A stretch of 35,866 bases of DNA from a virus (taxonomy: Duplodnaviria; Caudoviricetes): IMG/VR virus record IMGVR_UViG_3300043781_000015, positions 1-35,866 of that record, one strand, 5' to 3'. Shown here one piece after another: positions 1 to 35,866 of the stretch. The notes beneath the pieces were generated by a model. That model was not told the DNA's origin and did not search any database. It saw nothing but the letters and a program-made list of their open reading frames with translations. Positions within the stretch are counted from its first letter, which is position 1. The number at the start of each line of letters is the position of its first letter. Made by a program: the position numbers and the translations under genes.

Positions 1-169
1 ACTGGCGGGTAGTGCCTTTTTTGTTGCATAAATCGATCGTCATTTGCGTTGCAAACAGTACGATCCAAACCAAAGCTACCCAGTTTGCTTTAATGAAATG
101 GCTGGTCATCCACAGATGGACAAAACCACCGCTCAAAAGCGACCAGATCAGTGCTCTAAACGTTCCCAT
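1..169 (-). CDS. small hydrophobic early phage protein (runs to window edge)
   Basis: Read manually: GAGGAGGTG RBS, ATG at 169, MGTFRALIWSLLSGGFVHLWMTSHFIKANWVALVWIVLFATQMTIDLCNKKGTTRQ; two hydrophobic segments. Confidence 0.6.
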   Translation of the reverse strand, partial: MGTFRALIWSLLSGGFVHLWMTSHFIKANWVALVWIVLFATQMTIDLCNKKGTTRQ

Positions 170-279
170 CGTTTCACCTCCTCTTCCAGTCGGTCAATCC
201 GCCGACTAAGCATCATGTGGTCGACTACCATTGCCAGCAGAATTAGTCCACCGACAACGGTGCAAACAAATCCATTCAC
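148..279 (-). CDS. small membrane/coiled-coil early phage protein (43 aa)
   Basis: Read manually: AAGGAGG RBS, GTG start, MNGFVCTVVGGLILLAMVVDHMMLSRRIDRLEEEVKRWERLEH; overlaps its neighbours as expected for translational coupling. Confidence 0.55.
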   Translation of the reverse strand: MNGFVCTVVGGLILLAMVVDHMMLSRRIDRLEEEVKRWERLEH

Positions 280-598
280 CTCACCTCCTTTGCCGTCCAG
301 TCGATCTCGTCGTGGTGCTCATGCATCCACGCTCTCGCATATGGCAGGTAGATCTTAGTGATCTTGCCTTCCCGTGAGCGCCGACGACCCAAGCCTTAGG
401 ATTGCCGTTTTCGATCTGAACCTCAGGGAACTGATCGAAAATGTATAGCCGGATCCAACTTTTAGCTTTGCCGGCGAACAGGTCTGCTCGAATTTCTTCG
501 AGCTTCACCCAATCTTGATCAGGCTTAGCCGGAGATATCAGTGGCGCAACCTGTTTGGCCAAACTAAGCAGGTCCTGCTCAGTCAATGTGATTTCCAT
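276..598 (-). CDS. DUF771-like / excisionase-like small DNA-binding protein (1-nt frameshift near 370)
   Basis: ORF 281..598; adding one base near 370 gives a natural C-terminus GKGKITKIYLPYARAWMHEHHDEIDWTAKEVR*; located just downstream of Rha. Confidence 0.5.
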
Positions 599-610
599 CG
601 CTATACCCTC

Positions 611-1381
611 CTACAGTCCAAGATCGTCGTCTTGGATCTCCAACGCATTATCTTGGAAAACCTTGAGAGCTTCAGGAAAGTATCGCCAAGCTCCTTCTGG
701 GGTCCGATAGCTTAAGTGTTGATCCCGTTTGATCCCCAGCTTGTTACCCCACTTGCCAATCTGAATTGCAGAAACACCTAACTTATTAGCAATCTCGCTT
801 GCGGTATATTCCCGCTGACCACCAACTGGTAAGGAGGTCATTGTGTTAATCGCTTCATTGCGCATTTCTGTTGCCATTCGACGTTCGCCGTAATTGTCAG
901 CAACATTCGCTAATTCCAGCCAGATTTTGGCGTCTTCGTTGCGAAGCTGGTGGTCCTTATTAATGTTTTGTTTCCGCATTTCTGCTAACCACTTGAGCTT
1001 GAATTCTAAGTTCTCACGAGTGAGATTCTTGTCGGCGCCGATCATCTTGCCGTTGTGTTCGGCTTGGTATTGGTTAAACAGTCCAACGTAGGTTGCTGTG
1101 AAGATCGTCCCCTTCTTACCGGTCAACTTGTTGGCCACGAACTCGCAACCTTGTTTCGTTAGCAGGTAGCATTCTCGGGTTTCACCTTTTGCATCTTCAT
1201 ATGTCGATTCAATAAAGAAATCTAACGGGCTCAATTTTGAGCCGGTTGTTAAATCGTTGATATACCGGCGAATATCGCGAATAAGATTCTTATGAAATTT
1301 TCCGATCATCTTCGCAACGTCCCGGCTATCCATAACTTCCTGATCGTTTACCTGCTTGATAATTTTTACTTGGTTTTCCAT
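611..1381 (-). CDS. Rha family phage regulatory protein / antirepressor
   Basis: N-terminal MDSRDVAKMIGKFHKNLIRDI...FFIESTY...CYLLTKQGCEFVANKLTGKKG...FTATYV is typical of Rha; C-terminal HTH-like YTASEIANKLGVS. Confidence 0.85.
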   Translation of the reverse strand: MENQVKIIKQVNDQEVMDSRDVAKMIGKFHKNLIRDIRRYINDLTTGSKLSPLDFFIESTYEDAKGETRECYLLTKQGCEFVANKLTGKKGTIFTATYVGLFNQYQAEHNGKMIGADKNLTRENLEFKLKWLAEMRKQNINKDHQLRNEDAKIWLELANVADNYGERRMATEMRNEAINTMTSLPVGGQREYTASEIANKLGVSAIQIGKWGNKLGIKRDQHLSYRTPEGAWRYFPEALKVFQDNALEIQDDDLGL

Positions 1382-1438
1382 ACTCGTTCCTCCTAATCTT
1401 CCAGCTGGCTTTCTTGGCCAGCGATGATTTCGTACGAC

Positions 1439-1666
1439 TTAACCTGATTGCCTAGCTTTACGAATAAACTCGTTTTTAGGTCCAAAAAAAAGATCATCTT
1501 TATCAACGTGGTATAGCTTCGAAAGCTTGTCCGCCTCTTTAAATGTTAAGCGTGACGAATCACGCTCCCAAGCTGAAAGAGTTTGCCAATGCACACCGAT
1601 CACGGCCGCCGCCTCCTTCATGGTGTAACCATTGTTAACCCGTGCGGCTGTTAATGTTAGTTTCAT
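1439..1666 (-). CDS. cro: Cro-like XRE HTH regulator
   Basis: LTAARVNNGYTMKEAAAVIGVHWQTLSAWE HTH; divergent from the CI gene. Confidence 0.85.
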   Translation of the reverse strand: MKLTLTAARVNNGYTMKEAAAVIGVHWQTLSAWERDSSRLTFKEADKLSKLYHVDKDDLFFGPKNEFIRKARQSG

Positions 1667-1704
1667 TTAATCATCCCTCCTTTGTTTTGATGACTATATC
1701 TTAT

Positions 1705-1718
1705 ACGAGTAAACTCGT
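1705..1718. promoter_or_regulatory. putative CI/Cro operator ACGAGT-AA-ACTCGT
   Basis: Palindrome in the cro-cI intergenic region; a 1-mismatch copy ACGAATAAACTCGT at 1460-1473; a degenerate ACG-N8-CGT at 1726-1739. Confidence 0.7.
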
Positions 1719-1818
1719 TTTGTCAACGTGTTTTTCCGTCTTTTTATCTAAAAAAGTCGTTTCTTTATCCAAGCTTATCCGTTATAATATAGGAAGCAAC
1801 GAAAAGGAGGTGATAAAA

Positions 1819-2469
1819 ATGCCACGTAATAAGCTTTCTCCTCTAGACATCAAGGTGCGCGAAGACATATCCACCAACCTTAAAAGATTGGCACATGGCC
1901 GAACGCAACAGCAAATATCTGATGAAACAGGTATTCCAGTATCGACACTGTCTGGCTACTTTGCCAAAAGGTCTACACCTAACGCAGGTGCCGTTCAAAA
2001 GCTGGCAGATTATTTTGGAGTCAATAAATCTGATATTGATCCGCGTTATGGCCCTGTATCACATGATTTAGAGCCGATTACCTACACGATTAAGATTCCG
2101 CTACTAGGCACTATTGCCTGTGGGGACCCGATCCTAGCGCAGGAAAACGTCGCCGAGTACATCGTGGAGCCGGCCAACCACTTGCCGTCTGGTAAATTAT
2201 TTTATCTCAGGGCCAAAGGTCAATCGATGGAACCAACCATTAAAGATGGGTCGTTGGTTTTAATCCGTGTTCAACCACGTGTGGAAGATGGTGAGATAGC
2301 GGCAGTGTTGTTTACTGATGACAACGAGGCCACACTCAAACGGATAAAACGAGCGGGTGAAGCGATCGTTCTAATACCAGACAACCGGGAGTATGAGCCA
2401 ATCATTGCTAGCAACAATAACCCGGTCAGGATACTTGGTAAAGCCGTCCGAGTAACAACAAATCTATAA
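1819..2469 (+). CDS. cI: CI-like repressor, XRE HTH plus S24 (LexA-type) peptidase
   Basis: AAGGAGG RBS and ATG at 1819; HTH QQQISDETGIPVSTLSGY; IPLLGTIACG cleavage region, GQSMEP serine, ATLKR lysine. Confidence 0.92.
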   Translation: MPRNKLSPLDIKVREDISTNLKRLAHGRTQQQISDETGIPVSTLSGYFAKRSTPNAGAVQKLADYFGVNKSDIDPRYGPVSHDLEPITYTIKIPLLGTIACGDPILAQENVAEYIVEPANHLPSGKLFYLRAKGQSMEPTIKDGSLVLIRVQPRVEDGEIAAVLFTDDNEATLKRIKRAGEAIVLIPDNREYEPIIASNNNPVRILGKAVRVTTNL

Positions 2470-2601
2470 AAAATCCCCTAGTGGCATCGGGTAGATAGCA
2501 CCGCTAGGGGGAAAATAAGGATCAAGCTGATTATATCACAGCTTGGTCTGATACATATACGTCCAAACGTGATTGACGTTAAAAGCTATTAGGAGGAAAT
2601 C

Positions 2602-2964
2602 ATGAAAACCACAAAATTAGTTTCTGGAATCATAATAATTGTATTAGGCGTTATTATTTTCTTTCAATCCATGCTTGCCGGTGTCGGCAATGCTCTTGAT
2701 AACAGCAATTCGCACAGTGGCTCTGCTGGAGTCTTTGTTGCCATTCTATATATTGTTATCGGAATTGTTTATTTAGCAACTCGTAAGAGTCCAAAAATGG
2801 GGGGTGATATTGCTGGTTTAGTAATTGCCATCATTGCATGGATGCTTGGCGCTTTTAATGTTGGAATCTACAAAGATCTTCAAGTATGGGCATGGCTCAT
2901 TTTGATTATTGGGGTAATGTTCTTTATTTGGCATTTTATTACCAATCGAAAAAACAACAATTAA
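2602..2964 (+). CDS. four-TM membrane protein (lysogenic conversion region)
   Basis: Four hydrophobic stretches; AGGAGG RBS; lies between cI and int. Confidence 0.8.
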   Translation: MKTTKLVSGIIIIVLGVIIFFQSMLAGVGNALDNSNSHSGSAGVFVAILYIVIGIVYLATRKSPKMGGDIAGLVIAIIAWMLGAFNVGIYKDLQVWAWLILIIGVMFFIWHFITNRKNNN

Positions 2965-2988
2965 TTGTTGCACTTTAGGAGGAAGAAT

Positions 2989-3564
2989 ATGAAAAAATTA
3001 ACTAGTTTTGCCATAGTATGTGGCCTTTCGCTCTTAGGGGCTAGTACCACTTTAACTCAAACCACTTACGCTAAAGCGACTCAAACAACATTAGGGGCTG
3101 GGACCTATAAAGTAGGAACCGATATCAAGCCCGGTCGTTATACTATTACGGCTCAAAACGGATCTGGAAATGTTACTGGAAGTAACGATTTGAATATCAT
3201 CTTAGGAGATACTACTGACGATGACTCAGGTCAGGTTGATTCCTATACTATGAACCTTAAAAAGGGAGCAAAAGTAGAAATTGATGGTATTGAGTCTACT
3301 GATTTTACTCCTGTTACTAAACGCGCATATCAAACGGAGCTCAAAGCTGGACAATGGGTCGTAGGAAAAGACATTAAGCCAGGGCGTTACACTATTAAAG
3401 CTACTTCTGGATCAGGCAACCTAACAAGCAATGAAGGTATCAATGAAATTTTAGGAACAGAATCAGATAGTGATCTTGGACAAGTGACTCAAACCACCCA
3501 AACGTTACATCGTGGTGAAGTCTTAAATTCCGATCTTGAAGGTATTCAGTTAATCAAGAAATAG
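2989..3564 (+). CDS. secreted protein with a duplicated beta-rich domain
   Basis: AGGAGG RBS and ATG at 2989; signal peptide MKKLTSFAIVCGLSLLGAS...TYA; internal repeat LGAGTYKVGTDIKPGRYTITA / LKAGQWVVGKDIKPGRYTIKA. Confidence 0.8.
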   Translation: MKKLTSFAIVCGLSLLGASTTLTQTTYAKATQTTLGAGTYKVGTDIKPGRYTITAQNGSGNVTGSNDLNIILGDTTDDDSGQVDSYTMNLKKGAKVEIDGIESTDFTPVTKRAYQTELKAGQWVVGKDIKPGRYTIKATSGSGNLTSNEGINEILGTESDSDLGQVTQTTQTLHRGEVLNSDLEGIQLIKK

Positions 3565-3613
3565 CTTAAATTACATTTAATAATAATGACGCTTATGTAA
3601 ATGATTAAAAATA

Positions 3614-3642
3614 AAAATCCCACCCGCGCAAAGCGAGTGGGG
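3614..3642. terminator. stem-loop / probable terminator upstream of integrase
   Basis: AAAATCCCACCCGC-GCAAA-GCGAGTGGGG imperfect hairpin. Confidence 0.45.
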
Positions 3643-3686
3643 AGAAGTTAATTACGTAGCCATTATACCACAAGGGAGTGTGCATT

Positions 3687-4769
3687 ATGGCAAATTTTAT
3701 GAAACGTAACGGAAAATGGCAGGCACGGGTTTCCTGGCGTGATGCTGACGGAAAACTGCATCAAAAATCCAAAGCTGGGTTTGCTACCAAAGCTCAGGCT
3801 AAACTTTACGCAACGGAGTTGGAGTCCGAACTGGGCAAAGGTGTGGATGTATCTGCTGATCCGGTGTTTGCGGACTACTTTGAGCAGTGGTACAAAACAT
3901 ACAGAGAGCCACACCTGGCTGAAAATTCTAAGAATCAGTACGCAGCGAACATTAAAATAGTTAAATTGTATTTTGAACAAATCAAGTTAAAATCAATAAA
4001 TCGCAGTTCTTATCAGCAATTCATTAATGACTTCGGAAAAAATCACGCCAAAGGGACTGTTAAACGTCTGCATACTCAGATTAAATCGTGTGTTAAATCT
4101 GCTTTAGCTGATGGGATCATTACTAAGGATTTTACTTATGGCATAAAAAGCAGCTACAATAGCAGCTTAACTCGCCACGTTGAATATCTGTCCATTGATG
4201 AGTTAAAACGACTAGCAAAAGCAGTGTCTGATGACCTTTCACCAGACAATATCCCTGCCTATATGATTCTGGTAGCAATTTATACCGGCGCTCGTTTTGG
4301 CGAAATTCTTGGTTTAACGTGGGATGACATCAATTTTAAAAATAAAACAATCAGGATCAATAAAACGTGGGACTATCACAACCATCAAGGTTTTCTTCCG
4401 ACTAAGACCCCACATTCAATTCGTACGATTCGTGCTAACCCAACGTTGCTAAACGAATTAAAGCAGCTCGACAATAACCACACTGGCAGTTTTTAAAATC
4501 GAAGGAGCGGATTACATGAATAGTCGGATCAACCGGGCACTCAAACGGTACTTAAAACAAGCCGGCATTAACAAACAAGGCTTTCGTTCCACTCTCTGCG
4601 CCATAGCCATGTGGCATATTTGCTTAGTCAAGGTGTGGACCTTTACGCAATTAGTAAACGGCTGGGCCATGCTAACATGTCGATCACGAGTAACGTCTAT
4701 GCTTATTTTATTGATGAATACAAACGTAAATCTGACAATTTGATTGAATCGAAATTAGACAAACTATAA
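3687..4769 (+). CDS. int: tyrosine integrase (frameshifts near 4490 and 4586)
   Basis: N-terminal arm-binding segment (WQARVSWRDADGK...GFATK); TGARFGEILGLTW; TKTPHSIRTI; third frame reads HSLRHSHVAYLLSQGVDLYAISKRLGHANMSITSNVYAY...DKL* ending at 4769. Confidence 0.93.
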
Positions 4770-4961
4770 AACCGTTGTACGTATGTTGTACAGCGGTTTT
4801 TAAAATGCCTATGTATCAATGGTTTAAGTTTATCAGCGACATTATGCACGAACATATTTATAGATTTTTATAAATAACTATAATCTAAAACCCTTGATTT
4901 AACGCCAAATGAAGAATTATAGAAACCTATAAAGTACAACGCTGATGTACTTTCGTTGTAC
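4770..4961. other. attP region with integrase arm-type repeats
   Basis: GTTGTAC at 4774, 4785 and 4955, GATGTAC at 4944, inverted GTACAAC at 4934, around an AT-rich core directly after int; phage genes on both sides. Confidence 0.72.
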
Positions 4962-4989
4962 AAAAAAACGGCCGTCATAATGACGACCG
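4962..4989 (-). terminator. intrinsic terminator closing the mini-array transcript
   Basis: Minus strand CGGTCGTCAT-T-ATGACGGCCG followed by TTTTTTT. Confidence 0.75.
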
Positions 4990-5137
4990 CAGCCCCACTT
5001 GCGGTGGGGAAAACTTGCTATAAAGCAATATCCCTAATATCAATATTGGGATCACCCCCATGTACGTGGGGAAAACTCTCTTTAAAATCCAAACATCATA
5101 TTGATATCGGGATCACACCCACATACGTGGGGAATAC
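4987..5137 (-). CRISPR. cas-less type I-E mini-CRISPR array (two full repeats, one degenerate terminal repeat, two spacers)
   Basis: Minus-strand repeats GTATTCCCCACGTATGTGGGTGTGATCC (5137-5110), GTTTTCCCCACGTACATGGGGGTGATCC (5076-5049), GTTTTCCCCACCGCAAGTGGGGCTGCGG (5014-4987); spacers of 33 and 34 bp; the 28+33=61 bp period and sequence match lactobacillus type I-E repeats. Confidence 0.88.
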
Positions 5138-5143
5138 GATTTA

Positions 5144-5172
5144 AGTATATATCAAAATAGCAACCTTTTCCA
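5144..5172 (-). promoter_or_regulatory. putative sigma70 promoter of the mini-array
   Basis: TGGAAA-17 bp-TATACT, with the -10 box 6 nt upstream of the first repeat. Confidence 0.5.
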
Positions 5173-5187
5173 GGCTGCTATTTTTTT
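5155..5187 (-). terminator. intrinsic (bidirectional) terminator after the island operon
   Basis: AAAATAGCAACC-TTTTCCA-GGCTGCTATTTT inverted repeat with A/T tails. Confidence 0.7.
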
Positions 5188-5602
5188 ATGCTTTGTAGTA
5201 GTCAAACTTTCCGCTTTCGCAGTTTTCCTTAACGGCTTGTAGCCGTTTTTCAAGTGCCGTCCAGATCTTGTCGGGGTCCTCTGCCATCTCTGGCATCTTC
5301 ATCAGATTGATTGCCCGGCATGTTTGGTAGTCGTGCCAATCGCTTTCGGGATCTTCCAAGTCCCAATCCATTACCCTTTCATAGTCCGGATCCTTGTGGT
5401 AGCCCTGCAGGAAGCCCATGACGTCATAGATGCCGAGCTTTGCGATTTTTTGTTCTGCTTGATTATAATCAAGCACATCTGATACAAGCCAATCAACGTC
5501 TTCAATCATTTGGTTGCGGAACTTTGTATTAATCGAACTTTTATGTTCGAGCAAAAGCTCCATGAGTTTCACATCGTTAAGCTGAAATTCCTTGTAATTC
5601 AT
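5186..5602 (-). CDS. hypothetical acidic protein, 138 aa (anti-defence candidate)
   Basis: Likely start ATG 5602 (MNYKEFQLNDVK) after AGGAAGAAGG; D/E-rich. Confidence 0.7.
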   Translation of the reverse strand: MNYKEFQLNDVKLMELLLEHKSSINTKFRNQMIEDVDWLVSDVLDYNQAEQKIAKLGIYDVMGFLQGYHKDPDYERVMDWDLEDPESDWHDYQTCRAINLMKMPEMAEDPDKIWTALEKRLQAVKENCESGKFDYYKA

Positions 5603-5618
5603 TTTGATTGCCTTCTTC

Positions 5619-5834
5619 CTAAAGCTTAGTAACTTCATCTGGGTTATCCCAGTCACAAGCATCACTTGCATCGATATCTGACTCGTTCCAGTCAGATTTA
5701 GGATACCAGGTAACCATGTACTCGTTGCCCTGCTCATCATGAGCCTGAGCTTCGAAATATGGCTCTTCGTGAGCCCCCGTGATGTAGGCATCCTGGTCCA
5801 AGATCAGCTTGATTCCGTTGTATGTCAGTTCCAT
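5619..5834 (-). CDS. highly acidic 71-aa protein (anti-CRISPR / DNA-mimic candidate)
   Basis: GGAGG RBS, ATG 5834; 18 D/E against 3 K and no R. Confidence 0.72.
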   Translation of the reverse strand: MELTYNGIKLILDQDAYITGAHEEPYFEAQAHDEQGNEYMVTWYPKSDWNESDIDASDACDWDNPDEVTKL

Positions 5835-5835
5835 T

Positions 5836-6051
5836 TTAAAAGCCTCCAATTTTTTCATCTATTGCCTGTTTGAGTTCTTTTAAGTCCTCCACATAGTCCA
5901 TGTGGTTGGCGTTGATATGCTCCTCAGCCTTGCTACCCGGTTTTGGGTTAACAAAGCTGAAAGCCGTCCGCCTTAGCTTTGCATAGCCGGTTCGGTGTGG
6001 GTTTTCTTTTTCCCACTTCCGACTTGCATTAGTCTGAGCCTTAGTTACCAT
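5836..6051 (-). CDS. small protein with basic N-terminus (candidate Aca-like regulator)
   Basis: MVTKAQTNASRKWEKENPHRTGYAKLRRTAFSFV...EDLKELKQAIDEK; resembles small Firmicutes phage 'AQxxAxxKW' proteins; has its own promoter. Confidence 0.72.
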   Translation of the reverse strand: MVTKAQTNASRKWEKENPHRTGYAKLRRTAFSFVNPKPGSKAEEHINANHMDYVEDLKELKQAIDEKIGGF

Positions 6052-6076
6052 TGCATCGCTCCCTTTCTATGCTTCT

Positions 6077-6105
6077 ATTATAACGCCCCGTTAGATAGAT
6101 TGCAA
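6077..6105 (-). promoter_or_regulatory. consensus promoter P2 with internal palindromic operator
   Basis: TTGCAA-17 bp-TATAAT; contains TAACG-GGG-CGTTA. Confidence 0.8.
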
Positions 6106-6521
6106 GGCCTTTTTAGCCAAATCAACGACAATCTTTTCGCAGTAGTCATCGTAGGCCTTGCTTTGCAGTTCACCGGTCTGAACGTCAACCCAAACCTTGA
6201 CGCCCAGTAATTCGCCTGCAAAGTTGTGGGAGATTTCTTCTCCCTGAAACTTGGAGTAGCTGATGTAACCACTCTTGTAGTAGCTGACTTCCATCAGGTC
6301 AGCCTTGACCAGGTTGAAGTACAAACGGTCCTTGCCGTACTTTGTCCAACGGCTGAATCCCTTGTCTTCAAGGGCTTTGATCGTCTTTTCGGACAATCCC
6401 TTAGCCATCTTCCAGGCCATTTTAAGTGCGCCGGCAATGTATTCAATTGCCTTGCCGCCAAACTTCTTAGCAGCGTTCTTTGCAATTTCCAAGCCCTGTT
6501 CATGATGTTTGCCTTAGTCAT
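6091..6521 (-). CDS. hypothetical phage protein, about 143 aa (1-nt frameshift near 6490)
   Basis: MTKANIMNRAW joins EIAKNAAKKFGGKAIEYIAGALKMAW...RWTKYGKDRLYFN when one base is restored; AAGGAAAGGAAG RBS. Confidence 0.72.
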
Positions 6522-6553
6522 AATGATTACTTCCTTTCCTTGATTACATATAT

Positions 6554-6582
6554 ATTATATAACGCCCCGTTATATAATGCAA
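6554..6582 (-). promoter_or_regulatory. consensus promoter P1 overlapped by a perfect 11-bp inverted repeat
   Basis: TTGCAT-17 bp-TATAAT; ATTATATAACG-CCC-CGTTATATAAT at 6554-6578. Confidence 0.82.
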
Positions 6583-6660
6583 TAGTTTTTGCAAAGAAAA
6601 CAAAAAGAATCAAACGCCTATATATCAACGTTTGTACGCATTGTCAAAAAGAAAGCAAAA

Positions 6661-6797
6661 AGAAAAAGGCGGCTACCAATTAAGGCAACCGCCGCCTTGA
6701 TTACATCAAGGCCATGTCTAACGTTTAAGACATCGTTTTTAATATTTTAAATCCACGTGGTTCAAAGACCACGACCAACGTCTCCGTTGGCTATGCC
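6661..6797 (-). ncRNA. putative ~135-nt multi-hairpin small RNA
   Basis: Promoter TTGCTT-17-TAGTAT (6829-6801), four consecutive hairpins, then terminator GGCGGTTGCC-TTAATT-GGTAGCCGCC-TTTTT; no credible ORF. Confidence 0.6.
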
Positions 6798-6844
6798 TTT
6801 ATACTATGACGATTGCCACCAAAAAGCAAGCCTTTTCAAGCAAA

Positions 6845-6936
6845 ATAAAAAAAGCCCTACACACGGCGGTGTTAAAAAAGAAGAGGACTTTCACTTCCTT
6901 TTTTGTTGATATAGTTTGGTGCCATGTGTAGGGCTT
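6845..6936 (-). terminator. long stem-loop / terminator downstream of lysin
   Basis: AAGCCCTACACA (6852-6863) pairs with TGTGTAGGGCTT (6925-6936); T-run follows on the minus strand. Confidence 0.6.
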
Positions 6937-6953
6937 ATATTCAATTGTAGATA

Positions 6954-7871
6954 TTATTCAAACTTTCCGTACGCCTCGCCAGTCTTGGCGTTGCGGACAG
7001 CTACATAGCCATAGCCGTTGCCACGTGGTTGACGCACGTAGACGAACTCGTTGCCCCGCGACCAGGCATCGTACTTGATAACACTGCCAGCTGGCAGGAC
7101 CGCAATCGTGGATGCGCTTGGCAGAGCACCCCAACGCAGATGTAGAGCCGTGTTGCTGACAAATTTGCCGTCTTCGGCGTGCCAGACTGCGCCTAAGTTG
7201 TCCGTCCACGTGATCTGCTTGTTAACAGGCTTAGGCGTTGGCGTAACTGCCTTTGGCTCATCGCTAGTGGTGTCCGCGTTAGTGTAAAATCCGCTAAAGT
7301 CGTACGACATATCAACGCCGGTACCGGCAATCTTATAGTTGTCGGTCCATTGCCACGTGCCCACGTTGTCAACGCCAGGCTGACTAACACCATAGTTGGC
7401 AACCCACTTGTTTTTTGCGATCAGTTGAGCAGCATTAAGCCGGCCCTGCCAGAACCAAGACGCCATTGAGTAGATGTCGACCTTAGGATAACCAGCGTCC
7501 TTGACCGCTTGCAAAAAGGCGTTGGCATCACTGGTTGCATACTTGGCATTAGCTTTGTCTTCAATGTCCAGTGCCAAAACTGACTCCGGACCCAAGCCAA
7601 ACTTTTTAGCGTGGTCGGTAAACCATTTAGCCTCGTTGCGTGCGTCCTGATTACCGTTAAAGCGCGCGTAGTGATAGCCGTGCACGAGCAACCCTACTGA
7701 CCGCGCGTTGTTGATCTGGGCTTGTGCCTTAGGATTGACGTACGCGTCGCCATCTGCTGAGCCTTGCGTCAGCTTAACGATGACGGCTTTAACACCTGCA
7801 TTTTTAGCTGCTTGAAAAAAGCTAACAGTATCTGGCTGATACCCGGATACGTCCATGACGAGATTAGCCAT
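6954..7871 (-). CDS. lys: endolysin, GH25 muramidase plus SH3-like cell-wall binding domain
   Basis: MANLVMDVSGYQP, ALDIED, WVANYG, WQWTD GH25 motifs; PT linker; C-terminal LHLRWGA...IKYDAW...YVRQPR. Confidence 0.93.
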   Translation of the reverse strand: MANLVMDVSGYQPDTVSFFQAAKNAGVKAVIVKLTQGSADGDAYVNPKAQAQINNARSVGLLVHGYHYARFNGNQDARNEAKWFTDHAKKFGLGPESVLALDIEDKANAKYATSDANAFLQAVKDAGYPKVDIYSMASWFWQGRLNAAQLIAKNKWVANYGVSQPGVDNVGTWQWTDNYKIAGTGVDMSYDFSGFYTNADTTSDEPKAVTPTPKPVNKQITWTDNLGAVWHAEDGKFVSNTALHLRWGALPSASTIAVLPAGSVIKYDAWSRGNEFVYVRQPRGNGYGYVAVRNAKTGEAYGKFE

Positions 7872-7872
7872 T

Positions 7873-8286
7873 TTACTTATCTCCCTTCTGCTTAGCGCCG
7901 GTAATGGCGTTGTAGTCCGTTGCGTCATAGTCTGACTGGAGTTTGACCAGAATTGTTTTGATCTGTGGTGGTAACCACAGCCCCATCTCGCCCCAGTTTT
8001 CCGTGATTGAAGTTAGGTAGTTAAGGACAAAGCCCCATACGATCGTCTGTGCCAGCCAATCGAAACCCAGACTGCACAAAAATGGGTAGGCCGCGATAAC
8101 TAAAATCAAAACAAGCGTGTGCTTGATGAGACCAAACAGTCCCTTTGTTGAGTTGGTCTTGCGTACAAATGCTGCGCGTGTATACCCCGTGATCACGTCC
8201 GCAATCACGCACAGGATTAAACCGATGATCAACGCATTGTCTGGCAGGTGCTTGATCTGTTGCAGTAAAACGATATGATATGGCAT
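7873..8286 (-). CDS. hol: phage holin (toxin secretion/phage lysis holin family)
   Basis: IADVITG...NSTKGLFGLIKH...SITENWGEMGLWLP; directly upstream of lysin. Confidence 0.9.
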   Translation of the reverse strand: MPYHIVLLQQIKHLPDNALIIGLILCVIADVITGYTRAAFVRKTNSTKGLFGLIKHTLVLILVIAAYPFLCSLGFDWLAQTIVWGFVLNYLTSITENWGEMGLWLPPQIKTILVKLQSDYDATDYNAITGAKQKGDK

Positions 8287-8351
8287 TCAAATTTCCCCTA
8301 TCCAGCCGCCCCACGTGGTACTGTTAGCTTTCTTCGGCGACTTATTTTAAG

Positions 8352-8540
8352 TTAGCTAGGCTTGACTGTATCCGTGCTTGCGGGTTCGCTGGTACTTGCT
8401 GACGTAGATACGCCTAAGATTTGGTTTTCTTGGTCAGCGCTCAGGTCGCCGACTTCAACGAAAAGGTCCAGGTCGTCCTTAGTAAACAGCTTCATCTCGT
8501 AGTAGCTCTTGTAGATGCCAAACATAAAATCGTTAGCCAT
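8352..8540 (-). CDS. XkdX-like small protein
   Basis: YKSYYEMKLFTKDDLDLFVEVGDLSADQENQILG pattern; located before the holin. Confidence 0.75.
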   Translation of the reverse strand: MANDFMFGIYKSYYEMKLFTKDDLDLFVEVGDLSADQENQILGVSTSASTSEPASTDTVKPS

Positions 8541-8551
8541 GTTATCTCCTC

Positions 8552-9112
8552 CTAAGCATTCGTCGTAGTGGTGTCAGTAGCCATTTTCTTCTTGATTTCG
8601 GTTAAGTCTTTCATCAAGTTGGCATTAAGCTTAGCCTGCGTGGCTACGCTCGTTTGCAGACCGGCAATGCGGACCATCAACTGCTTGTTGAGCTGGTCTT
8701 GCGCGTCCGGTTCTGGCGTTGCCGGCTTGTTGAGCGCGTCGATTTCTTCTTGCGTTAGCGTCTCAATCCACTTGCCTTGCGTAGCATCCCACTTTGGCTT
8801 ATGCATTCCCGCACCATTAGCGTCATATGGTACGACCGTTGTTTCGTCGGCTTCCAGTGGTGCACCGTCTGGGATCAGCACTGAGCCGTCCCAGTAGCCG
8901 TTAGTGTCATAGTGATAGGCCGTGACGAGCTGGTCGCCGCCAACCCACTTGGTACCGTTAAAAAACCGGTTGTTGTCGGTAGGTGCTACGTCCGTCTGAC
9001 CGTCCTTTAGCGCAGTGCCTTCAGCGACGCTGATCGTGCCGGTAAAGGCATGCAGACGGTCGGTCGTGTCGTACGTGTAGACGAGCACTTGCTTTACATT
9101 TTCGTCCGCCAT
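8552..9112 (-). CDS. tail fibre-associated/chaperone-like protein
   Basis: Duplicated YxYD...TxVAP/VVP...FNGTKW/WDATQGKW modules plus C-terminal coiled coil; precedes XkdX. Confidence 0.6.
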   Translation of the reverse strand: MADENVKQVLVYTYDTTDRLHAFTGTISVAEGTALKDGQTDVAPTDNNRFFNGTKWVGGDQLVTAYHYDTNGYWDGSVLIPDGAPLEADETTVVPYDANGAGMHKPKWDATQGKWIETLTQEEIDALNKPATPEPDAQDQLNKQLMVRIAGLQTSVATQAKLNANLMKDLTEIKKKMATDTTTTNA

Positions 9113-9129
9113 GTTTTACTTCCTTTCTG

Positions 9130-9537
9130 TTAGTCGACATGGATATACGTCATCGAGACAACTTGATCTTTCTGCTCAACATTTGCGTTGGTCCACCAAA
9201 TAAAATCGGTTGAGATGTAGTTGTTGAGCGTGGAATCGGCATTACATGCAACAATAACCGGATGAGACGGAGCCAAGTTGGTTGTCACCGTTAAAATTGG
9301 TTTGCTGTTGCATGCAACCGGGCAATCAAGCTGGTCAAACGCCATGTTGACGAGCTTAAATCCGTTAAACTGCACGTACCAGCACTTAAAGTTTTGAGCG
9401 CTGGCCCCATTTTTAAAGGTGATGCCGCTGTTGGTTGATACAGCACCATCAACAGGCAGTTTGTTAAGTAATGCAGAGTTTTCGTTAAGAGTCGTAAGCC
9501 AGTCCTCTTGTCCGTTTTTAATTAAATTGATTGCCAT
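9130..9537 (-). CDS. hypothetical structural protein
   Basis: AAGGAGG RBS, ATG 9537 (MAINLIKNGQEDWLTTLNEN). Confidence 0.7.
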   Translation of the reverse strand: MAINLIKNGQEDWLTTLNENSALLNKLPVDGAVSTNSGITFKNGASAQNFKCWYVQFNGFKLVNMAFDQLDCPVACNSKPILTVTTNLAPSHPVIVACNADSTLNNYISTDFIWWTNANVEQKDQVVSMTYIHVD

Positions 9538-9539
9538 CT

Positions 9540-10406
9540 TTATGCCTCCTTTGGCCAGAATGTTACTTGACGCCACTTAGACCAGGCATTGTTTTCATAT
9601 CCCCGCACAAAAGCGTTCTGATCAGCGTCGGTGAAAACCTGCAGCAAGTGTGATGCATTACCGTGAATGCTAAGCAATCCCAGTTTCCCATTTGGCAAAT
9701 TGCCAGCAGAAGTCGTCGTTACATAGTAGCTCATACCAGGCGTGGTCAAAGTGTTGAGATCGTCGCCGGTATTCTGAGCTACCATATAACCATTCACATA
9801 ATTCTGCATATCAACTGTTGTTGGGATACCCTTCGTGTTGATCAAACTCGTTGCAGTTTCCAAAGCCGACTGAGCAGACTTAAGCTGTGCTGTCAAGGTT
9901 GCAATGGATGTGCCCTTGATCATCTCATCTGCTTTTGACTTTAAGTCGTTGATGACGTCTTCAAGCCGGTTGCTGTAGCTGTCATATAGCGTGTTGAAGC
10001 TAACTGTTTGCCCTAAGACATTCAAATTAAAGTCCAACGTGGAAATTCTTTCGTTGGTGTCTGGATTGGTTATCACAAAGGCACCTGTCATGATACCGGG
10101 ATTCTGGAACATTTCTGCTGCCCAGATCACTGTAAAAAATCCACGTTTTAAGTCGTCAGACTGCGCAACTTCTTTAGCACAGTTGGAAAGCACAAAGGAT
10201 TTTCCTGCGCTATCAGTTGCTTCAATTTGAAAGCCGTAGCCGGTCATATCCTGTGGCCGACCGTCCATTTTCAGTGCTAGTGGCATTGGTGCTTGACTGT
10301 CGCCAACGCGCCCTTGAAAATATGGCGTTAAATCGACAATCGAGCTTGCATTCGATTGCGCGTCCCGGACCAGGTCCAAGACAACTCGCGTATTAATCGC
10401 TGCCAT
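9540..10406 (-). CDS. BppU-like baseplate/fibre protein with C-terminal knob domain
   Basis: QGRVGDS...STLDFNLNV BppU-like N-terminus, coiled coil, C-terminal ...GLLSI...QVFTD...WSKWRQVTFW. Confidence 0.75.
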   Translation of the reverse strand: MAAINTRVVLDLVRDAQSNASSIVDLTPYFQGRVGDSQAPMPLALKMDGRPQDMTGYGFQIEATDSAGKSFVLSNCAKEVAQSDDLKRGFFTVIWAAEMFQNPGIMTGAFVITNPDTNERISTLDFNLNVLGQTVSFNTLYDSYSNRLEDVINDLKSKADEMIKGTSIATLTAQLKSAQSALETATSLINTKGIPTTVDMQNYVNGYMVAQNTGDDLNTLTTPGMSYYVTTTSAGNLPNGKLGLLSIHGNASHLLQVFTDADQNAFVRGYENNAWSKWRQVTFWPKEA

Positions 10407-10408
10407 AA

Positions 10409-10816
10409 TCAGTCTCCTTTCATATCATTTGCATAGCGTTCGAGCTGTCCTAGCAGCTCAAGCGCTCGTTTAAAGTCATCATCTAAAACGGTCTTGGCCT
10501 CGCTGAAAGCTAACGATGTTGGCATGACCACACTATATGGTGGCGTCAGTGGCTCACCATCAGCATCCCAGTCAATTAGCTGCTGATTGTTGTATAGCGT
10601 AACCAAGTCGTTAATATCAGCAGCCATTTTCTTTAACGCTCGAAACATCCATAGTCTGACATTGCGATTAAGCGCAGTTTCATTACACTCTTCTACGGTC
10701 AGCACTGGAACAATAAGCTCATAGTCATCATTAACTTCTATTTCTAGCTGATACAGGTAGGCAATCTTTTGGTATACAGCAACGATACTGCTTGTCGTAT
10801 AGCCAATTAAATCCAT
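10409..10816 (-). CDS. hypothetical tail-region protein
   Basis: GGAGG RBS; coupled to neighbouring genes. Confidence 0.7.
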   Translation of the reverse strand: MDLIGYTTSSIVAVYQKIAYLYQLEIEVNDDYELIVPVLTVEECNETALNRNVRLWMFRALKKMAADINDLVTLYNNQQLIDWDADGEPLTPPYSVVMPTSLAFSEAKTVLDDDFKRALELLGQLERYANDMKGD

Positions 10817-10831
10817 CTAAGATCACCTCCC

Positions 10832-11602
10832 TTAACTGTGTGGCCAGAACGTTACGTTGCGCCAAGCGGTCCAGGCGCCATTGTGCTTGTTGCGGATATA
10901 CAGGTTGTCGGATACTGTGTGCATGGTCTGAGTGATAATTCCGCCGGCATTAATGACTTTGAGCAAGCCAGTCTCACTATTTGGCTTGCCATTAACACTC
11001 GTTGAATTGACGCCATAGTATCCAGACGTTGTTAGACCATCGCACGTGCCAGAAGTAACTGCCGTAACCGCAAACGGGTCTTTTAATACGTCGTTAGGAT
11101 CATCAACCGTTAAATGCCAATGACCATCGCTTTTGTTGATATATGGCTTATAGCTCGTACCAGACATACCGGTTGCGCCAGTGGCACCCTGTTCGCCTTG
11201 CACGCCTTGTGGGCCTTGTGCACCTTGTACGCCTTGTTTACCTTGCGGACCTTGGACACCTTGTGCACCAGACATATCAGTGACCAGTGACGCCTTACCG
11301 CCAGTCCATACAAACAGCTTGGCATTGTCTGCGTCATTTACGGTTGAGTCGATAATTGCAAAGTCGCCTTCGCTCAAATCGTTTGGCCCGTTAGCGTTAA
11401 GCAGTGCTACGGTTGCGTAGGTCTTTTTAATACTAAAAGGCTTGCCAGCTGGCCCTTGAATACCTTGCGGCCCTTGTACGCCTTGTTTACCTTGCGGACC
11501 TTGGACACCTTGTGCTCCAGTAGCACCGGTATCCCCCTTATCGCCTTTATCACCTTTCGGCCCTTGAGCTACCACGCCCAAGTCAATGTCAGTTGTTGCC
11601 AA
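10832..11602 (-). CDS. collagen-like fibre protein with C-terminal knob domain
   Basis: Two Gly-X-Y tracts; C-terminal GLLKV...[20 protein letters not shown]. Confidence 0.85.
11223..11515. repeat. 44-bp exact direct repeat in collagen-coding tracts (11223-11266, 11472-11515)
   Basis: CCTTGTACGCCTTGTTTACCTTGCGGACCTTGGACACCTTGTGC occurs twice. Confidence 0.85.
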
Positions 11603-11617
11603 TTTCTCACCGCCTTT

Positions 11618-12055
11618 CTATGACCAGAATGTAATTTCACGCCAAGCTGTCCATGTTGAACCATCACGGCGGTTACGCACGTAGACATTGGCACCAGCAT
11701 CACCGTAGTATGTCTGTACAACCATACGGCCAGCAACTTTGACATCAAGCAAGCCCCAGTTACCATCTTTTGGCCCGTTCTTGCCTTGATAGGGTGAGAA
11801 CCGTATGTCATAGTGACCTTCAGATGTCAGATTGTTAAAGTCAGTTGACGTACTCGTGATTGTTCCTTTAAACACTGTAGCAGGTGGCCCTTGTGGACCC
11901 TGTGGACCTTGAACTCCCTGCTTACCCTGTGGGCCGGTATCGCCCTTATCACCCTTAGGCCCTTGAATTCCTTGTGGGCCGGTTGCTCCGGTATTGCCTT
12001 GTGGGCCTTGTGGTCCACGTGCTACCACTCCCAAGTCAATATCTTGTGTTGCCAC
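11618..12055 (-). CDS. short collagen-like fibre protein with C-terminal knob domain
   Basis: [20 protein letters not shown]...; C-terminal WGLLDV...[21 protein letters not shown]. Confidence 0.85.
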
Positions 12056-12066
12056 TCACTCACCTC

Positions 12067-13329
12067 CTAACTCCATTGCGTCGTTAACCGCCATGCCGTC
12101 CACGTGCCATTGTGACGGGTACGGGTATAGCAGTCGGCAGTCGCACTATCGATGTACGTCTGCCACACTTCATTGCTGTTGGCCCTAATCGTCAGTAAAC
12201 CGCTAGTTGACGGTACATTGGTAACCGTGCCATCGATACGATAGCTGTCGTCCATCGTAAGGTCATTGGCGTTGCCCTGCGTGATCACACCAACGATAGC
12301 CGGCATGTCAACATTGTTGATCAGCCGGATATGCCAGTGCTTGTCGTCCGCAATGTAAGGCTGCCACGTTTGGCCGTCCTTACCGTCTTTGCCGGCAGAA
12401 CCGTCCTTGCCAGGTGCACCATCTGCACCTTTCAGCGACGCAAGCCATTGTGTCTGTGTGCCACTGTAGCCATTGGCTACGGCAACTTCATACGCCGACT
12501 TGCCGTCAGCTCCAGCATCGCCTTTCTCACCTTTAATCGTGCCGACCTTAGGCTTGATCAGTGCCCACATGTTGTCGCCGTCAGCGTTGTTAAACAAAAA
12601 AGCACCCGTAGGTGCCAGTTTAGGTATTTTGTTCTGACCATCTGGACTGGCGACCAGCATCTCGCCACCTTGTAGTTCAGTGGTGCTATGGTCAAACCCG
12701 ACAAAAGCGCCAGGCTTGATCGTGTAGTTGCCGTTTGGGTCGGTCGGCTCAACAACCGCGCTGTCCGGCTCTTTGATCAGCTTGCCGGCAATATCAACGT
12801 CCTTGTCCAGTGCGCTTGTGTAGCTACCCAGACCAGTCTTACTGTCGTATTGCCACATGTCGGCGTTGCTTGGCTGGTTACTGCCCCACGCCGCGATCCA
12901 ACGGTACACGCCCTGCTTGACGAGTGTTGCGTTGTCAAACTTAGCGTAGTTGCTCAATGAGCAGTACAGGCCGGTATTCCAGCCATAGCCAGCCCAAGCT
13001 TTGCGGAACGATTCAAAAATGCTCGGCCATGAGCCGGCAATCGTGCCTTCCATGTCCAGGAAGTAGTACACGTTAGGCTGGATATTAAGGCTCTTGGCGT
13101 TGTTGACCGAGTACTGCAGTTCGCCGTCCACACCTTCGTAGTAGTGATATACATGGACAATCAGCCCGGCTTTGGTCGCATTGCTGATATGGTCGGCGGC
13201 GTTGGTGTCCCGTGTCGTACCATGACCGATCCGCACGACTACTGCTTTGACGCCGTTAGTCTTGAGATTAGCCCAGTCGATACTGGTCGGCTGCCACTCC
13301 GATACGTCAACTACGTTTGCTGTTGTCAA
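12067..13329 (-). CDS. virion-associated GH25 muramidase-collagen-knob fusion protein
   Basis: VVDVSEWQ, FLDMEG, WIAAWG, MWQY GH25 motifs; GADGKSAYEVAV...WLASLKG collagen-type repeat; C-terminal WTAWRLTTQWS. Confidence 0.85.
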   Translation of the reverse strand: MTTANVVDVSEWQPTSIDWANLKTNGVKAVVVRIGHGTTRDTNAADHISNATKAGLIVHVYHYYEGVDGELQYSVNNAKSLNIQPNVYYFLDMEGTIAGSWPSIFESFRKAWAGYGWNTGLYCSLSNYAKFDNATLVKQGVYRWIAAWGSNQPSNADMWQYDSKTGLGSYTSALDKDVDIAGKLIKEPDSAVVEPTDPNGNYTIKPGAFVGFDHSTTELQGGEMLVASPDGQNKIPKLAPTGAFLFNNADGDNMWALIKPKVGTIKGEKGDAGADGKSAYEVAVANGYSGTQTQWLASLKGADGAPGKDGSAGKDGKDGQTWQPYIADDKHWHIRLINNVDMPAIVGVITQGNANDLTMDDSYRIDGTVTNVPSTSGLLTIRANSNEVWQTYIDSATADCYTRTRHNGTWTAWRLTTQWS

Positions 13330-15035
13330 ATGCCTTCACCTCCGTTTCGTTCCAAGCGCTTGTTTGAATCATCCCTGTTATTGCTGCTAATGATCAGTGA
13401 TTTAGTCTGCTCTTGCAGTCTGGACAGATTAGTCTGCTGTGACCGCTGAAAATCAAGAATGTTAGCAGCATTGCTGTTTAGCGTAACCGTAGACGATTGC
13501 GTATGGCTGTATGGATATTTCTGATACCCAACCAAGCCAAGTTTGGTGACGTAGTCAGCCGGCCTAATCTCCAACCGCACCATGTCGCCTTCGATAATCT
13601 CTTTGCCGGGGTCAACCGTAAGCTGCAGCGTAAAGTCTGGATTGGCTTTGAATTGTGACTCGGCATAAGCTTTCATCTGCTCCTTGTCAGTGATGGTGTC
13701 ACTGGTGATGTCATCCCCAACGAACAATCCCCAACGCTGACGGCTGGTTTCATCGACAAAATAAAAAGGAGCAAAGTAGTACTGCTCCTTAGAATCGGTT
13801 GTAGATGCCGTCCCATCATCACTTGATGAACCGCCGGCAACGACTTTGGCCATATCATCATTTCGCTCCCACCATGTCGGCGGGTAGTAGCTGATCGGCT
13901 CCGTCTTGCACACCTCGCCAGGCTGTGGCTCATAGATCATGGTACTGTTATCCAGAGCCATACAGATGTGATGGCTGGCACCTTTAGACCCATAGAATCC
14001 CATGTCGCCAGTCTGTACCTGGTCACGGCTGATTTCGTGGCCATAGGATTCCATTGATACGGTATAAGCCGGGATGTTGATTCCAAAATCATAGTAGACT
14101 CTGCTGACAAAACTCGAGCAGTCCATGCCGTTGTACGGATTGGCAGTGCCAACCGGTCGGCCATAGCCATATTTATACGGGACACCAAGGTACTTTTTGG
14201 CATCAGCGATAACGCTTTGAGCGCCACCACTGGCAGTCAGCGATCCATTAGGCAACCCAGTATCACTGGTAGTCTGGATTTCCTGCGTCGCGCCAACCAG
14301 ACGGGCAGCGTTTGTCATATCGGTTGTGTCATACTGCAACTGGACTTCCGAAGTATCACGCAGATAGTCATAGCGGTGGCCATAGTCTTTGTAAAACTCG
14401 TCATGCGAGTAGATACGCAGATTAAGATTATCTGGCCAAAAGACCGCTGACGACCACGCCTCCAGAATTCGGCTGATAGCGTCCTTACCAGAACCGGCTG
14501 CATAAGGGTTTTCAACCATTGCATTGTTAAAGCTGCCGATTACCTGGTAGGTGATGTTCCAGTTCTTACCGTTATCGCCACCAAAAAAGGCATTAAGGAT
14601 ATCACCTGGAGACACCGACTGAGCGACCGTGTCAGCGTTATCCGGCACGTCCAGGGATACATTGCTGTTACCAGTATGCGAGTATTGCCCCCAATCGACT
14701 GGATCACTACCATAGATATGCATACGGCTGATTTCACCGGAGATGTGCTGCAGAGTAACAGCTGTCGTACCAATGCCACCAGAGTAGTCCGGCTCGCACT
14801 GTTTAATGACAAACCACTGCCCGTCAATCTCAACCATGTTCTGCACGGTCAGCATTTGATAGGCAACGGACTCGTCATCCCAGGCTGTAAAGTACGCTTG
14901 GTAAGTGTTGTTGACTTCCCAACTGATATAGATGCTGTCTTCCAGTGCCGAGTGGAGCATGGCGATCTGATCATCGCCGTCAGGCACCTTCAGAACATGA
15001 TCTTTGGTAGCAGCTACCTTTAAAACTACGCTCAT
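13326..15035 (-). CDS. tail-associated lysin (Tal) with NlpC/P60 peptidase domain
   Basis: Follows Dit; AKKYLGVPYKYG...MDCSSFV...GDMGFY...HHICM NlpC/P60 motif; start ATG 15035. Confidence 0.85.
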   Translation of the reverse strand: MSVVLKVAATKDHVLKVPDGDDQIAMLHSALEDSIYISWEVNNTYQAYFTAWDDESVAYQMLTVQNMVEIDGQWFVIKQCEPDYSGGIGTTAVTLQHISGEISRMHIYGSDPVDWGQYSHTGNSNVSLDVPDNADTVAQSVSPGDILNAFFGGDNGKNWNITYQVIGSFNNAMVENPYAAGSGKDAISRILEAWSSAVFWPDNLNLRIYSHDEFYKDYGHRYDYLRDTSEVQLQYDTTDMTNAARLVGATQEIQTTSDTGLPNGSLTASGGAQSVIADAKKYLGVPYKYGYGRPVGTANPYNGMDCSSFVSRVYYDFGINIPAYTVSMESYGHEISRDQVQTGDMGFYGSKGASHHICMALDNSTMIYEPQPGEVCKTEPISYYPPTWWERNDDMAKVVAGGSSSDDGTASTTDSKEQYYFAPFYFVDETSRQRWGLFVGDDITSDTITDKEQMKAYAESQFKANPDFTLQLTVDPGKEIIEGDMVRLEIRPADYVTKLGLVGYQKYPYSHTQSSTVTLNSNAANILDFQRSQQTNLSRLQEQTKSLIISSNNRDDSNKRLERNGGEGI

Positions 15036-15875
15036 GACAGATAGACGAACGGAAAGCTGAACGTGATGTCCACACTGCCGGCTCCTTCGGCAGTAAAGCT
15101 GTTCCATCCGGGCTCCAACGATATTGTCCCGTAGTCAGTCTTGGCGTTGGCAAGGTTGCCGTCCAGATAGGTGTTAATCCCGTTGAGTACGACCGTATGA
15201 CTGCCATCGTTAGACTGCGTGTACTGCCAGCTGGTGCCATTGGTCTTGTTGGTAAGCTTAATGGAGTTGCCGTTAAACTTGCATGAGATCTTAAGATCAT
15301 GGCGCTGATAGTACGGGTCAACCGCAATATCACTGGCGTTGTAGACGTCAAAGCTTGTTGACGTAAAATGATAGCTCGGCAGATTCTTAGGCAGGTTCAT
15401 GCCGAACTGCCAGCCGTCAGCCACACTAGGCAGCGAATCGCTCCGATACAGCGAGTAGCGATAACCGTTCGGTACGTCAAACGGGAATCGAAAAGTTGGC
15501 GTCGTTAGACCCCGGGGTAATCGGCGCGATATCAAATGGCGTTGGGATGCCAAAGTATACCTTTCCTGGACTGGTATCAGTCCGTACCCGAACCAGCTTG
15601 CGCGAACCAAACAATCGATAAAGCTCATGCTTAGCCAATACAAGATCATCATATCCGCCAAAGCTGAGCCAGAATTTCTCGCTGAATGTCCTTTTAGCGA
15701 AAGTCTGGCCAGCAAATGGCGAACCGTCAGTGCCAGTCGTATCTTGAAACTGATTAGTGAATTGCGGCGACGAGCTGGCGTCGTCCAATCCGAGATAACG
15801 CAGTCCGGTTATCTGATCGCAGAGATTAACTTCCTGCTGATCGCCAACCTTGATCATGATATATGGATCCGACAT
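15032..15875 (-). CDS. distal tail protein (Dit), 1-nt frameshift near 15484
   Basis: ORFs 15477..15875 and 15032..15715 join as ...NDANFSIPFDVPNGYRYS...; C-terminal ISLEPGWNSF; lies between TMP and Tal. Confidence 0.8.
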
Positions 15876-15890
15876 CTGCCCATCCCCTTT

Positions 15891-18800
15891 CTAGAATCCT
15901 AATTGACGCATACGAGCGTCTTTTGCTTCCTTTTTGTACAACTGTTGCATATCAAGACTGCCTTGTGCTTTAATCGCGTCTACCTGATCACCGCTCAGAC
16001 GCAACAAAATATCAAACTTGGACAGTAACTCGTCTAACTTGCGGCTCAGAGCGTCTGATTGGCGATTATCTCCGCCGACATATTGAGCATTATGGCTCAA
16101 AGTAGGATCATCGTTGCGGAATCTTGTAACGATCTCGCCAAGCAGCTGATATGCACGTGACCGTCTGCTGATGTCGGTCGGGATGACATATTCTGGCATG
16201 TTCTTTTCTGCAATCTCATAAACGCCATGGTTAGAGATCAGACCACCATTAGCCCAGCCGTGGCCTTGACCGACATTGCCCCAGCCACCTTCACCGCCAT
16301 GTTCCAGAGCGTTGATAGCAGCTAAGATCTGGTCATATCCATTAAGGATTTGTTTGTGGCCAGGAATTGCCCAATGGTTAAAAGTACTTGGGATGAACTG
16401 CAGCAGCCCTTGTGCAGGATTGCCGTTTGCCATGTTAATGTCCCAGACCTTTTGCGGTACGGTTGGATTACCGCCAGATTCGGTCTGGATCTGTTTTAAC
16501 AGCTTGGAAACCTTTGTAGCGGTAGCCTCAACTCCCAAAGTCTTGAAGGCTTTGATGATGTAAGGCCGCCAACGTTCAACCCCAGCACCGCCTGGGTTGG
16601 CAAGCGTCTCAAACTGCTTTTTGATCCAGTTGCCCATCTGTTTAGCGATATAAACCGGTACGTCCTTAACCAACTCTGCAGCGAACTTAACCGGCGTGCT
16701 GACATGGACAAATTTCTGGAATACGGATTCCATAAATTCGACCGGCTTTGACATGATTTTGTCGACCATGCCTAAAACATCATCAGTTGCATCCCCGACT
16801 TTGCTGAGTAATGAGCTGAAAGCATTGCCCACACCGTCTGCATAATGCGGAATCATCCCGAACATACGCGACAGCTGATAGCTCCGTTCGCCATCAAGCA
16901 CACTAGTACCTTTTGGCAACGGCAGAATCAAGTTGCGCTTAGCCGGGAACATCCCAACTTGGCCATCTTTGGTCATAAACATCTCACGGTAATGTGCCGT
17001 CAAGCCGTCATTGACTTTGGCAAAGCCACCGGGATGAGTGTCGTTGGTACCATTGGCGTAGCTTGGCATCGAAATGCTGAAATCTCCACCAATCTTAGAT
17101 CCACCGACTTTATCAAGAACCCAGTTGATACCGCCTTTGACGTCATCGATCATGGTCTTAAATGGCTTAAGTACACCATTTACCAAATCAACGAAATGGC
17201 GATGCACACTGCCAACTGCATTGCCAACCGCGTCTTGGATCTTGCCAAAAATGTCCTGCCAAATCTTGAGCATGTCGCCCAAACGACCGCCCGTCATGTC
17301 ATTCAGCTTGTTGTACATATCAGAAAAGATCTTGCGGTTGAATTTAAACATGTCCTGTGCAGTACGTTCGGTGTCTTCGCCTAAGCGATCCCAACGCCCC
17401 GAAACAAGATCATGCCAAGTAGTAGTCCGGTCCTCGATAACTTTATAGCCCGCTTGGAACGTAGACTTATGCTTGTTAAACATCTGCTGAGCCGAGCGGG
17501 CAGTATCGCTGCTCAATCTGTTCCAGCCGCGTTTTACGGCATCAATTCCATCACCGGTCTTTTTCTTCAGGTCTTTCCAGCCGTCAGCAAAGCTCTTTTT
17601 AGTCGAGTTCCACCAGTTGCCAATCTCTTTGTTGGTTTCCTTCGTTCGTTTGACAATAAGCGTGCCAAGGTCCTTAAAGGCTTTGCCAAAATCTTTGGCG
17701 AACTTGCCAATCTGCTTGTGGTACTTAATGACTAATGCAAGTGCAATTTCGATTGCAATCATCCAGGGATTGAATCCGAGCGTGGCCACCTTGAGCGCAC
17801 GAGCAAAAAGCCCAATCCCTTTAATCAAAGCATCAAGACCAAGCATCGCTTTGGTGAAAACAAACGCTGCTGCAACTGCTTTAGCAAAGCCAACTACCAT
17901 TGTCTTATGCTTGGAACAGTACACGGCAAAGTTGACAACCGCCATTGAGAGTTTGCCAAGGTCCTTGGCTAGGTCTGCAAATGCCTTCTTGGTAGACTTT
18001 TTGCTGAATGCTTCCGCCAAAGCAACCGAAGCTTTAGAAATTGCCGGCAGAAGTGCCTGACCAACCTCAATCTGGATTGCTTGCGATGCGTACTTGAACC
18101 GGTCTTGAGCACTCTTAGCGGACTTCATGTTGCGCAGAGCCAGCTTGCCGACATAGTCTTCGTTGTAAGCCGTCTTAACCTTGCCTTCGACTTCATCAAG
18201 ATCCTTTAGGTTGTTAGATAAGATAACCGCAGCTGACTGTGCCGACTGGCCGAATGCCTGGTTAAAGACTTTCAGCCGGTCTGCCTTAGGAACCTTCTTA
18301 TTGATCTGGTCAAAGATTTCTGGAATCGATTTAAGCTTCCCAGACTTAGTCTTGAAGTCATCCATTGACAATCCATACTCTTTAAATGCTTTTGTCGCAC
18401 TTTGAGAGCCACTGGACAGACGTACGATAATCCGTTGCAGACTGGTACCGGCTTGCGATGCTTCCAAACCGTTGTTGGACAACTCACCCAGCGCTGATGC
18501 AGCATCTCTCATCGAGATACCAGCACCTTTTGCCGTACCGCCGGCATACTGCATACCAATACCAAGTTTTGAAAAGTCGGTAGACGTAACGTCAGCCGCC
18601 TTGGCCAGAGTGTTTGCCGTATAAGACGTGGCCTGCATCATCTTGTTGGCATTGTCGGACTTCATACCGAAAGCTTCCAGAGTTGAGGTCGTGACTTCCA
18701 TCGCATCGTTAAAGTCATCCCCGGAAGCCTTAGCTGCTTTAAGCAGTTGTGGCATGGCGCCCAAAGCCATCTGACTGTCATACCCACGTTTAATCAGCGT

Positions 18801-19841
18801 CTGGTAACCTTCGGCGATTTGCTGTTGCGACACACCATACTTGACCGACAAGCTGGACCCATCGGCATACATCTGATTGATTGCCTTTTGGACATCCTTA
18901 TGCTTTTCACCGGCAGTCGTCATCAGGTTAGTATTGGTGACGTACGTATGCTGTATGTCTTCAGCCTTCTTGGCACCGTCAACCGTATATGCAGTAAATG
19001 CGCTGACAGCAATCCCGGCGGCCATAACCCCGCTTTTAACAGAATCCCAGAAACTGTTTACCTGGCCTTTAAGCCGATCCAGCCTTGGCTGAATCTGCTC
19101 AGTGTGGTCGCGCATCTTGATGATTGCATTGTCAACGCGAGCAATACCGGTCGGCTCAAGGGATGTCTCCTGTACACGAAGCTGTTTAAGCTCGTCTTGC
19201 GTTTTGGCAATTGACGTTGCAGTTTCGTCCAACCGTTGTTTCTGTTTGAGATAAGCGTCAGACGTTTCACCGGAACGGTTCTTGATTTCCTCAAGCATTC
19301 TGGACTGGATCTTATACTGCTGTTGCAAGTTTTCCAGGCCAGAAGCCAGTTGATGATAGCGTGCAACCGTTTCAGAAGCGGTGCGATGTTCGGCCGCCAT
19401 ACGGTCAACGTAGGCTTGTGATGCCGATTGCGTCAACTTGTACTTGGACTGCAAGTCTGATAAGCCGGATGCTTGATACTCATAGGCTGCTTTAGCACGC
19501 TGAGCTTGAGCTTCGTAGCTGGCTAACTGACGGTTGGCTTGGTTGATCTGCTTTTCGAGTTTCAGCCATTGGTTGGCTTGTTTCTCGTTAGACTGATCAA
19601 GACCATCTTGACGACTGCGCAGTTCTTCAATCTTGGCGCGTTGCAGTTCCATTGCCTGAGTAAGGCCATCAAGTTTTACCTTAGCCGCCTGCGTATAGTC
19701 GCCGCTGTTTTTTAAGGCTATTTCTTGAGCCTTCCAGGCATTGGTTGTGGCCGTAATTGCGTTCCGAAAGGCGGACATGCTTCCAACAGCAGAAACCGTG
19801 TCAACCGAAATTCGCGTGGCCAGTTCATTCTGTACTTTCAA
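15891..19841 (-). CDS. tape measure protein with C-terminal lytic transglycosylase domain
   Basis: About 1316 aa, helical and Ala-rich; TP901-type core (AAKASGDDF...LSNNGLEASQAGTSL); QIQTESGGNP...GLLQFIPSTF; TTG start after GGAGG. Confidence 0.93.
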   Translation of the reverse strand: MKVQNELATRISVDTVSAVGSMSAFRNAITATTNAWKAQEIALKNSGDYTQAAKVKLDGLTQAMELQRAKIEELRSRQDGLDQSNEKQANQWLKLEKQINQANRQLASYEAQAQRAKAAYEYQASGLSDLQSKYKLTQSASQAYVDRMAAEHRTASETVARYHQLASGLENLQQQYKIQSRMLEEIKNRSGETSDAYLKQKQRLDETATSIAKTQDELKQLRVQETSLEPTGIARVDNAIIKMRDHTEQIQPRLDRLKGQVNSFWDSVKSGVMAAGIAVSAFTAYTVDGAKKAEDIQHTYVTNTNLMTTAGEKHKDVQKAINQMYADGSSLSVKYGVSQQQIAEGYQTLIKRGYDSQMALGAMPQLLKAAKASGDDFNDAMEVTTSTLEAFGMKSDNANKMMQATSYTANTLAKAADVTSTDFSKLGIGMQYAGGTAKGAGISMRDAASALGELSNNGLEASQAGTSLQRIIVRLSSGSQSATKAFKEYGLSMDDFKTKSGKLKSIPEIFDQINKKVPKADRLKVFNQAFGQSAQSAAVILSNNLKDLDEVEGKVKTAYNEDYVGKLALRNMKSAKSAQDRFKYASQAIQIEVGQALLPAISKASVALAEAFSKKSTKKAFADLAKDLGKLSMAVVNFAVYCSKHKTMVVGFAKAVAAAFVFTKAMLGLDALIKGIGLFARALKVATLGFNPWMIAIEIALALVIKYHKQIGKFAKDFGKAFKDLGTLIVKRTKETNKEIGNWWNSTKKSFADGWKDLKKKTGDGIDAVKRGWNRLSSDTARSAQQMFNKHKSTFQAGYKVIEDRTTTWHDLVSGRWDRLGEDTERTAQDMFKFNRKIFSDMYNKLNDMTGGRLGDMLKIWQDIFGKIQDAVGNAVGSVHRHFVDLVNGVLKPFKTMIDDVKGGINWVLDKVGGSKIGGDFSISMPSYANGTNDTHPGGFAKVNDGLTAHYREMFMTKDGQVGMFPAKRNLILPLPKGTSVLDGERSYQLSRMFGMIPHYADGVGNAFSSLLSKVGDATDDVLGMVDKIMSKPVEFMESVFQKFVHVSTPVKFAAELVKDVPVYIAKQMGNWIKKQFETLANPGGAGVERWRPYIIKAFKTLGVEATATKVSKLLKQIQTESGGNPTVPQKVWDINMANGNPAQGLLQFIPSTFNHWAIPGHKQILNGYDQILAAINALEHGGEGGWGNVGQGHGWANGGLISNHGVYEIAEKNMPEYVIPTDISRRSRAYQLLGEIVTRFRNDDPTLSHNAQYVGGDNRQSDALSRKLDELLSKFDILLRLSGDQVDAIKAQGSLDMQQLYKKEAKDARMRQLGF

Positions 19842-19842
19842 G

Positions 19843-20079
19843 CTATCCACCTCCAAACATCTTAGATAATTGTGCGTGCGCGTCTTCTGGGTTCATTGGC
19901 CTGTCATCCCTTGACCGCGCATTCAAAGTTTCCAACAGTTCCAAATAATTTTGATTGTCCAAATCGTCTGGTAAGACACCACTATTAAGCATTAACTGTT
20001 GCTTAAGGTAATTGATGTCTTCTATTTCTTGTTTGAGTTCCCAGATTCTTTTGCGGATTTCTCCGCTTCCAATTTTGGG
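19843..20079 (-). CDS. tail assembly chaperone frameshift extension (gpGT-like)
   Basis: The -1 frame from CCCAAAA reads PKIGSGEIRKRIWELKQEIEDINYLKQQLM...LSKMFGGG* and ends at the TMP start. Confidence 0.75.
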   Translation of the reverse strand, partial: PKIGSGEIRKRIWELKQEIEDINYLKQQLMLNSGVLPDDLDNQNYLELLETLNARSRDDRPMNPEDAHAQLSKMFGGG

Positions 20080-20450
20080 GATTCATCTACAGTTTTTAGT
20101 GCTTCTTGTGCTTCTTTTTCACTAACACCAGACGTACGACTGCGCAGATAGGACAGATAAGCCCCGATTTCTTCTTCGGTGGCATTGTCCCAAATACGGT
20201 CTTCGTCAATATGCAGCAATTGTGCGATAAATTTGATTGCGCCATCGATAAATTCGGCTTCCTGATCAATGACTTCTACAAATTTTCCTTGTGCATCGTT
20301 GTCGTCAACGGGCGTTTCGCTCGTAGTCAAGGAAGCCTCTAACGCCTGCTTCATAAACTGGTTAAGCTTGTACGTTACCCGTACGGTTGGCTTAACCGCG
20401 ATTGGCTGTTTAATGCCAAACAGGGATGCATCTACTTTAATTTTTTCCAT
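20022..20450 (-). CDS. tail assembly chaperone (gpG-like)
   Basis: Between major tail protein and TMP; slippery heptamer near the 3' end. Confidence 0.8.
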   Translation of the reverse strand: MEKIKVDASLFGIKQPIAVKPTVRVTYKLNQFMKQALEASLTTSETPVDDNDAQGKFVEVIDQEAEFIDGAIKFIAQLLHIDEDRIWDNATEEEIGAYLSYLRSRTSGVSEKEAQEALKTVDESPKLEAEKSAKESGNSNKK

Positions 20451-20512
20451 TTTTGACACCTCATATCAGCCGCCCCATTGGTACTGTGTATTTACTAGGC
20501 GACTTTAACTTT

Positions 20513-21187
20513 TTAACCGTGAGTAACAGTATTGGTAGTAGTAGCTTGGCCATGCTTGGTGATGTCGTCACCGACATAGCCGCCGAATACTTCCTTAAGC
20601 ATAGCTGCAGCGCTGTATCCAGTTGCGCCACTGTTCCACTGCTTGTAAGGCTGTTGCGTACCATTTGAGTTAACAAAGACAGTGTCGTCAATTGGCGTCA
20701 AAGCTTGGTAGGTAAACGTAGCATTGGCGTCAGTTTCGTTTTTGTTGTTGGTACCATGATTACGATTTGGCATAATCATTTCACCATTGGCAAACCCGTC
20801 AAAGTACTTGTTGCCCTTGAAATCATCAGAGCAAATCAGCATTGCCAAATGTGGCTTTTTACCCAGTGTTGCACCACCAGTTGCATCAAGCTCATAGCCA
20901 TTGCACTTCATGCCAATTTCATAAGGCAAATCCAGGTAAGTAATAGCTACTTGTGGAGTTGGCGTACCATGAGAATTACGCTTAACTTTGTTGTTAGCGT
21001 ATTGTTGCGTACCTGCTTCTTCAAGGTTAGTAATGTTGGCAGTCGTGGCACCTTCACCATCGCCGTCCAGCAATACTACGCCGGACTCAGAGAGCCCTTT
21101 TTTAGCGTCAGCAATAAGCTTCCCGGTATCGTTAATCATTCCCAACGCGATCCAATTGATACCGGAAGTAGAAATACCTGCGGACAT
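20513..21187 (-). CDS. major tail protein
   Basis: Synteny; ANITNLE...YANNKV, HGTNN...DANATFTYQAL pattern of lactic acid bacteria phage tail tube proteins. Confidence 0.85.
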   Translation of the reverse strand: MSAGISTSGINWIALGMINDTGKLIADAKKGLSESGVVLLDGDGEGATTANITNLEEAGTQQYANNKVKRNSHGTPTPQVAITYLDLPYEIGMKCNGYELDATGGATLGKKPHLAMLICSDDFKGNKYFDGFANGEMIMPNRNHGTNNKNETDANATFTYQALTPIDDTVFVNSNGTQQPYKQWNSGATGYSAAAMLKEVFGGYVGDDITKHGQATTTNTVTHG

Positions 21188-21574
21188 TTAATTCCCCTCC
21201 TTGATAATTTCATCTTTTGCAAAATAAAAGACCTTCGTCACTTGTTTAGTGTCGGGGTCTTTTATGTGATTCTTCGATTGTTCGACAGTCCAATTATTAT
21301 CAACAAACAGCCGTGCCAGTGCCTGTTCGCCATCCAACGTGCTGATATCGTTGCCGAGCTTGTAGAATATCTGAACTTCCACGCCGACCGTCCATCCCTT
21401 GAAAGTATGGTTGGCATAGTAGGTAGGCTCGTTCAGCCATTCAGTAATCAAGCAGATCGTCTTGCCTTCATAATCAGACTCTTCTTCAGGGATTGAATCA
21501 GTATAAATCTCATCAATCCAGTCAAATTTGCCATTGAGTAGATCCAGCGCTTGAAAAACTGGCAGTTCCATCAT
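21188..21574 (-). CDS. tail terminator / DUF806-like protein
   Basis: Synteny; VEVQIFY, DPDTKQVTKVFYF. Confidence 0.75.
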   Translation of the reverse strand: MMELPVFQALDLLNGKFDWIDEIYTDSIPEEESDYEGKTICLITEWLNEPTYYANHTFKGWTVGVEVQIFYKLGNDISTLDGEQALARLFVDNNWTVEQSKNHIKDPDTKQVTKVFYFAKDEIIKEGN

Positions 21575-21966
21575 TTGACACCACCATTTCTTGCGTCAAG
21601 GACCTTTTTCTCTGCTGCAAAAACCTTGTCAGCCGAATCGCGACGCGCGTTGTCGGCAAAATGAGTAGCCTTCATCTTAACGGTTCCGTCATTCAGGAAT
21701 CTGGCAATATAGGCTTTTTGGCCAAAGCCAACAACGGAATTGCCGTCATCTTCGCCGTCAATGTCGGTATTTTGAAAACCAACATTGTCTTGTAGGTGGC
21801 CATACTTTGGATTCTTCTTTGTCGAGCGCGGAGTTGCTTTGTGCAACTCGTCTGCTAAAACTTTGGCTCCAGCAGCAGTCATCGCTTTCCTTGTAGCATG
21901 ATCAGGAATGGCAAATTTTTCGGCATTCTTGCCAAATACCTCTAGCATCTTACCGAGATCATCCAT
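21571..21966 (-). CDS. HK97 gp10-like tail completion protein
   Basis: AGAKVLADEL...HLQDNV...ARFLNDGTVKMKATHF. Confidence 0.85.
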   Translation of the reverse strand: MDDLGKMLEVFGKNAEKFAIPDHATRKAMTAAGAKVLADELHKATPRSTKKNPKYGHLQDNVGFQNTDIDGEDDGNSVVGFGQKAYIARFLNDGTVKMKATHFADNARRDSADKVFAAEKKVLDARNGGVK

Positions 21967-22318
21967 TAATAGCACCAGCTTTCTTCGTATCCTTAAGCGT
22001 CAGCAGGTCATAACGCGTAGTCGTATGGCTCTCATCCCTAGATATGGTCAAGATGTCATAAATTGTACTGTCGCCCTTGAATCTCACCTTGAGCTGTTTG
22101 TCAACGTGATACTGAGAGCGGACAGCTACTACCGTTGTATCTGCTAATGTCGTCCCAACCAAAGCATACTGCTGTGACTGAGACCGCTGATAGATTGCGC
22201 AGTGCAGAGTTTGAGTCGGCACAAAATTTTGGCGTGAACCGCCTAATGTCCTGCTCGGAACGGTTGATACCGTCCCTAACTCAATTACATGATTAAGACG
22301 GCTGATTGGTAGTTTCAT
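21959..22318 (-). CDS. head closure / head-tail adaptor protein
   Basis: MKLPISRLNHVIELGTV...YDLLTLK; synteny. Confidence 0.8.
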   Translation of the reverse strand: MKLPISRLNHVIELGTVSTVPSRTLGGSRQNFVPTQTLHCAIYQRSQSQQYALVGTTLADTTVVAVRSQYHVDKQLKVRFKGDSTIYDILTISRDESHTTTRYDLLTLKDTKKAGAING

Positions 22319-22625
22319 CTTGACTCGCCTCCCAAACGTCATATCGTCCACGCAATTGACCAATAACGCTGTTGACGGTTAGGTCGATCTCGTATGTCTG
22401 GATATCTGACATGCTCAGGCGGTATTGATAATAGGTAGCTGCAAGCGACTTTACTGCCATATCAAACAATGGTGAGACGTCGCTTTGCGTGTAGAACGCG
22501 TCCCCGTCACCAATTGCGCCCTTAACGTACTGTTTGGCTGCATCAATGTAGGCCTGCAGCAGTACGTCATCGTCCGTGCCGTCAAGGTATAGTACCTTTT
22601 TTACATCGTCTACTGATACAGCCAT
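22293..22625 (-). CDS. head-tail connector protein (gp6-like)
   Basis: VKKVLYLDGTDDDVLLQAYIDAAKQYV...YYQYR. Confidence 0.88.
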   Translation of the reverse strand: MAVSVDDVKKVLYLDGTDDDVLLQAYIDAAKQYVKGAIGDGDAFYTQSDVSPLFDMAVKSLAATYYQYRLSMSDIQTYEIDLTVNSVIGQLRGRYDVWEASQDETTNQPS

Positions 22626-22634
22626 TTAAATCGC

Positions 22635-23807
22635 CTACTTACCAGTGCCAGCGGAGGCTTGGAAGTTAGCCGTCTGATCAGCAACAGTCGTAAACGAACC
22701 AACTGCGTATGCGTCACCGTCAACTTGTTCAACGTCAAACCGGTCGATGACACGGATCTTGGTTTCGTCATGTTCAAAAGCACCAGCACCAACGTTGGTC
22801 GTCATCAGGCTCATGTTTTCACGGTCGAACAGTGTGATAGCCTGCTTAAAGTCGCCGTAGTACAGTGGATGAGCATTGGATACGTTTGGGAGCCAACGGT
22901 CAGCAACTACCGTAACCGGCTTGCCACCAATACGGTAGATTTCTGGACTGGTTGGGTCGCGTTGTACCAGGTAGTCACCCATTGCGTTCTTAACCTTGGC
23001 CAGAACGGCAAAGCCAGATTGGTTGGTCAAAAACGATGACGTAGCGTTGATTGCGGGGTCAAGTGCGGTCAGTTCCAGATCCTTGATGTCATCAAACTTA
23101 GCAATCGTTGGCTTCTTGGATGCCGTATTCATAACTTCGAGAATAGCTTGGTTACGAGTGACGACAACCTTGCGAGCAATCCAAGTAGACAGCCATGCAA
23201 TAATGTTTTCGGCCGTGTCCTTCAGCAGCGTGTTAGTAACGGTCGTGATACCAGCGTAACGCTTGATCAGGTACTTAATCGTAGTCAGTTCTGGATCATC
23301 GTTGTCACCGATTGCAGCCGTTTCATCATCCAGTGATGCCAATGGCTTGATATCGGAGAACTTTTCGTAAACCCGCGAACCGGATTCGGTCGTTACAGAT
23401 TCCACACGAACCAGGTTCTGCAGAGAGGCATATTGGCGTACCAGAGTATTGATAGTCGTACGGATGTCATCTGGAATCGTCAGACCACCGTTACCAGTGC
23501 CAGTCGTCCCCGTAGTAACCATGTCCTTAAAGTCCTTAACAAACTTGTCTTTCAGCGACAGTTGGCTGTCATTCAGCGGTTCCTTGTCGCTGTCATGCAT
23601 CTTAACTACTTCTGCTGCGCGAGCTTCATTAAGCTGGTCTTTCAGAGCATCGCGACGTGCCTTAGCCTGGTCACGTTGTTCCTTCAAATCTGCAAAAGCT
23701 GCTTGGTCGTAAGAGTCGTCCATCAGAGCAACGTTAAGCTTATCGTTCAGATCAGAAACCTTTTGGCCAGTTTCAATCCAAGCGTTGTTCAGTTCATTGA
23801 TTCCCAT
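22635..23807 (-). CDS. HK97-fold major capsid protein
   Basis: Coiled-coil delta domain, GGLTIPDDIRTTI, YGDFKQAITLFDRE, RVIDRFD. Confidence 0.95.
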   Translation of the reverse strand: MGINELNNAWIETGQKVSDLNDKLNVALMDDSYDQAAFADLKEQRDQAKARRDALKDQLNEARAAEVVKMHDSDKEPLNDSQLSLKDKFVKDFKDMVTTGTTGTGNGGLTIPDDIRTTINTLVRQYASLQNLVRVESVTTESGSRVYEKFSDIKPLASLDDETAAIGDNDDPELTTIKYLIKRYAGITTVTNTLLKDTAENIIAWLSTWIARKVVVTRNQAILEVMNTASKKPTIAKFDDIKDLELTALDPAINATSSFLTNQSGFAVLAKVKNAMGDYLVQRDPTSPEIYRIGGKPVTVVADRWLPNVSNAHPLYYGDFKQAITLFDRENMSLMTTNVGAGAFEHDETKIRVIDRFDVEQVDGDAYAVGSFTTVADQTANFQASAGTGK

Positions 23808-24501
23808 GTTGGGCCTCCTTTTTGTCTAATAAAATAGCCAGTTTCTCGTCATAAACAGACGGAGCCGGCTTTTCTTCTGGCTTTGGCTGTTCGGCCTTGG
23901 CCATAAGCGTCATGAATTTGTTGATTGCGGCGTGCGAAGGGATACTGTGGACAGCATTGACCACCTGTGGCTGATTCTCATCAGCAAACATGATTTTGTC
24001 GGCAAAGCCCTTATCAACGGCATCTTTAGCTGTCATCCAAGTTTCGTCAGACATCAGTTTTTCAATTTCATCCCGCTTTAAGCCGGTTTTGGCTTCGTAA
24101 GCGTTGATAATCGTTTGGTCAACGGTATCCATCATCTTGGAATCATGGTCGAGATCATCGGCGTTTCCTTGTGTTACGGTCCATGCCTTATGGATCATCA
24201 TCTGCGCGGTTGGTGACATGTTGATCTCATCCCCAGCCATTGCGATAACCGATGCAGCACTAGCAGCTAGGCCCAGCACGTTAACCGTGACTTTGCCTGG
24301 ATAGTCGCGCAGCATCGTATAGATTTCAGAAGCCGCGTGTACGTCCCCGCCTGGCGATGCAATGTCCACCACCAGATCATCATCGGCATCGGCTAACGTC
24401 CGTTCAACCGCCTGAGGATAGGCGGAATCCAGATCAAACCAGCTGTAAAATTTGCCGGTCATGTTGTCGACAACGTCACCTTTAATGTTAATCTTGGTCA
24501 T
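23794..24501 (-). CDS. ClpP-type prohead maturation protease
   Basis: IASPGGDV, GLAASAASVIAMAG, MMIHKA, ETWMTAKDAVDKGFAD; start ATG 24501. Confidence 0.93.
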   Translation of the reverse strand: MTKINIKGDVVDNMTGKFYSWFDLDSAYPQAVERTLADADDDLVVDIASPGGDVHAASEIYTMLRDYPGKVTVNVLGLAASAASVIAMAGDEINMSPTAQMMIHKAWTVTQGNADDLDHDSKMMDTVDQTIINAYEAKTGLKRDEIEKLMSDETWMTAKDAVDKGFADKIMFADENQPQVVNAVHSIPSHAAINKFMTLMAKAEQPKPEEKPAPSVYDEKLAILLDKKEAQHGNQ

Positions 24502-25633
24502 CGTTCTCACCTCCCTTCTCTGCGTCATCAGCTCGTGGAAGCTTTGACGGCAAATACCCAGATTGCTCAAGTACGTAAGCGGCCTGATTGCCTGCCAGAG
24601 CCCCCGATTTAACCATCGATGAAATCGTGCCGGCAAACGTATCACCAAGCGGATCAACGGCCGGTCGCAGGTCCAGTTTGACATTACCAGTCAGCTTGTT
24701 GCTGAGTTCGCTGTCAATCGCTTTGGCAAAACGGCTCAAAGACTTAGCGTAGTCATTGCCCATCATAGCCAACGATGACTGCTGGTCCCCTTGGCCGTTG
24801 ATAACTGAGTCAGATACGCCATATACCTTGGCAATCTGTGCACCAGTCCAATTGGTCTGATTCAGCAGTTGAGCAACGTTGCCCTGAATTTCCAAAGGCT
24901 GATAGTCTTCCAAGTCATCAAGCACGATTGGGCCACTTCCCGACGCCTGCATCTGCTGCATAAATTTCTGCGAGCGTTGAGCCTTTTCCTTAGCGTTGAG
25001 CAACCCGCCTTTCTGGATCTTTAAAATCCCAGGCGCAGAAATCGATTGCGCAAGTGCCGAAAGAGTCAGCCGATTGCTTGCCTTGCTGATACTCAGTTCA
25101 TTAGCCAAAGCTGACAGCGGACTGATACCAGTCTTACCGCCATTTTTGGACAAAAGCCGAATATGGATCATGTCAGACTGCGGTATAGCCTCAACAACGC
25201 CAACGCTCGGTTCATCAAACGTAACCGTATAAATCAGCCCAGAGCCGTCTTCCAGCAAATACGGTGATACCTGTGATGGTCTTAGATACTCCCATGAACT
25301 ATCAATACCGTTGTTATTACGCCAGCGGTAGGCAAAGCATTCACCGCCAAGCAGCAGTTGAGCAAACATTGACTGCCAAAAAGCATGAGCATTGCTAGTA
25401 ACGGTAGGATTGTCGAGCATCCCTTGCGTCCGCGACCTTTCGGCAACGAATCTGCCATTTGCCAGGTCGGAGCTTAGCTGAAAGATCAGCGAGTAAACGT
25501 CAGAGTTATGCAGAGCAGTTGACGCATCCACATAATCGCTAGTACCGTTTGGATTGAGGAAATTGATAATGCTTTGATCATCCGCGATCGATAAAACAGA
25601 GTTAGCTTTATTTCTCAGTTTAAAAATCGGCAT
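24488..25633 (-). CDS. HK97-family portal protein
   Basis: QLLLGGECF, MIHIRL...GISPL, IAKVYGV; synteny. Confidence 0.93.
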   Translation of the reverse strand: MPIFKLRNKANSVLSIADDQSIINFLNPNGTSDYVDASTALHNSDVYSLIFQLSSDLANGRFVAERSRTQGMLDNPTVTSNAHAFWQSMFAQLLLGGECFAYRWRNNNGIDSSWEYLRPSQVSPYLLEDGSGLIYTVTFDEPSVGVVEAIPQSDMIHIRLLSKNGGKTGISPLSALANELSISKASNRLTLSALAQSISAPGILKIQKGGLLNAKEKAQRSQKFMQQMQASGSGPIVLDDLEDYQPLEIQGNVAQLLNQTNWTGAQIAKVYGVSDSVINGQGDQQSSLAMMGNDYAKSLSRFAKAIDSELSNKLTGNVKLDLRPAVDPLGDTFAGTISSMVKSGALAGNQAAYVLEQSGYLPSKLPRADDAEKGGENDDQD

Positions 25634-25647
25634 TCAATCACCTCCTT

Positions 25648-25809
25648 TCAGCTCGCAATCATCTCGGTAATCAGTCCAATCATGATTAGTGCAATGCCGA
25701 CCGCAAAAATGCCAGCCGTAATGCTTAATCTAAAAAAGCCCCAGACGATAAAACCGACTGCGGCTAAAAAACATAAAACATCAATATATTTCCAGATAAA
25801 TTTCAGCAT
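25648..25809 (-). CDS. small membrane protein between terL and portal (DUF1056-like)
   Basis: Read manually: GGAGG RBS, MLKFIWKYIDVLCFLAAVGFIVWGFFRLSITAGIFAVGIALIMIGLITEMIAS. Confidence 0.75.
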   Translation of the reverse strand: MLKFIWKYIDVLCFLAAVGFIVWGFFRLSITAGIFAVGIALIMIGLITEMIAS

Positions 25810-25821
25810 AGGCCACCTCCA

Positions 25822-27687
25822 TTACAGCAAGCCAGAGTCTTCGTTCTCAAACCAAGCTTTGACTTGCTCACCGGTCATCAGTTCGACCTGCTTTGATTTA
25901 TCGTTGGCAATCCCAAAGTCCTCAAAGTGATACATAGCTTGATAGAGAGCGTCAATAATTGCGTCCACAACGTCGATTTTCAGCGTTGCTTTAACCTTGT
26001 CGACCTGGATGCCAATCTTATCCTGGATAATTTCAGCATTAACAAGTGCTTTTTCCATGATTTCATCATCATCACGCGTGATTGATGACTCAACAAAGCC
26101 CTTCTGCAAGAACTTGGTCGGGTCTTTTAGCTCACTGGTACGCTGCCGAATTGGATTCAACGGCCATTCAGTGTTGATTTCCATCTGTTTGATCGCGTTG
26201 GTCGCTCCCCACGCGTCATAGCCAAAAAATAGGACCTTAAGATCATTGTCAGCCACAAAATCAAGCAGCCATTGATAGACCTGATCGTCATTGATCAAGC
26301 CTTGTGGATGACTGGTGATCGTGCAGTAGCCTTTTCTTGCTAGTTCTCGATATTCAATCCCGTCTTGTTTTTCCTTAGCCTCAATCGAGCCGGCTTTTTG
26401 CCACGGGATAAAACTATGCTGCTTGATATGCCATTTCTGGTTGCCGTCAGCATCGGTATATGGGAAGACAAAGGCAATTGCCGTATTGTCAGAAAACATA
26501 GAGTAGTCAAAGCCAATATAGACTTGCTGGCCAAGAAAATTAAAATCATTTTTAACCGCTCGCTCAATGTCGGCCAGCTTTAGAAATGAGTTAGTAGCTT
26601 CCTGGAGCCACATGTTCAGGTTCTTGTTTTGAAAACGGTCGATATGGCCGGCCATTGCCTCGTTGTTTCGGCTGTTAGTCAAGCCTTTGAATAGCACTTC
26701 TTTTTGGCTGTCCAAGTAAAGCAACGGGTTCGACTTGTACCATGTTTCAGGCTTAAAGGTTTCATCAAGGCTATCTTGACACCAGATCAGTCCCAGATAG
26801 TTGTCACCATCACGCTTATAGTCCTGCTCCATGATCGTTTGAGCCAGCTTCTCATCAGCATGATATGGCACTGTCGGGTCTGGATAGGCTGTTGAGATCT
26901 CAATGTACTGATGATTAGGCACCTTAACTTGACCGGAAGTAATCTTTGCTGAGCCTTCATCAGTGTGAATATTGCCGATTTCGTCAAATACCGCCGTTTT
27001 GAAGTGGTAGGAGTCGTACTTCCCTGAGTTAAACGTGATTGGCCGGATAACGTTGTTGACTTTGCGCATCGTAATCTTATTGTGCAGTACGGCCAACTCA
27101 ACTTCCTTGGCAAGCTTGCCAAAAACAGGCTGCTGCTCGATAATTCTTGGAATCATGCTGCTGATATAGCCAAAAAGCTTACCGGTCTGGTCTGCATTTT
27201 CGGCAGTAACAAGGTAGTCTTGGTTGGATAGCCCCATTGACTCAATCAGATACGTATAGCACATGTAGATAGCCATGAGATAGGTCTTACCTTGACCACG
27301 TGCCACCGAAAGTATGCAGCGGTCAAACCGTTTTAAATTTGACTCATCCCGCCAGCCGAATAGCATACAAAAGATGAACTTCTGCCAGTCCATTAGCGGA
27401 ACAGGCACGCCGGTATCAACGTTCGGGGCAATCGACGCGAATTTAAGGATCTTATGACATTCTTTAGCGCTGTAGTGATAGTGAAAATCGGCATCCCCCA
27501 CACGTTGCAGGTCTCTCAGATGTCTAAAAGCGGCTAGTTTGATCAGATATCCAGTCAGAATCTTTTCATCAAGCACATCAAAGGCGTACCGTGTGCCAGA
27601 ATCTTGATACTGTTTGCGGATATCATCAAAGTTGATGCTGTGATAAGCCCCAAGCACGTCATGTGTTTGCGTCAAATCAATTTTCAA
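25822..27687 (-). CDS. terL: terminase large subunit
   Basis: Walker A VARGQGKT, Walker B AVFDE, nuclease YIGFDYS and KIDVVDAIIDA. Confidence 0.95.
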   Translation of the reverse strand: MKIDLTQTHDVLGAYHSINFDDIRKQYQDSGTRYAFDVLDEKILTGYLIKLAAFRHLRDLQRVGDADFHYHYSAKECHKILKFASIAPNVDTGVPVPLMDWQKFIFCMLFGWRDESNLKRFDRCILSVARGQGKTYLMAIYMCYTYLIESMGLSNQDYLVTAENADQTGKLFGYISSMIPRIIEQQPVFGKLAKEVELAVLHNKITMRKVNNVIRPITFNSGKYDSYHFKTAVFDEIGNIHTDEGSAKITSGQVKVPNHQYIEISTAYPDPTVPYHADEKLAQTIMEQDYKRDGDNYLGLIWCQDSLDETFKPETWYKSNPLLYLDSQKEVLFKGLTNSRNNEAMAGHIDRFQNKNLNMWLQEATNSFLKLADIERAVKNDFNFLGQQVYIGFDYSMFSDNTAIAFVFPYTDADGNQKWHIKQHSFIPWQKAGSIEAKEKQDGIEYRELARKGYCTITSHPQGLINDDQVYQWLLDFVADNDLKVLFFGYDAWGATNAIKQMEINTEWPLNPIRQRTSELKDPTKFLQKGFVESSITRDDDEIMEKALVNAEIIQDKIGIQVDKVKATLKIDVVDAIIDALYQAMYHFEDFGIANDKSKQVELMTGEQVKAWFENEDSGLL

Positions 27688-28142
27688 CTATACCAACCCC
27701 GCTTCTTTCATCTGATCGCTGATTGACTTCTCTTTCTTCTGGCTTGCAATCTGCATGAGGTCCTGTCTACCCTTAGGCGTTAGGCCAAGCTGAATGCCAA
27801 TCGAGTTAAGCTGCTTGTTTGCATCGGTCATGATTCCGACCGCTGGATTCTTTCGATATCCGGTGAAATCCTTGCCGATAATCTCGCCGGCTGCGTTCTG
27901 TAATGACGTGAACAGCTTGGTCTGGATGCCGTTTTCCTGCACGTCAGCATACGCTGACGATAGACTTCGTACTGAGTGCAGTACTGTTCGACCATGCCAG
28001 CGTCGATTCGCTGGACCCGCTCGGTGCTCTCCAGATATGGCACTATCTTTCGCCAGCAAGCAGCAGCAATCGGTCCGAAATAGTTAGGCGGATTTGGTGG
28101 CAAATGGCCGTGATTTTGCTTAAAAAACACCTGTTTTGGCAT
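27688..28142 (-). CDS. terS: terminase small subunit, P27 family (1-nt frameshift near 27955)
   Basis: MPKQVF...PPNYFG...WRKIVP...YCTQYEVYR joins AYADVQENG...KNPAV...LGLTPKGR. Confidence 0.88.
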
Positions 28143-28174
28143 TTTTGGCTCTCCTTTCTGCAGATTCGGAACGT

Positions 28175-28290
28175 CCCGGAGCCCCCCTGGGGTAAAAATT
28201 TTAAAAATCGCATTTTTGCAAAGAGACGACTGAACTGTGTGCGCTCCTTTTTGGCAGCGAATAGGGGGGCGGGAGTAAATTTTAAAAGCT
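28175..28290. other. probable cos (cohesive-end) packaging region
   Basis: Non-coding gap between HNH and terS; inverted GCCCCCC (28181) / GGGGGGC (28264) and repeated AAATTTTAAAA; the HNH-cos-P27 terS arrangement is typical of cos phages. Confidence 0.6.
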
Positions 28291-28348
28291 GATTCGATAA
28301 ATTTCATCGAAAAAATTTAAAACGCGCGAGAGAGCAAATATGAGCCTC

Positions 28349-28858
28349 TCACAGCGTCATGAGCTTGGCTATAACGTCCACGTCATGGATCGGCTCAGCA
28401 CCAGCTATCAACTGGTTGTCTTTGCCAGTGCCATAGTGTCGTTGCTCCCAAGCTGTCTTGAGCCTGTGGCAGTCCCGACAGATGGTTGCCAGGTTGTCAG
28501 TGTCTGCCTGCAGCTTGCTGTCAAACTCGATTGGTATGACGTGGTCAACGGTCTTGGAGTTTGGCTTGCCGCAGTACTGACAGACATAGTGATCACGCTC
28601 GAGTACTTGCTTACGCAGTGACTGCCATTGCCTGGACTTGTAGAAGTGGTACTGTGCTGACTTGGTATCGTCACGATATCTTGTGACGTTGTTGTACTTG
28701 CGCTGATACTCAGCGTTGTGAGATCGTGCCCACTTCTGACGACTGGCTAGGTACTCAGCCTCATGCTCATAGTGCTGCTTGCAATAATGGTCAGGTAGCT
28801 GGCACATGGCATGACATCCCTGATATCTGCATCGTCTAACTCTTGGGATTGTGGCCAC
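28349..28858 (-). CDS. HNH endonuclease (terminase-associated)
   Basis: FYKSRQWQSLR...RDHYVCQYC...VDHVIP...NLATICRDCHRLKT. Confidence 0.92.
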   Translation of the reverse strand: MATIPRVRRCRYQGCHAMCQLPDHYCKQHYEHEAEYLASRQKWARSHNAEYQRKYNNVTRYRDDTKSAQYHFYKSRQWQSLRKQVLERDHYVCQYCGKPNSKTVDHVIPIEFDSKLQADTDNLATICRDCHRLKTAWEQRHYGTGKDNQLIAGAEPIHDVDVIAKLMTL

Positions 28859-29018
28859 CTCCTTTCCTGGTACGCAAAACTGGTGGCTTGATTGTGTATT
28901 CAGCCGGTTTGTCTTTCACTCGTTCTGGATGCTGTTTGCGATAAATCTTATCAGCAAGCACTAGCAGCTTATGTTCTTCGAACGAGCAGACGCCCCAATC
29001 CTTGTACGCTCTCATCAA
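28836..29018 (-). CDS. hypothetical protein
   Basis: AGGAGG RBS; overlaps the HNH start. Confidence 0.6.
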   Translation of the reverse strand: MMRAYKDWGVCSFEEHKLLVLADKIYRKQHPERVKDKPAEYTIKPPVLRTRKGGGHNPKS

Positions 29019-29068
29019 GCCACCTCCTAGCCAAAATAAAAAGCCCAGCCAAAGCTGAGCTAATGAAA

Positions 29069-29114
29069 TGCCGGCGCTTGGAATCGAACCAAGCCGAATG
29101 CTCCAGCAGCCGGT
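29069..29114 (-). ncRNA. tRNA-like minihelix (acceptor plus T-arm only)
   Basis: ACCGGC-TGCTGGAGCATTCG-GCTTGG-TTCGATT-CCAAGC-GCCGGCA. Confidence 0.55.
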
Positions 29115-29190
29115 TGCCGTGTGGTTGGGATGTATATTTACTTATGAATGGAAACCAAATTGCAATGGCCTTGCCACATTGCTGTGGCAA

Positions 29191-29263
29191 CGTATCCCGC
29201 AGGAATCGAACCTGCGACAATCCGGTTAACAGCCGGATGCTCTGCCAACTGAGCTAAGGATAC
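29191..29263 (-). tRNA. tRNA-Asn (GTT)
   Basis: GTATCCTTAGCTCAGTTGGCAGAGCATCCGGCTGTTAACCGGATTGTCGCAGGTTCGATTCCTGCGGGATACG forms a full cloverleaf; no encoded CCA. Confidence 0.92.
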
Positions 29264-29384
29264 ATGGCTCTGCCCTTGCATTAACTCAACGATTTTTTTA
29301 TGCGCAAAGGCAGAACATAAAAAGCCAGCCTTTCGACTGACTTTTACATTGAATGAGGCTGTTTCTTAAAGGAGTGATACTTTA

Positions 29385-30134
29385 TCAAACGTCTAACGCC
29401 TCTTGACTAACTACGCTTTCGATACGTTCCTTGGCAATCTTGAAATACTCCTCGTTCATTTCCATACCGATGAACCGGCGGTTGTTCTTAACCGCAGCTA
29501 CCCCAGTTGATCCACTACCCATCGTGTTGTCAAGCACCATATCGCCTTCATTGGTGTACGTCTTGATAATGTACTCAAGTAAATCAACTGGCTTTTGTGT
29601 CGGATGAACGCTGTTGTGATTATCAGCATTGCTGAAATTAATCACGTCAATTGGATACCGCTCACCATTTGATTTTGATATTGTCACACCAAATGAATGA
29701 TAATTTTTTGAACAGTTGGGATCATTACGTCGTTCATATGGTTTAAAGCCATATCTCATCTGTGGGTTGTAAGTTGGCAGGTGTTTGTAAAACACATATA
29801 AGGTTTCATAAGCTCTTAAAGGTGCACGATGAGAATTTAAAAAGCCAGCCGCCATCGTTTTATGCCAAATCCAGCTGTATCGATACGGCATCTTCTTTGG
29901 CGCGTGCATGATTAGTTCAGCACCAAAACGGCCAAGTCCAAACAAGACTACCGCACCATGGTCTTTTAATACCCGTTCATATTCGCTGAACAAGTCGTCC
30001 AACGGTAACTTGGTGTCCCACTTGTTGGCGGTCGTGCCATACGGCAAATCGGCCAGAATCAGGTCAACAGAGCGGTCTTCTATCCCCCCCATCAGTTTCA
30101 TACAGTCACCATGTAAAAGTTTATAACTCGGCAT
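29385..30134 (-). CDS. orphan N6-adenine/N4-cytosine DNA methyltransferase (beta class)
   Basis: Motif IV DLPYG, HPTQKP, motif I LDNTMGSGSTG; no restriction enzyme gene nearby. Confidence 0.92.
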   Translation of the reverse strand: MPSYKLLHGDCMKLMGGIEDRSVDLILADLPYGTTANKWDTKLPLDDLFSEYERVLKDHGAVVLFGLGRFGAELIMHAPKKMPYRYSWIWHKTMAAGFLNSHRAPLRAYETLYVFYKHLPTYNPQMRYGFKPYERRNDPNCSKNYHSFGVTISKSNGERYPIDVINFSNADNHNSVHPTQKPVDLLEYIIKTYTNEGDMVLDNTMGSGSTGVAAVKNNRRFIGMEMNEEYFKIAKERIESVVSQEALDV

Positions 30135-30276
30135 TTTTATCTCTTCTCTATTTATTCAATGTCATTTAGTGACCAGACACGGCAATGGATGCAAAAAAAG
30201 CCAGCCGATTGACTGACTTTAAGAACATGGTTATTTATCTAAAGGAGTGTCATACTTAACCAAATCATCCATGCTA

Positions 30277-30789
30277 CTAATATAGCGCATGGTCGGGTCG
30301 CTTGCGGGTCGCTTTTGGTTCGCTTTTTGAAATGAGATCAATAGCATCGTCACCTAAGCCGGCCCGTGTCTGCCAGTACAGAAACCGTTCGGCAAACTCG
30401 CAGAGTGCTTCCTTCTTGACTTCCTGAAACCGCGTCTTGCCGAATCCACACTGACTGCTGACTTCCCAGTCCTTTAGCTCATCAAGGTAGCAGCCGACCA
30501 GGATCTCATAGCTTGGCTGTTTGGCACGGTGTGAGCAGTTTTGGATTGCGGTTGCAATGCACTGGCAGACCACACCAGCAATCATGCCGTTGATGATCTT
30601 GTCTTCTGTATGATTGCCAAGCGTTCCGCCACCGCCTGCCAGGCTAAGTGTTGGTGACTTTAAGTCGGTGCGATTGCTTCCACAGCTTGAGAGATAGTAG
30701 TCCAGACGATGCTGAAAAAAACGTCTGACGTTACGGGCCGTTGCCTCGCGATCAAAATCAACTGGCAGATCACATGCCATTGTCCTCAT
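30277..30789 (-). CDS. ArpU-family late transcriptional regulator
   Basis: DREATARNVRRFF...LKSPTL...KKEALCEFAE; located upstream of the packaging module. Confidence 0.82.
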   Translation of the reverse strand: MRTMACDLPVDFDREATARNVRRFFQHRLDYYLSSCGSNRTDLKSPTLSLAGGGGTLGNHTEDKIINGMIAGVVCQCIATAIQNCSHRAKQPSYEILVGCYLDELKDWEVSSQCGFGKTRFQEVKKEALCEFAERFLYWQTRAGLGDDAIDLISKSEPKATRKRPDHALY

Positions 30790-31308
30790 CAAACCACACC
30801 TTTCGCTTAACTTTGTATCGATTGTGAATCCAGTATGAGCAGTGCCGGTCGTTAACATAGAATTTGATGCTTGCCGTACTGATGCCGACTCGACGCGCCG
30901 CTGTGTACATCGACGGCACGGTTACATACTTGCTGGTTTGACGGTCAAAGATTGTCACGCGTGAAAAGTCGCGCCGATTTTTTGCGCTGATCTTTTTAAG
31001 CTCAGGCGTATCGCGGATGACGTTACCAACCAGTCTGGCATCTATATCGAGATACTCGGCAATCTCATAGACACCCATGTATCGATGCAGACACGATGCG
31101 ATCTCGGCCTGCAGGCTATGATCGCTGTGGTACTTCTTCCAATCGTTCTCGCGGATCACATCGCGAAAGTCCTTGATGATTCGATAGTCTGGGTCAAGCG
31201 GTGGCACAATGTCTTCGAGTCTCACGCTTGGATTGTGGAAAGCCTGCGGATAGTTATGCTCGAGATTGCTTAACGCTTTGAAAAATCTCGGCGTGCAATG
31301 ATTGTCAT
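30770..31308 (-). CDS. hypothetical HTH-containing protein (homopolymer frameshift near 31283)
   Basis: GGAGG-ATG 31308 MTIIARRDF joins FKALSNLEHNYP...VRLEDIVPP when one T is restored; EIAEYLDI and TAARRVGISTASI HTH-like segments. Confidence 0.6.
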
Positions 31309-31496
31309 TCGTGATACACCTCCCACATGTAGTAGATCAGTGCCACCAGCATCGTGATGACGATGACTGCTGAGCCGATACCCAGCGCTGAAAAACCCGT
31401 TGTCCAGTTAATGAAGATCATCCACAGCATACCGCCAGAAAACAGCACACTGCCAATGATTGAACCTAAGATGATAAATACTTCCAATACGTTCAT
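31305..31496 (-). CDS. small two-TM protein
   Basis: AAGGAG RBS; two hydrophobic helices. Confidence 0.65.
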   Translation of the reverse strand: MNVLEVFIILGSIIGSVLFSGGMLWMIFINWTTGFSALGIGSAVIVITMLVALIYYMWEVYHE

Positions 31497-31526
31497 AGAA
31501 TTGCTCCTTGATTGATTTAAAACGTT

Positions 31527-31727
31527 TTAAATTAGCTTCCGTCCACACATCGGACAGTAACTAATCCGGTTAGACTGACCAACGCTCGTAGTCTTGCCAC
31601 GCTGATCAGTGACGGTCGTCATGGCGTCAAGCTGCGTCTTGTTGATCAGCCTGATCTCGGTATAGATACTGTCATAGTGGTACGTCAGTAGTGGTTTATG
31701 ATGCTCACAAAACTCACACATTTTCAT
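31527..31727 (-). CDS. small CxxC...CPxCGRKL zinc-ribbon protein
   Basis: MKMCEFCEHH...ISYCPMCGRKLI. Confidence 0.7.
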   Translation of the reverse strand: MKMCEFCEHHKPLLTYHYDSIYTEIRLINKTQLDAMTTVTDQRGKTTSVGQSNRISYCPMCGRKLI

Positions 31728-31917
31728 ACTCCCTGTAGATAACCAGTGCATCATGAAACGCGTAGGACACGTAGGAGTTGTCGACGTCGTCAATCACGTT
31801 TGAATTGAATTTGACATCCACGACGATATAGTCGGGATGCTTGGCGATCCACTTGTTGATCTGTTCGTCGATATGTGGCTCGCCAAAGTTTTCGGAAAAT
31901 AGTTTTGTTTTAATCAT
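31714..31917 (-). CDS. small hypothetical protein
   Basis: MIKTKLFSE...DEQINKWI...VVDVKF...ALVIY; coupled overlaps. Confidence 0.7.
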   Translation of the reverse strand: MIKTKLFSENFGEPHIDEQINKWIAKHPDYIVVDVKFNSNVIDDVDNSYVSYAFHDALVIYREYENV

Positions 31918-32218
31918 GATTTAATGCCTCAAAAAATGCATCTAAGTACTCACCGCACAACTCAATTAAATTGCCAAACAAGGCTGAATTGTCTTTATCG
32001 ACGTAGATAGAGTCTAGATCAATTACTGGAGTTTCATCGACAGTGGTCAATTCAAATACAGTATCGTTGCCATAGGTGATCAAAACATTCCCTTTTTCGC
32101 TAAGATTAATGAAACTGCCGTTCAAATTTGCCTCAGTATTTTCTAAAACTTTAAAGCCTAGATGGTTATCAAGTGTTTTGAGTTTCTTGCTAAACTCGTT
32201 AATTCGTTTTCGGTTCAT
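31910..32218 (-). CDS. hypothetical protein
   Basis: GAGGAGG RBS, ATG 32218. Confidence 0.65.
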   Translation of the reverse strand: MNRKRINEFSKKLKTLDNHLGFKVLENTEANLNGSFINLSEKGNVLITYGNDTVFELTTVDETPVIDLDSIYVDKDNSALFGNLIELCGEYLDAFFEALNHD

Positions 32219-32232
32219 GCTTCGTCCTCCTC

Positions 32233-32430
32233 TTACAGTTTCCGTCCACAAAATGGGCAATACGAAATTTGCTCTTCATCGTGTTCATCGTCATAGCCAA
32301 ACTCGGGCGACAGCTCAAGATAGTATTTGTGGTCATGATTAGTGATACGGGTAAAACAGGTTTTGTCTTCAACGCTAATCTCCAAAATATCTGTATCTGG
32401 GGTACACCAACTACATTCTTGCTTTTTCAT
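32233..32430 (-). CDS. small CxxC...CPxCGRKL zinc-ribbon protein
   Basis: MKKQECSWC...ISYCPFCGRKL. Confidence 0.7.
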   Translation of the reverse strand: MKKQECSWCTPDTDILEISVEDKTCFTRITNHDHKYYLELSPEFGYDDEHDEEQISYCPFCGRKL

Positions 32431-32436
32431 TGTTTG

Positions 32437-32622
32437 TCACAGCTCCTTTAAAATAATCCATACTTCCTCGCACACCAATACAGCTGCAAATACGACCAAA
32501 GCTGTCATCAAAGCATTATAAGCGACTTCTCGTTGATCCCAGACCAACCAGATAGTGGCTGCAACTACGCTGAAAAAGCTAACTGCTATAGCTGCGTTTA
32601 AAAATCGTTTCATCGTCGTCAT
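32437..32622 (-). CDS. small two-TM protein
   Basis: Hydrophobic; paralogue of the upstream gene. Confidence 0.65.
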   Translation of the reverse strand: MTTMKRFLNAAIAVSFFSVVAATIWLVWDQREVAYNALMTALVVFAAVLVCEEVWIILKEL

Positions 32623-32786
32623 CTCCCATACACCGCCCCAAAAATCAGCAATGCGTTTATAAACACGATCATAGCCGTAAAAGCAACTTTATCAGCCACT
32701 TGACTGCTACTCCATACCATCCAAATGAAAGTTGCTTCCATGACCAGGAAACTAACTGCCAGAAATCCAACTGCGAATTGTTTCAT
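32619..32786 (-). CDS. small two-TM protein (55 aa)
   Basis: Read manually: MKQFAVGFLAVSFLVMEATFIWMVWSSSQVADKVAFTAMIVFINALLIFGAVYGR; ATGA overlaps at both ends. Confidence 0.65.
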   Translation of the reverse strand: MKQFAVGFLAVSFLVMEATFIWMVWSSSQVADKVAFTAMIVFINALLIFGAVYGR

Positions 32787-33052
32787 TCGTCATCACCTTG
32801 AATCAAACTGCTCGGGAAGTTTAAAGAATAGCCATCTGCAGTCTTGGTATACCCGATTCCTTTTTTCATAAAGAAATAAAGCGAGTCTGGGTCTAGTTCT
32901 AAGTTATTCGCGGTGTCCAGAAAAACTCCGTATAGGATAATCAACAATTCGGTAGCTTGTAGTTCTGACAGTTCATTGACCGCGTCGTTAAATGCGTAGA
33001 GGGCCTTTTGTGCGGTTTCTGTAACCTGTTTAACGCGCTCTTCTTTAGTCAT
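32783..33052 (-). CDS. hypothetical protein
   Basis: GGGAG RBS, ATG 33052 (MTKEERVK). Confidence 0.6.
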   Translation of the reverse strand: MTKEERVKQVTETAQKALYAFNDAVNELSELQATELLIILYGVFLDTANNLELDPDSLYFFMKKGIGYTKTADGYSLNFPSSLIQGDDE

Positions 33053-33284
33053 GATGTTCACTCCCATATCGTGATTGGACGCAACAGATAAAATATTCTT
33101 GCCAGCAGGCAAGCCGTTTCGTATTGGATAGCTCCTTAGCCGTTGTTCCTACAATGTTTTCTACGTACATTAATCCGTCTCTAAAACTTACCTGGTCATC
33201 AGTTGGTTCGTCTTCAACCACCCACTTTTGCGGGCACGGCTTGATGCCTGGTATCTGCGTGTAGATGTCATAATACTTAGCCAT
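33045..33284 (-). CDS. hypothetical protein
   Basis: GGGGAG RBS, ATG 33284. Confidence 0.6.
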   Translation of the reverse strand: MAKYYDIYTQIPGIKPCPQKWVVEDEPTDDQVSFRDGLMYVENIVGTTAKELSNTKRLACWQEYFICCVQSRYGSEHHD

Positions 33285-33408
33285 AAGTTCTCCCCTAAAA
33301 AATCTTTAAAATCTTTAAAAACAAACCCACTATCAGCACTGCTGCTAATATGAAAACAAGGTCAGTTTGTCGAGCCGAAGTTTCAGCTCATCTCTTTCAT
33401 CTTCCAAC

Positions 33409-33753
33409 TTACTTACCAAATCCATAGCCTACCAATCCTTCCTTGACGATCTTTATCGCGTCTTCCGGCGAGCGCGCTATACCGTGTACGATCCCGTGCG
33501 ATGTCAGCATTTTGTGAAACTGAATCTGATCTTGACGTGGACGTCCTGTCTGGGTCTTGACTTCGATGAAGAACGCCTTGCCGTCTGACCAGCGGAATCC
33601 AGCTAGATCCGGGAACCCACGCGGAACACCGGTTTGAAACAACGTCCCGTCCGGCAGGCGAATTTTGCCCACATTGATGCGGAAGACCGTGCATTGATTA
33701 GCTGACAATGCCAGTCGAATTTGATTCTGAATTAGATGCTCAGGCTGAGTCAT
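33409..33753 (-). CDS. VRR-NUC domain nuclease
   Basis: EHLIQNQIR...GFPDLAG...FFIEVKTQTGR...Q PD-(D/E)xK motif. Confidence 0.9.
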   Translation of the reverse strand: MTQPEHLIQNQIRLALSANQCTVFRINVGKIRLPDGTLFQTGVPRGFPDLAGFRWSDGKAFFIEVKTQTGRPRQDQIQFHKMLTSHGIVHGIARSPEDAIKIVKEGLVGYGFGK

Positions 33754-34079
33754 AGCCATTCATTCCACCCTAACTCTTCTTGCAGACGTTTCTTCCAACG
33801 CTTACCATCACGTTCAGAAACGTTTACTCGTGCGTTAAACTCGTCTGGGTTCAAATTAAAACCTGCTTTTAGCAGCGCTTCTTTGATTGCTCCTGTTGAA
33901 ACATAACTTGGACCAGTACCGACGGCTCGAAAAACGTTTTCAGCCCAGTGCTTGATACTGTATGTTGATGTTCTTCGAGTTTTAATTGGCGTCAATGACC
34001 GGCAAAAATCGACCATCTGCGACTGATCAAGTTTTGAATAATTGTAAAAATCTTTTGTCGATTGGTTGAGATTGCTCAT
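33750..34079 (-). CDS. hypothetical protein
   Basis: GGAGG RBS; STYSIKHWAE...YVSTGAIKEALLKAGF. Confidence 0.7.
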   Translation of the reverse strand: MSNLNQSTKDFYNYSKLDQSQMVDFCRSLTPIKTRRTSTYSIKHWAENVFRAVGTGPSYVSTGAIKEALLKAGFNLNPDEFNARVNVSERDGKRWKKRLQEELGWNEWL

Positions 34080-34099
34080 GCTGTTTCCTCCACTTCAAC

Positions 34100-34340
34100 T
34101 TAGTGACGGACTTAGTGTCGGATATGGTGACGGGACAAATCCGTTGTGACAGTAAGGATAAGACTACTTTTTCTGTCAAGTGACGGAACACGTGAAATAA
34201 AGTCTTTACTATATATATTTTTATCTTTTATATATATACTTTTCATCACTATATCCGTCACTAGAGAAAAAAGAGTATATAAATACTAATGCGCCAACAA
34301 GTAAAACGTTTAATTACATCCGTCACTACATCCGTCACTG
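34100..34340. other. putative replication origin with iterons
   Basis: AGTGACGGA-type repeats at 34102, 34114, 34126 and 34179; inverted TCCGTCACT at 34254, 34319 and 34331; AT-rich core; directly after the primase gene. Confidence 0.72.
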
Positions 34341-35866
34341 ATTTAAGAAATTGGTTCTTGAATCGGTAATAATTTTTAGGCCTTCATAATATCGACCGTG
34401 ATTTGTACGCTTGTACTTAAATTTAGCTTTCATCTCACTGCCGAATTTCTGCTTATTGAATTGATGTTCACCAGATTCGTCAGTCCAACGCTTGTAAACG
34501 TCATATAGCTCACTTGCTGGTGCCATATAGCCCTCGCCTCTCTCACACTTTTCAGAAATGAAGAACTCGATGACGTCCATTTCCTGACGATACTCGCCAC
34601 TGGCTTTTCTGATCGATTCTGGCGGTTCGAGCCCTTCTCTCTGCCACATCATGGCTCCCTGCACGATCCAGTTAAGGATCCCGGATGCTTCACGCTGCAG
34701 TTTGTACTTGAGATCCTTGTCGACCTTGTTTTTAGGAATCTGGACCAGGAACGGAATCAGCATGATACGACGCCAGATACCGTCGTCAGTGCCACGAATG
34801 ATCGGCTTTGTGGTTGGTAGCCATCCACAGCTTGAACTGTGGGGTAAACTCAAACTCGCTCGCATACAGATGCCGAGCGACCATCTTGTCGCCACCAGTC
34901 ATCTGCTTGACCAATCCTTCGTCCAGTCGTGAGCCTTCGTTAGCTTCGCTTGAGATGACCAGCCGTGCACCTTCCAGACGTGCGATATCTGAGTTGACTC
35001 CGCTTGAACGTTTGACCATGATCGACTCAACGTTCATGGTCTCTGCGTAGGAGCCTAAGATGTCGGCAATCGTGTTGATGAACACCGACTTCCCATTGCG
35101 GCCGTTACCATAAAGCAGGAACATGACCTGCTCTTTGGTCGACCCGGTGGCTGAGTAGCCGACTGCCTTCTGAATGTAGTGGATGACCTCTTCATCGTTG
35201 TTAAAAATCTGGTGCAGGAATTTGTCCCACTCTGGTGCGTCAATCGTGTCAGTGTACTCGGCTGCAGTCTGACGGCTGAACATCTTACTGCGGTCGTGGT
35301 CCTTTAAGAGACCCTGAGTTAAGGTCGACGTAACCCGACTCTGTGTTTAGCAGCATCAGGTCGGTGTCAAACTCGCTGTGCAGGACCGGGACATGGTGCT
35401 TAACTTCGTCGAGCATGGATTTCTTGGACCGGTTGCTCCGGCACTTGGCCTTGAACTTGGCCCACTTTTCCATCGCGTCGTCTGCGTCCATGCCAGGCCA
35501 GATGTTGAGCTTTTCACTGTCCATGTTTTTAACTACGCTGTCCGCACACTTTTCAACCATGCCTGACTGGTCAATCTGCCAGTATGAGCCGTTGTATAGG
35601 TACCACATCTTGTCAATGTAGGAGTACTTAAAATTGTCGCCGTACATATCGATAAACCGCAGTGCGTTGCCCATATCGTCCCACGTACGTGGTGGTTTCG
35701 GCTTGTCGCGCTCTTTGTTAAGGAAACTCATGTCGTAGTTGGCATTGAGCGGTTGATGCGGGTTGAACACGTTGCTGGTCTCGTTGATCGCCTTGTTAAG
35801 CAGTGCAATCCCGTACGTGGTCTTGCCATGCTTCTCATCGTACTTTTTGCGGTACAGCGACGACTG
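34335..35866 (-). CDS. P4/D5-family primase-helicase (5' truncated; frameshifts near 35300 and 34808)
   Basis: D5-N-like WDDMGNALRF...WYLYNGSYW; SF3 Walker A GNGRNGKS; VKQMTGGD; ATNHKPIIRGTDDGIWRR after removing single extra A bases. Confidence 0.9.

Follow-up and report, generated by a model that had tools for sequence, protein, structure and literature searches.

A cas-less phage CRISPR array with two guides that match two alleles of a predicted host creR-cas3 promoter

The genome of a temperate tailed phage contains a cas-less CRISPR array with two spacers, the seeds of which match two alleles of a predicted promoter in front of creR and cas3 in the type I-E system of its host group, Limosilactobacillus. 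To judge from its sequence, the array very probably redirects the host Cascade to shut down Cascade's own operon. In the proposed mechanism, the array would be transcribed, probably from the prophage too, and host Cas6e would cut the transcript into two guides of approximately 61 and 63 nt. Over the transcription start, an R-loop of approximately 15 nt would then be formed by Cascade, too short for the recruitment of Cas3. The R-loop would block RNA polymerase, so that the expression of creR, cas3 and Cascade would decrease. The additional guides would push the feedback loop of the host below its set point and compete with immune crRNAs, and with two guides the phage would be equipped for hosts with either of the two promoter alleles.

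The array and its phage

The window, by which we mean the whole stretch of DNA that was analysed, is one virus record of 35,866 nt with an estimated completeness of 86%. Its head, tail, lysis, repressor and integrase genes are those of a temperate tailed phage. The array is located between four small genes, which lie 3' of the lysin gene, and the attachment region with the integrase gene (Table 1). The minus-strand layout given in the original prediction, with a promoter, two repeats each followed by a spacer, a third repeat and a terminator, was reproduced, and both spacer sequences were as quoted there.

Table 1. Positions of the array features in the window.
Feature	Position	Strand	Remark
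Predicted sigma-70-type array promoter, TGGAAA-17-TATACT	5144..5172	minus	consensus match and -10 position in homologues
-35-like element TGGAAA	5172-5167	minus	followed by 17-nt spacing
-10 element TATACT	5149-5144	minus	followed by 6 nt, then R1
Hairpin at the end of the upstream gene	5149..5189	minus	z = -5.2; overlaps the promoter
Repeat 1 (R1), type I-E	5137-5110	minus	28 nt; would supply the 7-nt 5' handle of guide 1
Spacer 1 (S1)	5109-5077	minus	33 nt
Repeat 2 (R2), type I-E	5076-5049	minus	28 nt; full 6-bp stem
Spacer 2 (S2)	5048-5015	minus	34 nt
Repeat 3 (R3)	5014-4993	minus	ends after the hairpin; would supply only the 3' handle of guide 2
Intrinsic terminator	4990..4962	minus	stem 4990-4968 and T run

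The repeats of the array contain the predicted hairpins and handles for maturation. R1 and R2 differ from each other at four positions, and the stem of R1 has five base pairs instead of six because the bottom pair is lost. The third repeat was expected to keep only its hairpin; the hairpin is indeed retained, together with the 5' GTTTT, and its loop has one extra base. Both predicted guides fold on their own seed in the folding analysis. The terminator has a folding z of -5.6, and none of 200 shuffles folded equally well. The upstream gene ends only 48 nt before R1, which agrees with the expectation that there is no room for a normal adaptation leader. The hairpin at the end of that gene, the loop of which holds the -35 element of the array, is likely the terminator of the gene and would insulate the array. 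By consensus alone, the array promoter is not above chance (6 sites against 4.1 +/- 1.9 expected); the promoter is supported by the position of its -10 element, which is conserved in homologues.

No cas gene was found among the 52 ORFs scanned against PHROGs in this approximately 86% complete record, and tblastn of eight host Cas proteins against the window gave a best E of 0.23, in accordance with the absence of cas genes noted originally. The only Rfam match in the window is a tRNA at 29191-29263 (-), beside a DNA methyltransferase gene. The array recurs without any difference in a separate record (L001), which argues against an assembly artefact; there it belongs to a prophage whose border with host DNA is at approximately window position 4849. 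The junction (L001:3280-4540) coincides with the beginning of a host gene that resembles a membrane transporter, by eye an amino-acid permease, and that is divided into two ORFs in L001. The integrase frame of the window (3693-4766) stops after 267 residues, and a 91% identical relative has 359. The primase and tail-fibre genes also look split, 11602-12055 and 34335-35770 being among the affected spans. The shortened integrase frame and the two apparent splits represent either assembly errors or decay.

The four small genes between the lysin gene and the array (5186-6492, minus strand) had no match to a known anti-CRISPR protein in PHROGs, Pfam or NCBIfam, nor in PDB sequences (three of the four searched) or the Atlas (two of the four searched). 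One of them encodes a Phage_Gp111 N-terminal domain and has homologues beside several other cassettes. The four genes are a candidate anti-defence cluster.

Host type I-E loci and the promoter target

The host DNA that flanks the near-identical prophage in L001 is 95% identical to genome G037, 94% to G008 and 81% to G001 (L. mucosae 6A), and did not match G045 or G010. The gene cas8e is present in 11 of the 74 genomes of the genus, G008 and G037 among these. The locus of G008 is annotated with cas3, cas8e, cas11, cas7, cas5, cas6e, cas1 and cas2, and G037 also has a type I-E locus. The commonest array repeat of G008 and G037 differs from R1 by 2 nt and from R2 by 4 nt. The assignment of the phage repeats to lactobacillus type I-E is therefore confirmed: both are 28-nt repeats like those of Lactobacillaceae arrays located beside cas3-cas8e-cas11-cas7-cas5-cas6e.

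The spacers extracted from 13 host loci, two of which yielded none with the extraction pattern, start with C or T in 152 of 156 cases. Three of the 25 spacers of G008 match the window phage with 0-2 mismatches (positions 4079, 13763 and 21025), and all three matches are preceded by AA and then C or T, which defines an AA-Y PAM. The spacers of the other 10 loci tested did not match the window phage, and reversed controls gave 0 matches. Eight further spacer matches to related phage loci, with 2-4 mismatches, have AA directly upstream in one case. For type I-E in Ligilactobacillus salivarius, the PAM AAT has been tested, with a 29/32 numbering (PMC11288051).

The cassette of L. mucosae 6A (L015) differs from the phage array in its first spacer, and its second is identical to S2 at 31 of 34 positions. 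Comparison of S1, S2 and the L015 spacer gave a shared seed in which positions 1, 7 and 13 are free. Type I-E Cascade leaves every sixth base unpaired, and a 28-nt repeat supplies a 7-nt handle. The sixth-position rule is stated for I-F1 (bioRxiv 10.1101/2023.03.03.530964). The seed register and the AA-Y PAM were fixed before the target came to light.

When the genus was searched, the S2 region turned up in two cas loci, those of G008 and G037. Each genome contains its own two-repeat mini-array (creR) upstream of cas3, with a spacer identical to S2 at 30-31 of 33 positions, and S2 evidently descends from host creR. Just upstream of the host creR there is a promoter-like TTGAAT-16-TATAAT, followed by AAA and the S2 seed. 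S2 matches this promoter allele (allele 1; seen in G008, G037, L170, L195 and L203) at positions 1-6, 8-12 and 14-15 behind the PAM AA-C, with mismatches at positions 7 and 13. The target lies 3 nt 3' of the predicted -10 element of the creR-cas3 promoter, which as a consensus match is not above chance (2 against 2.1 expected; 1 against 2.0). The combination of PAM and S2 seed is found at a single place in each of G008 and G037 (reversed-pattern control 0), in both cases the creR-cas3 promoter, which makes two of the 74 genomes; it is absent from G001 and from the window phage. Base shuffles of the 450-nt region contained such a site in 2 of 200,000 cases for S2 and in 8 of 200,000 for S1. The near-full matches of S2 in the host creR and in its own array are preceded by a repeat and not by AA, and are therefore predicted to be spared from attack.

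A metagenome scan added four host loci, three with allele 1 and one (L205) with a second allele, which is accordingly known from one metagenome contig, or one of six host creR loci. The Cas3 of L205 is 96% identical, and its creR matches its own allele. The two alleles differ at positions 2, 8 and 15; S1 follows allele 2 at all three, and the creR of L205 at positions 2 and 8. Behind the PAM AA-T, the match of S1 to allele 2 comprises positions 2-6, 8-12 and 14-15, position 1 being mismatched, and S1 shares positions 1-6 and 8-12 with the creR spacer of L205. S1 fails on allele 1 and S2 on allele 2, each at position 2. A promoter of this type is present in only 2 of the 11 cas8e-bearing genomes of the genus; neither the cas3 promoter of L. 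fermentum DR9 nor the other cas3-upstream regions examined contain a seed site.

A 14-codon ORF behind a purine-rich stretch is located between the host creR and cas3 in six of six loci (L118 at approximately 1634-1678, L117, L170, L195, L203 and L205). It varies by one amino-acid change and one stop-to-stop change, the loci being too alike to show selection, and it is possibly a CreT-like element. At two other loci, L110 (in G017) and L032, a mini-array upstream of cas3 has a spacer that by eye matches a nearby AA-Y-flanked site; the logic is the same as here and the sequences are unrelated. A creR-like mini-array is also present at another Lactobacillaceae type I-E locus (L013, near 11752).

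Related cassettes on mobile elements

Related cassettes were found at 23 other loci in phages and relaxase elements. Thirteen are accompanied by a lysin and/or integrase homologue, five by a MobL relaxase and one only by a homologue of an upstream phage gene, and the context of four is unsettled. A phage-like replicon of L. mucosae A1 carries the cassette in the same place. As the loci are related, the counts that follow are of non-independent events. The distance from a -10-like hexamer to R1 is 5-8 nt in 19 of the 24 cassettes; the remaining five have the hexamer 21-24 nt before R1, two hexamer variants having been admitted after viewing. By pattern match, a hairpin and T run follow the last repeat in 23 of 24. 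Chance matches that lacked the repeat hairpins were dropped, 18 of 22 loci from the viral-contig scan and 38 of 54 from the metagenome scan; the other four of the 22 lie on the contigs of L147, L148, L149 and L152. L158 was excluded as ambiguous.

The 21 distinct mobile guides were compared with the better-fitting allele. All of them match at position 14, 17 at position 15 and 12 at position 16, and the number falls to 1-7 at positions 17-24; position 7 is matched by six guides and position 13 by two. The search pattern by which most guides were collected fixes much of positions 2-12, and conservation there is a product of the search; the free evidence consists of the covariation of positions 2, 8 and 15 and of positions 13-16. 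An A at position 2 is accompanied by G at position 8 in 11 of 11 guides, and a G at position 2 by A at position 8 in 8 of 10. All five distinct two-guide arrays (the window and L149, counted once, L148, L153, L173 and L207) hold one guide per allele. Five of the 21 guides have a poorer fit. Two of these, with a run of seven, nevertheless match allele 1 to position 18 except at position 2; of the other poorer guides, one has a run of 10 and one, present in G001 and G037, a run of four.

A single-guide cassette that is more distantly related, and that has a -10 element and a terminator of its own, occurs in G001 (L140) and G037 (L145, G037:C78:7848-7949). With G at positions 5 and 11, its guide is a poor fit to both known alleles.

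The MobL relaxase elements carry the same cassette together with unrelated, ordinary-looking spacers ahead of the guide. The number of these extra spacers is 0 in L015 (9937-10110), one each in L168 and L175 (near 3800-4100) and two in L160 (3983-4090). The first repeat of the arrays has a variant base that is absent from the inner repeats, a pattern more easily explained by recombination with a host array than by insertion by Cas1-Cas2. Neither a target nor a host-array source was found for the extra spacers, two of the four having been scanned in viral contigs.

Alternative readings and known systems

The array resembles Cracr, the viral crRNA-like regulatory anti-CRISPR RNAs described by Liu et al. 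(bioRxiv 10.1101/2024.10.29.618823). Their preprint reports 219 candidates and 30 arrays, 16 of them two-spacer type I-E arrays, with co-encoded guides aimed at different variants, and the type I-E array of a Salmonella prophage was validated, apart from its second guide, which could not be. Candidates were recognized by similarity to host CreR or CreA with at least nine PAM-proximal spacer matches. The phage array has all the sequence-testable features given in the preprint. It lies on a mobile element outside a CRISPR-cas locus, among phage genes and with no cas found; S2 has at least nine PAM-proximal matches to the creR of G008 and G037, and S1 to that of L205; the partial target in the predicted cas promoter is PAM-flanked, with AA-Y and the seed to position 15; and the two spacers correspond to two variants of one type, allele 2 being from one contig. 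As in the Salmonella CracrIE array, there are three repeats without cas genes, the third degenerate, and two spacers, each of which resembles host CreR, has a PAM-proximal partial match to a cas promoter and is directed at a different variant of the same type I-E system. In contrast to it, the host group is Limosilactobacillus, the spacers have the full length of 33-34 nt instead of 24 and 21, the target is upstream of creR and cas3 and not at casA, and the two targets differ as point alleles of a single promoter; the function was tested in Salmonella and is predicted here from the sequence. The main text of the preprint contains no mention of Lactobacill-, Limosilactobacillus or Lactobacillales, and its Table S2, which spans Bacillota, may list the family. 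Our literature searches found no paper on this element in lactobacilli, and the bioRxiv supplementary tables may list it.

CreR, the Cas-autorepressing RNA of hosts (bioRxiv 10.1101/2023.03.10.532045), is likewise a degenerate mini-array with a PAM-adjacent cas-promoter match of approximately 15 nt, and S2 is a near copy of such an element; unlike CreR, the array is phage-encoded, away from any cas locus, with a second guide and a terminator of its own. Copies of host mini-arrays on phages are also described by Shmakov et al. (bioRxiv 10.1101/2023.03.03.530964): the seed is conserved in them, the 3' portion has diverged, and one case has three repeats and two spacers. The phage cases considered from that work are I-B and I-F1, and prophage arrays are reported in hosts without a mini-array of their own, whereas the closest hosts here keep creR. 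Racr and the virus mini-arrays that target competitors (review PMC11656645; PMC6858448) are further cas-less viral CRISPR RNAs that need host Cas proteins. Racr has a solitary repeat and no functional spacer target, in contrast to the three repeats and two spacers with PAM-flanked seeds, directed at a host promoter, found here. The competitor-targeting arrays differ in that no near full-length match to another virus was found for S1 or S2 in the phage, plasmid and viral-contig collections searched.

The claim that the phage feeds crRNA-like RNAs to the type I-E Cascade of its host finds support in the sequence, and the three functions listed for them without ranking can now be separated. The RNAs might be pure decoys in the manner of Racr, which only soak up Cas6e and Cas7 or whole Cascade, with the spacer as a leftover of creR capture. 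A strong stand-alone unit with a terminator would suit that role, the promoter match of S2 could be inherited with the near copy of creR, and competition for Cas proteins is reported in the Cracr preprint. Nevertheless, pure decoys are improbable: S1 resembles host creR spacers at only 14-17 of 33 positions, yet it keeps the allele 2 seed and matches that allele one base further than the creR of L205 itself; several relatives with new 3' halves keep the match or extend it to 16 nt; and decoys need no pairing of one guide with each allele. A decoy role is possible as a side effect, and it leaves the match of seed and PAM unexplained. The attack on competing elements, with S1 and S2 as interference guides like those of an SPV-type mini-array, is the least probable of the alternatives, despite the normal spacer length and the ordinary-looking extra spacers of the relaxase elements. 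No full-length target was found: the best BLAST matches among 50,697 phage and 72,556 plasmid records cover only part of the spacers and belong to unrelated hosts, the viral-contig scans gave nothing beyond the cassette itself and short matches due to chance, and relatives keep the seed as their 3' halves drift. Two loci considered as spacer targets (L003 and L004) were rejected as 19-nt chance matches. A self-target in the phage was likewise rejected, the best ungapped matches being 21/33 and 21/34 with no site of PAM plus seed.

It is also highly improbable that the guides repress only creR, or the small gene behind it, or a promoter other than that of the cas operon. The start of cas3 lies approximately 290 nt behind the target, the A+T-rich DNA in between could hide a promoter, and the 14-codon ORF there is conserved; a weaker unseen cas3 promoter, if used, would mean that the guides silence only creR. 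Against this, neither another promoter-like site on the sense strand nor a terminator was found ahead of cas3, and silencing of creR alone would be expected to raise Cas levels and not to lower them. With regard to other promoters, the S1 PAM and seed occur at unrelated sites in 16 of the 74 genomes, none of which is among the 11 with cas8e, and no S1 or S2 site was found in the window phage or elsewhere in G008 and G037; one extra site for a broader seed pattern in G037 is inside an integrase-like ORF. Repression of the creR-cas3 promoter, with one spacer per allele, is therefore the function that is strongly supported. Its weak points are that the host promoter is predicted by consensus, that the stem of R1 is weakened and the guide seeds are self-folded, and that the guide of L145, within G037 itself, has no fitting target.

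We speculate on a wider reading, which is rather unlikely to be correct as a whole, in which the cassettes take part in a base-by-base contest over one promoter, combined with conjugative steering and a CreT-like safeguard. The host would have changed three seed bases of the promoter together with creR to escape mobile guides, and the phages would have answered by stacking one guide per allele. The cassette would also have passed to conjugative elements, which add ordinary spacers ahead of the silencing guide, so that one array dampens Cascade and steers the remainder. The silenced transcript may hold the 14-codon ORF as a CreT-like safeguard, in which case one guide would mute nuclease, Cascade and toxin.

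The mechanism of Cas repression is already known, and the value of the array is that of a clean natural experiment with two alleles and two guides. It offers a testable case of RNA-based anti-CRISPR in a culturable group of gut and food lactobacilli, with a natural set-up that consists of two alleles of the promoter, a guide that fits each of them, and a host array in which some spacers match the phage. The pairing of guides with alleles bears on the mechanism and on the reason for multiplexing. Where lactobacilli are edited with their endogenous type I-E systems, resident prophages or conjugative elements may reduce the activity of these systems.

The cassette has left a trace in another genome. 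G045, which lacks cas8e, contains a spacer (L121:1501-1530, G045:C31) that is identical to S2 at 30 of 30 positions (window 5018-5047) and to the creR of G008 at 29 of 30. The spacer is located in a type II-A array beside csn2 and cas1. By this identity, a second CRISPR system has evidently sampled the cassette or a close copy of it.
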